Positions 1 to 64,000 of a DNA stretch of 64,000 nucleotides are shown here, piece by piece. Location of the stretch: contig NW_025963846.1 in the NCBI RefSeq assembly GCF_023055435.1, positions 21,886,001 through 21,950,000 on the forward strand, given 5' to 3'. The position numbers were made by a program, and so were the translations under genes. Under the pieces are notes generated by a model that saw only the letters and a program-made list of their open reading frames with translations, had not been told where the DNA came from and searched no databases. Source of the stretch: Haliotis rufescens (lineage: Eukaryota). Position 1 is the first letter of the stretch. Each line of letters starts with the position of its first letter.

Positions 1-1360
1 ACCGACTGGACAAAACCCAATATTGATCGACCATAAACAAAGGTAATAAAACTGACAGATTGATATGCACATCTTGATTAGGCAGGGGAGTTATTCCACA
101 TTCGCTGATATAAGTATCAATAACACTCCTGGTCTGAGCTGCGGTTATTCAACAAACAGTGATCAGGCCAATGCAATCGATGCTGTCTTCTCATGCAAGT
201 TCTTGAACGTTCTGATGTATGTTTAAGATGGAATAATATTCATATCTACCGGCGAACTCTCACTTGAGAGAATCTTCTTGCTGTGTGTCAATACTGCACC
301 ATCAACAAACCATCTTCAAATATCAAGCAACAAAATAAACAGGCCTGTACAAAAGGCTGGCAGGGAAATATGGATTCTGTTTTCATCATCGCACTCAGCA
401 ATATCGCTTTACAATGCAAGGAGGAGATTGAGATGGGGATCACACAAAGGGGAGAGACTACGCAGAGGTTGTGTAATTTGTTGCAAGTGTGTGGGGGATA
501 CAGCTGGAGAAACTTCGGCAGGTGAGCACAGGTGAGGTGGGGGGGGCGGGGGGGGGGGGGGATGAAGTAATCAACAGAGGAAGGGGGTAGCTATGGGTGA
601 AATGGAAGAAGTGGTGTAAATTGTTTCGAGTGAACATGATTTTACTGTCAAGGGGTGAATATGATATAGGAGAGATTTAGAACAATTTTACACCAAATTA
701 TCGAAAAAGTCCTCCTGAACATTTCTGCATGGTGTGGTTAAGATATTGCCACAAAGAAGGCATTGGGTAAAACAGGAAGTGAGGCTGTTGTTATGCCACT
801 CTCAATAACAGTCCAGCAATATCACAGTTGGGACACCAAAAACATTTTTATTCTATTTTACCCATGTGGAATTAAACTGGGTCTTCTGTGTCATGAGGCA
901 ATGTTTCAACCATTAGGCTACCAACGCCTCTTTAAACTAAGAACTAAGACTATGGACATGAACAAACTAATGTTGAAAACATGAATATGCATCTCGACGC
1001 CAAGGTAGCAGAATGGCATGCATGACGTATTGACACATAATGAGATTGCTATTAATGCTAAGTTGATATAGTGTGAACAAAAAGTTCTTTTGAGACAAGT
1101 AGTAACCGAAAAATGTGACTAACTGGTGTATGATGCTTGCATCCATCAAATGACTCTCATCCTTTGATGTCGTTAGATCTTACACCTTTTACAATAATCT
1201 AGGATTACATGCTATCCTATCAACAGTACAAAAAATATTGCCAAACACTCAACCTGTAAAATCAGTCACACTAAAGCTGGGTGGTAAAACACAAGGTCGT
1301 AACATCCTCCACCCTTTCATAAATCAAGATGTTACTGTACGCAGTTTCATTACAAGAGGA

Positions 1361-1524
1361 GTGAGTGAGAGAGTATGGTTTTACGCCGCTTTTAGCAATA
1401 TTCCAGCAATATCACGGCAGGGTACACTGGAAAATGGGCTTCACACATTGAACCTATGTGCGGAATCGAACCGGGTCTTCGGCATGTGAGTCAACGCTTT
1501 AAGTACTAGGCTACCTGACGCCCC
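1361..1524 (-). mobile_element. Family A tRNA-derived SINE, full length
   Basis: The reverse complement has A-box (TAGCCTAGTAC) and B-box (GGTTCGATTCC) regions, the shared 3' stem-loop and a (CTCA)n tail. Imperfect flanking repeat cattacaagagga/catcacaagaaga. Matches the copy at 32170-32333. Confidence 0.9.
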
Positions 1525-4484
1525 ATCACAAGAAGAAGTCACTGTCCTGACTTAGATTAACCACTGTCTACATTGACCCAGCAAGTGTTTCACCGATCAG
1601 CTGTATTATTAAAACAGAGGTTAAGTAAATATTCTTTGACTAAATCTAGCCCAGAGTTCAGACGGTTGGTAAATGTAACATGCCAAGATTTAGGGAGGAA
1701 ATAAGTTGTCCTTCCAGATTTACACGAGACTAGACAAACAGTCTGTCAGATAAGATGAGATATTTCTTATTGTCCAAACACCCTCATGAGTACCAAGTTT
1801 CTACAAATACTATCAACCAGAAATAATTTATGACACTTGGTTATAAGCAGAAAGAGCTTAATGTAGTGTGCAAAAAATAATCTGAATTCAACAAAGAGGA
1901 TAGGGCTTTCTGTTTCCTATTGATAAGTTTTCTGACAAACACTTTCTACCTATAAAGATACATCTGACTACACCTGGTGCCTTTTGGGTAAAATACTGGA
2001 ACACATCCTTCACTTTCTCCTAAGGTATCAGTGTGTGCTGTAGCTCTTGAAAGTAATTTAATTACAGGAGCCGATATCCCGATCACAACATACATGGTGT
2101 GTATTAGGCCAGCATGTTACACACGTGTGTCTCGAGCCAACCTCCAGTGGTTTGCACTCACACACCTAGCTACTCACTGTTAAATAGGTCATCTATGTCA
2201 CAGAGTTCTAAATCCTTCACATGGATGAATAGCCCTTTCCCACACTACCTGACAAGACACATTTGCATGTCAAGACGCAGGCATCTCAGCCCCATATTAA
2301 TAACTGGTGGAATAAACACAACACAAACCTGGGAGAGCAGGAGTGAGCACGCCTCTGGTATGACTCAACACTCAGGTATATCTGTATTTACGTCCCAACT
2401 GACGATACAAAGTTACACATGAAAAGAATAAATCAGCGTTACTACCACTGGCTACTGATTGAAAATGGAAAACCAAAACAAAGACATGAGGACTGACCTA
2501 AGTGAGTTCCCAAGTCAGCAACTGCATATCACAAGGGTTATCCACATTGTAGAAAACATTAGTGAATCCAGATGTATACTCCAAGCAAGAATAGATCCAC
2601 GAGATGAAGCTCCACCACTCCCTATGACGAGAGCAACCTAAATACACAGAGATCTCTCCTTGACAGGTCCGAAGTGAGTGGAACGCCTCACGGAGTGAAC
2701 ACAATAACTGCGGCCCGACAGACCACGCTGTAACAGTGTCTGTAACTGGCCTTACGCCAGTGAGCGACAGACAGACCGATAGGCTACGTCTCAATGCTCC
2801 ACGCGAGCCCCTCAACCCTGCCTGCTGGTATGGTTAAATACACAGTTCACACTGATAGGGCTAGCCTTGGAATGCCTTAGGCTCGTCAAACTTCAAGGTT
2901 TAATCACGATCAATGCAACGCCTAATCAAGAGAATACATATTCAGAATGAACGCTATCATGATAGCCTGGTTATGAACATCAGTGTTGTAGGACCTGTCA
3001 CTGGGAGAAAGGAGCGACTGAAACGCTCGGGGTCTGCAGTGATGTTAATTTAATTCAAATGTATAGTCTGTGTAGGTATCATGGGCATCTGTGAGTTCTG
3101 TATGATTCTACTGTATTCAAGGGTAATGCAATTAGATAGCGAGATGTCTCTGTGCTGTACTGGTGTGAAGGTTTCACTGTCCGGTGATGGAACTTGCCGT
3201 ACACGAAGGACTTCACTAGTTCTCCTCCCTGGCTATTGAAATTGGCCAGACCTTTGTCGTCAAGATAGACTCCAGACAAGTGTAATCAAAATCTCTGGCA
3301 ATCCATTTATCAATATGTGCACACATGTGCATGCAATTCCTCGATTAGCTGCTGATACACAATTTTAAAGGCTAAAAACTTCATGAATTTTAGATATACC
3401 TCATGGAAACGTGCAGCAAATTTCACAGCATGTGTGTGATAGATTTTTACCCTTTTTTTCCTAAGTTTCATAAAATTGGATAACACTGGCTGTCATGGCC
3501 GTATTTCCTGCTTCAGAAAATTTTCAAGAATTCCATTTTGATAAAATCGCTTGGAAATCAAATTTGAGAGGGCCAGGCCAGGGTTCTACCACACAGTGTT
3601 TGGGTCTGAACTATATTGATTGCATAAAGCCTTGCACAAAGAAGGCAAGCCAACCAGAACTGCTAGTCAGTTTATCCTCTACCAAAAACTACCATCTCTA
3701 TCACCACTCGTTAATGAGACAATTCACTTTATCTGCACCTGTGGCAGGGCTGTCCTCGTCACACTTTTTGATAATTACAATTAATAAGGGCTAAGATAAT
3801 TGAGGTCTAATGACCGGCTGACGGCTCCGCTCTACACTTAGATACACACAAGCCTTTGTTGCCAGGCCAGTCTTTGTAGAATCACAAACCATTTCATTCA
3901 AAGGCACAGCAATTATGAAATATTCAATATAGGATGCATTTTATTCTTTTTCGTCGTCGTTTTTCTTTTAAGTAATCAATGATAATCTGACTGGAATATG
4001 AAGGATATTGAAGTAATTACGATTAATTCAATATTTCTGCAATTCAGCTAATCTTGTCTTTATGGGCATTCATGGTAATGGGTAAAAAAGTTATGCATTA
4101 TTGCATATATGACGAATCTGATAGCATTAGTCTGGTTGTGATTAGATTTGCACTAGAGTCGCACAAAATACTGTCTAAATGTAGAGAGGAGAATTGATTC
4201 AAGCAGAAAACCTCTTTTTTAAGCCTCGTAATATTTGTTTTTTCTGAAATGGTGATTTCAGCGGGTGATCAATAACGCGGCAATCGTAACACGACTGTTC
4301 TTGATGACACTCTGATGACACGCTATATCAGACGAGCGTCGTGAACGAGGCACAGTTCCGCTGCTGGGGTGCTGCCTGGTTTTATGCAACGTTATAGCTG
4401 CATTAAATTGATCCACTGTTTTGTTTCCATTTCATTTTTCTATCCTCTCCTTTCATGACCCGTTAGATACAGAGCTGATAAACT

Positions 4485-4665
4485 GTGAATGAGTTGGGTT
4501 TGATGTTGTTTTACAGCATTTTAGTCATATCCCAGTCTGTCAGCTTGTTGTGTGAGAAAGTGGCCCAGGTCATAGACATCTACAACTGTGTCGGAACCCA
4601 AGGGTATGGTGCTGACAAACCAAGTATCATAATCAGGGCAAATCTGGGATTCAAACCCAAGACAC
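4485..4665 (-). mobile_element. Family E SINE, degraded and 5'-truncated
   Basis: Shares ggtatggtgctgacaaacc, gggcaaa..ggattc.aac and the tail region with 33859-34137. Confidence 0.7.
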
Positions 4666-6474
4666 AAATACTACCGCCACAATTTGAGAGTAATTACATA
4701 TCCCAAGGCACTTATATTGTGAAATAATGTCTGAATTTTCCTTTTAAACAGTTATAAAAAATTAATTATCTCCACACTTCATTCACTAACACAAGTCACA
4801 AATGCCTAAACCACAACACAGTTTAATCCTTTAATTTGATCAAAATGGGAGGGTGTAAAATTGCGCGATAAATAAAGCTGCTGTCACCAGCCGATGGGGT
4901 GACAGAAATAGGAGGTGTGACATTCTCTTGCTTAGATCCAGGACATACCTTTCAGGGTTTCTCCACAGAGAATGCAATAAAAGTGCGTCTCTCTGACCTG
5001 CACGTTCACCGTCCTCTCACCGTCCTCACAACGTGTCAACAGGACAGATTACTTCACTTTCCCTTGCAATCCAACAAAAACTAGGTTTGACTTACTTGCC
5101 AGGCATCTACGGATACCACAGTTATTTTTTATCCACGCTACGCTGCAGCGTCAGGACAGAATGCCATGCATTCCATACAGCAGGAAATAGCCCGACAGAG
5201 AAAAAAACCTGCCCTATGCTAATGATGTTAAAATATTGGATTCAAATAAACCTAAGTCAGCAAGTTAAAAAGATGTGTTCCCTGGATTAAGGAGGAAGGC
5301 TAACATCATCCATCACAACTGTTCAGGCTCAAGTTAAAAGTGATTCAAACACTGTCCAGTGGAAAGTTGACCCTTGAAATAACTGAGCTCCTAAAAGAGC
5401 CAGAGTGACCCTTCATGCTGCTATGATCCTATAGGTCATTCAATGTCTTTAAATCCTCACCAGGGGTTCACAAAGCCATAGGGCTATTTGAATCTTTATT
5501 CTTTTTCCTGTCACTCCCAGTTTTTATGAGCACGACACTCTCAAGAGGGGCATAACTTGACACAGCTAATTTGTGATCTCCCTCATTCAGCTGATGCCCG
5601 ACTCGACTCATCAACAGCCATCGTGGGTCATTTAGACACCAGATGACCTCTCCGTTGACACAGCACTTCTATTCACCCAATTTTCTTTACAATTCTGTGA
5701 TATTATTCATGGTTAGGGATATCTGACCAATAGCTATAAATCAATCAGGGAGCAAAGTAACCTTGTCCATCTTATGTGACATTTCATTGGACATACGTTG
5801 ATATTACGTTCATATATCTATCCTGTGTTGGAGAGAGTAAGAGTTGATTTAGATATGCCAATATCGATAACACATAAATCTGCCACACTGAAAATGGACT
5901 ATTAATCAGTAATATTACCCAAAATTATACAGCATAATTTCCTCTGGGAGTCATCAAATGCTGAATAAAGAATTTAATTGGGTAACACTGACATAAGGCT
6001 TGGCCAATAGCAGTGGCAACTATCTGTAATGATCTGGTACGATTTTTGACAAAAAGAAATTGACAATTTCCGAATTTAATGTCAGCAAATCCTTTATGTT
6101 TTTCTGTACAAATCCATGGGGATAACTGCTCATAACAGTCTCACTTTCTGAACAAGCAAGTTAAATATTGGGGAGAAAAATATAATTTCTTGAATGTGTT
6201 CAAAGCAGCACTGTTGGTTGAACTGTGTACGGGCCCATAAGGCTGATTCACTGTGGGAATGAGTGAGCGAGAGTGTGCGAGTTGCTTACGCTGCACTCCA
6301 GCCAGAATATAACTCCATAATTCCAGCCCAGTTCGGCAAGGGTTTAAACTGGACTTTTATAGTCAGTTAACTCCCTTGCCCCGGGAATATGTTGCCAGAA
6401 ATACTACAGCAGCGATATCATGTTGTGAGGCCGGGTCCAGACAAACCCGTTGTCCATGACACTTGGTATGGCAA

Positions 6475-6616
6475 TGTATGACCTGGTTGATGGTGTGTCT
6501 TTGTACCCAGACTGTGTGGAGGGGTGATCATGCTCCAACCACTGGTGGATCTGGTACAGATCTAATTGATCTTAGACTTCAGTTGAAGTACTGCATGAAA
6601 CAACGTTCACTCACTC
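6475..6616 (+). mobile_element. Old family B-related fragment
   Basis: Diverged match to the family B body (gacctggttgatg...ccactgg..tctggtacaga), ending in cactcactc. Confidence 0.4.
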
Positions 6617-6630
6617 GTCTGACAAGTGAG

Positions 6631-6958
6631 GTGAGGTGAAATTGGGTTTAACTTCGCGTCCAAGATTATTGCACTTATATAGCGACGTGCATGCACGTGT
6701 GTGTGTGGCTGCTTGTACTAGTCCGGACTGATGCCGATTTATAGTGCTAGCTCACTGAGATACCATGCCGCAGTGTAACATGAATACCCCACTCAGACAC
6801 AGTATACTGACTCCGAGCCATCCAGTCCTTGTTTGAGCCCTTTAATGCCGAGCGCCAGACAGGGTAACAACAAGTAGCATCTTTTAACGTCTTTTGGTTA
6901 ACGCGGCCGGGGATCGAACCCCAGACCTTCCGCTCTCCGGGCGGACGCTCTACCACAT
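6631..6958 (-). mobile_element. Family C tRNA-derived SINE (Meta/MESC-domain-like), near full length
   Basis: The reverse complement has TGGTAGAGCG...GGTTCGATCCC boxes, the core accaaaagacgttaaaagatg and a (CCTCA)n tail. Perfect 14-bp TSD gtctgacaagtgag at 6617-6630 and 6959-6972. Confidence 0.92.
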
Positions 6959-7106
6959 GTCTGACAAGTGAGTTGTGTCACATCAGAAATATATCAGTCA
7001 AACCTTGAGATGAATGGGGTAGTGATGAAGGAGTGTGGGGCAGATGTGGTGTAGGAGAGACTACATTTACATAAAGATAACCTGGGACTCAATTTGTGTT
7101 GAAGGA

Positions 7107-7722
7107 ATATCCCTCGTTCTACAGGGTACATGTATGTTGGCTCAATACCTCGTTCTACAGGGTACATGTATGTTGGCTCAATACCTTGTTCTACTGGGTA
7201 CATGTTTGTTGGCTCAATACCTCGTTCTACAGGGTACATGTATGTTGGCTCAATACCTCGTTCTACAGGGTACATGTATGTTGGCTCAATACCTCGTTCT
7301 ACTGGGTACATGTATGTTGGCTCAATACCTCGTTCTACAGGGTACATGTATGTTGGCTCAATACCTCGTTCTACTGGGTACATGTATGTTGGCTCAATAC
7401 CTCGTTCTACTGGGTACATGTATGTTGGCTCAATACCTCGTTCTACAGGGTACATGTATGTTGGCTCAATACCTCGTTCTACAGTGTTCATGTATGTTGG
7501 CTCAATACCTCGTTCTACTGGATACATGTATGTTGGCTCAATACCTAGTTCTACAGGGTACATGTATGTTGGCTCAATACCTCGTACTGCTGGGTACATG
7601 TATGTTGGCTCAATACCTCGTACTGCTGGGTACATGTATGTTGGCTCAATACCTCGTACTGCTGGGTACATGTATGTTGGCTCAATACCTCGTACTGCTG
7701 GGTACATGTATGTTGGCTCAAT
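7107..7722. repeat. 36-bp minisatellite, ~17 copies
   Basis: Unit ctcaatacctcgttctacagggtacatgtatgttgg. The last four units carry a gtactgctgg variant. It explains the four overlapping repetitive ORFs. Confidence 0.97.
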
Positions 7723-7724
7723 TA

Positions 7725-8068
7725 CCGTATTCGAGGTAATAAGCGCCCAGGGCACTTTCAAAATTAGAAATAGGGAGCTCTTATCAGAATATTATTTTGG
7801 GGAAAAAAGCTGAGTTCAAAGATAAATTTCATGGTTTATGCTGACAGCCTGAAATGTTTATATACTACAGATATATTTTTCCAGAATTTGATTGCCCATA
7901 ATTAAGGATGCATATAACACTCGAGTGCGTATTATAGGTGAATAAATAAGTCTTGTGTACATTGATTAATCGGAAGGGGTGCTTATTGGGATTGTTTACA
8001 AGCCAATATATTAGCAAATATGGCCGTGGGCGCTTATTAGAGGTGGGCGCTTATTACGTCGAATACGG
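7725..8068. mobile_element. Tc1/mariner-superfamily MITE (CCGTA termini, TA TSD)
   Basis: ~25-bp TIRs ccgtattcgaggtaataagcgccca / tgggcgcttattacgtcgaatacgg, flanked by TA on both sides. Second copy at 21524-21869. Confidence 0.9.
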
Positions 8069-9297
8069 TATATTGATTACCTGTAGTCATGTCTGTATCA
8101 CTTTCAACCGTAAATCGCCAGACCATTATGAATAATTCTAACAAATCAAGCAGCACCTTTGTTCAATGGACGATGTTTGACGACTTAGTCCCCAGACATT
8201 CATTATTAATCATGTGGAGGGTCATTTTACACATCTTTGCCTACAAATCACACTAAATGTCATATCTCTGTCTGAAGCCACTATATTGCTTCCTTCAGAT
8301 GCAGGACAAGTCTTCCAAGCGCCAACTGGTGACCATGTTTGCCCAACAAATGTTGGCCATGTTGACACCTCTGGTAACCATTTTTGTTAATTTCAGTTCC
8401 ATTTCACTCACAATTGGCCATATATCACACCAAGCAATATATTCACCTTCAAGGCTTCAGGAAAATCATTTTTCAAATTTTGTACGATATTGCGCCAAAT
8501 TTCTTGATTGCCACCATATTCCAAGTGACTGATCCCAATCAAGTGCCAGTGTTACGGGCGTGGATGTTACGAGTGTTTTGTCAGTCTACATGATGATGCA
8601 CGCGTGACTAGACTGTACATCGAGTACAGAGCGTAAATAATAATGGCCCTGGGATCGATATCTCACACCTGCCGGTAATAATAGACTCTGACAGGATCCT
8701 CTCTTTGTGAGGCAATCGCTAGTGTTGTAGACACCGCATACACACAACCAACGGCCTTTGTTTGCTTGCAGTGATACAATGTGCCACAAAGTCGGATAAT
8801 GTGAGGAAATATAGACAAAGTGTTTATCTTCATTGTTAGCACAGGACGAGAGTCTAAGTGTAACTTAAGATCAACAGATTGTATTCTGATTTAAAATTTA
8901 GCCACTGCAGTGAAAGGAATAGATCCATTACTTTCATTTGTTTGGTGAAAGTCTTTCATCTACTGCGCAATACTTAGCATACAATCCAAAAGTAATTTTC
9001 AAAACCATGTGCAACATGGGCTTGTAATCCCTACAATGACCAGGTAATAAACCCAGCTACCTTTCAGAAATAGTCATGAGTTATTCTTAAGCTGGAGATC
9101 ATGTCTACACCTTCAAATGGACTCTAAGTCTATCCAAGTTACAATTTCAACAGCTCTGAGCAGAAACATGAAGGCTCAATCAATCCAATTCAACATCCTT
9201 TCACAGATTCCCCTTTTCGCTGCTTGTGTAAGAGCCTCTCTGGGTTGGCTGCAACTGCACAAGACTAATAGCTTGAGTACGGCATCATCCCTGGTTT

Positions 9298-11615
9298 TTG
9301 AACAACCCACATTTCTCCTTTAACTCCAATGACTGGCAACTGAACAACCCACATTTCTCCTTTCACTCCAATGACTGGCTACTGAACAACCCACATTTCT
9401 CTTTTCACTCCATTGACTGGCTACTGAACAACCCACATTTCCCCTTTCACTCCAATGTCTGGCTACTGAACAACCCACATTTCTCTTTCACTCCAATGAC
9501 TGGCAACTGAACAACCCACATTTCTCCTTTCACTCCAATGACTGGCAACTGAACAACCCACATTTCTCTTTTCACTCCATTGACTGGCTACTGAACAACC
9601 CACATTTCCCCTTTCACTCCAATGTCTGGCTACTGAACAACCCACATTTCTCTTTTCACTCCATTGACTGGCAACTGAACAACCCACATTTCCCCTTTCA
9701 CTCCAATGTCTGGCTACTGAACAACCCACATTTCTCTTTTCACTCCATTGACTGGCTACTGAACAACCCACATTTCTCTTTTCACTCCAATGACTGGCAA
9801 CTGAACAACCCACATTTCTCTTTTCACTCCATTGACTGGCTACTGAACAACCCACATTTCTCTTTTCACTCCATTGACTGGCTACTGAACAACCCACATT
9901 TCTCTTTTCACTCCAATGACTGGCAACTGAACAACCCACATTTCTCTTTTCACTCCAATGACTGGCAACTGAACAACCCACATTTCTCTTTTCACTCCAT
10001 TGACTGGCTACTGAACAACCCACATTTCCCCTTTCACTCCAATGTCTGGCTACTGAACAACCCACATTTCTCTTTTCACTCCATTGACTGGCTACTGAAC
10101 AACCCACATTTCCCCTTTCACTCCAATGTCTGGCTACTGAACAACCCACATTTCTCTTTACACTCCATTGACTGGCAACTGAACAACCCACATTTCCCCT
10201 TTCACTCCAATGTCTGGCTACTGAACAACCCACATTTCTCTTTTCACTCCATTGACTGGCTACTGAACAACCCACATTTCTCTTTTCACTCCAATGACTG
10301 GCAACTGAACAACCCACATTTCTCTTTTCACTCCATTGACTGGCTACTGAACAACCCACATTTCTCTTTTCACTCCATTGACTGGCTACTGAACAACCCA
10401 CATTTCTCTTTTCACTCCAATGACTGGCAACTGAACAACCCACATTTCTCTTTTCACTCCATTGACTGGCTACTGAACAACCCACATTTCTCTTTTCACT
10501 CCATTGACTGGCTACTGAACAACCCACATTTCTCTTTTCACTCCATTGACTGGCTACTGAACAACCCACATTTCTCTTTTCACTCCAATGACTGGCAACT
10601 GAACAACCCACATTTCTCTTTTCACTCCATTGACTGGCTACTGAACAACCCACATTTCTCTTTTCACTCCATTGACTGGCTACTGAACAACCCACATTTC
10701 TCTTTTCACTCCAATGACTGGCAACTGAACAACCCACATTTTTCTTTTCACTCCATTGACTGGCTACTGAACAACCCACATTTCTCTTTTCACTCCATTG
10801 ACTGGCTACTGAACAACCCACATTTCTCTTTTCACTCCATTGACTGGCTACTGAACAACCCACATTTCTCTTTTCACTCCATTGACTGGCTACTGAACAA
10901 CCCACATTTCTCTTTTCATTCCATTGACTGGCTACTGAACAACCCACATTTCTCTTTTCACTCCATTGACTGGCTACTGAACAACCCACATTTCTCCTTT
11001 CACTCCAATGACTGGCAACTGAACAACCCACATTTCTCTTTTCACTCCATTGACTGGCAACTGAACAACCCACATTTCTCTTTTCACTCCAATGACCGGC
11101 AACTGAACAACCCACATTTCTCTTTTCACTCCATTGACTGGCAACTGAACAACCCACATTTCTCTTTCACTCCAATGACTGGCTACTGAACAACCCACAT
11201 TTCTCTTTTCACTCCATTGACTGGCTACTGAACAACCCACATTTCTCTTTCACTCCAATGACTGGGTCCTGAGCAACCCACATTTCTCTTTCACTCCTAT
11301 GACTGGCAACTGAACAACCCACATTTCTCTTTTCACTCCAATGACTGGCTACTGAACAACCCACATTTCTCTTTTCACTCCATTGACTGGCTACTGAACA
11401 ACCCACATTTCTCTTTTCACTCCATTGACTGGCAACTGAACAACCCACATTTCTCTTTTCACTCCAATGACTGGCAACTGAACAACCCACATTTCTCTTT
11501 TCACTCCATTGACTGGCAACTGAACAACCCACATTTCTCTTTCACTCCAATGACTGGCAACTGAACAACCCACATTTCTCTTTCACTCAAATGACTGGCT
11601 ACTGAACAACCCATA
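9298..11615. repeat. 42-bp minisatellite, ~55 copies
   Basis: Unit ctgaacaacccacatttctcttttcactccattgactggcta, with recurring variants and occasional 41-bp units. It is the source of the 564-aa ORF. Confidence 0.98.
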
Positions 11616-14615
11616 TTCAAACTTTAATTCAAATGACAGATATTTTAATTTTCAATCAACCCCCCCCCCCCCCAATGGAAATTAATATGAAACTAAACTA
11701 ATATGATTGAAAAGTACTAAACAGTTACTATTGTAACACTGCATTGAACATTAACCTTGGACTTTCATCCCAGTATGATCCTCATATTTGTCTCATTGAA
11801 AATACTCCTCCATCCCCCCCCCCCCCCTCCAGCTATATCAGGTAATGGTTTTAATGGTTTGTGACGGTGAGAACATCACAAAGAAATCAGGTCATTCACG
11901 AGGATAACTTCAACTGACTTATTAGGGCATGAAGCGCTTTGAAAGTGCTGGCGTGGGCCACTGTCTTCATCAGCTAATGAATGTAAAAACTTCAATCCTT
12001 AAATAATGAATAATGATACATGTAGGGATATCACTCACACACTCACACAAACTACAATATTACAACTGCTCTAGTGTTCAGCATGAACACTACATAGGCT
12101 GAACATGACTTACAAAGGTCAAGCTATTTCTGATATGTAAACCTTCAACAGACTTCATTAACTGCATATGTACACTAGTAATGGCTTACTTACTTACATA
12201 TAGAGGTATTGTCCACTGTACTCACAGAGAGGTATTGTCAAAGGCAGTACACCAGTATTGAAGGCCTTGTGTCATTGCTGGTGAGGGACTTGTCATGTTC
12301 AACAATGTTGCTGAGGTCAAGTAGGGTTATCACAAGGATGCAGGCCGGGAAGGGGGGTGGGGGGGCAGGGGAGGTGTACAAGAGGCAAGATGATACATAA
12401 TCATATCACAGGATGACAAGAGCCTGTAATGACGAGACCTCTACACTTGGGCCACTTCCTTCTGGTGTGCGTGCCTTTCACACAACACTTGGCTTTAAAT
12501 ATCATGGTATAAATACGCATGTTGTCACGGATAGGATAAGAATTAGGGAATATTTGTAATATGCATCACTCCCAGTATGGGACCTTATGACTGCCATTGC
12601 CATTGTCCGTGAAGTACGCCCACCTCAGTTTTACACACAGCAAGGTTTGAAATTGATCAGAAAATAGTGCCCAGGTACAGCGATATTCGCAACAACATAC
12701 CTTACATAACTGCTTGTTGTCTGAAGGCACACAAACATGTTTTTGAGCGTCCTGCGGCACATTTGTAACAAGATCATTTTTTTCTATCCCTAAATACGAT
12801 ATGAAGATATAAATATGATTCCTATCAAATTCCTATCTTTAGCATAATGTGGGAATGTTTAAATCACCTGGCTCACACATTGTCCCCATTCCTCGACAAG
12901 GACAACACTGACTACCAACCATCAGAACAAGTCAGATGACACACACGACGACACGCATGGACAAACCAAAACACTTCCCATCAACCAAAGTTGTCATATT
13001 TAGAATCTAATAACAAAAATACAAGCAGCAAAATCCATTAAAATTTCCTTCTCTGAAAAGATCAACCCAACCAAATGTTACAACATGAAAAGGCCCCACA
13101 ATGCTTCACAATGAAACTAAAGGACATGCTACCCGGCAACATAGACACCAGACCATAAACGCGGACACAGGCTATAAATGAGTGCCAGAATCAAGTGTCA
13201 ATCCAAGTGCCCCTAATAAAGTCATCCTCATTCACTGCTCCCTAAGACAGGCTTTAATTGTAGGGTTCATTTCCTGTGTGACATGGGTGCAATTGTATCA
13301 TTGCCCTGCCCCTCCCACCCCCAGCCCCGTCTATCACCAGGGGGCCCATTACTAGCCCTGCACTGCTTGGATAATGACAAAGGCACAATGCACCTCTTCT
13401 TTCAACATTATGCAATATCTTTTACCACTGACAATCTCAAGATACATTTGTCATCAAAGTTCTCCATGATCTGATACCTCTGAAACACCAAAATAACCCG
13501 GTCACAAGGAAGAGTTGCCCCTGGTGAGACATTAGCCAATATGTTGATATGATGTATTATGCATAAAAGGCGGTGTTTGTGGTCTTACCCCTTTAAGTGC
13601 CATCTATCACACATCAACATGACAATGACACACTCACCAGGATCAGTTCAAGGTTACATAGTTCACAATTTAACCAATCAAACAGCATAAAAATAGAACG
13701 ACAAGTGACACATCTACAATTTACTGATATCTCACAGATCTTGCAGCTAATGATGTATTTGACGGCACACCCACTTTGATGAAATCACAAGGTGATTTAT
13801 TTGAAAGCATAATCATACATTAATCGGGTAGCAACAACGTTCTTGTCACGTTGAGGGTTAATTACTTTCATCTCAATACCTTAAGGGTTAATCAAGCCAT
13901 CATCACCTTAAATGTTATTTACACCTCCCTCCAGGTAGAAATCTTTCACCTTCTGAATGTACAAGCCTAGTTTTTCCTTGCTCTACACAGGGCCATTAGC
14001 GCAGGTGTTGAAAGATCCCGCACACCTTGTAGAGAAACTCCACCAGCCATTCATGTTCCCCAGTCGGTGAGGAGATAGGGATATATTAGAAAGATGTATT
14101 ATATCACTGTAATTCAGTCAGACAGCGCCTATAGGCAACTTATGTTTTTTTTGGTCATAATTCATGCCTGTTCTATCAACAAGTGCCATTACATCGACGC
14201 TGAGCTCGACAGCTTACCAAGCATGAAGCAAGTCCACCTTAGTTTCTATGAGAAGCAATAAGCTTGCTGAATATCACCCAATATCACCTGCTCTGAAACT
14301 CTATATCTTGATGGCTTTCCACACCACCAAACACAGCTTCTTTTCAGTTGATAAACATCTTTTGTCCACACTTTGAAGAGTGAGGATCTATCCACATGCA
14401 ATATTATAATTGTTCCTGGTCCAGCCCGGCCTGCAATGCTTGTCCCTTTCAGCAGTATCATTGGGGGTGACGCAGGATCAGTAAGTCAATGAGCAGGCTT
14501 GGGTCAGGATGAGAACTGGCCAAAGAAGGATGGTTTCGGGTAGAAGAGAGTTAGTGAGGGAATTGGAGGGGGATTGGAGGATTGTTTAATGAAAACTGGA
14601 TTGTCAGGATGAGAA

Positions 14616-14765
14616 TGAGTGAGTATTGTTTTACGCCGCTTTAAGCAATATTCCAGCAATATCATGGCAGGGACACCAGAAATGGACTTCACACATTGTA
14701 CCCATGTTGGGAATCGAACCCGGGTCTTCAGCGATTGCTTAAACCACTTGGCTACCCGACCACCC
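14616..14765 (-). mobile_element. Family A SINE with 14-bp TSD
   Basis: Family A sequence flanked by tgtcaggatgagaa at 14602-14615 and 14766-14779. Confidence 0.92.
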
Positions 14766-14829
14766 TGTCAGGATGAGAACTGGACAAAGAAGGATGGTTG
14801 AGTGTGAAAGATTGTTTGAGTGCAGAGAA

Positions 14830-14983
14830 GTGAGTGAGTGAGTGAGTGAGTGAATGATTTAATGCTGCTTTTATCAATATTCAACTTCATCACTTTGGAG
14901 AGAACATTGTATCCATGAGGGGAATCAAACCTGAATCTTCAGCATGATCCAATGCTTGAACTGCATGCCTAACCCACAGCCCC
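14830..14983 (-). mobile_element. Family A SINE, degraded
   Basis: (GTGA)n tail, acattgtatccatgaggggaatcaaacc core and acccacagcccc head remnant. Confidence 0.7.
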
Positions 14984-17977
14984 TTTAGGATGAATAGGCC
15001 GATCCAGGATGGTGTCAATGGAATGGTTGGGTACAGTATGGGAGAGGGCGTTCTAAGTTGTGATTACTTGTGCCCAATCCTTTTCATGAGAATAAAATAT
15101 GTTTAAACTAAAACAGCTTTGGTAAGGGCGATGGCAGTAGGGAGATGAGGGTGGAATGAGGGTAGGGGTCAGTGATAACTTTTCCTGTAGGCTTCCCTGT
15201 CGGTGCCTTATGTGATATAACAGTTTCTTATTAATTAAAAAACACAACATCTTGATAACCCTCAAGGAAGAGATGAAGCCAAGAACAGACATAAAACCTA
15301 TAACATGCGCACCTTCCTGCAAATCTCATCACCCGTTCCTTGTTCCTGGTGTCAAACCAAGGAAGCACACAGGGACAGGGACACTCACATCTACAAATGA
15401 ACACTGGCCAGTATTCCTCTTAAATACCAAACACCAGCCGAGCTGAAGCAAAGGTTGAAGAATATCGCCTTTCAGGCATAAACACTGGAGAATATGGCAG
15501 CACATTCTTGTACTCCAAGAACAGAGCGGGGATAACGGGGATAACACTCCGGGGAAAGCCATCAGCGCGTTCCACATGGTATTTACCTCTCACAGCATCC
15601 AGGGACAAAAACTGTTTCATACTGATATGTTGTGAGTGGAGCATGTTGGTACATGGCCCTGGTGCCTATGTGAACTGTTTGTGCTGGGGAAACAGCCCCG
15701 CAATGCTTTACCTCTGATATTATACACAACTAACTTATCTTATACACAGAGACAGTGCCGGAGCATAAAGGAATCAATTCTCAAAACACTCAAATGTCAA
15801 CATTAATAATCACCGGAATGCATTTTGATACAATGGATCTGAAGTTCTAGGCCGATTTCTTTCACTTGAATGTTGACATTTCTGATGTTGCTTTGTCAAC
15901 ATTTTTTACAGATAACAACCATAAAAATTAATATCATCATCATTATCAAGGCAATTTTGCCTTTGTTTATCTTTTATAGGACAGACCAAGTACATTACAT
16001 TAATATCCTTTTTCCAAATGTCAGAAAAGGAAAGGAGCTTTTCCATTCATTGGCAACTCTGTTACATCAGATAAGACTTTATTTTCATAGGAATATGTAT
16101 ATATAAATCAAAATGTTTTGTCAATTTAAAAATTGTATCTGTTCTTTTAAGGCATGTTTCTGCAATAAACATAATCTTATCTTATCTAGGAATATAAAAA
16201 AAATTATCATAAATTCTAAAATGAACACAAACCGAAAATAGTTATCTTTTTCTGCAAGCATATAATTTTGACATTCATAATTCAACAATGCATTTATAAA
16301 GCACCTCGGGATGTACTTCATAGTTTTTCCTCAGCGCTAAATGCAAAAGTGGCCCTCGAGGAGTTGCCAAGTACACTGAGTTATTTACAAACTTTATCTG
16401 TCTGAATAAACAAGATAAAACAAACATACAAGTACATCACTTGAGGCAGCCGCTGCACCTGTCAAAAAACACAGGCGTGTTTTTATGTATATAATCTACA
16501 TTTTCCAGTTCAGATGCTGTTCATTGCTACATTGATAATGGACCATTCAAAATATATTAAGATTATTACACACTTATTCATAAAATGTAGACGTTCAACT
16601 TGAATTGTTCAGCCTTTATATAGTTTTATAATGTTTCTGACAACCCAAGTAACTCACAACCCATTTCCACATGTTCCACTATGTATAATTAACTAGGAGA
16701 GGTTTATTAATGTTAACATGGTTAGGTCAGTTTAAACTCACGGATTATTCTTCCCCAAACATGTTGATGATACCAAAAGTATAAAATAATGAAGACAAAA
16801 AAATCCTGTGGTGAACATGTTTCACATTATTTAATGGACAAGATCTTCTGAAGCATTGACTTGTTTGTAATTTTGCTGAAAACAAATTCCCAGAAATTTA
16901 TTCAAAAAACATTTTGTTCCTGTACTGACCGACAAAATCTGTAAAAGAAATCAAACAGACCAGACTTGATTGTGAATATGACATTCTAGACAAGAGAAGC
17001 TGCCATTAGTACACCCCATTCATGTTTTATTCACAAGCAAAACACAAACATCCCAGTATTCAGAGTCTTAATTTTCCCCAAACTGTCCACATAGGTAGTA
17101 AGTTCACAAAGGAAAATGAGAAATTCCACAGCAACCACTCCAGGAATGCTAAAAACAATCATTATTTACCACCTGTCATAGCAAAACAATGAAACCTGTT
17201 CCTGGGCCAAGATGAATGGACATAGAAAGTAACTTCAAACAGAACTCTACACCAGGCCATCTTCTGGAGCAGAGGTGAGCGGCTGACATGCCATGGCAAG
17301 GCTCCACACACATTTCTGGACAATAAATGTCCCTGTAGCAGTGACAAATGAGACCAACAGCATGATCACTATGCCGAAATTAAGATATCGAGACAATCCG
17401 GGAAGCCAACAATGAGAGATAGGTATTCGTACAAAACAATCTTGAAATTCAGAAACCTAACCTCACAATTCAACTTTAACCACCAACTTCAACCAGCATC
17501 CACATATTCTTGCTGTGTACATTTCTTGTTGGCACCATTCACGCTGTTGACAGTATGGAAGCAATAAAAACCTTATCTAATGTTCTAAACATCACTCTTG
17601 TTAATCTGTTGCCCAAATGACCAATTCCTACCACCAGCCCATGATATTAAGTGCATCAATCTCCACTGTATGCTCAGACTGTCATACAACCTTCCATTCT
17701 CATATTGCAATTCAGGACATAAGTATAATTTTATTGCACATTTTATTTACCCAATGTGCAGATGTGACTTTCTAACCCCATTATTGGGCAGTCCATCTGT
17801 CTGTGCCTGCTTACTGCGGCTCTTCCCTCCTCACATGGCCATTCTGCCCCGCCAAGCAGGGATACAAGCGGCCATGTCAACAAAGCCATATCACACTATT
17901 TCCTTGGGCCATCTGAATAAACACACTGAAATTCTTCTTCCATCACACTTCTATCAACAGTTGTGGGCAGCTCCAAC

Positions 17978-19345
17978 CAGGCAAACCAGTGATGATTCTG
18001 GGCCAGTCATCATCAGTCAGTGCGGCCAGACATGATCGAGTCTGATGCAAGCAAGCCAAAGTTGATTCTGGGCCAGTCATTGACAGTCAGGGCGGCCAGA
18101 CATGATCGAGTCTGAAGCAGGCAAGCCAAAGTTGATTCTGGGCCAGTCATCGACAGTCAGGGCGGCCAGACATAATTGAGTCTGATGCAAGCAAGCCAAA
18201 GTTGATTCTGGGCCAGTCATCAACAGTCAGTGCGGCCAGACATGATCGAGTCTGAAGCAGGCAAACCAGTGTTGATTCTGGGCCAGTCATCGACAGTCAG
18301 GGCGGCCAGACATGATCGAGTCTGAAGCAGGCAAACCAGTGTTGATTCTGGGCCAGTCATCGACAGTCAGGACGGCCAGACATGATCGAGTCTGAAGCAG
18401 GCAAACCAGTGTTGATTCTGGGCCAGTCATCAACAGTCAGGGCCACCAGACATGATCGAGTCTGAAGCAGGCAAACCAGTGTTTATTCTGGGCCAGTCAT
18501 CGACAGTCAGGGCGGCCAGACATGATCGAGTCTGAAGCAGGCAAACCAGTGTTGATTCTGGGCCAGTCATCGACAGTCAGGGCGGCCAGACATGATCGAG
18601 TCTGAAGCAGGCAAGCCAAAGTTGATTCTGGGCCAGTCATCGACAGTCAGGGCGGCCAGACATGATCGAGTCTGATGCAAGCAAGCCAAAGTTGATTCTG
18701 GGCCAGTCATCAACAGTCAGTGCGGCCAGACATGATCGAGTCTGAAGCAGGCAAACCAGTGTTGATTCTGGGCCAGTCATCGACAGTCAGGGCGGCCAGA
18801 CATGATCGAGTCTGAAGCAGGCAAACCAGTGTTGATTCTGGGCCAGTCATCGACAGTCAGGACGGCCAGACATGATCGAGTCTGAAGCAGGCAAACCAGT
18901 GTTGATTCTGGGCCAGTCATCAACAGTCAGGGCCACCAGACATGATCGAGTCTGAAGCAGGCAAACCAGCGTTTATTCTGGGCCAGTCATCGACAGTCAG
19001 GGCGGCCAGACATGATCGAGTCTGAAGCAGGCAAACCAGTGTTGATTCTGGGCCAGTCATCAACAGTCAGGGCGGCCAGACATGATCGAGTCTGAAGCAG
19101 GCAAACCAGTGTTGATTCTGGGCCAGTCATCAACAGTCAGGGCGGCCAGACATGATCGAGTCTGAAGCAGGCAAACCAGTGTTGATTCTGGGCCAGTCAT
19201 CAACAGTCAGGGCGGCCAGACATGATCGAGTCTGAAGCAGGCAAACCAGTGTTGATTCTGGGCCAGTCATCAACAGTCAGGGCGGCCAGACATGATCGAG
19301 TCTGAAGCAGGCAAACCAGTGACTGAATGCATGAGAACAAGCCAT
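17978..19345. repeat. 70-bp satellite, ~19 copies, derived from the family B body
   Basis: Unit gttgattctgggccagtcatcgacagtcagggcggccagacatgatcgagtctgaagcaggcaaaccagt, with an exact 70-bp period from 17991 to 19320. Confidence 0.97.
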
Positions 19346-20950
19346 GACAGCTTGCCACAAGAATTTTTTAATGTCTACTGGTATGTAAACAACTCAAAAT
19401 GGTTTGAATTAAGGCGATTTATTTTGCATATTTTACTTAAATATCCAGCAGGAGCAAAATATACTATTTCCGACATCTTTACATCTATATACATGCTAAA
19501 CAGGTGTAGACAGCTTGAGATGAACCTTTGCTAGGTTGCACAGACTTTTCTTTTCCCTATTCTCCCACTTACCATGGTGTAACACAGGTCAAGACCAGTT
19601 CTGCTCCAGGACAGATGACACAAGTTTACATAAGGCCTCTCCTTCCTAATGTTATGGTCTCACAAGTCAAGAGCTGTTCTGCTCCAATGCAGGACAGATG
19701 ACGAAAGTTTACAGAACACTTCTGCTTCCTAATACTCCCATGAGATGTTATAGTGACACAAGTCAAGAGCTGTTATGATCTAATGCAGGAGCAGACGACA
19801 TAAGCCTGCACGGATACTCATTACTCAGCCATCAAACTATCACAAGGAGATTACCTTCGACATTGAATAATGATCATCATATAGTTTTATCTCAAGCAAA
19901 CAACATAAACTTTACACAGGGGTATTTTTTCTTATCACACTTCATCAACAGCTGCACGGGGATGATCCTAAAACAGACAACACCGCCTTCAGCAGGAGAT
20001 CTATAATCCTTTCATGCTTCACTGACCTGAGTGGGTACTGCCAGTCGTGAGCTGTAGCAGAGCTTCACGAGACGCTACGGCAAAAGTATGATTGACGAGG
20101 ATGTGACAAAAACTTGAGACGGAGGCCTCTATTTCATCATACCTGCAATTAGTTGGGGTGTCAACAGAAGCGAGGATGTGTGCCGGAGCAGACAACTTCC
20201 TGTTAAATCTGGAATTGTTATTGTAACCTGCCACCACAGGGCATTGTGGGTAGATTGAGTCATGGGACAAGGTTAATATCGATGGTGAAGAATCGAAATT
20301 AAATCTTCAATCATGAAGTGATTATTTTTTTCAGGAGATAAATTGAATTAGGTTGGTGCTGTCATCCCTATCACAGTGTTGTAACAACGTTGACGAAACT
20401 TTTTGAAGCTAAGCGAACATCCATGTGAATTAGCAACAAAGTGATATGCAAGCACGAGTAAACTTTGAATTTTTTTGAGCTGGACCAATGCATGAAAGAT
20501 TTCACTTATTTCACTTGTGTGCAGAGTCAAACACGGCAGAGTAACAATACAATCAATGTACAGACAACCAACACACTCTCCACATTTGTTTCATTAGGAC
20601 AGAGAGACTGTTGGTAAAGGATACATTCAATAACAATGAACCTTTCTGAACCACAACATTCACAGTGTATATGTCGATAAACTAATGCCTAAACATGGTA
20701 TATCTTAAAGCAAGCAGCATCCCCACTGCATCTGACACCCTCCTATCGCTGTGTACATCTGCACTGTCTGGTGCTGTGGTGGTTATCATTGATCCTCCAG
20801 ATACAGGAGGGATCGGGATGTGGCTGATAGGAAAATCGGTCGCTTCCGTCTTCAGTGAAATATACACTGGTTCTTGCTGTATTGGAGCAATATGAAGGCT
20901 TGTGATAAAAGTACAAGCTTTGACCATGTTGGGATTCCAACCCAACTGTA

Positions 20951-21190
20951 TGAGGTGAGGTGTAATGGGGTTTAACGTTGCGTCCAAGATTATTGCACTT
21001 ATACAGCGACATGCATGCACGTGTGTGTGTATGTGGCTGCTTTAGTTGTACTAGTCCAGACTGATGCCGATTTATAGTGCTAGCCCACTGAGATACCATG
21101 CCGCAGTTTAACATGAATACCCCACTCAGACACAGAATACTGACTCCGAGCCGACCAATCCTTGTTTTAGCCCCTCAATGCTGAGCGCCA
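20951..21190 (-). mobile_element. Family C SINE, 5'-truncated
   Basis: High identity to 6631-6858. Has the (TGAGG)n tail end and lacks the tRNA head. Confidence 0.9.
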
Positions 21191-21523
21191 TGGGTGGGTG
21201 GGTGAGTAAGTGAGTTTAATGTGTGACACTCCAGTTGGCAATAGGTTCTGTCCGCACATTCTGCGGAGGATGAGGAACACTTCCTGCTCTCATGCCCACT
21301 GTATACAAACCGAAGGAGAAATAGCATGGCACTGTTAGAAATAGGCGACCCTTCCCAGACTGATAAAAACAACCTCCTAAAACAAATCATGAACCCTCCA
21401 AAAGAATGGTCAAGTTTTGTTGCCAGGACTGTATTTCCCATGTTTCAGCTGAGACCAACGAAACGGCCCAAATTAGATAAGTCTGTATCAGCCACAAATC
21501 TGTATACAAAGCAGAATCAGATA

Positions 21524-21869
21524 CCGTATTCGACGTAATTAGCGCCCAGGGCGCTCTCAAAATTAGAAATAGGGGGCACTTATTAGAATGTTATTTTGGT
21601 GAGAGAAAAAAACAGAGTTGAAAGATAAATTTCGTGGTTTATGCTGACAGCCTGAATGTTTATGTACGACAGATATATTTTTCCAGAATTAAATGCCCAT
21701 AATTAAGGGTGCATATAACACACGAGTGCGTATTATACGCAAATAAATAAGTCTTGTATACATTGATCAATCGAAAGGGGTGCTAATTGGGATTGTTCAC
21801 TAGCCAATATCTTAGCAAATGTCGCTGTGGGCGCTTATTAGAGCGGGGTGCTTATTACGTCTAATACGG
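21524..21869. mobile_element. Tc1/mariner-superfamily MITE, second copy
   Basis: Colinear with 7725-8068. TIRs ccgtattcgacgtaat / attacgtctaatacgg, with TA on the left and TG on the right. Confidence 0.9.
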
Positions 21870-22149
21870 TGGGTCTTTTTCTCCCAAATATACCCCGATA
21901 TATATATGCCAATAACGTCAAAAACGTGTAAAAATTATACATATGGACAGGGTTCTATCACCTGTATTTACATGTCCATCATGTTTTCATGCATTTATGT
22001 CATGTATATATATCATGTTCTTATCTCTACACCATATAAATACTCCAGTTGTGTACCAGTCCCAAGTGGGCATTTTTGTACTCTATTCTATTCTATTCTG
22101 TGTCAGGAAGGAAAGCCCCAGAATCAAACATAGGGTTTCCCAACTGTAA

Positions 22150-22243
22150 GAATGGGCTTCACAAATTGTACCCATGAAAGGAATAACATCAAACTTTCTG
22201 GCACGACAAGGGAATATCTAACCAACTAGTCTATCCCACTACC
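22150..22243 (-). mobile_element. Family A SINE fragment
   Basis: aatgggcttcacaaattgtacccatg core plus a degraded head. Confidence 0.55.
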
Positions 22244-23418
22244 TTGTGCAGTAAGTAATTATTTACTATGCCAGGAAACCTCAAATCCCCTACTGTTCCC
22301 ACAGAACTCCCTCCCGCCATCATCCCCCGGCATCAGATCAGATCGCAGCCCAGCTGAGCACCAGACAACTCTAAACCTGCACAGATGGTCTCCCTAGGGT
22401 TCAGCGGATCTAGATTGGCCATGTTTCCACAAGGACTACAAACAATACCCCCTTCCCTTCTAAAATCTGCAATACTCTCACACCAGGGACCCCTATCATC
22501 TAAATCTTGTTTGTGATTGGATGACAGTCAGGCACGAGTTGTCTGTGCATACAGAGATCTCACTAAGAGATTTAACATTGAAACAATCCTCCCATTTGGA
22601 AGTGTAACCTTTGTGTGTTGTGTTTATCTGAAGCTGAAGCTGATAGCATTGAGGAAGCTGGTATCCAATGCCTTGCAGGAGCTTGTTAACTGGAAGCAGG
22701 AAGATTCCATGGCTTAATGCGAACAGTAATACCATCCAAGTGCTACACAACGTGGGCTCTTGGATTCAACTGTTGACATACCGACTCCGCAGAAATATCA
22801 CTTTCATAACAGTGTCAATTATGAAGTTGTACCCATTCAACTATATGCTCTCCAAATAAACAGGAGTAATCTTGAAAGAAGGTAAATGTTTGAGATGGGA
22901 GCAGTGATAAGCTAACATGGTCCACACAAAATATTTGTTGTTTCTGAAGAATATACAATATGTTCGTGACGGTATGCTTGTTAAAGCCAAATGCCTGGCA
23001 ACACCGTCATTTCCTTTAAGGAACACTAAACTCACCCAACATACGGCTCCAAGGCTAAAGTCAATATTCAATTTTTAAATGTTAAAACAAAGGATTTAAA
23101 TTTTCAAATATGACTTCAATATGAACAGTGCATTATTGTTTATTATAAATGCTCGCGACAAATGACAATGAAAAAGAACTCCAGCTCTCACGGCAAGCAT
23201 TAGGTGCTGGGGGCCCGTTTTAACATGGGAATGTACTTTGGAGAATAATGACCCATAAGAACTTCATATGACAGCAGTGGCCATAACGTCAATCATATGG
23301 AAACAATTGCTACAATATTCCTATGGGAAGGAACATGAAATATTTTATATAAGAGGATAATTTCAATATGATAACTTATTAATGGTCTGAGAGACACAAA
23401 CCTACCACACGTTTGTTG

Positions 23419-23433
23419 AGCGCCATCTGGTGG
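23419..23433 (-). promoter_or_regulatory. Candidate CTCF binding site
   Basis: The reverse complement CCACCAGATGGCGCT matches the bilaterian CTCF core consensus. Motif match only. Confidence 0.45.
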
Positions 23434-23771
23434 AGGTTGCCATAGGGGAGATGAATGTATTCTGCCCAATTAAACTAAACCATCATAAAGCATGGTCACT
23501 TACGTGATCAGTTGCGGTAATAATTACGATTACGGAGCCAGAAAAACCATTTCCAACTCCCATGGGTCCTTTCTAAAAGTGTAATCACTTTACAAGTGGC
23601 ATCTGCCTTGCCCCACCTCAGATACACTTTACATAATCAGCGGCATAACACCAGGTCACGGCCATGTGTTGCTCAGGCAAGGTCTGAGAACTAGGATCGA
23701 AACGTCTAATGACATCATTCCTGATTGGTACAATTCCAAATTGGAATAGTTCGAAACCATCAAAATATTGC

Positions 23772-24106
23772 GTTTGTTTGTTTGTTGTTTAGCGCCACAC
23801 TTAGCAACATTCCAGCCATTTCGAGGCTATTTTTTTTTTGTGCAAAAAAAAGGCAACAAAATGTCCCAATGAGGATTTGCGCCATAAAGATCTTCCATTG
23901 CCACACTCAGCAACATTCCAGCTTTATGATGGTGGTCTGTAAATAATCGAGTCCAGTGATTGATATCATGAGCACTGATCCACACCATTGGGATATGATG
24001 ACATGCTTCAACCAAGTCAGTGAGCCTGACCACCCTATCCTGTGAGTCGCCTATTACTGCAAGCATGGGTTGCTGAAGATCTATTCTACCCCCACATCTT
24101 CACAGG
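23772..24106 (-). mobile_element. Family B retroposon, full length, tail interrupted by an 83-bp insert
   Basis: The reverse complement begins cctgtgaagatg..gggtagaatagatcttcagcaacccatgc and ends in (CAAA)n. The insert is at 23817-23899. Confidence 0.88.
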
Positions 24107-26563
24107 TCTCAAAGTACTGTGAACATTGGTTTTATAACATGTATAATCCAAACCATATGGGAATGATCATTTGAAATTTTCCCAGGCATATTTCATATTT
24201 TTCTGAATTACTCGTCAGATGTTTATGACTAAGATCACTGTGGGCTTTCATTATCTCACACAGTTATTATGAAACTGTGCCTCCGTTAGTGAGTGAGTGA
24301 GATTGGGTTCAACTCCAAAGTGATCCCACAATGGTGCAGCCAGGCCAAGGGTCAAAACAGCAGGGAACTCAACAACATAAAGATTTCCCATCAATCATCT
24401 TATGAAGAACACACAATGCTGAACCTGTCTGCATTACTAAATATCACCTTCAAAGTATCATATCAAAGATTCTAATCAAGAGAACACGGAAGGCCAGTAC
24501 AGACAATAAAGAATACCCACGTAAGTTTTTTTAACGAGTACTTTGTAACTATTCCAAAGAACAAGTGAGGAACTAATATCAATAAATTGCCTCCGACACA
24601 CAGGTCCTGATCAGTGCTATTTAATATTCCTCATCTCCGTGTCTCCGCGGCCGACCTCCTCTTTGTTCTTGTGCACTGAAACGTTCTCTCGTCCTCTTTA
24701 CTGACACAGTCAGGAAAACAAGTAATATTTCTTTATCAACATAACAACACAAGACATATTCTAATTAAATATTCATTTAGAAACAAGCCCCATACATGAA
24801 TCGTTGTATTGAGCCCGTGAGAGTCTCCAACGGCCCCTACCCACTCGATACTGCTAATTGAGGGAAAAGTTTATGCTCAATACCAAGGGGGGCAAGATCT
24901 TAACTATGGAGTTTACGATCACTGATACCAGCGCTACTGTAAATCGGACAACCCTTATAGTTAATCAATTGAAGGAATAATGATTTTCATTGTTAGAAAC
25001 AGTGATTCCAGCAATTATTTCTTTATGTGTTTGTTGTCCGGTATTATAAAGACGGAGGCTGTTAATCCTATACAAAGGATCAATTATTTCCGACTTTCGC
25101 ATGATTTCCGCTATGGACATAATCCTAAAGTAAACATACGCTGTGAAAACTGTGGACGATGAGGTTTCTCTCCTTGTCATTAATACTCACAATCTAAATT
25201 ACAATTAATCAAATTATCGTGATGAACTACCAATCTGACCTTTCATGACCGATTCAAAAGCAGCAATCTGTTGACTCATGAGTCATGGAAAATAAATCGC
25301 TTTTTTCATACCGTAAATCAAATATAATCAAAGTAAACCTTTTGAAAAAGCCAAAATCTGTCTCATGTCCCGTATTTTTCCACATTACGAGGGTTTTATA
25401 TTTTATCCATTAGATCTCTGTGTGTATCTCACAAATCAGGCGGGACTCAAAGTCATGAGTTGAAATAAAAGACGAAATAACGATCATCTCTATCATGTGA
25501 GTCACATGTTTGAATTTATACCCAGGATAACCACCACTATCAAGTCAAAAAGGGAAATAAAATCCCCCACATAACTTCAATGAGAATATTTGAAAAATGC
25601 TGATTCCTAACCCTGACATTAAGTACACCCTTGAAATGTTATTCATATCAATATCACATGTGAACTCTTGCGAATGGGGGTCAGCATGACCTGGAGAGAA
25701 CAAGAACATCACCATGTCATGTACCATTCCGAAACCTATTTCAAACACACGCCGCGTACATGGAGTAAAAAGAAGAAATTGCAATATCTTAAAAATTGAT
25801 TCAAGTACAAACATACACCATGAACAATGAAAAACTTAAATGAGCATTTATGTTCCAAGATCATGGATTTTAAATAAACTGTTATTTTTTTTGTAATTTT
25901 GTCATGATTTCCACCTATTTCAATATAAGTATGCTGTTTATCTCCACTGTTAGCCATACTGTAATAATATACAACGCAACATCAAGACAAGCTTACAAAT
26001 TACTTACAGATGAGGTATCTAATGTTTGGATATTTCAAGTTAACAGAAAACAGCAATTATTGTCATTAAATATTTTACATAAAAACTCAGCATGGAAAAA
26101 TGTCAGTCATGTTGTGTTTGTGGCTCGGCAGGTTGATTATAGTGTAGATCTTGCCAGACAATTAACTTCGGTTTCACCTCGTTAAAATATTTGAGATGAT
26201 CACCTTCTCTGTACCTAATGCCTGAAGTGATGTATCTTTCTTAAAATGTCACTGTGAAAACTTCAAAGTAATAGAGAGCGTCCATAAATTATTGACATCC
26301 ACTTTGATTTGACATAGACAAAAAGCTCATATTGACAGACAAAAACACATCAAATATTTTGTTCTCTGTAAGCTTGACTGCTTTTTGAACACAACAGGGC
26401 CATCTCAAACTTATTTGCATTCTCAACATAGTTTGCATTTCTAAAATCATAATCTTCACTGTTAATCTGATAATAAATAAGTCGCTGATCATACTGACAG
26501 TTATATCTTACCTGACTTACTGGAAATAAAAAATATAATCCCAAAACTGAACACAACACAAAT

Positions 26564-26742
26564 AAGCAAACTAATATTACATAAATTCACAAAAAGCAAA
26601 CTGATATTACATAAATTCACAAAAAGCATACTAATATCACATAAATTCACAAAAAGCTAACTAATATTACATAAATTCATAAAAGCAAACTAATATTACA
26701 TAAATTCACAAAATGCAAACAAATTTTACATGAATTACAAAA
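26564..26742. repeat. 30-bp AT-rich minisatellite, ~6 copies
   Basis: Unit aagcaaactaatattacataaattcacaaa. Confidence 0.9.
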
Positions 26743-27019
26743 TTACCATGATGGTATTTGGATTACAAAACTGTCCATGAAGAAAAAATCTATTTAAGTG
26801 TTGAGATGGTCCCCATGAAAAGCCCTGATTGCTGGTGACATGAGGCAGCTTCAGTGTATATCACACACCTGCTGATGAGCTTGTCCCAGAGATAACACAA
26901 TACTGTATCAACTACAGATAACTACAGGGGGTCCCTTGCCTTGCTGTGACATGCACAGCGCAAACATATTGTTTCCTGCACCACAAAGGGACACGTCTCC
27001 ACACCATACAGCTACTGCT

Positions 27020-27313
27020 GTGATCAAGGACAGATTTATGTTGTGAGGGTGGGGGGCGAGTACCTTGGGGGTGACTGCCATATGGGTTGTGATCGGGGAC
27101 AGAATAATGTTGTGAGGGTGGGGGGCGAGTACCTTGGGGTGCTGGCTGCCATATGGGTTGTGAGGTTGGTGATGCACTTTATCATACTGTAATGAGTTGC
27201 TGTGCAGTGATCTGGGACAGAATTATGTTATGAGGATGTGGGTGGGGGGTAGGGTATGTGTGTGTTGGTGTGGGGGAAGCTTACCTCAGGGTGCACACTG
27301 CCATATGGGTTGT
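27020..27313. repeat. G-rich ~69-bp repeat, two adjacent copies plus a diverged third
   Basis: gtgatc..ggacagaa..atgttgtgagggtggggggcgagtaccttgggggtg.ctgccatatgggtt at 27020 and 27089, and diverged from ~27207. Confidence 0.75.
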
Positions 27314-29581
27314 GGAAGGGGGTGGTGCACTAAATCACTCCAGTGTCAATTTAAGGGAAAAAGAGCCATGTATCTTCATTAACATCAAGGACAAGTTGTT
27401 GTCACTACAAACATTCTGGCGACATCATGGTCACGGAAAGAAAAGATCTACCTAACTCATCTTACCAATGTGAAAATCAAACCAGGTTTCACTCTTATCA
27501 ATATTACCAATTTGAAAATTAATATCAATTCAATCAATACTGCCAGCGGGTAGGCTCTGTGATTAAAGTCAAGATTATTATAAAGACCTATATTTACTCC
27601 ATCGATCTGATGTCAAGTCAGGGCATCATGAATCCTTGTATTACATACAGTCTATGGCCGTGATCATCAAGATCTAATAATAGTCCCTTTTATCTTTCAC
27701 ATGTTGTATCAAGGAGGCGCAACACATTTTAATAATAGCCTACGTTTCAAACATTAGATAGATCTAAACAAACCCAAACATAACTGATCACAACATTTCA
27801 ACTTGTTAAATGTAACCGGCCAATCCTATTAACTTTTTGTTAGCGATAACAAATCGTTGAAATTCCTTCTCCAATTATTTCCGTGTAAAAAATCAAAGAT
27901 ATTCCATCGATGTTGAACGCAGACAAAGCTTATATTTTGTGTGAGCATCATCCTCTCAAGCTATGGAATTTATTGGCCACCTTTTGTTAAGAAAGCAACC
28001 ATATCTAAGATGCAGGTGCTGGGTTTTAAAAAAAACCCCACCTACTGAGCACAATCTCTGGCACAAAATTGGTAATTCAAACTGCATTTCAAGAAGTCTC
28101 CACAGACGATGTGCCAATGTTTACCTTGACAAGCTGATTGTGTTTACAGCAAACATTCAGTCGAGGAGCGAAACAAAGCAACCTTATGCTATTTTTCTAC
28201 GTTGCAACATTCCAACGTTCTTTATGCTTACACATCGGCAAGACCTGGGTGCCTTGCTCACAGAGAACCTGCACCACAGTGCACACTCTACATCTAAGCA
28301 TGGCCTTAGAAAAAAAGTCAACCACGAAAACTTGAAGAAGGCAGGGGGACGAAAAGATGTGTGGCAGCCACGAACATTACAATGTGCCCTCTGCGACTCT
28401 AGGAAGATCTCAATCCAGACATTTGGTTTGAAGGTGGGGCGGGTGTTCTTATTTACAAAGGGCAGTGTACGACTTTTGCAATGTAGACCATGTAGACGAC
28501 ATCGCAAAGCAAAAATGAATAACAAGATTTGATATGGTTATTCAGTTTGGAACATAGATGTTTAAGATTTGGAATTTGGCCATCCACACTAAGTAGCTTT
28601 ATACCGCTTAAAAACTTGGCATAACCATGTGTATACGTTTGTGGATAGACCGAATGTTCTATCCTGTACCTGGTATCTTGGTTCTATAGACTTTAGATCA
28701 ACAACTGCAATCTGTGTTTGACATGTTAAATGTGACCCAGACAATAGCTGGTCAGGTGACAAGATAGACAAAAATATGATGAAAATACACTGAGGAGAGT
28801 GGTAATTTGAGATTGGAATAGTCGGCTGATTCATAGATGCCACAGACGTAAAAATAACACAGCGTTTAATGCTGTGAATATCAGCGGTGCCAGATGTTCT
28901 AGACAGGAATGACTTTTGAAATGGCAAAGTATGTACACAATGATCTGATGGAGCTGCCTTGTGTAATGGGCACAGAAAGAATGTCCAGGTCTTAATCAAC
29001 AATATCAATGACCAACAAAACCACCTTGTAAACATGATTATGGAAATGGATGCTGACACAAATTAACATGATTAATAATGTTTTGGCATTAACACAGGAC
29101 ATTTTTATTTTCATTATTTATGGGATATTTGATGCCTCACATCCATATCCTGACACGAAATTTCCAACCAACAATACTTATATTTTATTGGACCAATCAA
29201 TTTTTTTCTGTACAGAATTCCCAGCCATTATTACGACCAATCAGGGAGGTGTGAGACAACTATTCAATGTAATGTCACTGATTTGCCTGGGCACTGTAGA
29301 ATTAACAACTTTTAGGTGAACAATTGACTTGCCTTTGCATGTGTTTGTGATAAGTGCCATGGTGGGTAAGGATTTTTTTTTAATCTTGGAAATGTTTTTG
29401 TTGGTTTTAATGTTTACGTTTCTGGAGAACAAACGAACAAAAACATCAAAGAATACTGTCAGTCAAACTGTCTCCCTACAACATATACCAGAGTGGTTTA
29501 CATATTGATCCTTAAATGTCTGGCCAAAGATGAATAAAACAATACCGCAAAATCACTCATTTTTGGTCAAAATATCAAACT

Positions 29582-29763
29582 GGTCTTCAGCAACCCATGT
29601 TGGTTGTAAGAGGTGAGTAAAGGGATCGGGTGATGCATGTCATCAAAAACCAAGTGTGTAGATCAGTGGTGTTTGTTAACTGATTGTTTGGACCAGACTC
29701 GATTATTTACCGACTGCATCATATTGCTGAGTACAGCATTAAACAACAAACAAACAAACAAAC
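29582..29763 (+). mobile_element. Family B retroposon, degraded with internal deletions
   Basis: ggtcttcagcaacccatg...gtaagagg...ccagactcgattatttac...(CAAA)n. Confidence 0.8.
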
Positions 29764-29918
29764 TCTGCACCACTTTCATTATGTCCGTTAACTTCCACGA
29801 GACCGAAATTAATTGTATCACATGCCCTGCACATGACACAATGGTTAACAAAGTGACCGGGCCCACTTGGATGGCCAGCGTCTTGTGTCCACTTCAAGCC
29901 CAGATAAACAATGATAAA

Positions 29919-30604
29919 CAACCACTTGATCATAGGGCACACTTCCAATTGTGTTTTAGTTTTCAAATATCTGCTGTCCCACTTGACAACCTTCCTCAAA
30001 GGGCACTCACCCCGAGACCTTGATAAATATGACAGAAATTGATAATACTACTTCTACCCTGGCCATAAGCTCTTGGCTTAATCATAAATGACAGGCTGGA
30101 TCTAAATGTGCACAGATTATCAGCTGTAAATGGTAGGCATGGCAGGGGTGTGATGATACAGTAAGGTCACGATCTGATATGTATAATGATATATTGGTTA
30201 TGATACGATATGTTTTGTATATGCATATTTATGTCAAATCGCACGGAAACATCTTGACCATAAATATTTCAGAGCAGGTTCAAAAGGAAAAGCTAGCTGT
30301 AAACACATGTTCGTAACAGCTATATTTAGGTGGGAACTTGAAATGGTATTAATTACACCACATTTTGTAATATTTGACTGACAAAAAACAGGGGATAATT
30401 AATCAAGTTGTAAGTAATATATTTTTATAAGTGTATCGTCTTGTATCAATCAACCACTTGTTCATAGGGCACACTTCCAATTGGGGTTTAGGTTTCAAAT
30501 ATCTGCTGTCCCACTTGACAACCTTCCTCAAAGGGCATTCACACCGAGACCTTGATAAATATGACAGAAATTGATAATACTACTTCTACCCTGGCCATAA
30601 GCTC
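29919..30604. repeat. 154-bp direct duplication (29919-30072 and 30451-30604) around a spacer
   Basis: caaccacttg...ggccataagctc occurs twice with only a few substitutions. Confidence 0.92.
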
Positions 30605-31360
30605 GGTTGTTGGTTGGTGGATAACCAGCCAGGAGTTAAGCGATGTTTCGGAAAGCTAAAGACCTAAGTTCTTTTCCATTCTCGGTTTCCCCTGACATAA
30701 TATATGGATGCAATATTCCTCACAGTGTCATTAAATACAAATATCACCAAATGTTCGAAAAATCCGCCAAAAATGAAATAACGCATCATTTCACGTCTAG
30801 TTGAAGCATCACAATGTTCATTGTTTAACTCTTAGTTCACATTCCGTGAACAAAGTTACATTGTTACATTCAACTGAACACACAGTTTTAAGTAAAAACT
30901 GTCAAAAACCTCTATCAAGTCAAATTAACCCGGGTTCAATTTCCTTTCATCCATTAGACACAAGGTGATTAAAGAATAATAAATCTAAATTGCACATCTA
31001 TGCATTATCATATCACATGTTATTTACAATGACAAATTAACTGAAGGAGAGGCTGGAGTGGCAAGCAGGACGATATGACTCTTATTGTCTAGCCTGGACT
31101 GGCAAAGCCAAATAAGAAAGTAACACCTATGTTTGCCGAGCGCAGACAAGATTTGTAAAACTACTCCCAAGTCTCCTGATAATCAGCAATGAGTGAGGAA
31201 TCTATTGCCAGGAATGTCTGCAACTAAGCTGTGTCTTTGAGTCTAAATAACTCTTTTGTTATCACATCTGTTGTGTTGTCAGTGTTTATGACCAAGGGGT
31301 ACTGTTACTCTCTATGTTGTATTACCCGTCTTGCAACTCAGGTTTCTGTTCAAATGTCTT

Positions 31361-31433
31361 CCCAGGCTATTTGTGCACAAAAAAAGGCAATAAAATTTCC
31401 CAATGAGGATTTGTGCGATAAAGATCTTCCATT
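31361..31433. mobile_element. Short dispersed repeat (family D), second copy of the 23817-23899 insert
   Basis: aggctattt..gtgca.aaaaaaaggcaa.aaaat.tcccaatgaggatttg.gc.ataaagatcttccatt is shared by both loci. Confidence 0.75.
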
Positions 31434-31664
31434 TTAACAGCAATGGAGACAAATTGTTCATTTGATTACTATATGAAGTATACTTACAGGTCTGAAAATG
31501 GAGGGCAGTGTTTTTGCAGCCACTAGTCAGCAAGGTTGACAGAGATCTCATTGAAAGAGCAATGAACTCAAGTATGCATAAAAACACTGACCTTTACCAA
31601 CAACTTTATTGCATGCTTAGTTTTAGAAGCTGACATCGGGATTCAAGCTGCACTGTTAGCCCAT

Positions 31665-31941
31665 GGGGGAGGAGTCCCGTGAAGATCCGGGGTAGAGTAG
31701 GTCTTCAGCGACCCATGCTTGCCGTAAAAGGCAACTACGCTTGTCTTCAGAGGCAACTAATGTGATCGGGTGGTCAGACTCACTGACTGGATGCATGTCA
31801 TCGTATCCCAATTGCATGGATCGATGCTCATAATGTCAATCACTGGATTGTCTGGTACAGACTCGATTATTTACCGACCGCCGTCATATAGTTGGAATAT
31901 TGCTGAGTGCGGCATTAATCAACAAAGAAATAAAAAACAAA
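31665..31941 (+). mobile_element. Family B retroposon, full length with 11-bp TSD
   Basis: Structured head (tcccgtgaagatccggggtagagtaggtcttcagcgaccc), body and shared 3' stem-loop. TSD tgttagcccat at 31654-31664 and 31942-31952. Confidence 0.92.
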
Positions 31942-31976
31942 TGTTAGCCCATAGCAAGAGAACATTGTGTGGCCTG

Positions 31977-32135
31977 GAGTAAGTGGTTTCATGCCACTGT
32001 TAGCAATATTCCATCAACATTATGGTTAGGGTAAAGAAACTTGGGTTTCATGCATTGTACTCATGTGGGGAATCAAACTCAGACCTTCATCTTGACAAGT
32101 GGACACTTCAACCACGAGGCTACCCTTCCACCCCC
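31977..32135 (-). mobile_element. Family A SINE, old copy
   Basis: Diverged but colinear with 32170-32333. Confidence 0.75.
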
Positions 32136-32169
32136 TGTGTAGCTTGTCAACACTCTACACCTAGTGAGT

Positions 32170-32333
32170 GAGTGAGTGAGTATGGTTTTACGCCGCTTTT
32201 AGCAATATTCCAGCAATATCACGGCGGGGGAACACCAGAAATGGGCTTCACACATTGTACCCATGTCGGGAATCGAACCCGGGTCTTCGGCGTGACGAGT
32301 GAACGCTTTAACCACCAGGCTACCCGACCGCCC
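32170..32333 (-). mobile_element. Family A SINE, best-preserved copy
   Basis: Reverse complement gggcggtcgggtagcctggtggttaaagcg...gggttcgattccc...(CTCA)n. 17-bp TSD ctctaca(c/t)ctagtgagt at 32153-32169 and 32334-32350. Confidence 0.95.
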
Positions 32334-32368
32334 CTCTACATCTAGTGAGTCGGTTTAATGTTGCTTTG

Positions 32369-32446
32369 AGTGAGTGAGTGAGTTTGGTTTTACGCTGCTT
32401 TTAGCAATATTCCAGCAATATCACGGCGGGGGACACCAGAAATGGG
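32369..32446 (-). mobile_element. Family A SINE, 5'-truncated, with 13-bp TSD
   Basis: Only the 3' ~78 bp is present. TSD taatgttgctttg at 32356-32368 and 32447-32459. Confidence 0.9.
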
Positions 32447-33584
32447 TAATGTTGCTTTGCACAGTATGTGTCCCCACTGGTGAGATAAAGTCACTGAGAC
32501 TTTGTCTGGCTGATTTTGCTTGACATTTCATAAACGTTTACCTTACAGTTTTTGACATCACAATTGACATTTATGCATTCTTTGACAAACTGATCTGTTC
32601 ACAAAATTTAATTAAGACCTCACACAGCTCAAATATCCAAGAAAGAGTAAACTCAAAGAACAAGCAACGTTTTGATTCACTTGAAACCACATGATCTGGT
32701 TGTGAATCTTCAGTAACTGTCACCTCTATGTGCATGGTGTAGATCCTGCACCAGAATAGGTCCTAAGTACCCTATTCTTAACAGGAGAACTGACTCTCCA
32801 ACAGAGACTGGATGGCCACTTGATAGATTCAGGACTATAAATCTAAGCAAAAATAGCTCTGTAAAACCACAGAGCTATTTTAAACACTCATCAAGGAACA
32901 GCTATTATGTAAACTACATATACCAGTAATAAAAAAAATTCAATATGCTAGGTTGATCATGAAAATTGAATGTCTTAGATCTGCAATATGCGTTGATTCG
33001 TGAGACAGGTATTACAAAAAAAACATTAATGAGAATATCGATTACATATGAAATTGAAATTGGAAAACCAAGCTAAAATTCAAGTTTATGAAATGTCATG
33101 ATCCTGCTTCATCAAAATCATACAATCCTAACCCATCCTTAAGAAATTAATAAAAATGCCCCAAAATGTCTTTGAAGTGTGGTAGAGAGAGAGATATCAA
33201 TGCATACATGTAGGAACATACATAATTCATTCAGATCCCATACCCACCAGTACCTCATAAAAAAGCTGCATAAATGTTAGGCGGTTCTCCTCCATCATCG
33301 GCAAGATGACATTGGTTGGGAAAAACAATCGGTCATCGATGATTTATGATTCAGAAGATATACAGGCTGTTTGTCCACAGATGTTTTTGTCCAGCCATCT
33401 GATACTTCTTCAGATGTTTTTGTGCAGGGGAATATAATTAAAGCCATGTGGTTTCCAGCCATCACTACATCCATCTCCTCTGACCATCAACACCAGAGTC
33501 AGAGGGCACCAGGAGGCTGAGGGGCACTGTGTGATGCAGACATATCAGACAAAAACAGTGTGACCTGAAAAAATGAAACATAAC

Positions 33585-34325
33585 CATCTTGGTCTGAACC
33601 CAACTGAGTCTCATCAAATAGGGAAAATGTTGGACAAAGTCAACCATGACGTCCACAGTTTTCAACATGTCCGTCATGGTCTGAACCAAAGTGAGTGCCA
33701 TCATAGAGTGGAAATGTAACACAAATTCAACCATGACGTCCACACTTTTCAACATGTCTGCCTTCGTCTGAACCCAACTGAGTCTCACCATAGAGTGGAA
33801 AGGTACGACAAATTCAACAATGATGTCTACACTTTTCAACATGTCTGTCTTGGTCTGAGTGAGTGAGTGAGTTGGGTTTAACACCGCTTTTAACAGTATT
33901 CCAGTTATATGGCATCGTGTCAGCTTAATGTGGGAGGAAAGCCCGGATCAATGCAGGTCTCAGGCGTTTACAACTTCGGTGAAACCCACGAGCACAGGTA
34001 TGGTGCTGACAAACCTAGAAACATAATTGGGGCAAACCAGGATTCGAACACACAATCATAGGTTTCTGGCGTGCCCAAGGGACGCACCTCTGCACAGCGA
34101 ATCGCGGCGCCTTAGACGACTGGGCCGCCCTTGCCCCGTCTTGTTCTGAACCCATCTTTGTCTCATCATAAAGTGGAAATGTCCGACAAAGTCAACCATG
34201 ACGTCCACACTTTTCAACATGTCTGCATTGGTCTGAACCCAACTGAGTCTCAAAATAGAGTGGAAATGTACCACAAATTAAACCATGATGTCCACAGTTT
34301 TCAACATGTCCGTACTAGTCAGAAC
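33585..34325. repeat. Diverged 87-bp tandem repeat, ~5 units, split by a SINE
   Basis: ggtctgaacc...ttcaacatgtc recurs at 33591, 33678, 33765 and 33852, then resumes after 34138. Confidence 0.88.
33859..34137 (-). mobile_element. Family E SINE (tRNA-Leu-like head, V-domain-like body)
   Basis: Reverse complement head ggggcaagggcggcccagtcgtctaaggcgccgcg...gttcgaatcctggtttgcccc retains a ggggca/tgcccc stem. Body has aggtttgtcag...tttcctcccac. TSD gtcttg(g/t)tctga at 33847-33858 and 34138-34149. Confidence 0.85.
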
Positions 34326-35449
34326 AACACTAAATGTTTGTAAGAATTCAACCCAACAAAATCCACAGCTATCAACATGTGTTTTGGTCTGATCAACTCT
34401 GAATGCAGCACAGAATCAACCCAGCAAAATCCCAACTGTTAACATGTTGCTTGAAGCTCTTCAACACGTTCATTTTAGCATGACGATCCACATGGTCTGC
34501 AAAAGTAGAAACAAAGAACTTTCGATTCCTAACTCTGATCATCAAAACCATACTTCATAAAAGGCCATCAGCATTTCCGTCTCGTTCAGACCATCTCTAT
34601 CTGAGTGGCCTGATTAAGGAAGCAGAGTACCACACAATTAAGCCAGATGATCAGGAGGCCACTATCGCTCTGTCTAGACACGGCAGTCTAGGCAATAATG
34701 GAATGTAGGTTCAACTAAAAGAGCCGACCTAAAATCTTTTTGTTTCCGCGGCATTATTTTCAATCCAATGCCCTCATCATATGTTGCCAGATATTAGTCA
34801 AAGACAAGGGCAGATAACTTTAAAAAAACTTCACTCACATGGCATGCATGGGGACACATATTTCCAAGACTTTTATTTTACATATATGTAGTGCTAGATT
34901 TTGTACCGGGGGTATTTGTACAAAATACATTCTTGATTTCAAAATTATTAAGATTAATTATCATAGATTAGCTCAAACTAAATTAAAACTCAGTTGCCTT
35001 AATCTGGTGATTTAAAGAAGCAGATACACCAACACGACTGCCGACCAGAGAATATGCAAAATATGGAACCAAAACAAGGTTGAAGATGAAATACACTTTC
35101 TTGATTAACAATTCTTGATTCTTGAAGGATTGGTCCCTTGTCAACACTTTAATTACAAAATGTTAATGAGGGGTGATGAGTTTACCACATGGCCTGTGCA
35201 GGCCTTGACCATGAACCTATCTAAAAATCATTACAGCAAAACATGATGAAGACCCATGGTTGAGATCCCATCAACACGGCATCTTATCTGCAGCAACCTG
35301 ACTCAGGCCTTCTAGTCATCATTCTATGATCTCCACATGGTCTCAATGGAAGATCCATGGCACATGCTACTGTAGACTTGCACAAGTCGCCAAGGCAATA
35401 TTTATAAGTTTAAATCATAATTTGTAGATTATACAAATAATAAGAACAA

Positions 35450-35613
35450 GTGGTCCCTGACTTGGTTGATGCATGTCATCGCATCCCAATTGAGTGGATC
35501 AATGCTCATTATATCAATCACTGGATTTACTGGTCCAGACTCGATTATTTACAGAGCGCCTTCATATAGCTGGAATATTGTGGAGTGTGGCAATAAACAA
35601 ACAAACAACAACA
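35450..35613 (+). mobile_element. Family B retroposon, 5'-truncated
   Basis: ctgacttggttgatgcatgtcatc...ccagactcgattatttacag...atagctggaatattg...(CAAA)n. Confidence 0.85.
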
Positions 35614-36053
35614 AAAATATAGACTTGCCTCTTATAAGGACAGAATAACTATACCCCCATGGACTTATCATTCAGTACAGCCTTGGGGCAAGGCTAATGC
35701 TACAGCAACCTTCCAGGCAGCAACTCTGGACACCAATGGTCATGACCTAAGGCCTGTATTGCCTGTTATACCCCGCTAATTACATACTTTCTAGCACTAC
35801 TGTACGTGTTTGCTGCAGCGATGCAGAGCACAACTGGAGATAAGATAATATCATCAAGGAACTCCTGACCAGCTTAAACAGACCTTGACCAGGAACAGAT
35901 GTTGAAATTCTTCCAGTGAAATACCATCCTGCCACCTGGAGGTGGAGTTATCAGCATCCATTACTATCTAAACCTTGACCAGCAGCTGACATTATTAGCT
36001 GTTTAAGTGTTTGCTGCAGTGAGAGTAGGTACTTGGTCACAGTTTGCTAAATG

Positions 36054-37636
36054 TTATGCCTTTATTCCCTGGAAAAATATCACACATTGACATTCTAACC
36101 TCACAGTTTACCTTCAGCTGTACATGGTCAATGACTCCGACCAGAAGAACAAGTATTGGGGTGGGAGGGCGGAAGTGAGAGGGATGCTGGTATGACTTCC
36201 TAGATCCCATGCTGGGAAGTATTTGGTCCTGAATGGTCCTGGTCATGTTCATGATGTTAGAGCGATCATGTTCATGATGTTAAAGCGATCATGTTCATGA
36301 TGTTGGAGACTCTTTATGCCTTTATTCCCTGGTAAAATATCACACATTGACATTCTAACCTCACAGTTTACCTTCAGCTGTACATGGTCAATGACTCCGA
36401 CCAGAAGAACAAGTATTGGGGTGGGAGGACGGAAGTGAGAGGGATGCTGGTATGACTTCCTAGATCCCATGCTGGGAAGTATTTGGTCCTGAATGGTCCT
36501 GGTCATGTTCATGATGTTAGAGCGATCATGTTCATGATGTTAGAGCGATCGTGTTCATGATGTTAGAGCTTTGTGTTCATGATGTTAGAGCGATCATGTT
36601 CATGATGTTAGAGCGATCATGTTCATGTTAGAGCGATCATGTTCATGATGTTAGAGCAATCATGTTCATGATGTTAGAGCGATCATGTTCATGTTAGAGC
36701 GATCATGTTCATGTTAGAGCGATCATGTTCATGATGTTAAGAGCGATCATGTTCATGATGTTAAGAGCGATCATGTTCATGATGTTAAGAGCGATCATGT
36801 TCATGTTAGAGCGATCGTGTTCATGATGTTAGAGCAATCATGTTCATGATGTTAAGAGATCATGTTCATGTTAGAGCGATCATGTTCATGATGTTAGAGC
36901 GATCAAGTTCATGATGTTAGAGCGATCGTGTTCATGATGTTGGAGAGATCATGTTCATGATGTTAGAGCGATCGTGTTCATGATGTTAGAGCGATCGTGT
37001 TCATGATGTTAGAGCAATCATGTTCATGATGTTAGAGCGATCATGTTCATGATGTTAAAGCGATCATGTTCATGATGTTGGAGACTCTTTATGCCTTTAT
37101 TCCCTTTATTACCTTCAGCTGTACATGGTCAATGACTCCGACCAGAAGAACAAGTATTGGGGTGGGAGGGCGGAAGTGAGAGGGATGCTGGTATGACTTC
37201 CTAGATCCCATGCTGGGAAATATTTGGTCCTGAATGGTCCTGGTCATGTTCATGATGTTAGAGCGATCATGTTCATGATGTTAGAGCGATCGTGTTCATG
37301 ATGTTAGAGCGATCGTGTTCATGATGTTAGAGCAATCATGTTCATGATGTTAGAGCGATCATGTTCATGATGTTAGAGCGATCATGTTCATGATGTTAAA
37401 GCGATCATGTTCATGATGTTGGAGACTCTTTATGCCTTTATTCCCTTTATTACCTTCAGCTGTACATGGTCAATGACTCCGACCAGAAGAACAAGTATTG
37501 GGGTGGGAGGGCGGAAGTGAGAGGGATGCTGGTATGACTTCCTAGATCCCATGCTGGGAAATATTTGGTCCTGAATGGTCCTGGTCATGTTCATGATGTT
37601 AGAGCGATCATGTTCATGATGTTAGAGACTCTTTAT
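36054..37636. repeat. Compound tandem repeat: 4 x (150-190 bp block + variable 23-bp minisatellite)
   Basis: The block ttaccttcagctgtacatgg...gaatggtcctggt occurs four times, each followed by (catgttcatgatgttagagcgat)n with n about 3, 25, 8 and 2. Confidence 0.95.
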
Positions 37637-38894
37637 TCATTACCAGTATATTCTATTTCCGGCAACCTCTTTCTCCATATCTGACAACCTGATTATATAT
37701 TTCCCTATGTTTGACAGCCCACCCTTGTTACATGCTTATCCTCTATTGAAATTCCCATCCACTGATGTCCAACCAGAGCCAGAAATAACAGCAACCAGAG
37801 AAACTGCTCTATCTGTTTCTATATTTAGATCTATGCATTTAGATCAGTGACCAAAACGATATCCACAAGACTGTATGACAATAGGATGACTCCAACTTTC
37901 CACATTTCCTTCATGTTGAGCAATATTCCTGCAGCTTTAGTCTTTGGTATCTACATTCCACAACTTTTAAGGCACAGTCGAGCATGATCTTTATACCAAG
38001 TTTTCAAAGAGCATCATAAGACTCCAGATCAACAGTTGTTTTGTTCAGGGTTACAACATTCCAGGCCTTAGTAAACGTTTACAAAACTTATGTAAAGGTG
38101 ATTTCCAAATAAAACAAACCACTGACAAAAAGGAAGTTGATGAAATCACTACTTTTGACTTTTACCTGCGTTTTTTTCAGGTGAACAAATGACTTGCCTT
38201 CACATGTGTTTGTGATGGGTACCAATAGTGGGGCAGTTTTTGGCAAACACCTGGTTTTATCACTATTATATAATCATTCATTAACACTTGCTCATGATAC
38301 AGTTGGTATCGTTCAATGGACTGGCTTTAAGCAGATATTTCTCGTGATTTTATAGAAAGTTTTTCTGCTTTTATTGAAATATAATTATTTCCATCACAAA
38401 TCTGAAGCACAGCCTTGATAAGCCAGAGAGTTTCAAGTTAGGGTTCAAAATTCAGTTGTGCTGTATTAGAGCCCTATCTCATTTCACGATAAATATCCCA
38501 TTAACTCTTTGTTTGCATTCCACTTGTGATGGCCGATGTTTTAAATGCTGTGCATGATAAAAAAAGAAGTCCATCTGTGAAATTTCAAACAAGTATTCAG
38601 ATCCGCATGTTCAGAAGGGTTCTCCTGAGGATGAGTATCTATCAAGGTCAGTGTCAAGACGTGGCTTGCAACTAGGCAGCTCATTACGTAAGTCCAACTG
38701 CGGGCAACAGGCCCATACCACAAGGTAAGCCCCTCAAGTGATTAATTGTCTTCATTCTTCTACAAATACTTTTCAAATAAAATACAACTTATTCAACAAC
38801 TTCAACAAATACATAAATAACTGATGTGAAATATCTGATACCACATATGCAATTTTTGACAAACATAAATTCTTCTGGCTGCCAGAGGCATTAT

Positions 38895-39391
38895 TGCCAT
38901 AGGAATATCACGAATAGGCTAGAAACTTGCCACAGGAATATCACGAATAGGCTAGAAACTTGCCACAGGAATATCACGAATAGGCTTGGAACTTGCCACA
39001 GGAATATCACAAATAGGCTAGAAACTTGCCACAGGAATATCACGAATAGGCTTGGAACTTGCCACAGGAATATCACAAATAGGCTTGAAACTTGCCACAG
39101 GAATATCACGAATAGGCTAGGAACTTGCCACAGGAATATCACGAATAGGCTAGAAACTTGCCACAGGAATATCACAAATAGGGTAGGAACTTGCCACAGG
39201 AATATCACGAATAGGCTAGAAACTTGCCACAGGAATATCACGAATAGGCTAGAAACTTGCCACAGGAATATCACAAATAGTCTAGAAACTTGCCACAGGA
39301 ATATCACAAATAGGCTAGGAACTTGCCACAGGAATATCACAAATAGGCTAGGAACTTGCCACAGGAATATTGCAATAGGCTAGGAACTTGC
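38895..39391. repeat. 33-bp minisatellite, ~15 copies
   Basis: Unit acttgccacaggaatatcacgaataggctagaa. It is the source of the CHRNITNRLET ORF. Confidence 0.97.
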
Positions 39392-42300
39392 TCAACATAA
39401 TATGAAAGAGAATTTCAGTATTATTTCTCAACTATACACAGCAAATATTCAAGAAATTTGTGGCTCTTCGTTCTGTTTGAAGCAGATGTACATTTAACAT
39501 TGGCCATTAGTCAGATCAACTCAATATCAAAATCACAGGCCGATGTTGACTTGTATTGGTCTCGCGGACTAGCATATTTGTTAAACCTTTTTATCGTTTC
39601 ACAAATTCCTTTCAAATACGTGTGTCCTTACATTCACAGATTTCAACGTTTATATATCGAGTTTGAGGCTTTAATGCTTTACCCCCATTTCTGACAGCAC
39701 CCTATCAAAATGGTTACAAAATGGTTACAAAATGGAAACGTTTGCGAACCAGTATCTATCAAAACATTTTGCCAAACAACTGTTATCAGACAAAACTCTC
39801 CATTTCAGCACAAATTAGGCGAGCAATCCACATTTTTTATGTATTTGACTGAGAGGCTGTCAGCGTGGTATAAATAGTGGGAATGCCAGGCAAAGAGCAT
39901 CCTTCAAGGTAGAGAGATAGAAAAACATTTTGGCAAATGTGTATTGAAAAAAATGGCTTAAAATTGTCAACCAAAATCAACGAAAATGTGGGCAACATTT
40001 ACAGCTCAAAAAAATATTCTTGTCTCCTGAGAAAAAAGTAGTGACTTAATTGAGAGGAGAGTGGTTTGAAGTAAAACACATGCACTAGCGCTCTCAAAAC
40101 ATGCGTTTGACAGGTCAGCATTTGTAGGATGTCACTCGCACCAGCTAGGAGGCGCTGCTTGCCTAACACAGCACCACACTTATAGAATGCATGCTGCTTT
40201 TACTGATGTCTTCAAATTGACACAAAACATAAAACATCGGAAAATCTAATTTTTAAGTTTTTGAACAAATTACATAATTAAGACAAATAAGACTAACACA
40301 TATCAATTAGCATTAAGGAAATCTTTAAAAGGCTTTCAAAAACTTTTAATATTTTGGCTATGTAAGTGATAAAAAATGTTATATCTTTGCAACAAAAAAC
40401 TATACATTTGATTTGCAGTAACAGAATGTTCCTCGACTATTTTGCTGAAATATACCAAACAGAAAAACAATATTAAGTCACCGACATCAAAGAAAAGCGA
40501 AATATTGAATTCTTTAAGCTGCAAATAAATAAATGTGTTTTTAAAATCTATAACCTGACTACAAGGCTTCTGACAGAACAGCCATGCCACCTGATTATCA
40601 AGAGAACTTTCTTTTCAGCCTTCAAGCAATTCTGCTTGTTTTTGACTCGAACATCACAAAAACATCCATTATGTTTGCACAAAGACCTTTAGTTCTTGGA
40701 TGGACAAATTAAAAAGAAAAACTCATTTTTTTTCAAAGGATGTGGTATGGTTTATGATATTTTGAATGCCTTAGACCTGTTTATAGATGTATGTTTCTGC
40801 CACTGGTTGCGTGTTCAGGACATTTCAGCATGAAATTTCTTCATAATTAACGTCAGCCGTCAATCCCATGAACGTTACTTTTTCAGATAAACGCAGGATT
40901 AATGAACACACCAATGACATGACATTAAAGGAAATATAAACAAAAGCCTGATAAGCTTCATCTTTGATAAAAAACCTACACAATACAGCCATATTGAAAC
41001 AAGAGATTACAACATGACAACACGGCGCTGCACACTCCATCATGCAATATGTGATACTCACATGCAATAGCTATCCCACGGTGAACCTACAGTCCACAAA
41101 TAACTGTTTAATTAACATGTTAATTACTATTGCTTGTCAATTTCAGTCCATTCCATCTGATGGGATCAGCTGACTTAAGATACCAAGGTGATAGTTACGC
41201 AGAAACGCAGCGGTCACTCATGACAAGCCATCAGTAAACAACAGTTTCTCTTCATCCGCGGAACATATCTACACCACATTCATGATAGGTTGCACAAGCA
41301 GGGAATTACGTGTAATCAGGTATAAACAAACACATCAGTCATGAGACTACTAACAAATTTCCGTGTAAAACGATCCCATATTGCTTGCTTGATGAGAGGA
41401 GGCATGCAATATGGTGTGTTATATCATGCTAGAGAGTAGGTTGTTTACCCTACACATGCTTAAACACATCTAACGTAAGCAATACTGGGTTGAACGAACA
41501 TATCGTAAAAGAACTTGCTGATGATTAAGTCATACAACTGTTAACATAAATAAAAATGTTTATTCACCGAGACTAAATTAACACTGCAAAGGAAGTCATC
41601 ATGGTCATGGTGAGATGTTGATGGTCCTCTAAATTATCATTCATATGTTTTGATGACTATGTCAAGATTTGTTTTGACAGATGTTGTCCCTAAAGAATTC
41701 AATTTTCAGCAATTAAAACACGGATACCTAACATATGCCAAGGAATGCACATGTTTAAAATATCCACCCCCACCCCCGCACAAAATCTTTTGAATTGTGT
41801 TAATTCGAGTTCTGAATTCCTGTTTTCAAACACTGAAACATACTGTTTTAACCTGCGTGCACGCGGTTACTCTAAGCGAAGGTCTTGACTTTCCTAGATG
41901 GCCCATAAAAAGTTCCGCCTCAGATGAAGGTTATGGCAAGTAAGCTGATCAAAAGTATATTTTTCAGTCTGGCTTGACAAGCTTGAAATAAACAAGATGT
42001 AGAGTTAGAGGCGAAGTGTTTATTTCTTGCATTCCTCACAGTTCCTCCACAACTGACAGGAATTAGGAAAAGTTCCCCCGTTCTCACATATGGTACAGAA
42101 TGGCACTTCAGTTCCAGGGGAGAAAATATAGGAGATGATAAAAGGTCTATTTTATTTATTTATTCTATTTAAAACTTGTTTGGACTAAACCAATACAATC
42201 TTGAACTTGCAATAAACTAGTCAGGCATTGTCACAAAATGGCCAGGTTCTGGCAATCAACATGATCAAATTGACATGCAAATTCTGTCCCCTGGCCAATT

Positions 42301-44186
42301 TTATAGAGTTATCTCCTCTTGACGCTGTTGGGAGACTATTAATGTCCAGGAGCTATCAGGCTTGATTTATGCAAATAATAACACAATTTAGAAAATGACA
42401 CTTCTCTGTAAAGTTGAATAAAATCTTCTTTGAGATCAATACCCAACATGAGATCAGTGTGCAAGTGGTGATTCACCTTGTAATCAGAACACATACATTA
42501 CAATACTGATAATAATTTTTAGATAAAAAAAAGAACAATCTAAAGGCAATTTTCCCAATTTCAGCCCAAAAAATGGTGGTTTATGTCCCTTATTGAGTAT
42601 TCTGATCATATCAGCATCTCCTCCGAGGGAGGAATTTAGTTCCATACCTGTTGCCAACTGACCCTGCTGCCGAGCCCATGTGACCCTGTAGGGAGCTCAT
42701 GTCACCTTGTTGCAATTCAGGAGAAGATGGAGTATCCATTAGAACTCAACCCCTTCCATGTGCAGTAAATTTGCATACAATGTGAGCGCAATCCATCCTG
42801 AAAACGTCCCCAAATTGCACCTTAATATTCAATAGGGTTTTACAGGCGGGTCTTAACAAGACCCCTTGACCCAGAACCATTCTATCACAGATATGCTCTC
42901 CTCGCAAATTGATTTCAAAATTGATTCAACTTTCGAAAAATGAAATTGCAGTTTTACCATGAATGTCAGAGAATTCTAAATAAATAACATGTTTGGAAAA
43001 AATAAAGGGCCTTACTAAGACGACTTTGTGTCAGTGAATTTATGTGACAAAGGCCAAATTGGATAGCAAGCTTAGGGCATGCATGCAGGCAATACGAAAT
43101 CCTCACACGTTCCGTTTCCCCTCGCACACGACTAAAATGATTGCTCAGTATCCCCGATTTCATCCATCTGATTAGGCTTATGATAGAATTGGATTTAGTT
43201 TTTGATCGCATTCCTTTGATCACATGATCAACCATGCCCTGGTAAGAAGAATCAGCCCTCATACGACATACACACAAGTCATAATTTCGAATGGGTCAGG
43301 CTGACTGAAGGATGACCCAATAGTATAAACTCTGTTAGTCATCCTGAACAAAGCTCAGCAACATGCAAGTTCATCGTTATGCAACCATTAGATCATTAGA
43401 CAGAACCTACTGTGCCTTGCTCGGATGCCAGATCATAGGGACACAAATAACGCCAGGTCCACAGGGAGTGAGCCCTGTACGCTGATAACAACCTGTCTCA
43501 AATTGAATTTATCCCCTGCCTCCAGCCTGGAGGACACAATAGCGGAGATAAGCGCCATCTGTATCTGAACTTCACGCCAAGCTTTCACATACCATGTATA
43601 CAGTTTACAATATAACGACTGAATTAACTGGGACAGGACAACTGACGAAGCACAATTAACAATAGGTATTTTTTTCCTATCAATAACTCAGTCCGTCTGT
43701 TGTGTAGATAATCTATTTCAGTTATCAATAAAACTGTATCAGATGTCTTTATGTTCAGTAAAATATTAAAAAAATGAACCCATTATGTATAGCACCATCT
43801 GTGGTTCAGTACATGACATCATGGTGTGTAGGAGCACTGGAAGTTGGGCAAATGTATTTGCTGCTTGCAGAATATTAATTTGAATAAAGAATGATAACAT
43901 TACAAATGATATTTCAATGGCATTTTTGCCGTCTAATTTTTCAAATGTTTTAAAATCATGATTTAGTCACAAATACTTTATGAAACATTTCATCAAACAA
44001 ATTGAATTTTCTTTATCTAAAGATGTTCCATTCAAATATTCATTCCCACTTGGTGATCATGCTGCAATCATTTCATTAAAAAACACTTTTTGGAACTCCA
44101 TGTCAGAAAATGAAGTGCTCCAAGACTGGATTAAACACTTCTTACAGAGATATTTCTTTGTACCTTGTTCTCTGAATAAAATAACA

Positions 44187-44436
44187 TCTGAAGATCCGGG
44201 GTAGAATAGGTCTTTAGCAACCCATGCTTAGAGGCGACTAACAGGATTGGGTGGTCAGGTTCGCTGACTTGGTTGATGCATGTCATCATATCCCAATTGT
44301 TTTGATCAATGCTCATGATGTCAATCACTGGATTGCCTGGTCCAAAATCAATTATTTACAGACTGCTGTCATATAGCCCCGCTATTGCTCAGAGCGGCGT
44401 TGAACAACGAACAAGCAAGCAAGCAAACAAACAAAC
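44187..44436 (+). mobile_element. Family B retroposon, near full length
   Basis: tgaagatccggggtagaataggtctttagcaacccatgc head, body and (CAAG/CAAA)n tail. Confidence 0.9.
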
Positions 44437-47400
44437 CTTATCAAAAGGTTTCCAGTGGCGAGTGACTAGACACGACACGCTTGCCCAATTATTATTCAAA
44501 AAGTTAATAGTTACTTTCATTTTGCATGATTTTTGTAGTTGTTCTGTTATTAATTTTCTTTATTATCCAAAGTGGTCAGGCATTTAAAAATATAACTACT
44601 CCATGTTTATAGACACAGCAAACACTGAATTTAATCAACTTTATGAAAAATATTTCATGTGAATGTTTCATATTACTTAATACCCAATACATATCAAAGT
44701 CATAATGGAAGAATCAAAAGACACTCTCCACTCAGAGGCTTAGACATAGCAACAGGAAATACCTGCCCCCAGCTGTGGGCTTAAATCAACTTTATCCCAC
44801 ATCACAGAAGTTATCAATGTATGTTGATGACACAACCTGATAGAGCAATCAAATATAATTCCTATATCCACTACGGATGCTACTGATAAGATAGCAACTA
44901 ACAACTCATAGTCATACCACTATCTGCTGGACATACACACACATCTCTATATTGACATGCGATACGACATCATACATCACATGCTCTACCCACATGGCCA
45001 CATAAACATGGCTGGCTTTTTATGGACAGCAGCAAAGACCATTTTGGGGGCTGCATAATAGACGATAAATAATTCAAAGGATAACAATGTCTGACATTCA
45101 AGGAATAAAATCAATATCTTACCTAGTGAAATGTGCTATAAATCTGTCCTTAATATACACTATTGTAGCAGGACATCAAACAATCAATACAATTACTTAA
45201 CTTAAGTAAACATTTGTTGTGGAACAATGACCTTATTGATAAGATGTTTTATCTACCTCCAGAAGTATAAGTTTTCTATACATGCAATGTACTTACATTG
45301 TGCCAAGGCTGCCTTCAGCCTCACCATCTTTATATTCGTACTGGGCCAGTTGAAGTCTTGCATATTGGAAGAGGCTTATGATATGCCAGCTCTAAGATCA
45401 CCTTATATCACTCAATTACAACCACAGACAAACTCACGGCTCATGAAAGAAACGACAGTCTGGCATAGATTGGTGTAAGTGACTACATTTACACTGATCC
45501 AAATCTGTAAATGATTACTTTAGACGTGATTGGTCACACCGACCATACAGATGCTATTCGGAACCCTTGCAGTTTGAGGAGACAATAATTTGGGATTTTG
45601 TTTATAGGTTCAGAGCTTGCTTCACATAAAACATTTTGGAAATGTTTCATAATTTCACTTTGTGAAAATTTGGTTTAATATTTCAACAGGTTGGTAATGT
45701 TGATACGCACAGACCATGTTTACAATTGCTTTTGCCTCCTGTGTTTGAAATGTCACGTTTAAATTACACAATCACATTCTGACATTAATTATCAATATTT
45801 TCTTCCAAGGAAAATCGATTGATGGACCGATATAATCCAAGAATATGACCTTAGTTTTTTATCAATAACACATTTTCGATCTGGAGACGATACTAAGCCT
45901 ATATGCTAAAAGAACTACACAAGATCAAAGACACTAAACTGTTGGATAAATAATTTGAGTAAAGTGGACAAAGACTATCCCTTCGCTGGTTGTTAAATCA
46001 AACAAATCTCCCATTTCACTGTCAGTAGTAGTTATTAATAACGCTATTGTCGTCTAATCTTCCTTGGATCTTACTGTCTTGATCTTCAAGGTTCATGGTT
46101 AGTGTATGAGAAATTGACAGATGGTTTTATTTTCACTGACAAGTACCAAATGGTCTGCAACAAAACCCAACTGCCATTTTCATCAGCATTGTCATCAATA
46201 ATGACAATAACGATTAAGAGCATGTAACAAACAACATAAGCTCGCTCAAGAATTAAATCAAAAGTTGATATTCTATTGTTGAAGCTCAATGACATATGAA
46301 CAGAGGCTGGTTGATCATTTGAATCATGCAATAGAGCGCATGGCATGATGCAAACTTTCAAGTGCGATTGACATGTAAAGACGCCATCCTTGTCGTGTTT
46401 ATCATTGCAACTGACTCATATAGGAATCCCTAGTAACACAAGTATCACGGAAAGTTGTTTGAATAATCGCCTAAGCCCAGTCACTTTCATGTGAATCCCG
46501 ACATGAAGCTAATGATCACAGCATCTTGTGAAATGTACAAGTTGGTATTTCCTGGATTAGTGCTTCATATCCTTGATGCAACCAGGCCCTCTACAGTAGC
46601 ACACTGTAATACACACTGATTTACTGTTACCTTCCTGTCAGCCATGTCATTGTTATTAAGATGAACTATAGAATAATGCAAGACAAATACATACAATGTG
46701 TTACAGTCTGCAAACTGTTACAACAGAGTGTTTTGTTATATGTAACAGATTTGGATCAGATTCAATAATTCTGAAACTGAGGATAGAAATGTACAAAAGC
46801 TGTTCGGTGTGGCCATTCCTGTTATGCTGCCAGTCTTATCACCACCCTAGCCAAACAAGTTACAGGTTTCTCATATCTTCAAGTTGCGACTAATATTACT
46901 AAAATCTGAAATCGACAATTGTTATTATTTTTTCTTTAAATAAAACCTAGCCACTGAAATTGACTAGAAAAGAAATTAACCCACTAACCGTCCTTCAGAG
47001 GAAACTAAATTGAGGTATCGACAGATTTAGGCTGTGTAAAATTGAAAACCAGTTTATTTTCCCTCTTTTTCTGATGATCTTCAAATTTCCTGTAACCTCA
47101 AATTTCACACAGAAATACCCCCTGATTAGGTGCTGAAGATGGAAATCGCCGCTCTCAAACAACACAAGTGATGGCTGGTGCTACACATGCCTTCCACAAT
47201 AACAAAGCAACCACGCTGTTCTCACTACAGAACTTTCTCGTTTATTTCAAGACCATTCCAAACTCCTACACAGAGCCAGCTTAAACTTCCTGTGCGATTG
47301 TACGATCTGCGATCTGTTACTATTGACAAAACTCTGTCATCAGTGTTAACTCAAATGCTGCAGCAGAAAGTCTAATAACGACCTGACCATCAAGTCTTAT

Positions 47401-48617
47401 CTTCGAGATTACCAAAATACAATGCCTGGCTTCCACGCTGAAATTTCCATTTAAAAAGAGCTGATAGAATTATGTACCACCACACAACAACCTAAACAGC
47501 CAATAAAATTGTAATTACATTATACCCATGGCCAAAACTGTATTCAGCTATTACGCTTCTGTTAATATGGAAATGGCACTGGCTAATGCTTTGTTAGGGG
47601 AATGCAAAGCTGAATTATACGTTAATTACTAAAGACCATTTTTATCATATTTTTTCCGGTCCATGACAAAATGAAAATATTATCCAAGTCCCAATTTGTG
47701 CCAACAACTAATGTATATTGATTATTTCAGAAACAGAAAAAATACAAGACACATCTCTGATGTATTTCTCACGCAAATGATTAATCTAAGCCATGCTGGT
47801 GCCAATAAGAAAAATTGTGAAGCATCTCCTGGTGAAGACTTTTCTGTAGAGAGAAAGAATGACGTGGTGGTCTTTCCTCCCAGTACTCTATGGTTGACAA
47901 ACGATAACAAGCTGTCCCTTTTGAACAGTTGGTTTTCAGCTTCCCAAGAGCCAATATTTCTTGTTTCATTGAAAGACTTTTTCCCAAAACACCATGAAAT
48001 GGTCAGGATAAGACACTGACTATACATGGCTATGACATTTTCTACACAGCAGTCATCAGTAAGAAAATAGGGGTAAATTGCAAACTCATCAGTTTCAAGA
48101 TTAGATAAATTAATGGACCAAATACACAAATATTTTGGTTTAATTTTGGAGGTTGGTTTGGTTGATGTATCAACTCACCACACATTGAGCTGTGTGTTAC
48201 TTGCAATAGCGGCGATGTATTTGCTTCCACCATTAATCCGTGATTAATTGTATGTAATGGTGAAGTGTGGGGCGGACAAAATCGATGACTATTGACTCAA
48301 TCATGTATGAACTCCAGTACGATATTACCATTGATCAGGTGTGACAATGTATACACTACTCATGTCAATAAATCGACCAAGTATTTCAGAAGATGCACCG
48401 GCTAGTACTATTGTTATGTCACATCTCCTGTCTTATATAGAAGATTATAATTGCTACTGAGTACCTTGATTAAATATGTCTTGGACGTTCTGCATAGCAA
48501 ATGTCTCATCACATAATCTAAATGTTTTATGGATTAACATTCCATGTTCCATAATTTAAATATATCGAACCCATCATATAAAACGTTTTATCCAATACTT
48601 CCAATGCTTTTATTATT

Positions 48618-48688
48618 TAACATACAATCTTCCCATCGTAGCTTAACATACAATATTCCCATCATAGCTTAACATACAATATTCCCCA
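48618..48688. repeat. 26-bp tandem repeat, ~2.7 copies
   Basis: Unit ttaacatacaat(c/a)ttcccatc(g/a)tagc. Confidence 0.8.
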
Positions 48689-49599
48689 AATGTGTCATCA
48701 AATAGTCTAAGTATGTTCTTGTAGCTTAAAATATAATATGCCACCATAGCATGCGTGCCATCAAACATAATTACGCAGCCATGATTTAAGTTTACACACA
48801 GCATGTACAAGGTGATGGTCATACAAGTCACAGCAAATAATATAAATATGTTCCACAGTTTAACATTCAATATTCCCATAAGCCATCACACAAAGCATGT
48901 ACAGAATGACAGTGTATTGTAACAGGATATAATGCAATATATTCAATGCCGCCAGTTCAGATGACCCAAATTGTACAGTCTGTTCAACATAGTTTCTCAA
49001 TGTTCCCTTTCTGCCTGAGTGGCTGCACCATCACTTGATACAGTTAAACAACAACCACAAATGTAACCAGAAACTGACTCTCCCACCACAGATTTTGCCT
49101 GATCGTCACAGGTAGCGCACATTAGCAACCATGTGTGAGCAGGTATTCCATTCAGGTGTAGGTGACCCATCCCTCCTTGTCCGGGGAATGTGGTAGAGAC
49201 TTGCTGTGCGGATGCCAGTAAAAGCATTGAAGTCAGCGTTAATCGACTTAAAATTATGTCTTAAATGCTCAGAAACCGAGGCTGGTTGAATCATATCTGA
49301 TGCAATTACAGCACATGGTTTTATAATAGCCTTGAGATGGATTAGGTGTAAAGTCTCAATAGGACTGTTCCCAGTCATATCTTGCCCCGAGCTGTACCTA
49401 ATCTCTGGAGCTATCTGGGTCACAGTGAAACACACATGTTCTGGCATAGTTGAGACGAGGCATGTTGAGCCACAGCTTGTTTTTACTCACATTTTCTGAT
49501 TTGTAAAATCTTAACTTTTGTTCATCAAGAACAAATTCTACAAAATTACTTTTGAACATTTCAACTGACACACCCCAAAACATTCCTTATCCAAATATA

Positions 49600-50180
49600 A
49601 ACTCACCCACCAGAAGTTGAAATATCTTCAAATAGGTCCTGTCTTAAAATTCTAGAACCTCAAATAAACTGTCGGAGATGTGAGAATGATTAGAAGCTGT
49701 CGGTGGAGGCCGGTTCACTTGTTGATAATGCTCCGAGTGACCACAACTGTCTAAACACGCTGCTCGAAAAGTATGAGGCTTCTCGCCTAGACAGTCCACA
49801 GTTAACACTCCATGCTACGCTCAAGAGAGCTTCTCTATACACTCTTCACGATTTCTTTGTCTAGCTAGCGATCGCTACCTCACAATGTCGCCATATACAC
49901 ATTGATGCTTCGCAAAGACATAACATCACTACATGCACAAGTAAATCTGCAATAATCAAACCGATCGCGACTTACCGACAATATAAAGTTTCCAACTATC
50001 TGTATGGGTACAGTACGTCCTCACTCGCAATCGCATATAACCTGCGCATGCGCGAAAGTGTCCCGGAAACATGCTGCCAGACGCGGGCTGTTTGTCTTCT
50101 TTGTTTGACGTTTAGAAAGCTCAAGGTATGTTGACCGGCGAACGCTTACGATTGGAAATCTGCAATATCTTGCCGCATCG
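49600..50180. promoter_or_regulatory. Probable bidirectional Pol II promoter with divergent first exons
   Basis: Locally CpG-rich. NRF1 palindrome TGCGCATGCGC at 50043-50053 and ETS core CCGGAA at 50063-50068. Plus-strand donor AAG|GTATGT at 50125/50126. Minus-strand donors TCG|GTAAGT (49976/49975) and GGG|GTGAGT (49607/49606). Confidence 0.6.
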
Positions 50181-50578
50181 CTTTCATAATTTATACAAAT
50201 GCCATATTTTCATTTATGAAAGGGAGTTTCTGGTTTGGTATGAAGATGAAGCAATACTTTTCACCGGTGGAACTGTCATCTTGACTTGTTTCAAAATGGT
50301 GGTTGCATTGTTAGTCTAGTTTGTTCCATACTCCATCAACCGTGATCTATTGTTGGCATTGATGGACAGAGAATGGAACATTAATTAATAATTAACAGTG
50401 AAGAGATTTATGCGTTTTTCACCTTAAGCCAGATCGATAGGAATGGCAGGGAATTTTCTGTGTTGATTGCCAGATATCCCACTTTGTTGACACTGTCATT
50501 GATAGCGATATTGACAGTGACTAAACAAACATGGTTCATTTTCTGTTTTCAACCATAGCAACATACACACATTTTACA

Positions 50579-50749
50579 CACATTCCATTTGAAAGAACTT
50601 TGAAATAATATTCCCGAATTATAACTGAGAAACTTAGGAAACATGTTGACCAAATAAAACTTCACAGTTATAATTTGGGAATATTATTTCAAAGTTCTTT
50701 CAAATTGAATGTGAGAAACTTAGGAAACATGTTGACCAAATAAAACTTC
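50579..50749. repeat. Inverted plus direct duplication, A-B-A'-B
   Basis: The 49-bp arm at 50579-50627 is inverted at 50665-50713 (2 mismatches). The 38-bp segment at 50626-50663 is repeated exactly at 50712-50749. Confidence 0.93.
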
Positions 50750-50759
50750 TCTGTTCTAT

Positions 50760-50816
50760 ATGTCGCTACATGGCTGAAATAATGCCGATGCGACGTTAAA
50801 TTGTAATTCACTAACT
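50760..50816 (+). mobile_element. Isolated retroposon 3' tail (variant F)
   Basis: gtcgctacatggctgaaataatgccgatgcgacgttaaa...tcactaact has the same stem-loop architecture as the family A, B, C and E tails. Confidence 0.6.
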
Positions 50817-51558
50817 TTTCTAACTCACAGTGTAGTATACTTTGTTTTCAACTGTTATCAATGAATACCTTTCTTCAATATTGTCTGATTGAAAGATTAT
50901 TTCTTAAGAGAATAACAACAGTTTTCAATATTAAGGAATGGCTAAACATACATGACCATGAAGTTATTTTCAATATACACCAATATCCCCGTACACATTG
51001 CTTGCTTATCAGCTGGTTGTTAGAATTTGTATAACTGTGTATCTACTGGTCTTTAATCAAGGGACAATAAATATGATGATTGGGCCAGACAATAGGTCCA
51101 GTGACAGATAATTGGGCAGTGTATTTACCACAGGCTTCATTGAGTCAACACACACCTCCAATGACCCTGGGAATTCCCATGACATAATCAAGGCAACAAT
51201 ACCTGTTCTGTTTGTTGGCTACACTTCATTAACCTGAGCTAATTGCTAATTGGGAGGAGAGAATTGTAAGTTTTAAGAGCTCTCCAAACACCTGGGCATC
51301 ACTCTTTTTAATGACTTTGTGTTTTTTCCAAATGGATTCGACAGTATGTATTGCTTGGAATTGTAAAGAAATCTTTTCGGTTGAAACCATGGGAAGACAT
51401 CCGCCGGTATCCCCCTTTAAAGGTTGTATATGGATGCATTGTTCCCTAATCCTTTTAGTTATTTCTATTTTTTAGGGGGATATGGGCGGAAGTATTACCG
51501 AAACCACCTTGTTGAAAAATGTCGTTATTTGTACTGAAAGTTTTATCTATGCATACCC

Positions 51559-52015
51559 CAGAGCTCCAGATAAGCTTTTGGTGTTGTGGGTATTTTACCC
51601 ATGCATTTTAAAATCATTGGGTATCAGTAATTCTATCTGCGTATTCAAATTTCTGTTACCCACTAGTTTTTACACATGTGGGTATTTAAGTTAAATATTT
51701 AAAAACACTATTCATCTAGTCCCTGCAAACTGGTGTCGTGTGGGTTTGAGAGCTTTATAGGACTCAAAAATACCACGATACTTCCACACGAAAGTGTGAT
51801 GGCAAATGATCATGATGTGACTGTCATCGTGGAGTTTGGCAAGGTTGACGCAATGCCCGTTTATAATTTCAAAATAAGTTGCTGATTTGCTAATCGAATA
51901 CGCAGGGTTACTTCACAATATTTTGATGATACGCACAAATTTTATTTTTGTAGCGTATCTGTAATGTTTGTTGCGTATTTGATACGCTTGGATTATATTT
52001 TACTGCATATTTCTG
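51559..52015 (+). mobile_element. hAT-like MITE, right end missing
   Basis: Starts with the TIR cagagctccagataag and is near-identical over ~455 bp to 60523-60985. Confidence 0.85.
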
Positions 52016-52628
52016 ACCATCAGCTGGGGACGTGATCGTGTTAGTTTTGTGAACCATATATTTCATATGAACTCAACATTTCTTTTTTCATGTATCTTTC
52101 ATAAAGGTTGTCTAATGGTAAATTGGCTATTTTTAATTTCAATATCAATATTTTTTTCATGTCTTTGGAAGCATATTCTTTTGTGCGTGTAATGTTTGCT
52201 TGAAAGCATTCACGATATCTTCTGGAAAATTGATGTTTATCATGCATAAATCATTTCTGTATTCTGATAAATAGATTTTACAATAATTCTTACTAAAGTG
52301 TCTTTTTGTTCTTCAAACCTTTTTGTGCTTAGAAGTTTTTGTGCCTTCAGAAGGTATCAATAAATATTTCTTGAAACTTGTTCAAAGTATGAAACACAAT
52401 CATCTTTCATACATGGTGTGTATAGTAAAGTTCAAATAAAGTTTCTATTTCAGAATTAAAGTTCCAAAGCACATCTAAATTGAACCATACAAGATCTCTT
52501 TTAGAACAAGTATTCAGTTCAGTTCTTCATGTTTGCTGTTTAATTTTTTATTTTTTAGTGTCTGGTTACAGGAAACAATGTTTTCATGTGGGTACTGAGA
52601 TATTCCGGGAGAACGTTAAAATCATAAA

Positions 52629-52757
52629 GGGGTGGTGGGGTAGCCTTGTGGTTAAAGCGTTGGCTCGTCACATCGAAGACCCGGGTTCGATTCCCCACAT
52701 CGGTACAATGTGTGAAGCCACCCATTTTCCGATGTCCCCCGGCGTGATATTGCTGGA
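52629..52757 (+). mobile_element. Family A SINE lacking its 3' tail
   Basis: ggggtagccttgtggttaaagcg...gggttcgattcccc...gtgatattgctgga. Confidence 0.88.
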
Positions 52758-53180
52758 TTATCAAGGGCACACTTGAACAAAGAGGCTGTAGCGTTATGAC
52801 TTATCTAAGTCTGTGTTAAATAATAGGAGTTATTCGTGGTGCAGTACAAAAACTTCAAGTGTCAGATCAAAGCTGTATGATGTATTTCAAACTTACAAAT
52901 GAAACCAGTTTGATGGTGGTAGTTTCAATGACTATGACATCATCTAATTAATATAAGAGAAGGAAAGTGCTTTATAGGGCCTTGATCCGCCTATGCTCAG
53001 TTTTTTTAAAAATTTTTTTACAAATGAAGCACAGAGCCAGCATTGTGATAAATATTGGAAATTAAGTATTAAGATGGTTATGGCACAGTTTAAGTTAATA
53101 ATTCATCGAACATGAGAAATGAACATATGAATGGGCACTGGGTACATATATTGAAACTGGGTATTATCGATCCCAGTGAC

Positions 53181-53401
53181 ACCTGTGAAGATCCAGGGTA
53201 AAATAGGTCTTCAGCAACCCAAGCTTGCTGTAAAAGGCGACTTTGCTTGTGGTAAGAGGTGACTAACGGGACTGGGTGGTCAGGCTCGCTGACTTGGTTG
53301 ATGCATGTCATTGTATCCTAGTTACATAGATCGATGCTCATTATGTCAATCACTGGATTGTCTGGTCCAGACTCAATTATTTACAGACCGCCGTCATAGC
53401 T
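53181..53401 (+). mobile_element. Family B retroposon, 3' end lost
   Basis: cctgtgaagatccagggtaaaataggtcttcagcaaccc head with a duplicated hairpin module. The body runs to ccgccgtcatagc. Confidence 0.9.
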
Positions 53402-53524
53402 CATGGTAAAAGACATTCATTACATTTGAATGGAGCAAAAGTATTTTGTGATGCCATATTAAGCATTTAATATTAATTGCAGGTCTGCAATGGTAATTTT
53501 TGTTTATGCAAATTATTGCCTAGT

Positions 53525-54059
53525 CAGAGCCCTCGATAAACTTTTGGTTCTTTTACCCAGGGGTTTCATTTTGATTGGGTATCCACAATTTTTAGAGGGT
53601 ATTCATACTATTCAAATATTGTTTACTCACCTGTTTCTTGACGTTTTGGTATTTTTAGTTGAAAACCTTTTTCGTGGGGATCCCTGTAAATCATTCAAAC
53701 TAAATTAATTGTACTAATATGTAGTCTGTGTCTGCTTGGAGCTCCCTCTCCAGGGACCTTGCTATGTAAGAATAGTGCAATTATTTTAATCACAGATCAG
53801 CAACATTAGTATTCGAGTTTGTTTGTTGCACACGTTTTTCTGAATGTAACTGTCGGTAAGTGAATTTTACGATTCGCTGATACGCAATCACTTTATTCAA
53901 CAGTTTTATCTTATAGTTGTAATATTCACACTAGTTTTATTGCAATTGTGTATTAACATATTTTTTTTCATATTGGATACACCAAGGCTTGATTTGTCTA
54001 CATATTTCAGTTTATTTAATGTGTATTTTACACAAATTCGCAGCATCTTCAGGGGTCTG
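53525..54059 (+). mobile_element. Diverged relative of the hAT-like MITE
   Basis: The left end cagagccctcgataaacttttggt..ttttaccca...attgggtatc resembles 51559. Possible degenerate right end aggggtctg. Confidence 0.45.
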
Positions 54060-54334
54060 TTGGCAAAATATAGTAGCAGATAAATTTATGATATTTCTTG
54101 CAATGACTCCTGGTCAAGATATAATACATAATCCATGCACTACAGAAGCCAGATTGAGTGAGCTCATTTCCTGTCCTCACAGCCTGGGGCATGGTTGGCC
54201 CATTCTCTAATAAAGCTCAATTCCCTGGGCAGAGTTGTGTCCCTTCATCTTGCCAGGATCCTGTTCGTACTGATTATGAATCTTGGTTTTTCAACACCCT
54301 ACTTGTGGGTTTCACCAACATGGTAAATGGTTCA

Positions 54335-54660
54335 GAACCTCTGTCTGTCCGTCCATCCGTCAGCTATTGGTTTTCCGTTTCCAGGGCAGAACTCCAAAAC
54401 TGTTAAGTATTTCTTTTTGAAACTTTTCATATATAGATCAATCTTGTGGTGGACTGGTGCCTTTTGTGAATTTGGGACTTTTGTTATTTTTTTAATAATT
54501 TTTTTTATGTTTCCATGATCATGATGATGGCAAGTTAGACTTTACTTAAAATGAGGGAAGTGCCCGTTTCCAGAGCAGAACCCATTGAATATTTCTGGAT
54601 TAAACCTGCTATGCAGATCAGCCTAGTGGTAAACTGGTGCCTTTTGATAATTTGGGATAT
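54335..54660 (+). mobile_element. Helentron/DINE-1 (HINE)-like fragment
   Basis: A (GTCT/GTCC)n microsatellite followed by two ~188-bp-spaced core repeats, ccgtttccag.gcagaac...ctggtgccttttg...aatttggga. This architecture is typical of HINEs; the termini were not identified. Confidence 0.5.
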
Positions 54661-54703
54661 TGAAAAATACTGAACAGCATTATTTTTCTTTACTGAAATG
54701 AAG

Positions 54704-55022
54704 ACCACCCCCGTGGTCTAATGGTAGAGCGTCCGCCCGGAGAGCGGAAGGTCCGGGGTTTGATCCCCAGCCGCGTCATACCAAAAGACGTTAAAAGATG
54801 GTACTTGTTGTTACCCTGTCTGGCGCTCGGCATTTAGGGGCTAAAACAAGGACTGGTCGGCTCGGAGTCAGTATACTGTGTCTGAGTGGGGTATTCATGT
54901 TACACTGCGGCATGGTATCTCAGTGTGCTAGCACTATAAATCGGCATCAGTCCAGACTAGTACAAGCAGCCACACACACATACACGTGAATGCACGTCGC
55001 TATATAAGTGCAATAATCTTGG
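54704..55022 (+). mobile_element. Family C SINE, intact head, last ~30 bp missing
   Basis: ccgtggtctaatggtagagcg (A box), ggtttgatccc (B box) and gtcataccaaaagacgttaaaagatggta core. Ends at gcaataatcttgg. Confidence 0.93.
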
Positions 55023-55026
55023 TCGG

Positions 55027-55760
55027 ACGTGTAGTGGTATGAGCCTCTGTCCGCATCTGTGTAGTGGTATGAGTGTCTGTCCGCACCCGTGTAGTTGTAT
55101 GAGTGTCTGTCCGCATCCGTGTAGTGGTATGAGTGTCTGTCCGCATCCGTGTAGTGGTATGAGTGTCTGTCCGCATCCGTGTAGTGGTACGAGAGTCTGT
55201 CCGCATCCGTGTTGTAGTGATACGGGTGTCTGACCGCATCCGTGTTGTAGTGGTACGAGTGTCTGTCCGCATCCGTGTAGTGGTACGAGTGTCTGTCCGC
55301 ATCCGTGTAGTGGTACGGGTGTCTGACCGCATCCGTGTTGTAGTGGTACGGGTGTCTGACCGCATCTGTGTTGTAGTGGTACGGGTGTCTGTCCGCATCC
55401 GTGTAGTGGTACGAGTGTCTGTCAGCATCCGTGTAGTGGTACGAGTGTCTGACCGCATCCGTGTAGTGGTACGAGTGTCTGACCGCACCGTGTAGTGGTA
55501 CGGGTGTCTGACCGCATCTGTGTTGTAGTGGTACGGGTGTCTGTCCGCATCCGTGTATTGGTACGAGTGTCTGTCCGCATCCGTGTAGTGGTACGAGTGT
55601 CTGACCGCATCCGTGTAGTGGTACGAGTGTCTGACCGCATCCGTGTAGTGGTACGGGTGGCTGACCGCATCTGTGTTGTAGTGGTACGGGTGTCTGTCCG
55701 CATCCGTGTAGTGGTACGAGTGTCTGCCCGCCTCCGTGTTGTAGTGGTACGAGTGTCTGT
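55027..55760 (+). repeat. 30/33-bp minisatellite (~24 units) made from the family C 5' A-box segment
   Basis: Unit ccgtgt(tgt)agtggtacgagtgtctgtccgcat. The last unit continues directly into a family C SINE. Confidence 0.93.
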
Positions 55761-56052
55761 CTGGTAAGCAGAAGGTCGATGGTTTGACCCTCATACCAAA
55801 AGACGTTAAAAGATGGTACTTGTTGTAAACTTATTTGGCATTAAGGGGCTAAAAGGACTGGTCATCTTAGTCAGTATACTGTGTCTGAGTTGTGTATCCA
55901 CGTTAAGCTGCAGCATGGTATCTCAATGGGCTATCTCTCTAAAACCAGCATTAGTCTTGACTAGTACAAGCAGCCACATGCACGCACACATGCACATCAC
56001 TGTAGTGCAATAATCTTGAACACAAAGTTAAACCCCCATTTCACCTAACCTC
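55731..56052 (+). mobile_element. Family C SINE, older copy
   Basis: cagaaggtcgatggtttgacc..cataccaaaagacgttaaaagatggta...gcaataatcttgaacacaaagttaaacccc atttcacctaacctc. Confidence 0.88.
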
Positions 56053-56120
56053 TTCATCAGAATTAGTCACAAGCATCACATGGTTGTAGTTGCAATAAAA
56101 GCTGGCCGCAATGAGGATTA

Positions 56121-56306
56121 AGTAAGTGAGTAAGGTTTTACACTGCTTTTAGAATATTCAAGCAATACCATGGCAGGGAAAACCGAAGACCTGATTTGAT
56201 TCCCTATATGGGTACAATGTGTGAAGCCCATTTCTGGTGTCCCCCCTGCTGTGGTATTGCTGGAATATGGCTACAAGCGGCATAAAACCATACCCACTCA
56301 CTCACA
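56121..56306. mobile_element. Head-to-head fusion of two family A fragments (fold-back)
   Basis: A minus-strand tail at 56121-56184 is joined to a plus-strand copy running from the B-box region to the tail (56183-56306). Confidence 0.8.
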
Positions 56307-56349
56307 CTCCTGGTTGGAATATGGCCCCCTCTTTGGATAGGGCAGTCAA

Positions 56350-56456
56350 TGGTCACAGGCATCACAGGCTTGTCTGATCCAAACATGATTAATTACAGGC
56401 TGCTATCATACAGCTGAAATATTGGCAAGTGCTATGCTTTGATCAACAAACAAACA
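56350..56456 (+). mobile_element. Family B 3' fragment
   Basis: atcacaggcttgtctgatccaaacatgattaattacagg...cagctgaaatattg...caaacaaac. Confidence 0.65.
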
Positions 56457-58341
56457 GAATCTGTTTGACTTGATTATTTACTGGTCACATTTATTGGTGA
56501 CATAGCTGCGAGACAGCTGACTGCCGTGTATTACACCATCACACACTTGTTGCTGTTTATATCATGTAAGACTCCCCTGGGAGGAAGCACATTTAAGGAA
56601 CAATGTTGACTGTTCACATAGAACCTCAATCCAGAATAAACAGAGCTATCCAGTTCTCAGGGGACTCTTATCTCACTGTATTTTCACTCCTACATCTTTG
56701 TTGTCGCAGTGAAAACAGCAGCGGTGGATGCATTGAGACCTGTAGCTCTGAAGACCTTTGTTTGGTTCCCCACAAATTATATAGTTTCTTGCCCTGTCAT
56801 GGCAAGAATTTTGCTAAGAGCAGCATAAAAAAACTACTCATAGAACTACACACAATGCACACAATAACACTGTTATGCTGAGAGGAAAGATTGTCATTAA
56901 ATAGAAAAAGGGATAACTTCTCTGATGCTTGTGAGTCCAATCTTTTTTAACTTTTCTGAATTTGCTTGTTAGCATTATATGTTTTTTATCCCCTAGTGTG
57001 ATACGAGTCATATCATGATGTAGCCGTCGTGTTACACCTCCATAGCTTATACAGTGGATGCAAGAGGAGGGCATCAGAAATGCCCACACAGTAGAGTTTT
57101 TCCATGGTTAGAGAACTCTTGTCATCCTGTCTGGTGTAGGGATATTTTATGTCAGCTTCTTTTAATCACAAGTGTGATTTCTCTTTTTACATTTTTCAGA
57201 CACAAATCTTGACACTGCCACATATCATCAGTCAGGCATTGACTGCCACAGAAAGCTGTTTTATTTTACAATCATGCCAAATTTATTTCTCTTTTGGGAG
57301 TACAAAACACCGTCTCTGTGCCATTTGATTTTAAGTATGATTTGATTAACAATGCCATTGATTTCTCAGTAATGTACTAAAATGTTTTTATGGTGGTTTT
57401 AATCACAAGCTCAGGTTAAAATTGATTTCTAATAGCATTAAAACAGAATTCTGATCTGTTGATAAAGGGAATATAACAAAGGAATTTGAAGGTTTGTGTG
57501 AATTGGTGTTTGCTAATTTCTGAAAGCTTTTAGGACCAAACTCAGTTGTTCGCTAAAAGCAGTTAACAGACTCATTTTTTCTCCAAAACTAACATGTTCT
57601 TCTTCCAGTATACATTGCCACAAGTTTGGATCAGTCAAACAATTTGATATTTACTAAAACAGTTTTACACATTTCAGCAATTAAGGAAACATTTCCCCCT
57701 AAGGTATGGTTGACCTGAAAGCTTGCTTATTATATAAATTGGTTTACACAGTTGCACAGTGTCAGCATACAATGCAGGAAAGCAACGCGAGGAGCAACAG
57801 TTTGTTATGATGTTAAACAATGTTAATGAAAGTAGAAATATCGTCAGAGAATAAATATGATATTCCATGTTAGGTTGGGGTCCCGTTCATACAGTGTTTT
57901 ATTGACCAATTTACTGTGAAACCAAAAAGAGTTGAAATGTGTGTTTAGGATTGTTAAAAAATTAAATAAAATGTCAGTATTTTCAGGTTTTATCAGCATT
58001 ATCATGTTCTCACAGATATTCTTTTGACATTTCCAAGTGATGGTGTGACATTGAACTCTCCTGCTTTTGGTGTTTGGAACTTCAATGAAACAGCATCCTT
58101 TTAGTGCATCCATCTGTACTGTAATCTTTCCACTTTCTAACTTAATGATCCCATTTTACATTTTAACAGATTGTTATCATTAGCTAAGTTGACTTGCCTG
58201 AAATAAAACTGACAAGATTGAAACTTCAGAGTAGTGGTTTAAGAATGGAGACTGGTGCATATGAAATGATTATTACACAGGGTGGATACAGTGAAGGCCC
58301 TTAATGGCTGCTACAGTAATAGGACCATCTGGTGCACCAAC

Positions 58342-58847
58342 TCCTTGGGGAATCCGGGTTAGAATTGGTCCCCAGCAACCTTTTCTTTTTGTAAGAGGTC
58401 AGACACGTGAAGATCCGGGGTAGAATAGGTATATGTATTTCGCAACCCATGCTTGCCGTAAAATGTGACTATGCTTGTTCTAAGAGACCACTAACGGGAT
58501 CAGGTGGTCAGGCTTTCTGACTTGGTTGATGCATGGGATCGTATCCCAATTGTGTGGATCGATACTCATGATATTGATCACAGGATTGTCTAGTCCAGAC
58601 TTAATTATTTACCAACCACCGTCTTATAGCAGAAATATTGCTGAGTGTGGCATAAACAACAAACAAACAAATGTAAGAAGCTGAGGGTGGTCAGGCTTGC
58701 TGACTTGGTTCATGTATGTCATTGTATCCCAATTGTGTGGATCGATGCTCATGATTTCAATCACTGGATTGTCTGTTCCAGACTCGATTATTTACAGACA
58801 GCTGTCACATTGCTGGAATAGTGTGATGTAAAAGAACAAATAAGAAA
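58342..58847 (+). mobile_element. Nested family B pair: inner copy ~58403-58671 inside an older copy
   Basis: The outer head at 58342-58399 stops at tgtaagagg, a full inner copy follows, and then tgtaagaag and the rest of the outer body resume. Confidence 0.88.
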
Positions 58848-59039
58848 TCACCTGAAACAGCACTTTTTAGCAGACTTATTTTTTAAAAATGTCAACATAT
58901 AGGTTAAATACGAGCTATACATACTGGAGCCAAGGTAGTTTAATGTGCTGAATACCCAAAGAAAACTAATTATACCTCAGGTGAATGGTAACATGTGAAA
59001 CAATACTCCATGGCTCCAAGTAATATATGCTGTATGACA

Positions 59040-59178
59040 GTGTGTCATCATACCGCATTGTGTTGGATCACCACTAATGCTATAAACTGTAGGTTTGTTT
59101 GAACAGACTTGATAACCTATTGGTTATCGTGACATAGAGGTAATATTGCTGACTGCAGCATAATACACTCCCTCACTC
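59040..59178 (+). mobile_element. Very old family B-related fragment
   Basis: tgtcatcata...ggatc...aacagacttgat...aatattgctgactgcagcataa...ctcactca. Confidence 0.4.
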
Positions 59179-59633
59179 ATCCTGTTGCATCCAGAACGTT
59201 TCGCTGCATTGATGAAGATACTCGGTGCCGCAAATGGTGAGCCTTTTATCAGATAAGGTGCGTTCAGAACAGCACTGACGTAAAACCTTTTTATGCTTGT
59301 GTATCATCATCACTGAAAATTGGCGTTTGAAAATATTTTTAACCCATGCTTTAATCAGAATGAAGTGATTATGCAAAAAAGCTTTGTCTTCCCTTTTCTA
59401 TTTTTGAGAAAATGCTTTCTAAAGAAATATGAACAGTGACCAAGATACAGGTGTGGTGTAGTTATAAACCAATTTCTCAATGTAAGCTCCTTTAGTGAAA
59501 GATTATGCCACAACAAAGCCATGTCAGCACATAGCGTGTTGGTATAGAACAGCACAACCCATTTGGTCTGACATTTCAGTACAGTAACATGAGTCGATGC
59601 AATATTAGGTTGATTATGTCTGTAGACTTGTGT

Positions 59634-59784
59634 GGGTGGTGGGGTAGCCTAGTGGTTAAAGTGTCCGCTTGTCACGCCTAAGACCTGGGTATTACCCACA
59701 ATGTGTGAAGACCATTTCTGGTGTTCCTGCTGTGATATTGCTGGAATATTCCTAAAAACAGTGTAAAACCATACTCATTCACTC
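59634..59784 (+). mobile_element. Family A SINE with B-box deletion
   Basis: ggggtagcctagtggttaaag...acaatgtgtgaag...tgatattgctggaatatt...ccatactcattcactc. Confidence 0.88.
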
Positions 59785-60267
59785 TTTTAACTTGAAGTCA
59801 GTCGCCACTGTAATCCGCAGCAAGAAAATCTAAATTCTGCAGTAATTTTTATTAAATTCTGCAGCAAATATTTTATCATTCTGCACACAGTTCTGCAAAC
59901 TTTTAAGCTTTGTTTTCAGTTTTGCACCTGTTTGACTTGTGGGAGGCATTTTTCTGACAAACGTATCCATGTGTAGAACAGTTTATTGAAGTGAATTTGG
60001 CAATCACCAGTGTCAACATACAGACATGCACTCCTGTTCATCAATAATACAGAAGAATACACTTCAAAACGATATCAGGATATTGATTTCATTTAACCAT
60101 TTCTCAAAACATAAAATATGTAAAAGCTCATTTGTAAATTTGTTGTGTTTTTTTCCATATAGCTCAAACATCTCAAATAAGTATTTGGAATGATATAATT
60201 AATCAGTGCATAATTTAAATAACAACTCTTTGTTTCAGTAAGCCTTTGTTTCAAAATAGCTATTGAC

Positions 60268-60370
60268 CATCTTCCCGAGGAAAGCATGTCCACTAGCCTG
60301 TACCAAAGCCTAGTGGAAACAAGACTTTTATAAAATAAAAGCTAGTGGACGCTCTCTCCTCGGGAAGATG
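60268..60370. mobile_element. 103-bp MITE with ~30-bp TIRs and 9-bp TSD
   Basis: TIRs catcttcccgaggaaagcatgtccactagc / gctagtggacgctctctcctcgggaagatg. TSD gctattgac at 60259-60267 and 60371-60379. Confidence 0.88.
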
Positions 60371-60522
60371 GCTATTGACTAGCATGTTACACTTCTGCAG
60401 TGTATTTAAGGAATTCTGTGGCAGATATATGCCAAATTCTGCACGCGTTCTGCACAAAAATGATTTTCTGCAAATTAGGTAGATTTCTATGTGGACATTT
60501 CTGTACAATATTTGGAATGCAA

Positions 60523-61034
60523 CGGGGCTCCAGATAAGCTTTTGGTGTTGTGGGTATTTTACCCATGCATTTTAAAATCATTGGGTATCACTATCAGTAA
60601 TTCTATCTGGGTATTCAAATTTCTGTTACCCACTAGTTTTTACACATGTGGGTATTTAAGTTAAATATTTAAAAACACTATTCATCTAGTCCCTGCAAAC
60701 TGGTGTCGTGTGGGTTCGAGAGCTTTATAGGACTCCAAAATACCACGATACTTCCACAAGAAAGTGTGATGGCAAATGATCATGATGTAACTGTCATCGT
60801 GGAGTTTGGCAAGGTTGACGGAATGCCCGTTTATAATTTCAAAATAAGTTGCTGATTTGCTAATCGAATACGCAGGGTTACTTCACAATATTTTGATGAT
60901 ACGGACAATTTTTATTTTTGTAGCAAATCTGTAATGTTCGTTTCGTATTTGATACGCTTGGATTTTATTTTACTGCATATTTCTGCATTTCCGATGCATT
61001 TTTTACGCAGATACACAACTTGTCTGGAGCTCTG
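60523..61034 (+). mobile_element. hAT-like MITE, complete
   Basis: 16-bp TIRs cggggctccagataag / cttgtctggagctctg and repeated subterminal atacgc/gggtat motifs. No clear 8-bp TSD, so the superfamily call is tentative. Confidence 0.8.
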
Positions 61035-61305
61035 TGTACATTATGTCCAAGAGAAGTCTAAATTTTGAGAGACAAACTTTCTTTGTTTCTTTTAAATATA
61101 GGCAAGAAAATATTATGAAGATCATTGTCCAAAATGAGTGAATTTGATGATAACAGATGTATATTTTAATTGCTTATGAAGAATATGGTAGCTTAGTGAC
61201 TAACATTATCTTGTAGGTTGTATCAGTTTATTTATTAACCCTGATGAGATAAGCCCATTGTTTTACAACTATTGTTAGTGTGTCAGCTTGACATGTTCAA
61301 GGTCT

Positions 61306-61470
61306 GGGCTCGCTGACTTGGTTGATGCATGTCATTGTATCCCAATTGTGTGGATTGATGCTCATGATGTCAGTAACTGGGTTGTCTGGTCCAGACATGA
61401 TTAATTACAGACCGTCATCATATAGCTGGAATATTGCTGAGTGCGGCTTAAAGGACAAACAAACAAAACA
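61306..61470 (+). mobile_element. Family B retroposon, 5'-truncated
   Basis: ggctcgctgacttggttgatgcatgtc...atatagctggaatattgctgagtgcggc..(CAAA)n. Confidence 0.88.
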
Positions 61471-62269
61471 ATGGTTTCACATTAGTGATGAAGGTAAAAG
61501 TTGGTGAAATGTTATTATCCCAATTAGTGGCAGTGCTGAGTGAGGCCAACAAAGGCAGTTTGCCAGTGTAACCTCATCACGCAGCTTAAACAGTCAGAAT
61601 ATTGATACATTGTTTAACACAAAAGTATTTATGTACAATGATTAGTTCCGAGGTTTCCCAGCCTTTGTATTCCACATCACCATGTTTTCAGCCAATCAGA
61701 TTGCAACACACTCCCATTTATTTGTCTTACAGTTTGTTTTGAGTGAAGCGTAACACAAACAAATTAGTTAGGTTTGTCCAACTGTCTTTGAACAAGAACA
61801 ACAAACCTATCAGTATGATAATTCTTTTGATTAAAGTAGTTTTACACAGAACAGACCAAGCAGAAAGAGTTCAAACTTAATTACAACATTTGTAAATTCA
61901 ATTTGAGCTACAATTACGAAGGCGGCTATTTCATACATTTTGTAATGACATTTCAGAGTAATTCAAGGATGAATAAGAACTCTGTCTCCAAGGCCAGCTT
62001 TCTGTGTGTAATTTTGTGATGAAATTTTAACAAATTGCAGGCATTTGGACATTGGAGTAGTGTCTGTTAACCTGAGGCTTGCATCAGAGAAGGTCATGGT
62101 GAAAGCCTGCTGAATCTTGAGTGGATGGGTATGTGTGGGTGGATGGATCTTTGGATGGATGAGTTGCTGGATCAATGGACAAATTATTGGAGCTTTGGTC
62201 AATGGGGATGGATTTTTGGCTCACTTGACTCAAAATCAGGTTTTAAAATTATTGGGATTTTTGGACAGA

Positions 62270-62329
62270 AGGGGTCCCAAGCACCCATGCTTGTCATAAG
62301 ACTTGACAAGAAGCAGGATTGAGTGGCCA
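62270..62329 (+). mobile_element. Family B head remnant
   Basis: ggtcccaagcacccatgcttgtcataagacttgacaagaagcaggattgagtgg. Confidence 0.5.
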
Positions 62330-62342
62330 CAAAGTGTGATCT

Positions 62343-62465
62343 GGGCCCTGTTTCATGAAGTGGTCCAAGCACTTCCGTTGTCGAAAGTCTATCTTTAGGT
62401 ATTGGGGTTCCGAACGTCTTTAGCGTCACAACTTTGGTAAGTCTATGTTAAAGTGTAGCAGTTAC
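62343..62465 (+). mobile_element. Left end of a MITE-like element carrying degenerate copies of the 53-bp satellite unit
   Basis: gggccctgtttcatgaag terminus, followed by aagtctatctttaggtattgggg...cgtc...taagtctatgttaaagt. Confidence 0.55.
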
Positions 62466-63000
62466 CAATCTCATTCAAATCAGATCTTAGTGCTGGCTGC
62501 TGCTACCCAAGGATCTGCGGACATCCCATTACAGGTGACATCAGAACAACCTTTTGCAAACTTTGACCGACCAATGAATGACAACCAGGAAGCAGCTTTC
62601 TTGAGCTTTACAGCACTAGTTTCAAACTGACAACTTCCATTCCAGAGTATGCTTTGAAAAATATTGATTCAGAATTTGAAAACTGAACAAAAAAAAAGAT
62701 AATTCTGGAATATCTAATAAAGGGCTGAGATTGCATGGCAGTGTTTCCACTGGATATGGAGAGTCTCTTTTGTTTGAAGGTTTATTCCATTGAAAGAGGA
62801 GGTATGGAATCAGTTGTACAGCCCGTAACTTTCGTTCGGAAAACCTTGTGTTATCTTTTTCAAGGTTGCATGATTTAGAAAAAACGTTCAAACTGTGACT
62901 TTCCAGATCTGGTAAGCAACACTTTGATTGGTTGGATGAAATGTCATTCTAACATGACGTATAATGGGATGATTTTGACCTGATTTTAATGAGATTGGTG

Positions 63001-64000
63001 AGTACTGATCATCTAAGCGCTACGACCAACATCAGCCTATGTTAAAGTATTGGGGTCATGATCATCTAAGTGCTACGACCATCATAAGTCTATGTTAAAG
63101 TATTGGGGTCATGATCGTCTAATCGCTCCAACCAACATAAGTCTGTGTTAAAGTATTGGGGTCATGATCGTCTAATCGCTCTGACCATCATAAGTCTATG
63201 TTAAAGTATTGGGGTCATGATCGTCTAATCGCTACAACCAACATAAGTCTATGTTAAAGTATTTGGGTCATGATCATCTAAGTGCTACAACCATCATAAG
63301 TCTATGTTAAAGTATTGGGGTCATGATCATCTAAGTGCTACAACCATCATAAGTCTATGTTAAAGTATTGGGGTCATGATCGTCTAATCGCTACAACCAA
63401 CATAAGTCTATGTTAAAGTATTGGGGTCATGATCGTCTAATCGCTACAACCAACATAAGTCTATGTTAAAGTATTTGGGTCATGATCATCTAAGTGCTAC
63501 AACCATCATAAGTCTATGTTAAAGTATTGGGGTCATGATCGTCTAATCGCTACAACCAACATAAGTCTATGTTTAAGTATTGGGGTCATGATCGTCTAAT
63601 CGCTCTGACCATCATAAGTCTATGTTAAAGTATTGGGGTCATGATCGTCTAATCGCTCCAACCAACATAAGTCTATGTTAAAGTATTGGGGTCATGATCG
63701 TCTAATCGCTCTGACCATCATAAGTCTATGTTAAAGTATTGGGGTCATGATCGTCTAATCGCTCCAACCAACATAAGTCTGTGTTAAAGTATTGGGGTCA
63801 TGATCGTCTAATCACTCTGACCATCATAAGTCCATGTTAAAGTATTGGGGTCATGATCGTCTAATCGCTCCAACCAACCTAAGTCTTTGTTAAAGTATTG
63901 GGGTCATGATCGTCTAATCGCTACAACCAACATAAGTCTATGTTAAAGTATTGGGGTCATGATCGTCTAATCACTCTGACCATCATAAGTCTATGTTAAA
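63001..64000. repeat. 53-bp satellite, ~19 copies, runs off the window end
   Basis: Unit tgttaaagtattggggtcatgatcgtctaatcgctacaaccaacataagtcta. Confidence 0.97.

What the first reader, a model, noticed from the sequence alone, without database searches (positions are those of the whole stretch)
31675..31770. Family B retroposon has a pseudoknotted RNA head instead of a tRNA head: candidate self-cleaving ribozyme
Seen: full-length family B copies (24106 minus, 31675, 44187, 53181, 58342, 58404) start at about the same point and show no Pol III A/B boxes. They still have retroposon hallmarks: TSDs, 5' truncations and the shared 3' tail. The ~70-nt consensus head folds into four elements: an outer stem CCCGU/ACGGG, a hairpin UGAAGAUC/GGUCUUCA, a loop GGGU(U) that can pair with downstream (A)ACCC as a pseudoknot, and a hairpin UUGYC-GUAARA-GGCRA followed by CUAA and the closing strand. 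Support for the fold: the copy at 58342 changes GAAG/CUUC to GGGG/CCCC (two compensated pairs), the 24 kb copy turns a U-G pair into U-A, and the last hairpin tolerates GUC/GCC. Established: HDV-like ribozymes end in P4, J4/2 (CUAA/CGAA with the catalytic C) and P2, and they process the 5' ends of several non-LTR retrotransposons (R2, RTE, L1Tc/ingi). Inference: the head is a ribozyme-like or otherwise functional RNA that frees the element from host read-through transcripts. Caveat: there is no canonical HDV P1/P3-L3, so it would be a non-standard fold. It may instead be a LINE 5' UTR promoter or translation element.
Basis: partly seen in the sequence, partly recalled or inferred. Interest (0 to 1): 0.85.

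Follow-up and report, generated by a model that had tools for sequence, protein, structure and literature searches.

The report
tRNA-less abalone SINE with hairpin head
Family B is a real, very abundant short retroposon of an abalone genome whose first 75 bases are not tRNA-like and contain one hairpin kept by compensating mutations, but nothing I could test shows that this head cuts itself.

Summary
The observation largely holds. Family B is a LINE-dependent short retroposon with thousands of copies. It has target-site duplications, 5' truncations and a 3' tail shared with the tRNA-derived family A. Its 5' end is very sharp: the RNA starts at G of GACCYGUG. It has no A/B boxes, no tRNA and no Rfam match.

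There are three subfamilies:
- B3: single unit, 93-99% identical to its consensus.
- B1: carries a 22-nt duplication; the 31674 copy belongs here.
- B2: older.

The GAAG/CUUC to GGGG/CCCC change is not a single odd copy. It defines B2, so hairpin 1 is supported by two compensated pairs, which count as one event. Hairpin 2 is kept only through a register shift. The outer stem and the pseudoknot have no covariation and are mostly broken in B2. Folding energy is not unusual.

No ribozyme family fits. Rfam found nothing. An HDV-like descriptor did no better than shuffled sequence. A model built from this genome's own twisters did not hit the heads.

The closest published kind is the LP-SINEs of Haliotis (Matetovici 2016). 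I could not show identity with them.

No RNA reads were available. First readers noted the same head on other pieces of this genome. The ribozyme idea stays open but unsupported.

The parts
31654..31664 (+). Upstream copy of the target-site duplication TGTTAGCCCAT of the 31674 element
   Evidence: The same 11-mer recurs at 31942-31952.
31665..31673 (+). Nine extra G-rich bases (GGGGGAGGA) between the target duplication and the first base of the element
   Evidence: Absent from other copies. Origin unknown; it may be untemplated or a 5' extension.
31674..31941 (+). Family B element, subfamily B1 (22-nt duplication), full length
31680..31707 (+). Hairpin 1: UGAAGAUC / 12-nt loop / GGUCUUCA
   Evidence: 95.8% of cells paired in 42 heads. 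Two pairs switch AU to GC in subfamily B2.
31708..31718 (+). Conserved single-stranded joiner (GCAACCCAUGC in the consensus). Its ACCC is the proposed pseudoknot partner of the hairpin-1 loop
   Evidence: near-invariant. Pseudoknot pair 23:43 is broken in all 16 B2 sequences. RNAalifold instead draws a 4-bp AGCA/UGCU mini-hairpin.
31719..31734 (+). Hairpin 2, first unit (UUGCC-GUAAAA-GGCAA)
   Evidence: 89.5% paired in register 1. B2 fits a shifted 6-bp register instead.
31739..31760 (+). Duplicated 22-nt unit that defines subfamily B1: second hairpin 2 followed by CUAA
   Evidence: Absent from B3 and B2.
31761..31771 (+). The two alternative 3' partners of the 5' CCCG: ACGGG (decayed to AUGUG in this copy) and CGGGU
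   Evidence: 77% against 82% paired. The minimum-energy fold uses CGGGU.
31773..31787 (+). Body hairpin GUCAG-loop-CUGAC, inside the most conserved segment of the family
   Evidence: 91% identity between B2 and B3 consensus in this segment.
31866..31941 (+). 3' tail with the CGCCG...CGGCG stem-loop and an A-rich/AAAC end, shared with family A
31942..31952 (+). Downstream copy of the target-site duplication
23899..24110 (-). Family B copy with a single unit (B3-like), 3' end disrupted
44189..44422 (+). Family B copy with a decayed 5' end and hairpin 2 deleted
53180..53398 (+). Family B1 copy, truncated at the 3' end
58404..58671 (+). Family B1 copy inserted into an older B2 copy
   Evidence: flanking repeat TGTAAGA.
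58342..58403 (+). 5' part of the interrupted B2 copy (GGGG/CCCC hairpin 1). Its remainder is at about 58672-58830

Best explanation
Family B is a LINE-mobilised short retroposon of an abalone genome. Its roughly 75-nt head is not derived from tRNA, 5S, 7SL or snRNA. It is of the LINE-leader type described as 'LP-SINE'.

The most likely working is as follows. The head is an internal, flank-independent 5'-end-defining module: an internal promoter that starts the RNA at G1. This step is inferred, not shown. The transcript then folds into two hairpins. Hairpin 1 is shown to be under RNA-level selection. Hairpin 2 is plausible. These hairpins probably serve the stability of the RNA or its use by the partner LINE's proteins.

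The 3' stem-loop tail, shared with tRNA-derived family A, recruits the same LINE reverse transcriptase. That follows from established knowledge of stringent-type SINE/LINE pairs.

Self-cleavage is not needed to explain anything seen here and has no positive evidence.
For: - Retroposon hallmarks and copy number.
- One sharp start, unrelated flanks, and target duplications abutting G1 with no extra base in young copies.
- Internal head tandems restart at G1, as if reverse transcriptase reached a physical RNA end there (L052 three times 47 nt, L011 three times about 145 nt).
- Thousands of copies in three successive subfamilies, the youngest 93-99% identical to its consensus. This fits self-sufficient transcription better than reliance on read-through.
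- No tRNA, no A/B boxes, no Rfam family.
- Hairpin 1 has two compensated pairs between subfamilies. The shared one-sided variants inside B3 keep pairing (A12 to G facing U; U13 to C facing G).
- Published precedent: TSD-flanked Haliotis retroposons with about 70-bp LINE-5'UTR-derived heads that share tails with tRNA SINEs (PMC4758252).
- Family B occurs in Haliotis gigantea (probe in PMC13170236).
Against: - No promoter motif was recognised and no transcription data could be obtained.
- Identity with the published Hdi_LP/Hmi_LP heads was not shown, because no sequence is held. Their quoted hexamer AATATA reads AATATT here.
- The abundant Nimb-like RNase-H LINE of this genome shows no similarity to the B head in its first 140 nt. 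Its 3' end is unlike the B tail. No LINE carrying this head was found.
- The lack of an extra 5' G argues weakly against a capped Pol II transcript.
- RNA-level selection on hairpin 1 is not what a pure DNA promoter predicts.
Confidence: 0.5

Rival explanations
1. The head is a self-cleaving ribozyme of a new or strongly diverged class that cuts 5' of G1. It would free the element from host read-through transcripts.
For: - The 5' end is precise and independent of the flank, starts with G and carries no extra bases.
- There is no Pol III promoter.
- Hairpin 1 is under RNA-level selection.
- Non-LTR elements and their non-autonomous derivatives do use 5' ribozymes: L1Tc/NARTc, R2 SIDEs, Perere-3 twister variants.
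- Other agents of this scan report a 58-nt HDV-like ribozyme at the start of this genome's Nimb-like LINE (I did not test this).
- Post-hoc local resemblance to the twister core: CCCAUGC, five bases, then GUAAA, against CCCAAGC-CCGG-GUAAA. In addition the element start lies 1-2 nt before an ACCC/GGGU helix.
Against: - No ribozyme family appears in Rfam at E<=10 on three copies.
- The HDV-like descriptor gives 321 solutions against a mean of 320 in shuffles, and 0 in B2.
- A model of the genome's own twisters gives only chance-level matches elsewhere (E 0.7-9), none aligned to the head as a twister.
- The outer stem and pseudoknot are not kept in B2 without register shifts.
- The head tolerates a 22-nt duplication and apex indels, and is the least conserved region.
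- Position 2 varies (A/U/G) among B1 copies.
- Fold energy is ordinary.
Confidence: 0.17
2. The head is a 5' protein-binding RNA motif, comparable to the 5' pseudoknot region of R2 RNA. The partner LINE's proteins would bind it for second-strand steps or RNP assembly. Transcription would come from elsewhere.
For: - Hairpin 1 shows structure-preserving change with a conserved loop and joiner.
- The tail is already a mimic of a LINE 3' end.
- Published LP-SINE heads are copies of LINE 5' ends.
Against: - No LINE with this head was found.
- It does not explain how a precise 5' end arises.
- The R2 analogy rests on my own knowledge and was not tested.
Confidence: 0.18
3. The head is a strongly decayed tRNA or other small-RNA-derived Pol III promoter.
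For: - All characterised SINE heads are of this kind (text).
- The hairpin-1 loop (GGGUUAGAAUUGG in B2) matches 8 of 11 B-box positions.
- There is no TTTT in the 248-nt consensus.
Against: - ARAGORN and the Rfam tRNA, 5S, 7SL and snRNA models find nothing.
- The B-box-like stretch lacks the critical C56 and lies only about 17 nt from the RNA start, with no A box upstream.
- No B-box match at up to 1 mismatch.
- An 8-bp stem with a 12-nt loop is not a tRNA arm.
Confidence: 0.1

Closest known systems
LP-SINEs (Lsa_2, Hdi_LP/Hmi_LP, Oco/Oed_LP, Sgl_LP) of Matetovici et al. 2016, PMC4758252
   Same: - Short, TSD-flanked, tRNA-less retroposons, reported in Haliotis among other molluscs.
- A roughly 70-bp head at a fixed 5' end.
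- Body or tail shared with tRNA-derived SINEs.
- 3' terminal short tandem repeats.
- Function of the head untested; the authors themselves raise the promoter-plus-ribozyme analogy.
   Different: - Sequence identity could not be checked, because no sequences are held.
- The quoted Haliotis hexamer AATATA reads AATATT here.
- LP heads are homologous to Nimb/RTE LINE 5' ends, whereas the B head has no similarity to the 5' end of this genome's abundant Nimb-like LINE.
Pr77 / L1TcRz of trypanosomatid L1Tc, NARTc and SIDER elements
   Same: A roughly 77-nt 5' module shared by autonomous and non-autonomous retroposons that defines the RNA 5' end.
   Different: Pr77 folds as an HDV-like ribozyme with proven cleavage and promoter activity. 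The B head does not satisfy an HDV-like descriptor above chance, and no activity data exist for it.
Twister-variant ribozymes at the 5' end of Perere-3 LINEs (Schistosoma mansoni), PMC8501958
   Same: - A ribozyme that leaves almost all of itself on the 3' product, with target duplications next to the cut site.
- The B head shares short core-like motifs (CCCAUGC, GUAAA, downstream GGG) in the same order.
   Different: - The Rfam twister models and a model built from 8 twister copies of this genome do not match the head.
- L2 and the T1 partner are missing.
- P2' is displaced by about 10-17 nt.
- The base after the putative cut is G, not the conserved A.
Family A, the tRNA-derived SINE of the same genome
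   Same: The same 3' stem-loop tail, hence presumably the same LINE partner; similar size and abundance.
   Different: Family A has canonical A and B boxes (GGTTCGATTCC), while family B has none.

Membership tests
SINE / non-autonomous LINE-dependent retroposon | Short, non-coding, dispersed in many copies, with variable target-site duplications and 5' truncations | tested here: met
   34 of 67 copies with repeats of at least 7 nt; 62 of 153 hits 5'-truncated.
SINE / non-autonomous LINE-dependent retroposon | 3' tail shared with a partner LINE | tested here: inconclusive
   The tail is shared with SINE family A. The one LINE examined has an unrelated 3' end. The partner was not found.
tRNA-derived SINE (SINE2) | tRNA-like head with A and B boxes | tested here: not met
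LP-SINE (LINE-5'UTR-derived head) | Head homologous to the first ~70 nt of a LINE 5' UTR (Nimb-17_LMi, I-3_DR, RTE-9_CPB) | not testable with these tools
   Reference sequences are not held. The only in-genome LINE 5' end recovered, from the Nimb-like RNase-H LINE (L103, L104), is unrelated.
LP-SINE (LINE-5'UTR-derived head) | tRNA-less, TSD-flanked, fixed 5' end, tail shared with tRNA SINEs, present in Haliotis | tested here: met
HDV-like ribozyme | Nested double pseudoknot: P1 starting at the cut site, then P3-L3-P3' directly followed by the P1 3' strand, P1.1, and a J4/2 cytosine before the P2 3' strand | tested here: not met
   Descriptor scan: B3 gave 321 solutions against a shuffle mean of 320, B1 gave 29 against 93, and B2 gave 0. 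No solution is shared by the subfamilies. No Rfam HDV, CPEB3 or drz hit. RF01788 found nothing genome-wide.
Twister ribozyme | P2-P4 with conserved L1 UAA, L2 GC, L4 (G)UCCCAAGC, L2' RUAAA and L1' GAGGG, plus pseudoknots T1 and T2 | tested here: not met
   Only partial motifs are present, as judged by eye against the table. No Rfam twister hit on 92 nt at E<=10. Model R1, built from this genome's twisters, gives no head-aligned match.
Hammerhead, hatchet, pistol, hairpin, twister-sister ribozymes | A match to the family covariance model | tested here: not met
Any self-cleaving ribozyme | Site-specific self-cleavage | not testable with these tools
   This needs a bench assay.

The most novel reading that the evidence does not exclude
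The roughly 75-nt head is a new, or twister-related but unrecognisably diverged, self-cleaving RNA that cuts exactly 5' of G1. If so, a whole SINE family of thousands of copies would propagate without any promoter of its own, by excising itself from host transcripts.
Probability: 0.15. Interest if true: 0.85.

Novelty: new member of a known kind. Interest (0 to 1): 0.45.

Why it matters
All SINEs whose transcription has been studied use Pol III promoters taken from small RNAs. tRNA-less SINEs with LINE-type heads were reported once, in 2016, and never tested.

This family offers a tractable case. It has a young subfamily (93-99% identical to its consensus), an exactly defined RNA start, one covariation-supported hairpin, and older subfamilies that serve as natural mutants. 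Finding out whether the head is a promoter, a protein-binding leader or a ribozyme would show how a SINE can live without a tRNA head.

The family also has practical reach. The intronic SNP reported to cause orange muscle in Haliotis gigantea lies in the most conserved segment of a family B copy.

Tried and rejected
1. Rfam at gathering score on the whole window and at E<=10 on three copies gave nothing relevant. The best hit on the head was SAM riboswitch, 10.1 bits, E 9.6, which is chance.
2. The HDV-like descriptor did no better than shuffles. My descriptor is loose, so this only shows lack of support.
3. Twister: the genome holds at least 8 twister-P1-like copies (up to 45 bits). Model R1 built from them does not match B heads.
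4. RF01788 genome-wide gave no match, but only 34 of about 33,000 candidates were scored.
5. A metagenome pattern scan for the head core gave 11 of 12 chance bacterial hits and one cut-off real fragment, L086. So no cross-species set was obtained.
6. LINE hunt:
   - I recovered the 5' end (L103, L104) and the 3' end (L095) of the RNase-H LINE. They are unrelated to the B head and B tail.
   - L094 is a 5'-truncated copy.
   - An apparent head-like stretch on contig C52 is not above chance.
   - Head-bearing loci with odd downstream sequence (L033, L096, L097) are truncated or ordinary B2 copies.
I recomputed the consensus from files instead.
10. A literature string search found no published family B consensus.

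Full report
**What is there**

The window is part of a 1.33-Gb eukaryotic genome. It is very probably an abalone, for two reasons. A 49-nt probe from Haliotis gigantea ITGA8 intron 3, printed in PMC13170236, is plainly a family B copy. Other agents of this scan also call the genome abalone.

BLAST of the 31660-31940 element against the window finds copies that reach the 5' end at 24110(-), 31674, 44189, 53180 and 58404. It also finds several 5'-truncated copies. Genome searches with three head variants gave 4,436, 2,444 and 229 first-look candidates. These are rough lower bounds.

**The 5' end**

In alignments of 34 and 46 copies with their flanks, similarity begins at one point and the upstream DNA is unrelated.

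- A simple search for flanking direct repeats found repeats of at least 7 nt in 34 of 67 full-length copies.
- In the clear cases (10-13 nt), mostly young copies, the repeat directly abuts G of GACC[C/T]GTG with no extra base.
- 91 of 153 hits start within the first 10 nt; the rest are truncated.
- Internal head tandems restart at the same G: L052 has three copies of the first 47 nt, and L011 has three copies of about 145 nt. This looks as if reverse transcriptase reached a physical RNA end there and jumped back.
- The window copy starts at 31674. It is flanked by TGTTAGCCCAT (31654-31664 and 31942-31952). It has nine unexplained extra bases before G1.

**Subfamilies**

There are three.

- B3 has a single hairpin-2 unit and is young. 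Its heads are 93-99% identical to the consensus.
- B1 carries a 22-nt tandem duplication of that unit. The 31674 copy is B1.
- B2 is older. It has GGGG/CCCC in hairpin 1 and several other changes.

The B1 copy at 58404-58671 split it, and the insertion is flanked by TGTAAGA. The rest of the B2 element follows at about 58672-58830.

**Not a tRNA head**

- ARAGORN finds no tRNA in the window.
- A B-box pattern with up to one mismatch hits family A copies but no B head.
- Family A shows a canonical tRNA head and the same 3' stem-loop tail as B.
- Rfam finds nothing at gathering score in the window. It finds no tRNA, 5S, 7SL, snRNA or ribozyme family at E<=10 on a B1, a B3 or a B2 copy, nor when only 92 nt of the youngest head are searched.
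- One caveat applies. That E-value is multiplied by 4,227 families, so very weak single-family resemblance would not be listed.

**The fold**

- Hairpin 1 pairs in 95.8% of cells. Two adjacent pairs are AU in 26/25 sequences and GC in 15/14. This is one inherited event, the split of B2 from B1/B3, not many independent events. A quasi-palindrome correction mechanism could in principle mimic selection.
- Shared one-sided variants inside B3 also keep pairing: A12 to G opposite U, and U13 to C opposite G.
B2 instead fits a shifted six-pair register that B3 does not fit (67% overall).
- The outer stem pairs in 77% of cells. Two of its four pairs fail in 12-15 sequences, mostly B2.
- An alternative closing stem, ACCCG/CGGGU, pairs in 82% of cells and is the one used in the minimum-energy fold.
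- The pseudoknot pairs in 87.5% of cells, but one pair is unpaired in 16 sequences (all B2 rows).
- RNAalifold keeps only the core of hairpin 1, an invariant AGCA/UGCU mini-hairpin and three pairs of hairpin 2 (-9.7 kcal/mol).
- Stability is ordinary: z = -1.40, -0.51, -0.16, -1.05 and -0.07 for various head pieces.
- Between the B2 and B3 consensus sequences the head is the least conserved part: 73% and 81%, against 91% for the following segment and 85% for the body. For that B2 consensus I left out eight nested or truncated rows.

**Ribozyme tests**

- A permissive HDV-like descriptor required P1 from the 5' end, P3-L3-P3' abutting the P1 3' strand, P1.1, P2, and a cytosine before the P2 3' strand. 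It gave 321 solutions on B3 against a mean of 320 in shuffles, 29 against 93 on B1, and none on B2. There is therefore no specific HDV-like fold.
- Reading PMC8501958 I noticed that the head carries twister-like core motifs in the right order: CCCAUGC, five bases, GUAAA, then a downstream GGG. I also noticed that the element starts 1-2 nt before an ACCC/GGGU helix.
- I tested this. The genome holds at least eight twister-P1-like copies of one repeat, scoring up to 45 bits, below Rfam's cut-off of 67. A covariance model built from them (R1), run with filters off on ten loci that carry young and old heads, gave only chance-level matches (E 0.7-9). None aligned the head as a twister. The resemblance is post hoc and remains a lead only.

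**LINE connection**

Matetovici et al. 2016 describe 'LP-SINEs' in Littorina, Haliotis diversicolor/midae, Ostrea and Saccostrea. These are TSD-flanked short retroposons. Their first ~70 bp are homologous to the start of the 5' UTR of Nimb and RTE LINEs, and they share tails with tRNA SINEs. Promoter function is only proposed, and the authors mention the L1Tc promoter/ribozyme as an analogy. No sequences are held, so I could not test identity.

Notes of this scan report two things:
- a Nimb-like RNase-H LINE that begins with a 58-nt HDV-like ribozyme;
- a UTR module shared with a tRNA-less family.

I located that LINE through PF00075 and recovered its 5' end in two independent contexts, L103 and L104. 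It starts (A)GTTGCAGTTTG. The B heads show no similarity to its first 140 nt; scores are at or below the shuffle means. Its 3' end is unlike the B tail. What its 5' UTR does contain is an antisense fragment of the family B 3' part (consensus 163-245, 92% identical), sitting inside a duplicated UTR segment. So the notes either concern another family or another LINE. I did not test the LINE's ribozyme.

**What could not be done**

- The metagenome scan gave no usable relatives from other species.

**Verdict**

One of the four proposed structural elements has real comparative support, one is plausible, and two have none.

The head belongs to no known ribozyme family. Its most likely role is a LINE-leader-type module that defines the 5' end, probably as an internal promoter, and whose RNA hairpins matter for the retroposon's RNA. 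I give the self-cleavage reading about one chance in six. It is cheaply testable with the B3 head.

Noticed in passing
Literature: PMC13170236; the corresponding family B segment in this window is 31757-31795: The 24- and 49-nt probes around SNP rs26532113 (ITGA8 intron 3, Haliotis gigantea, orange muscle) are a family B copy. The G>A change is at the CpG of GGATCGGGTGG, in the family's most conserved segment. The paper reports that the G allele binds ILF2 and never mentions a SINE (0 occurrences).
   Followed up: partly
L103:455-537 and L104 (same region); also L098 and L101: The 5' UTR of the abundant Nimb-like RNase-H LINE contains an antisense 5'-truncated family B fragment (92% to consensus 163-245). 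It is flanked by a roughly 95-nt duplication of the UTR itself.
   Followed up: partly
G000 contigs C2 (11.42-11.46 Mb), C578/C579, C598, C52: The RNase-H LINE occurs in head-to-tail arrays with periods of about 6.36 and 6.82 kb. Contig C52 holds arrays with a period of about 2.9 kb that include the LINE's first 63 nt. The array units are composite (LINE plus other DNA), not clean full-length elements.
   Followed up: partly
L106:347-401(-), L107:346-400(-), L108:101-155(+), L109-L113: There are at least eight copies of a twister-P1-like motif (up to 45 bits, below Rfam's cut-off of 67.2). They lie inside a dispersed repeat whose flanks are conserved for at least 100 nt upstream and at least 300 nt downstream.
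   Followed up: partly
L052:1520-1720(-) and L011:1213-1640: Tandem multiplications of the family B 5' part: three copies of the first 47 nt in L052 and three copies of about 145 nt in L011. Each restarts at the element's first base.
   Followed up: no
window 58342-58830: Nested insertion: a B1 copy (58404-58671) sits inside the hairpin-2 loop region of an older B2 copy, with the duplicated target TGTAAGA.
   Followed up: yes
L026, L027, L028 (G000:C312:1.352-1.357 Mb): Three identical family B1 copies with identical flanks at 2,248-bp spacing, so the SINE lies inside a larger tandem repeat.
   Followed up: no
window 9463-11157 (-): A 564-aa open frame with Galaxin-like repeats (PF24748, E 2.9e-12).
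   Followed up: no
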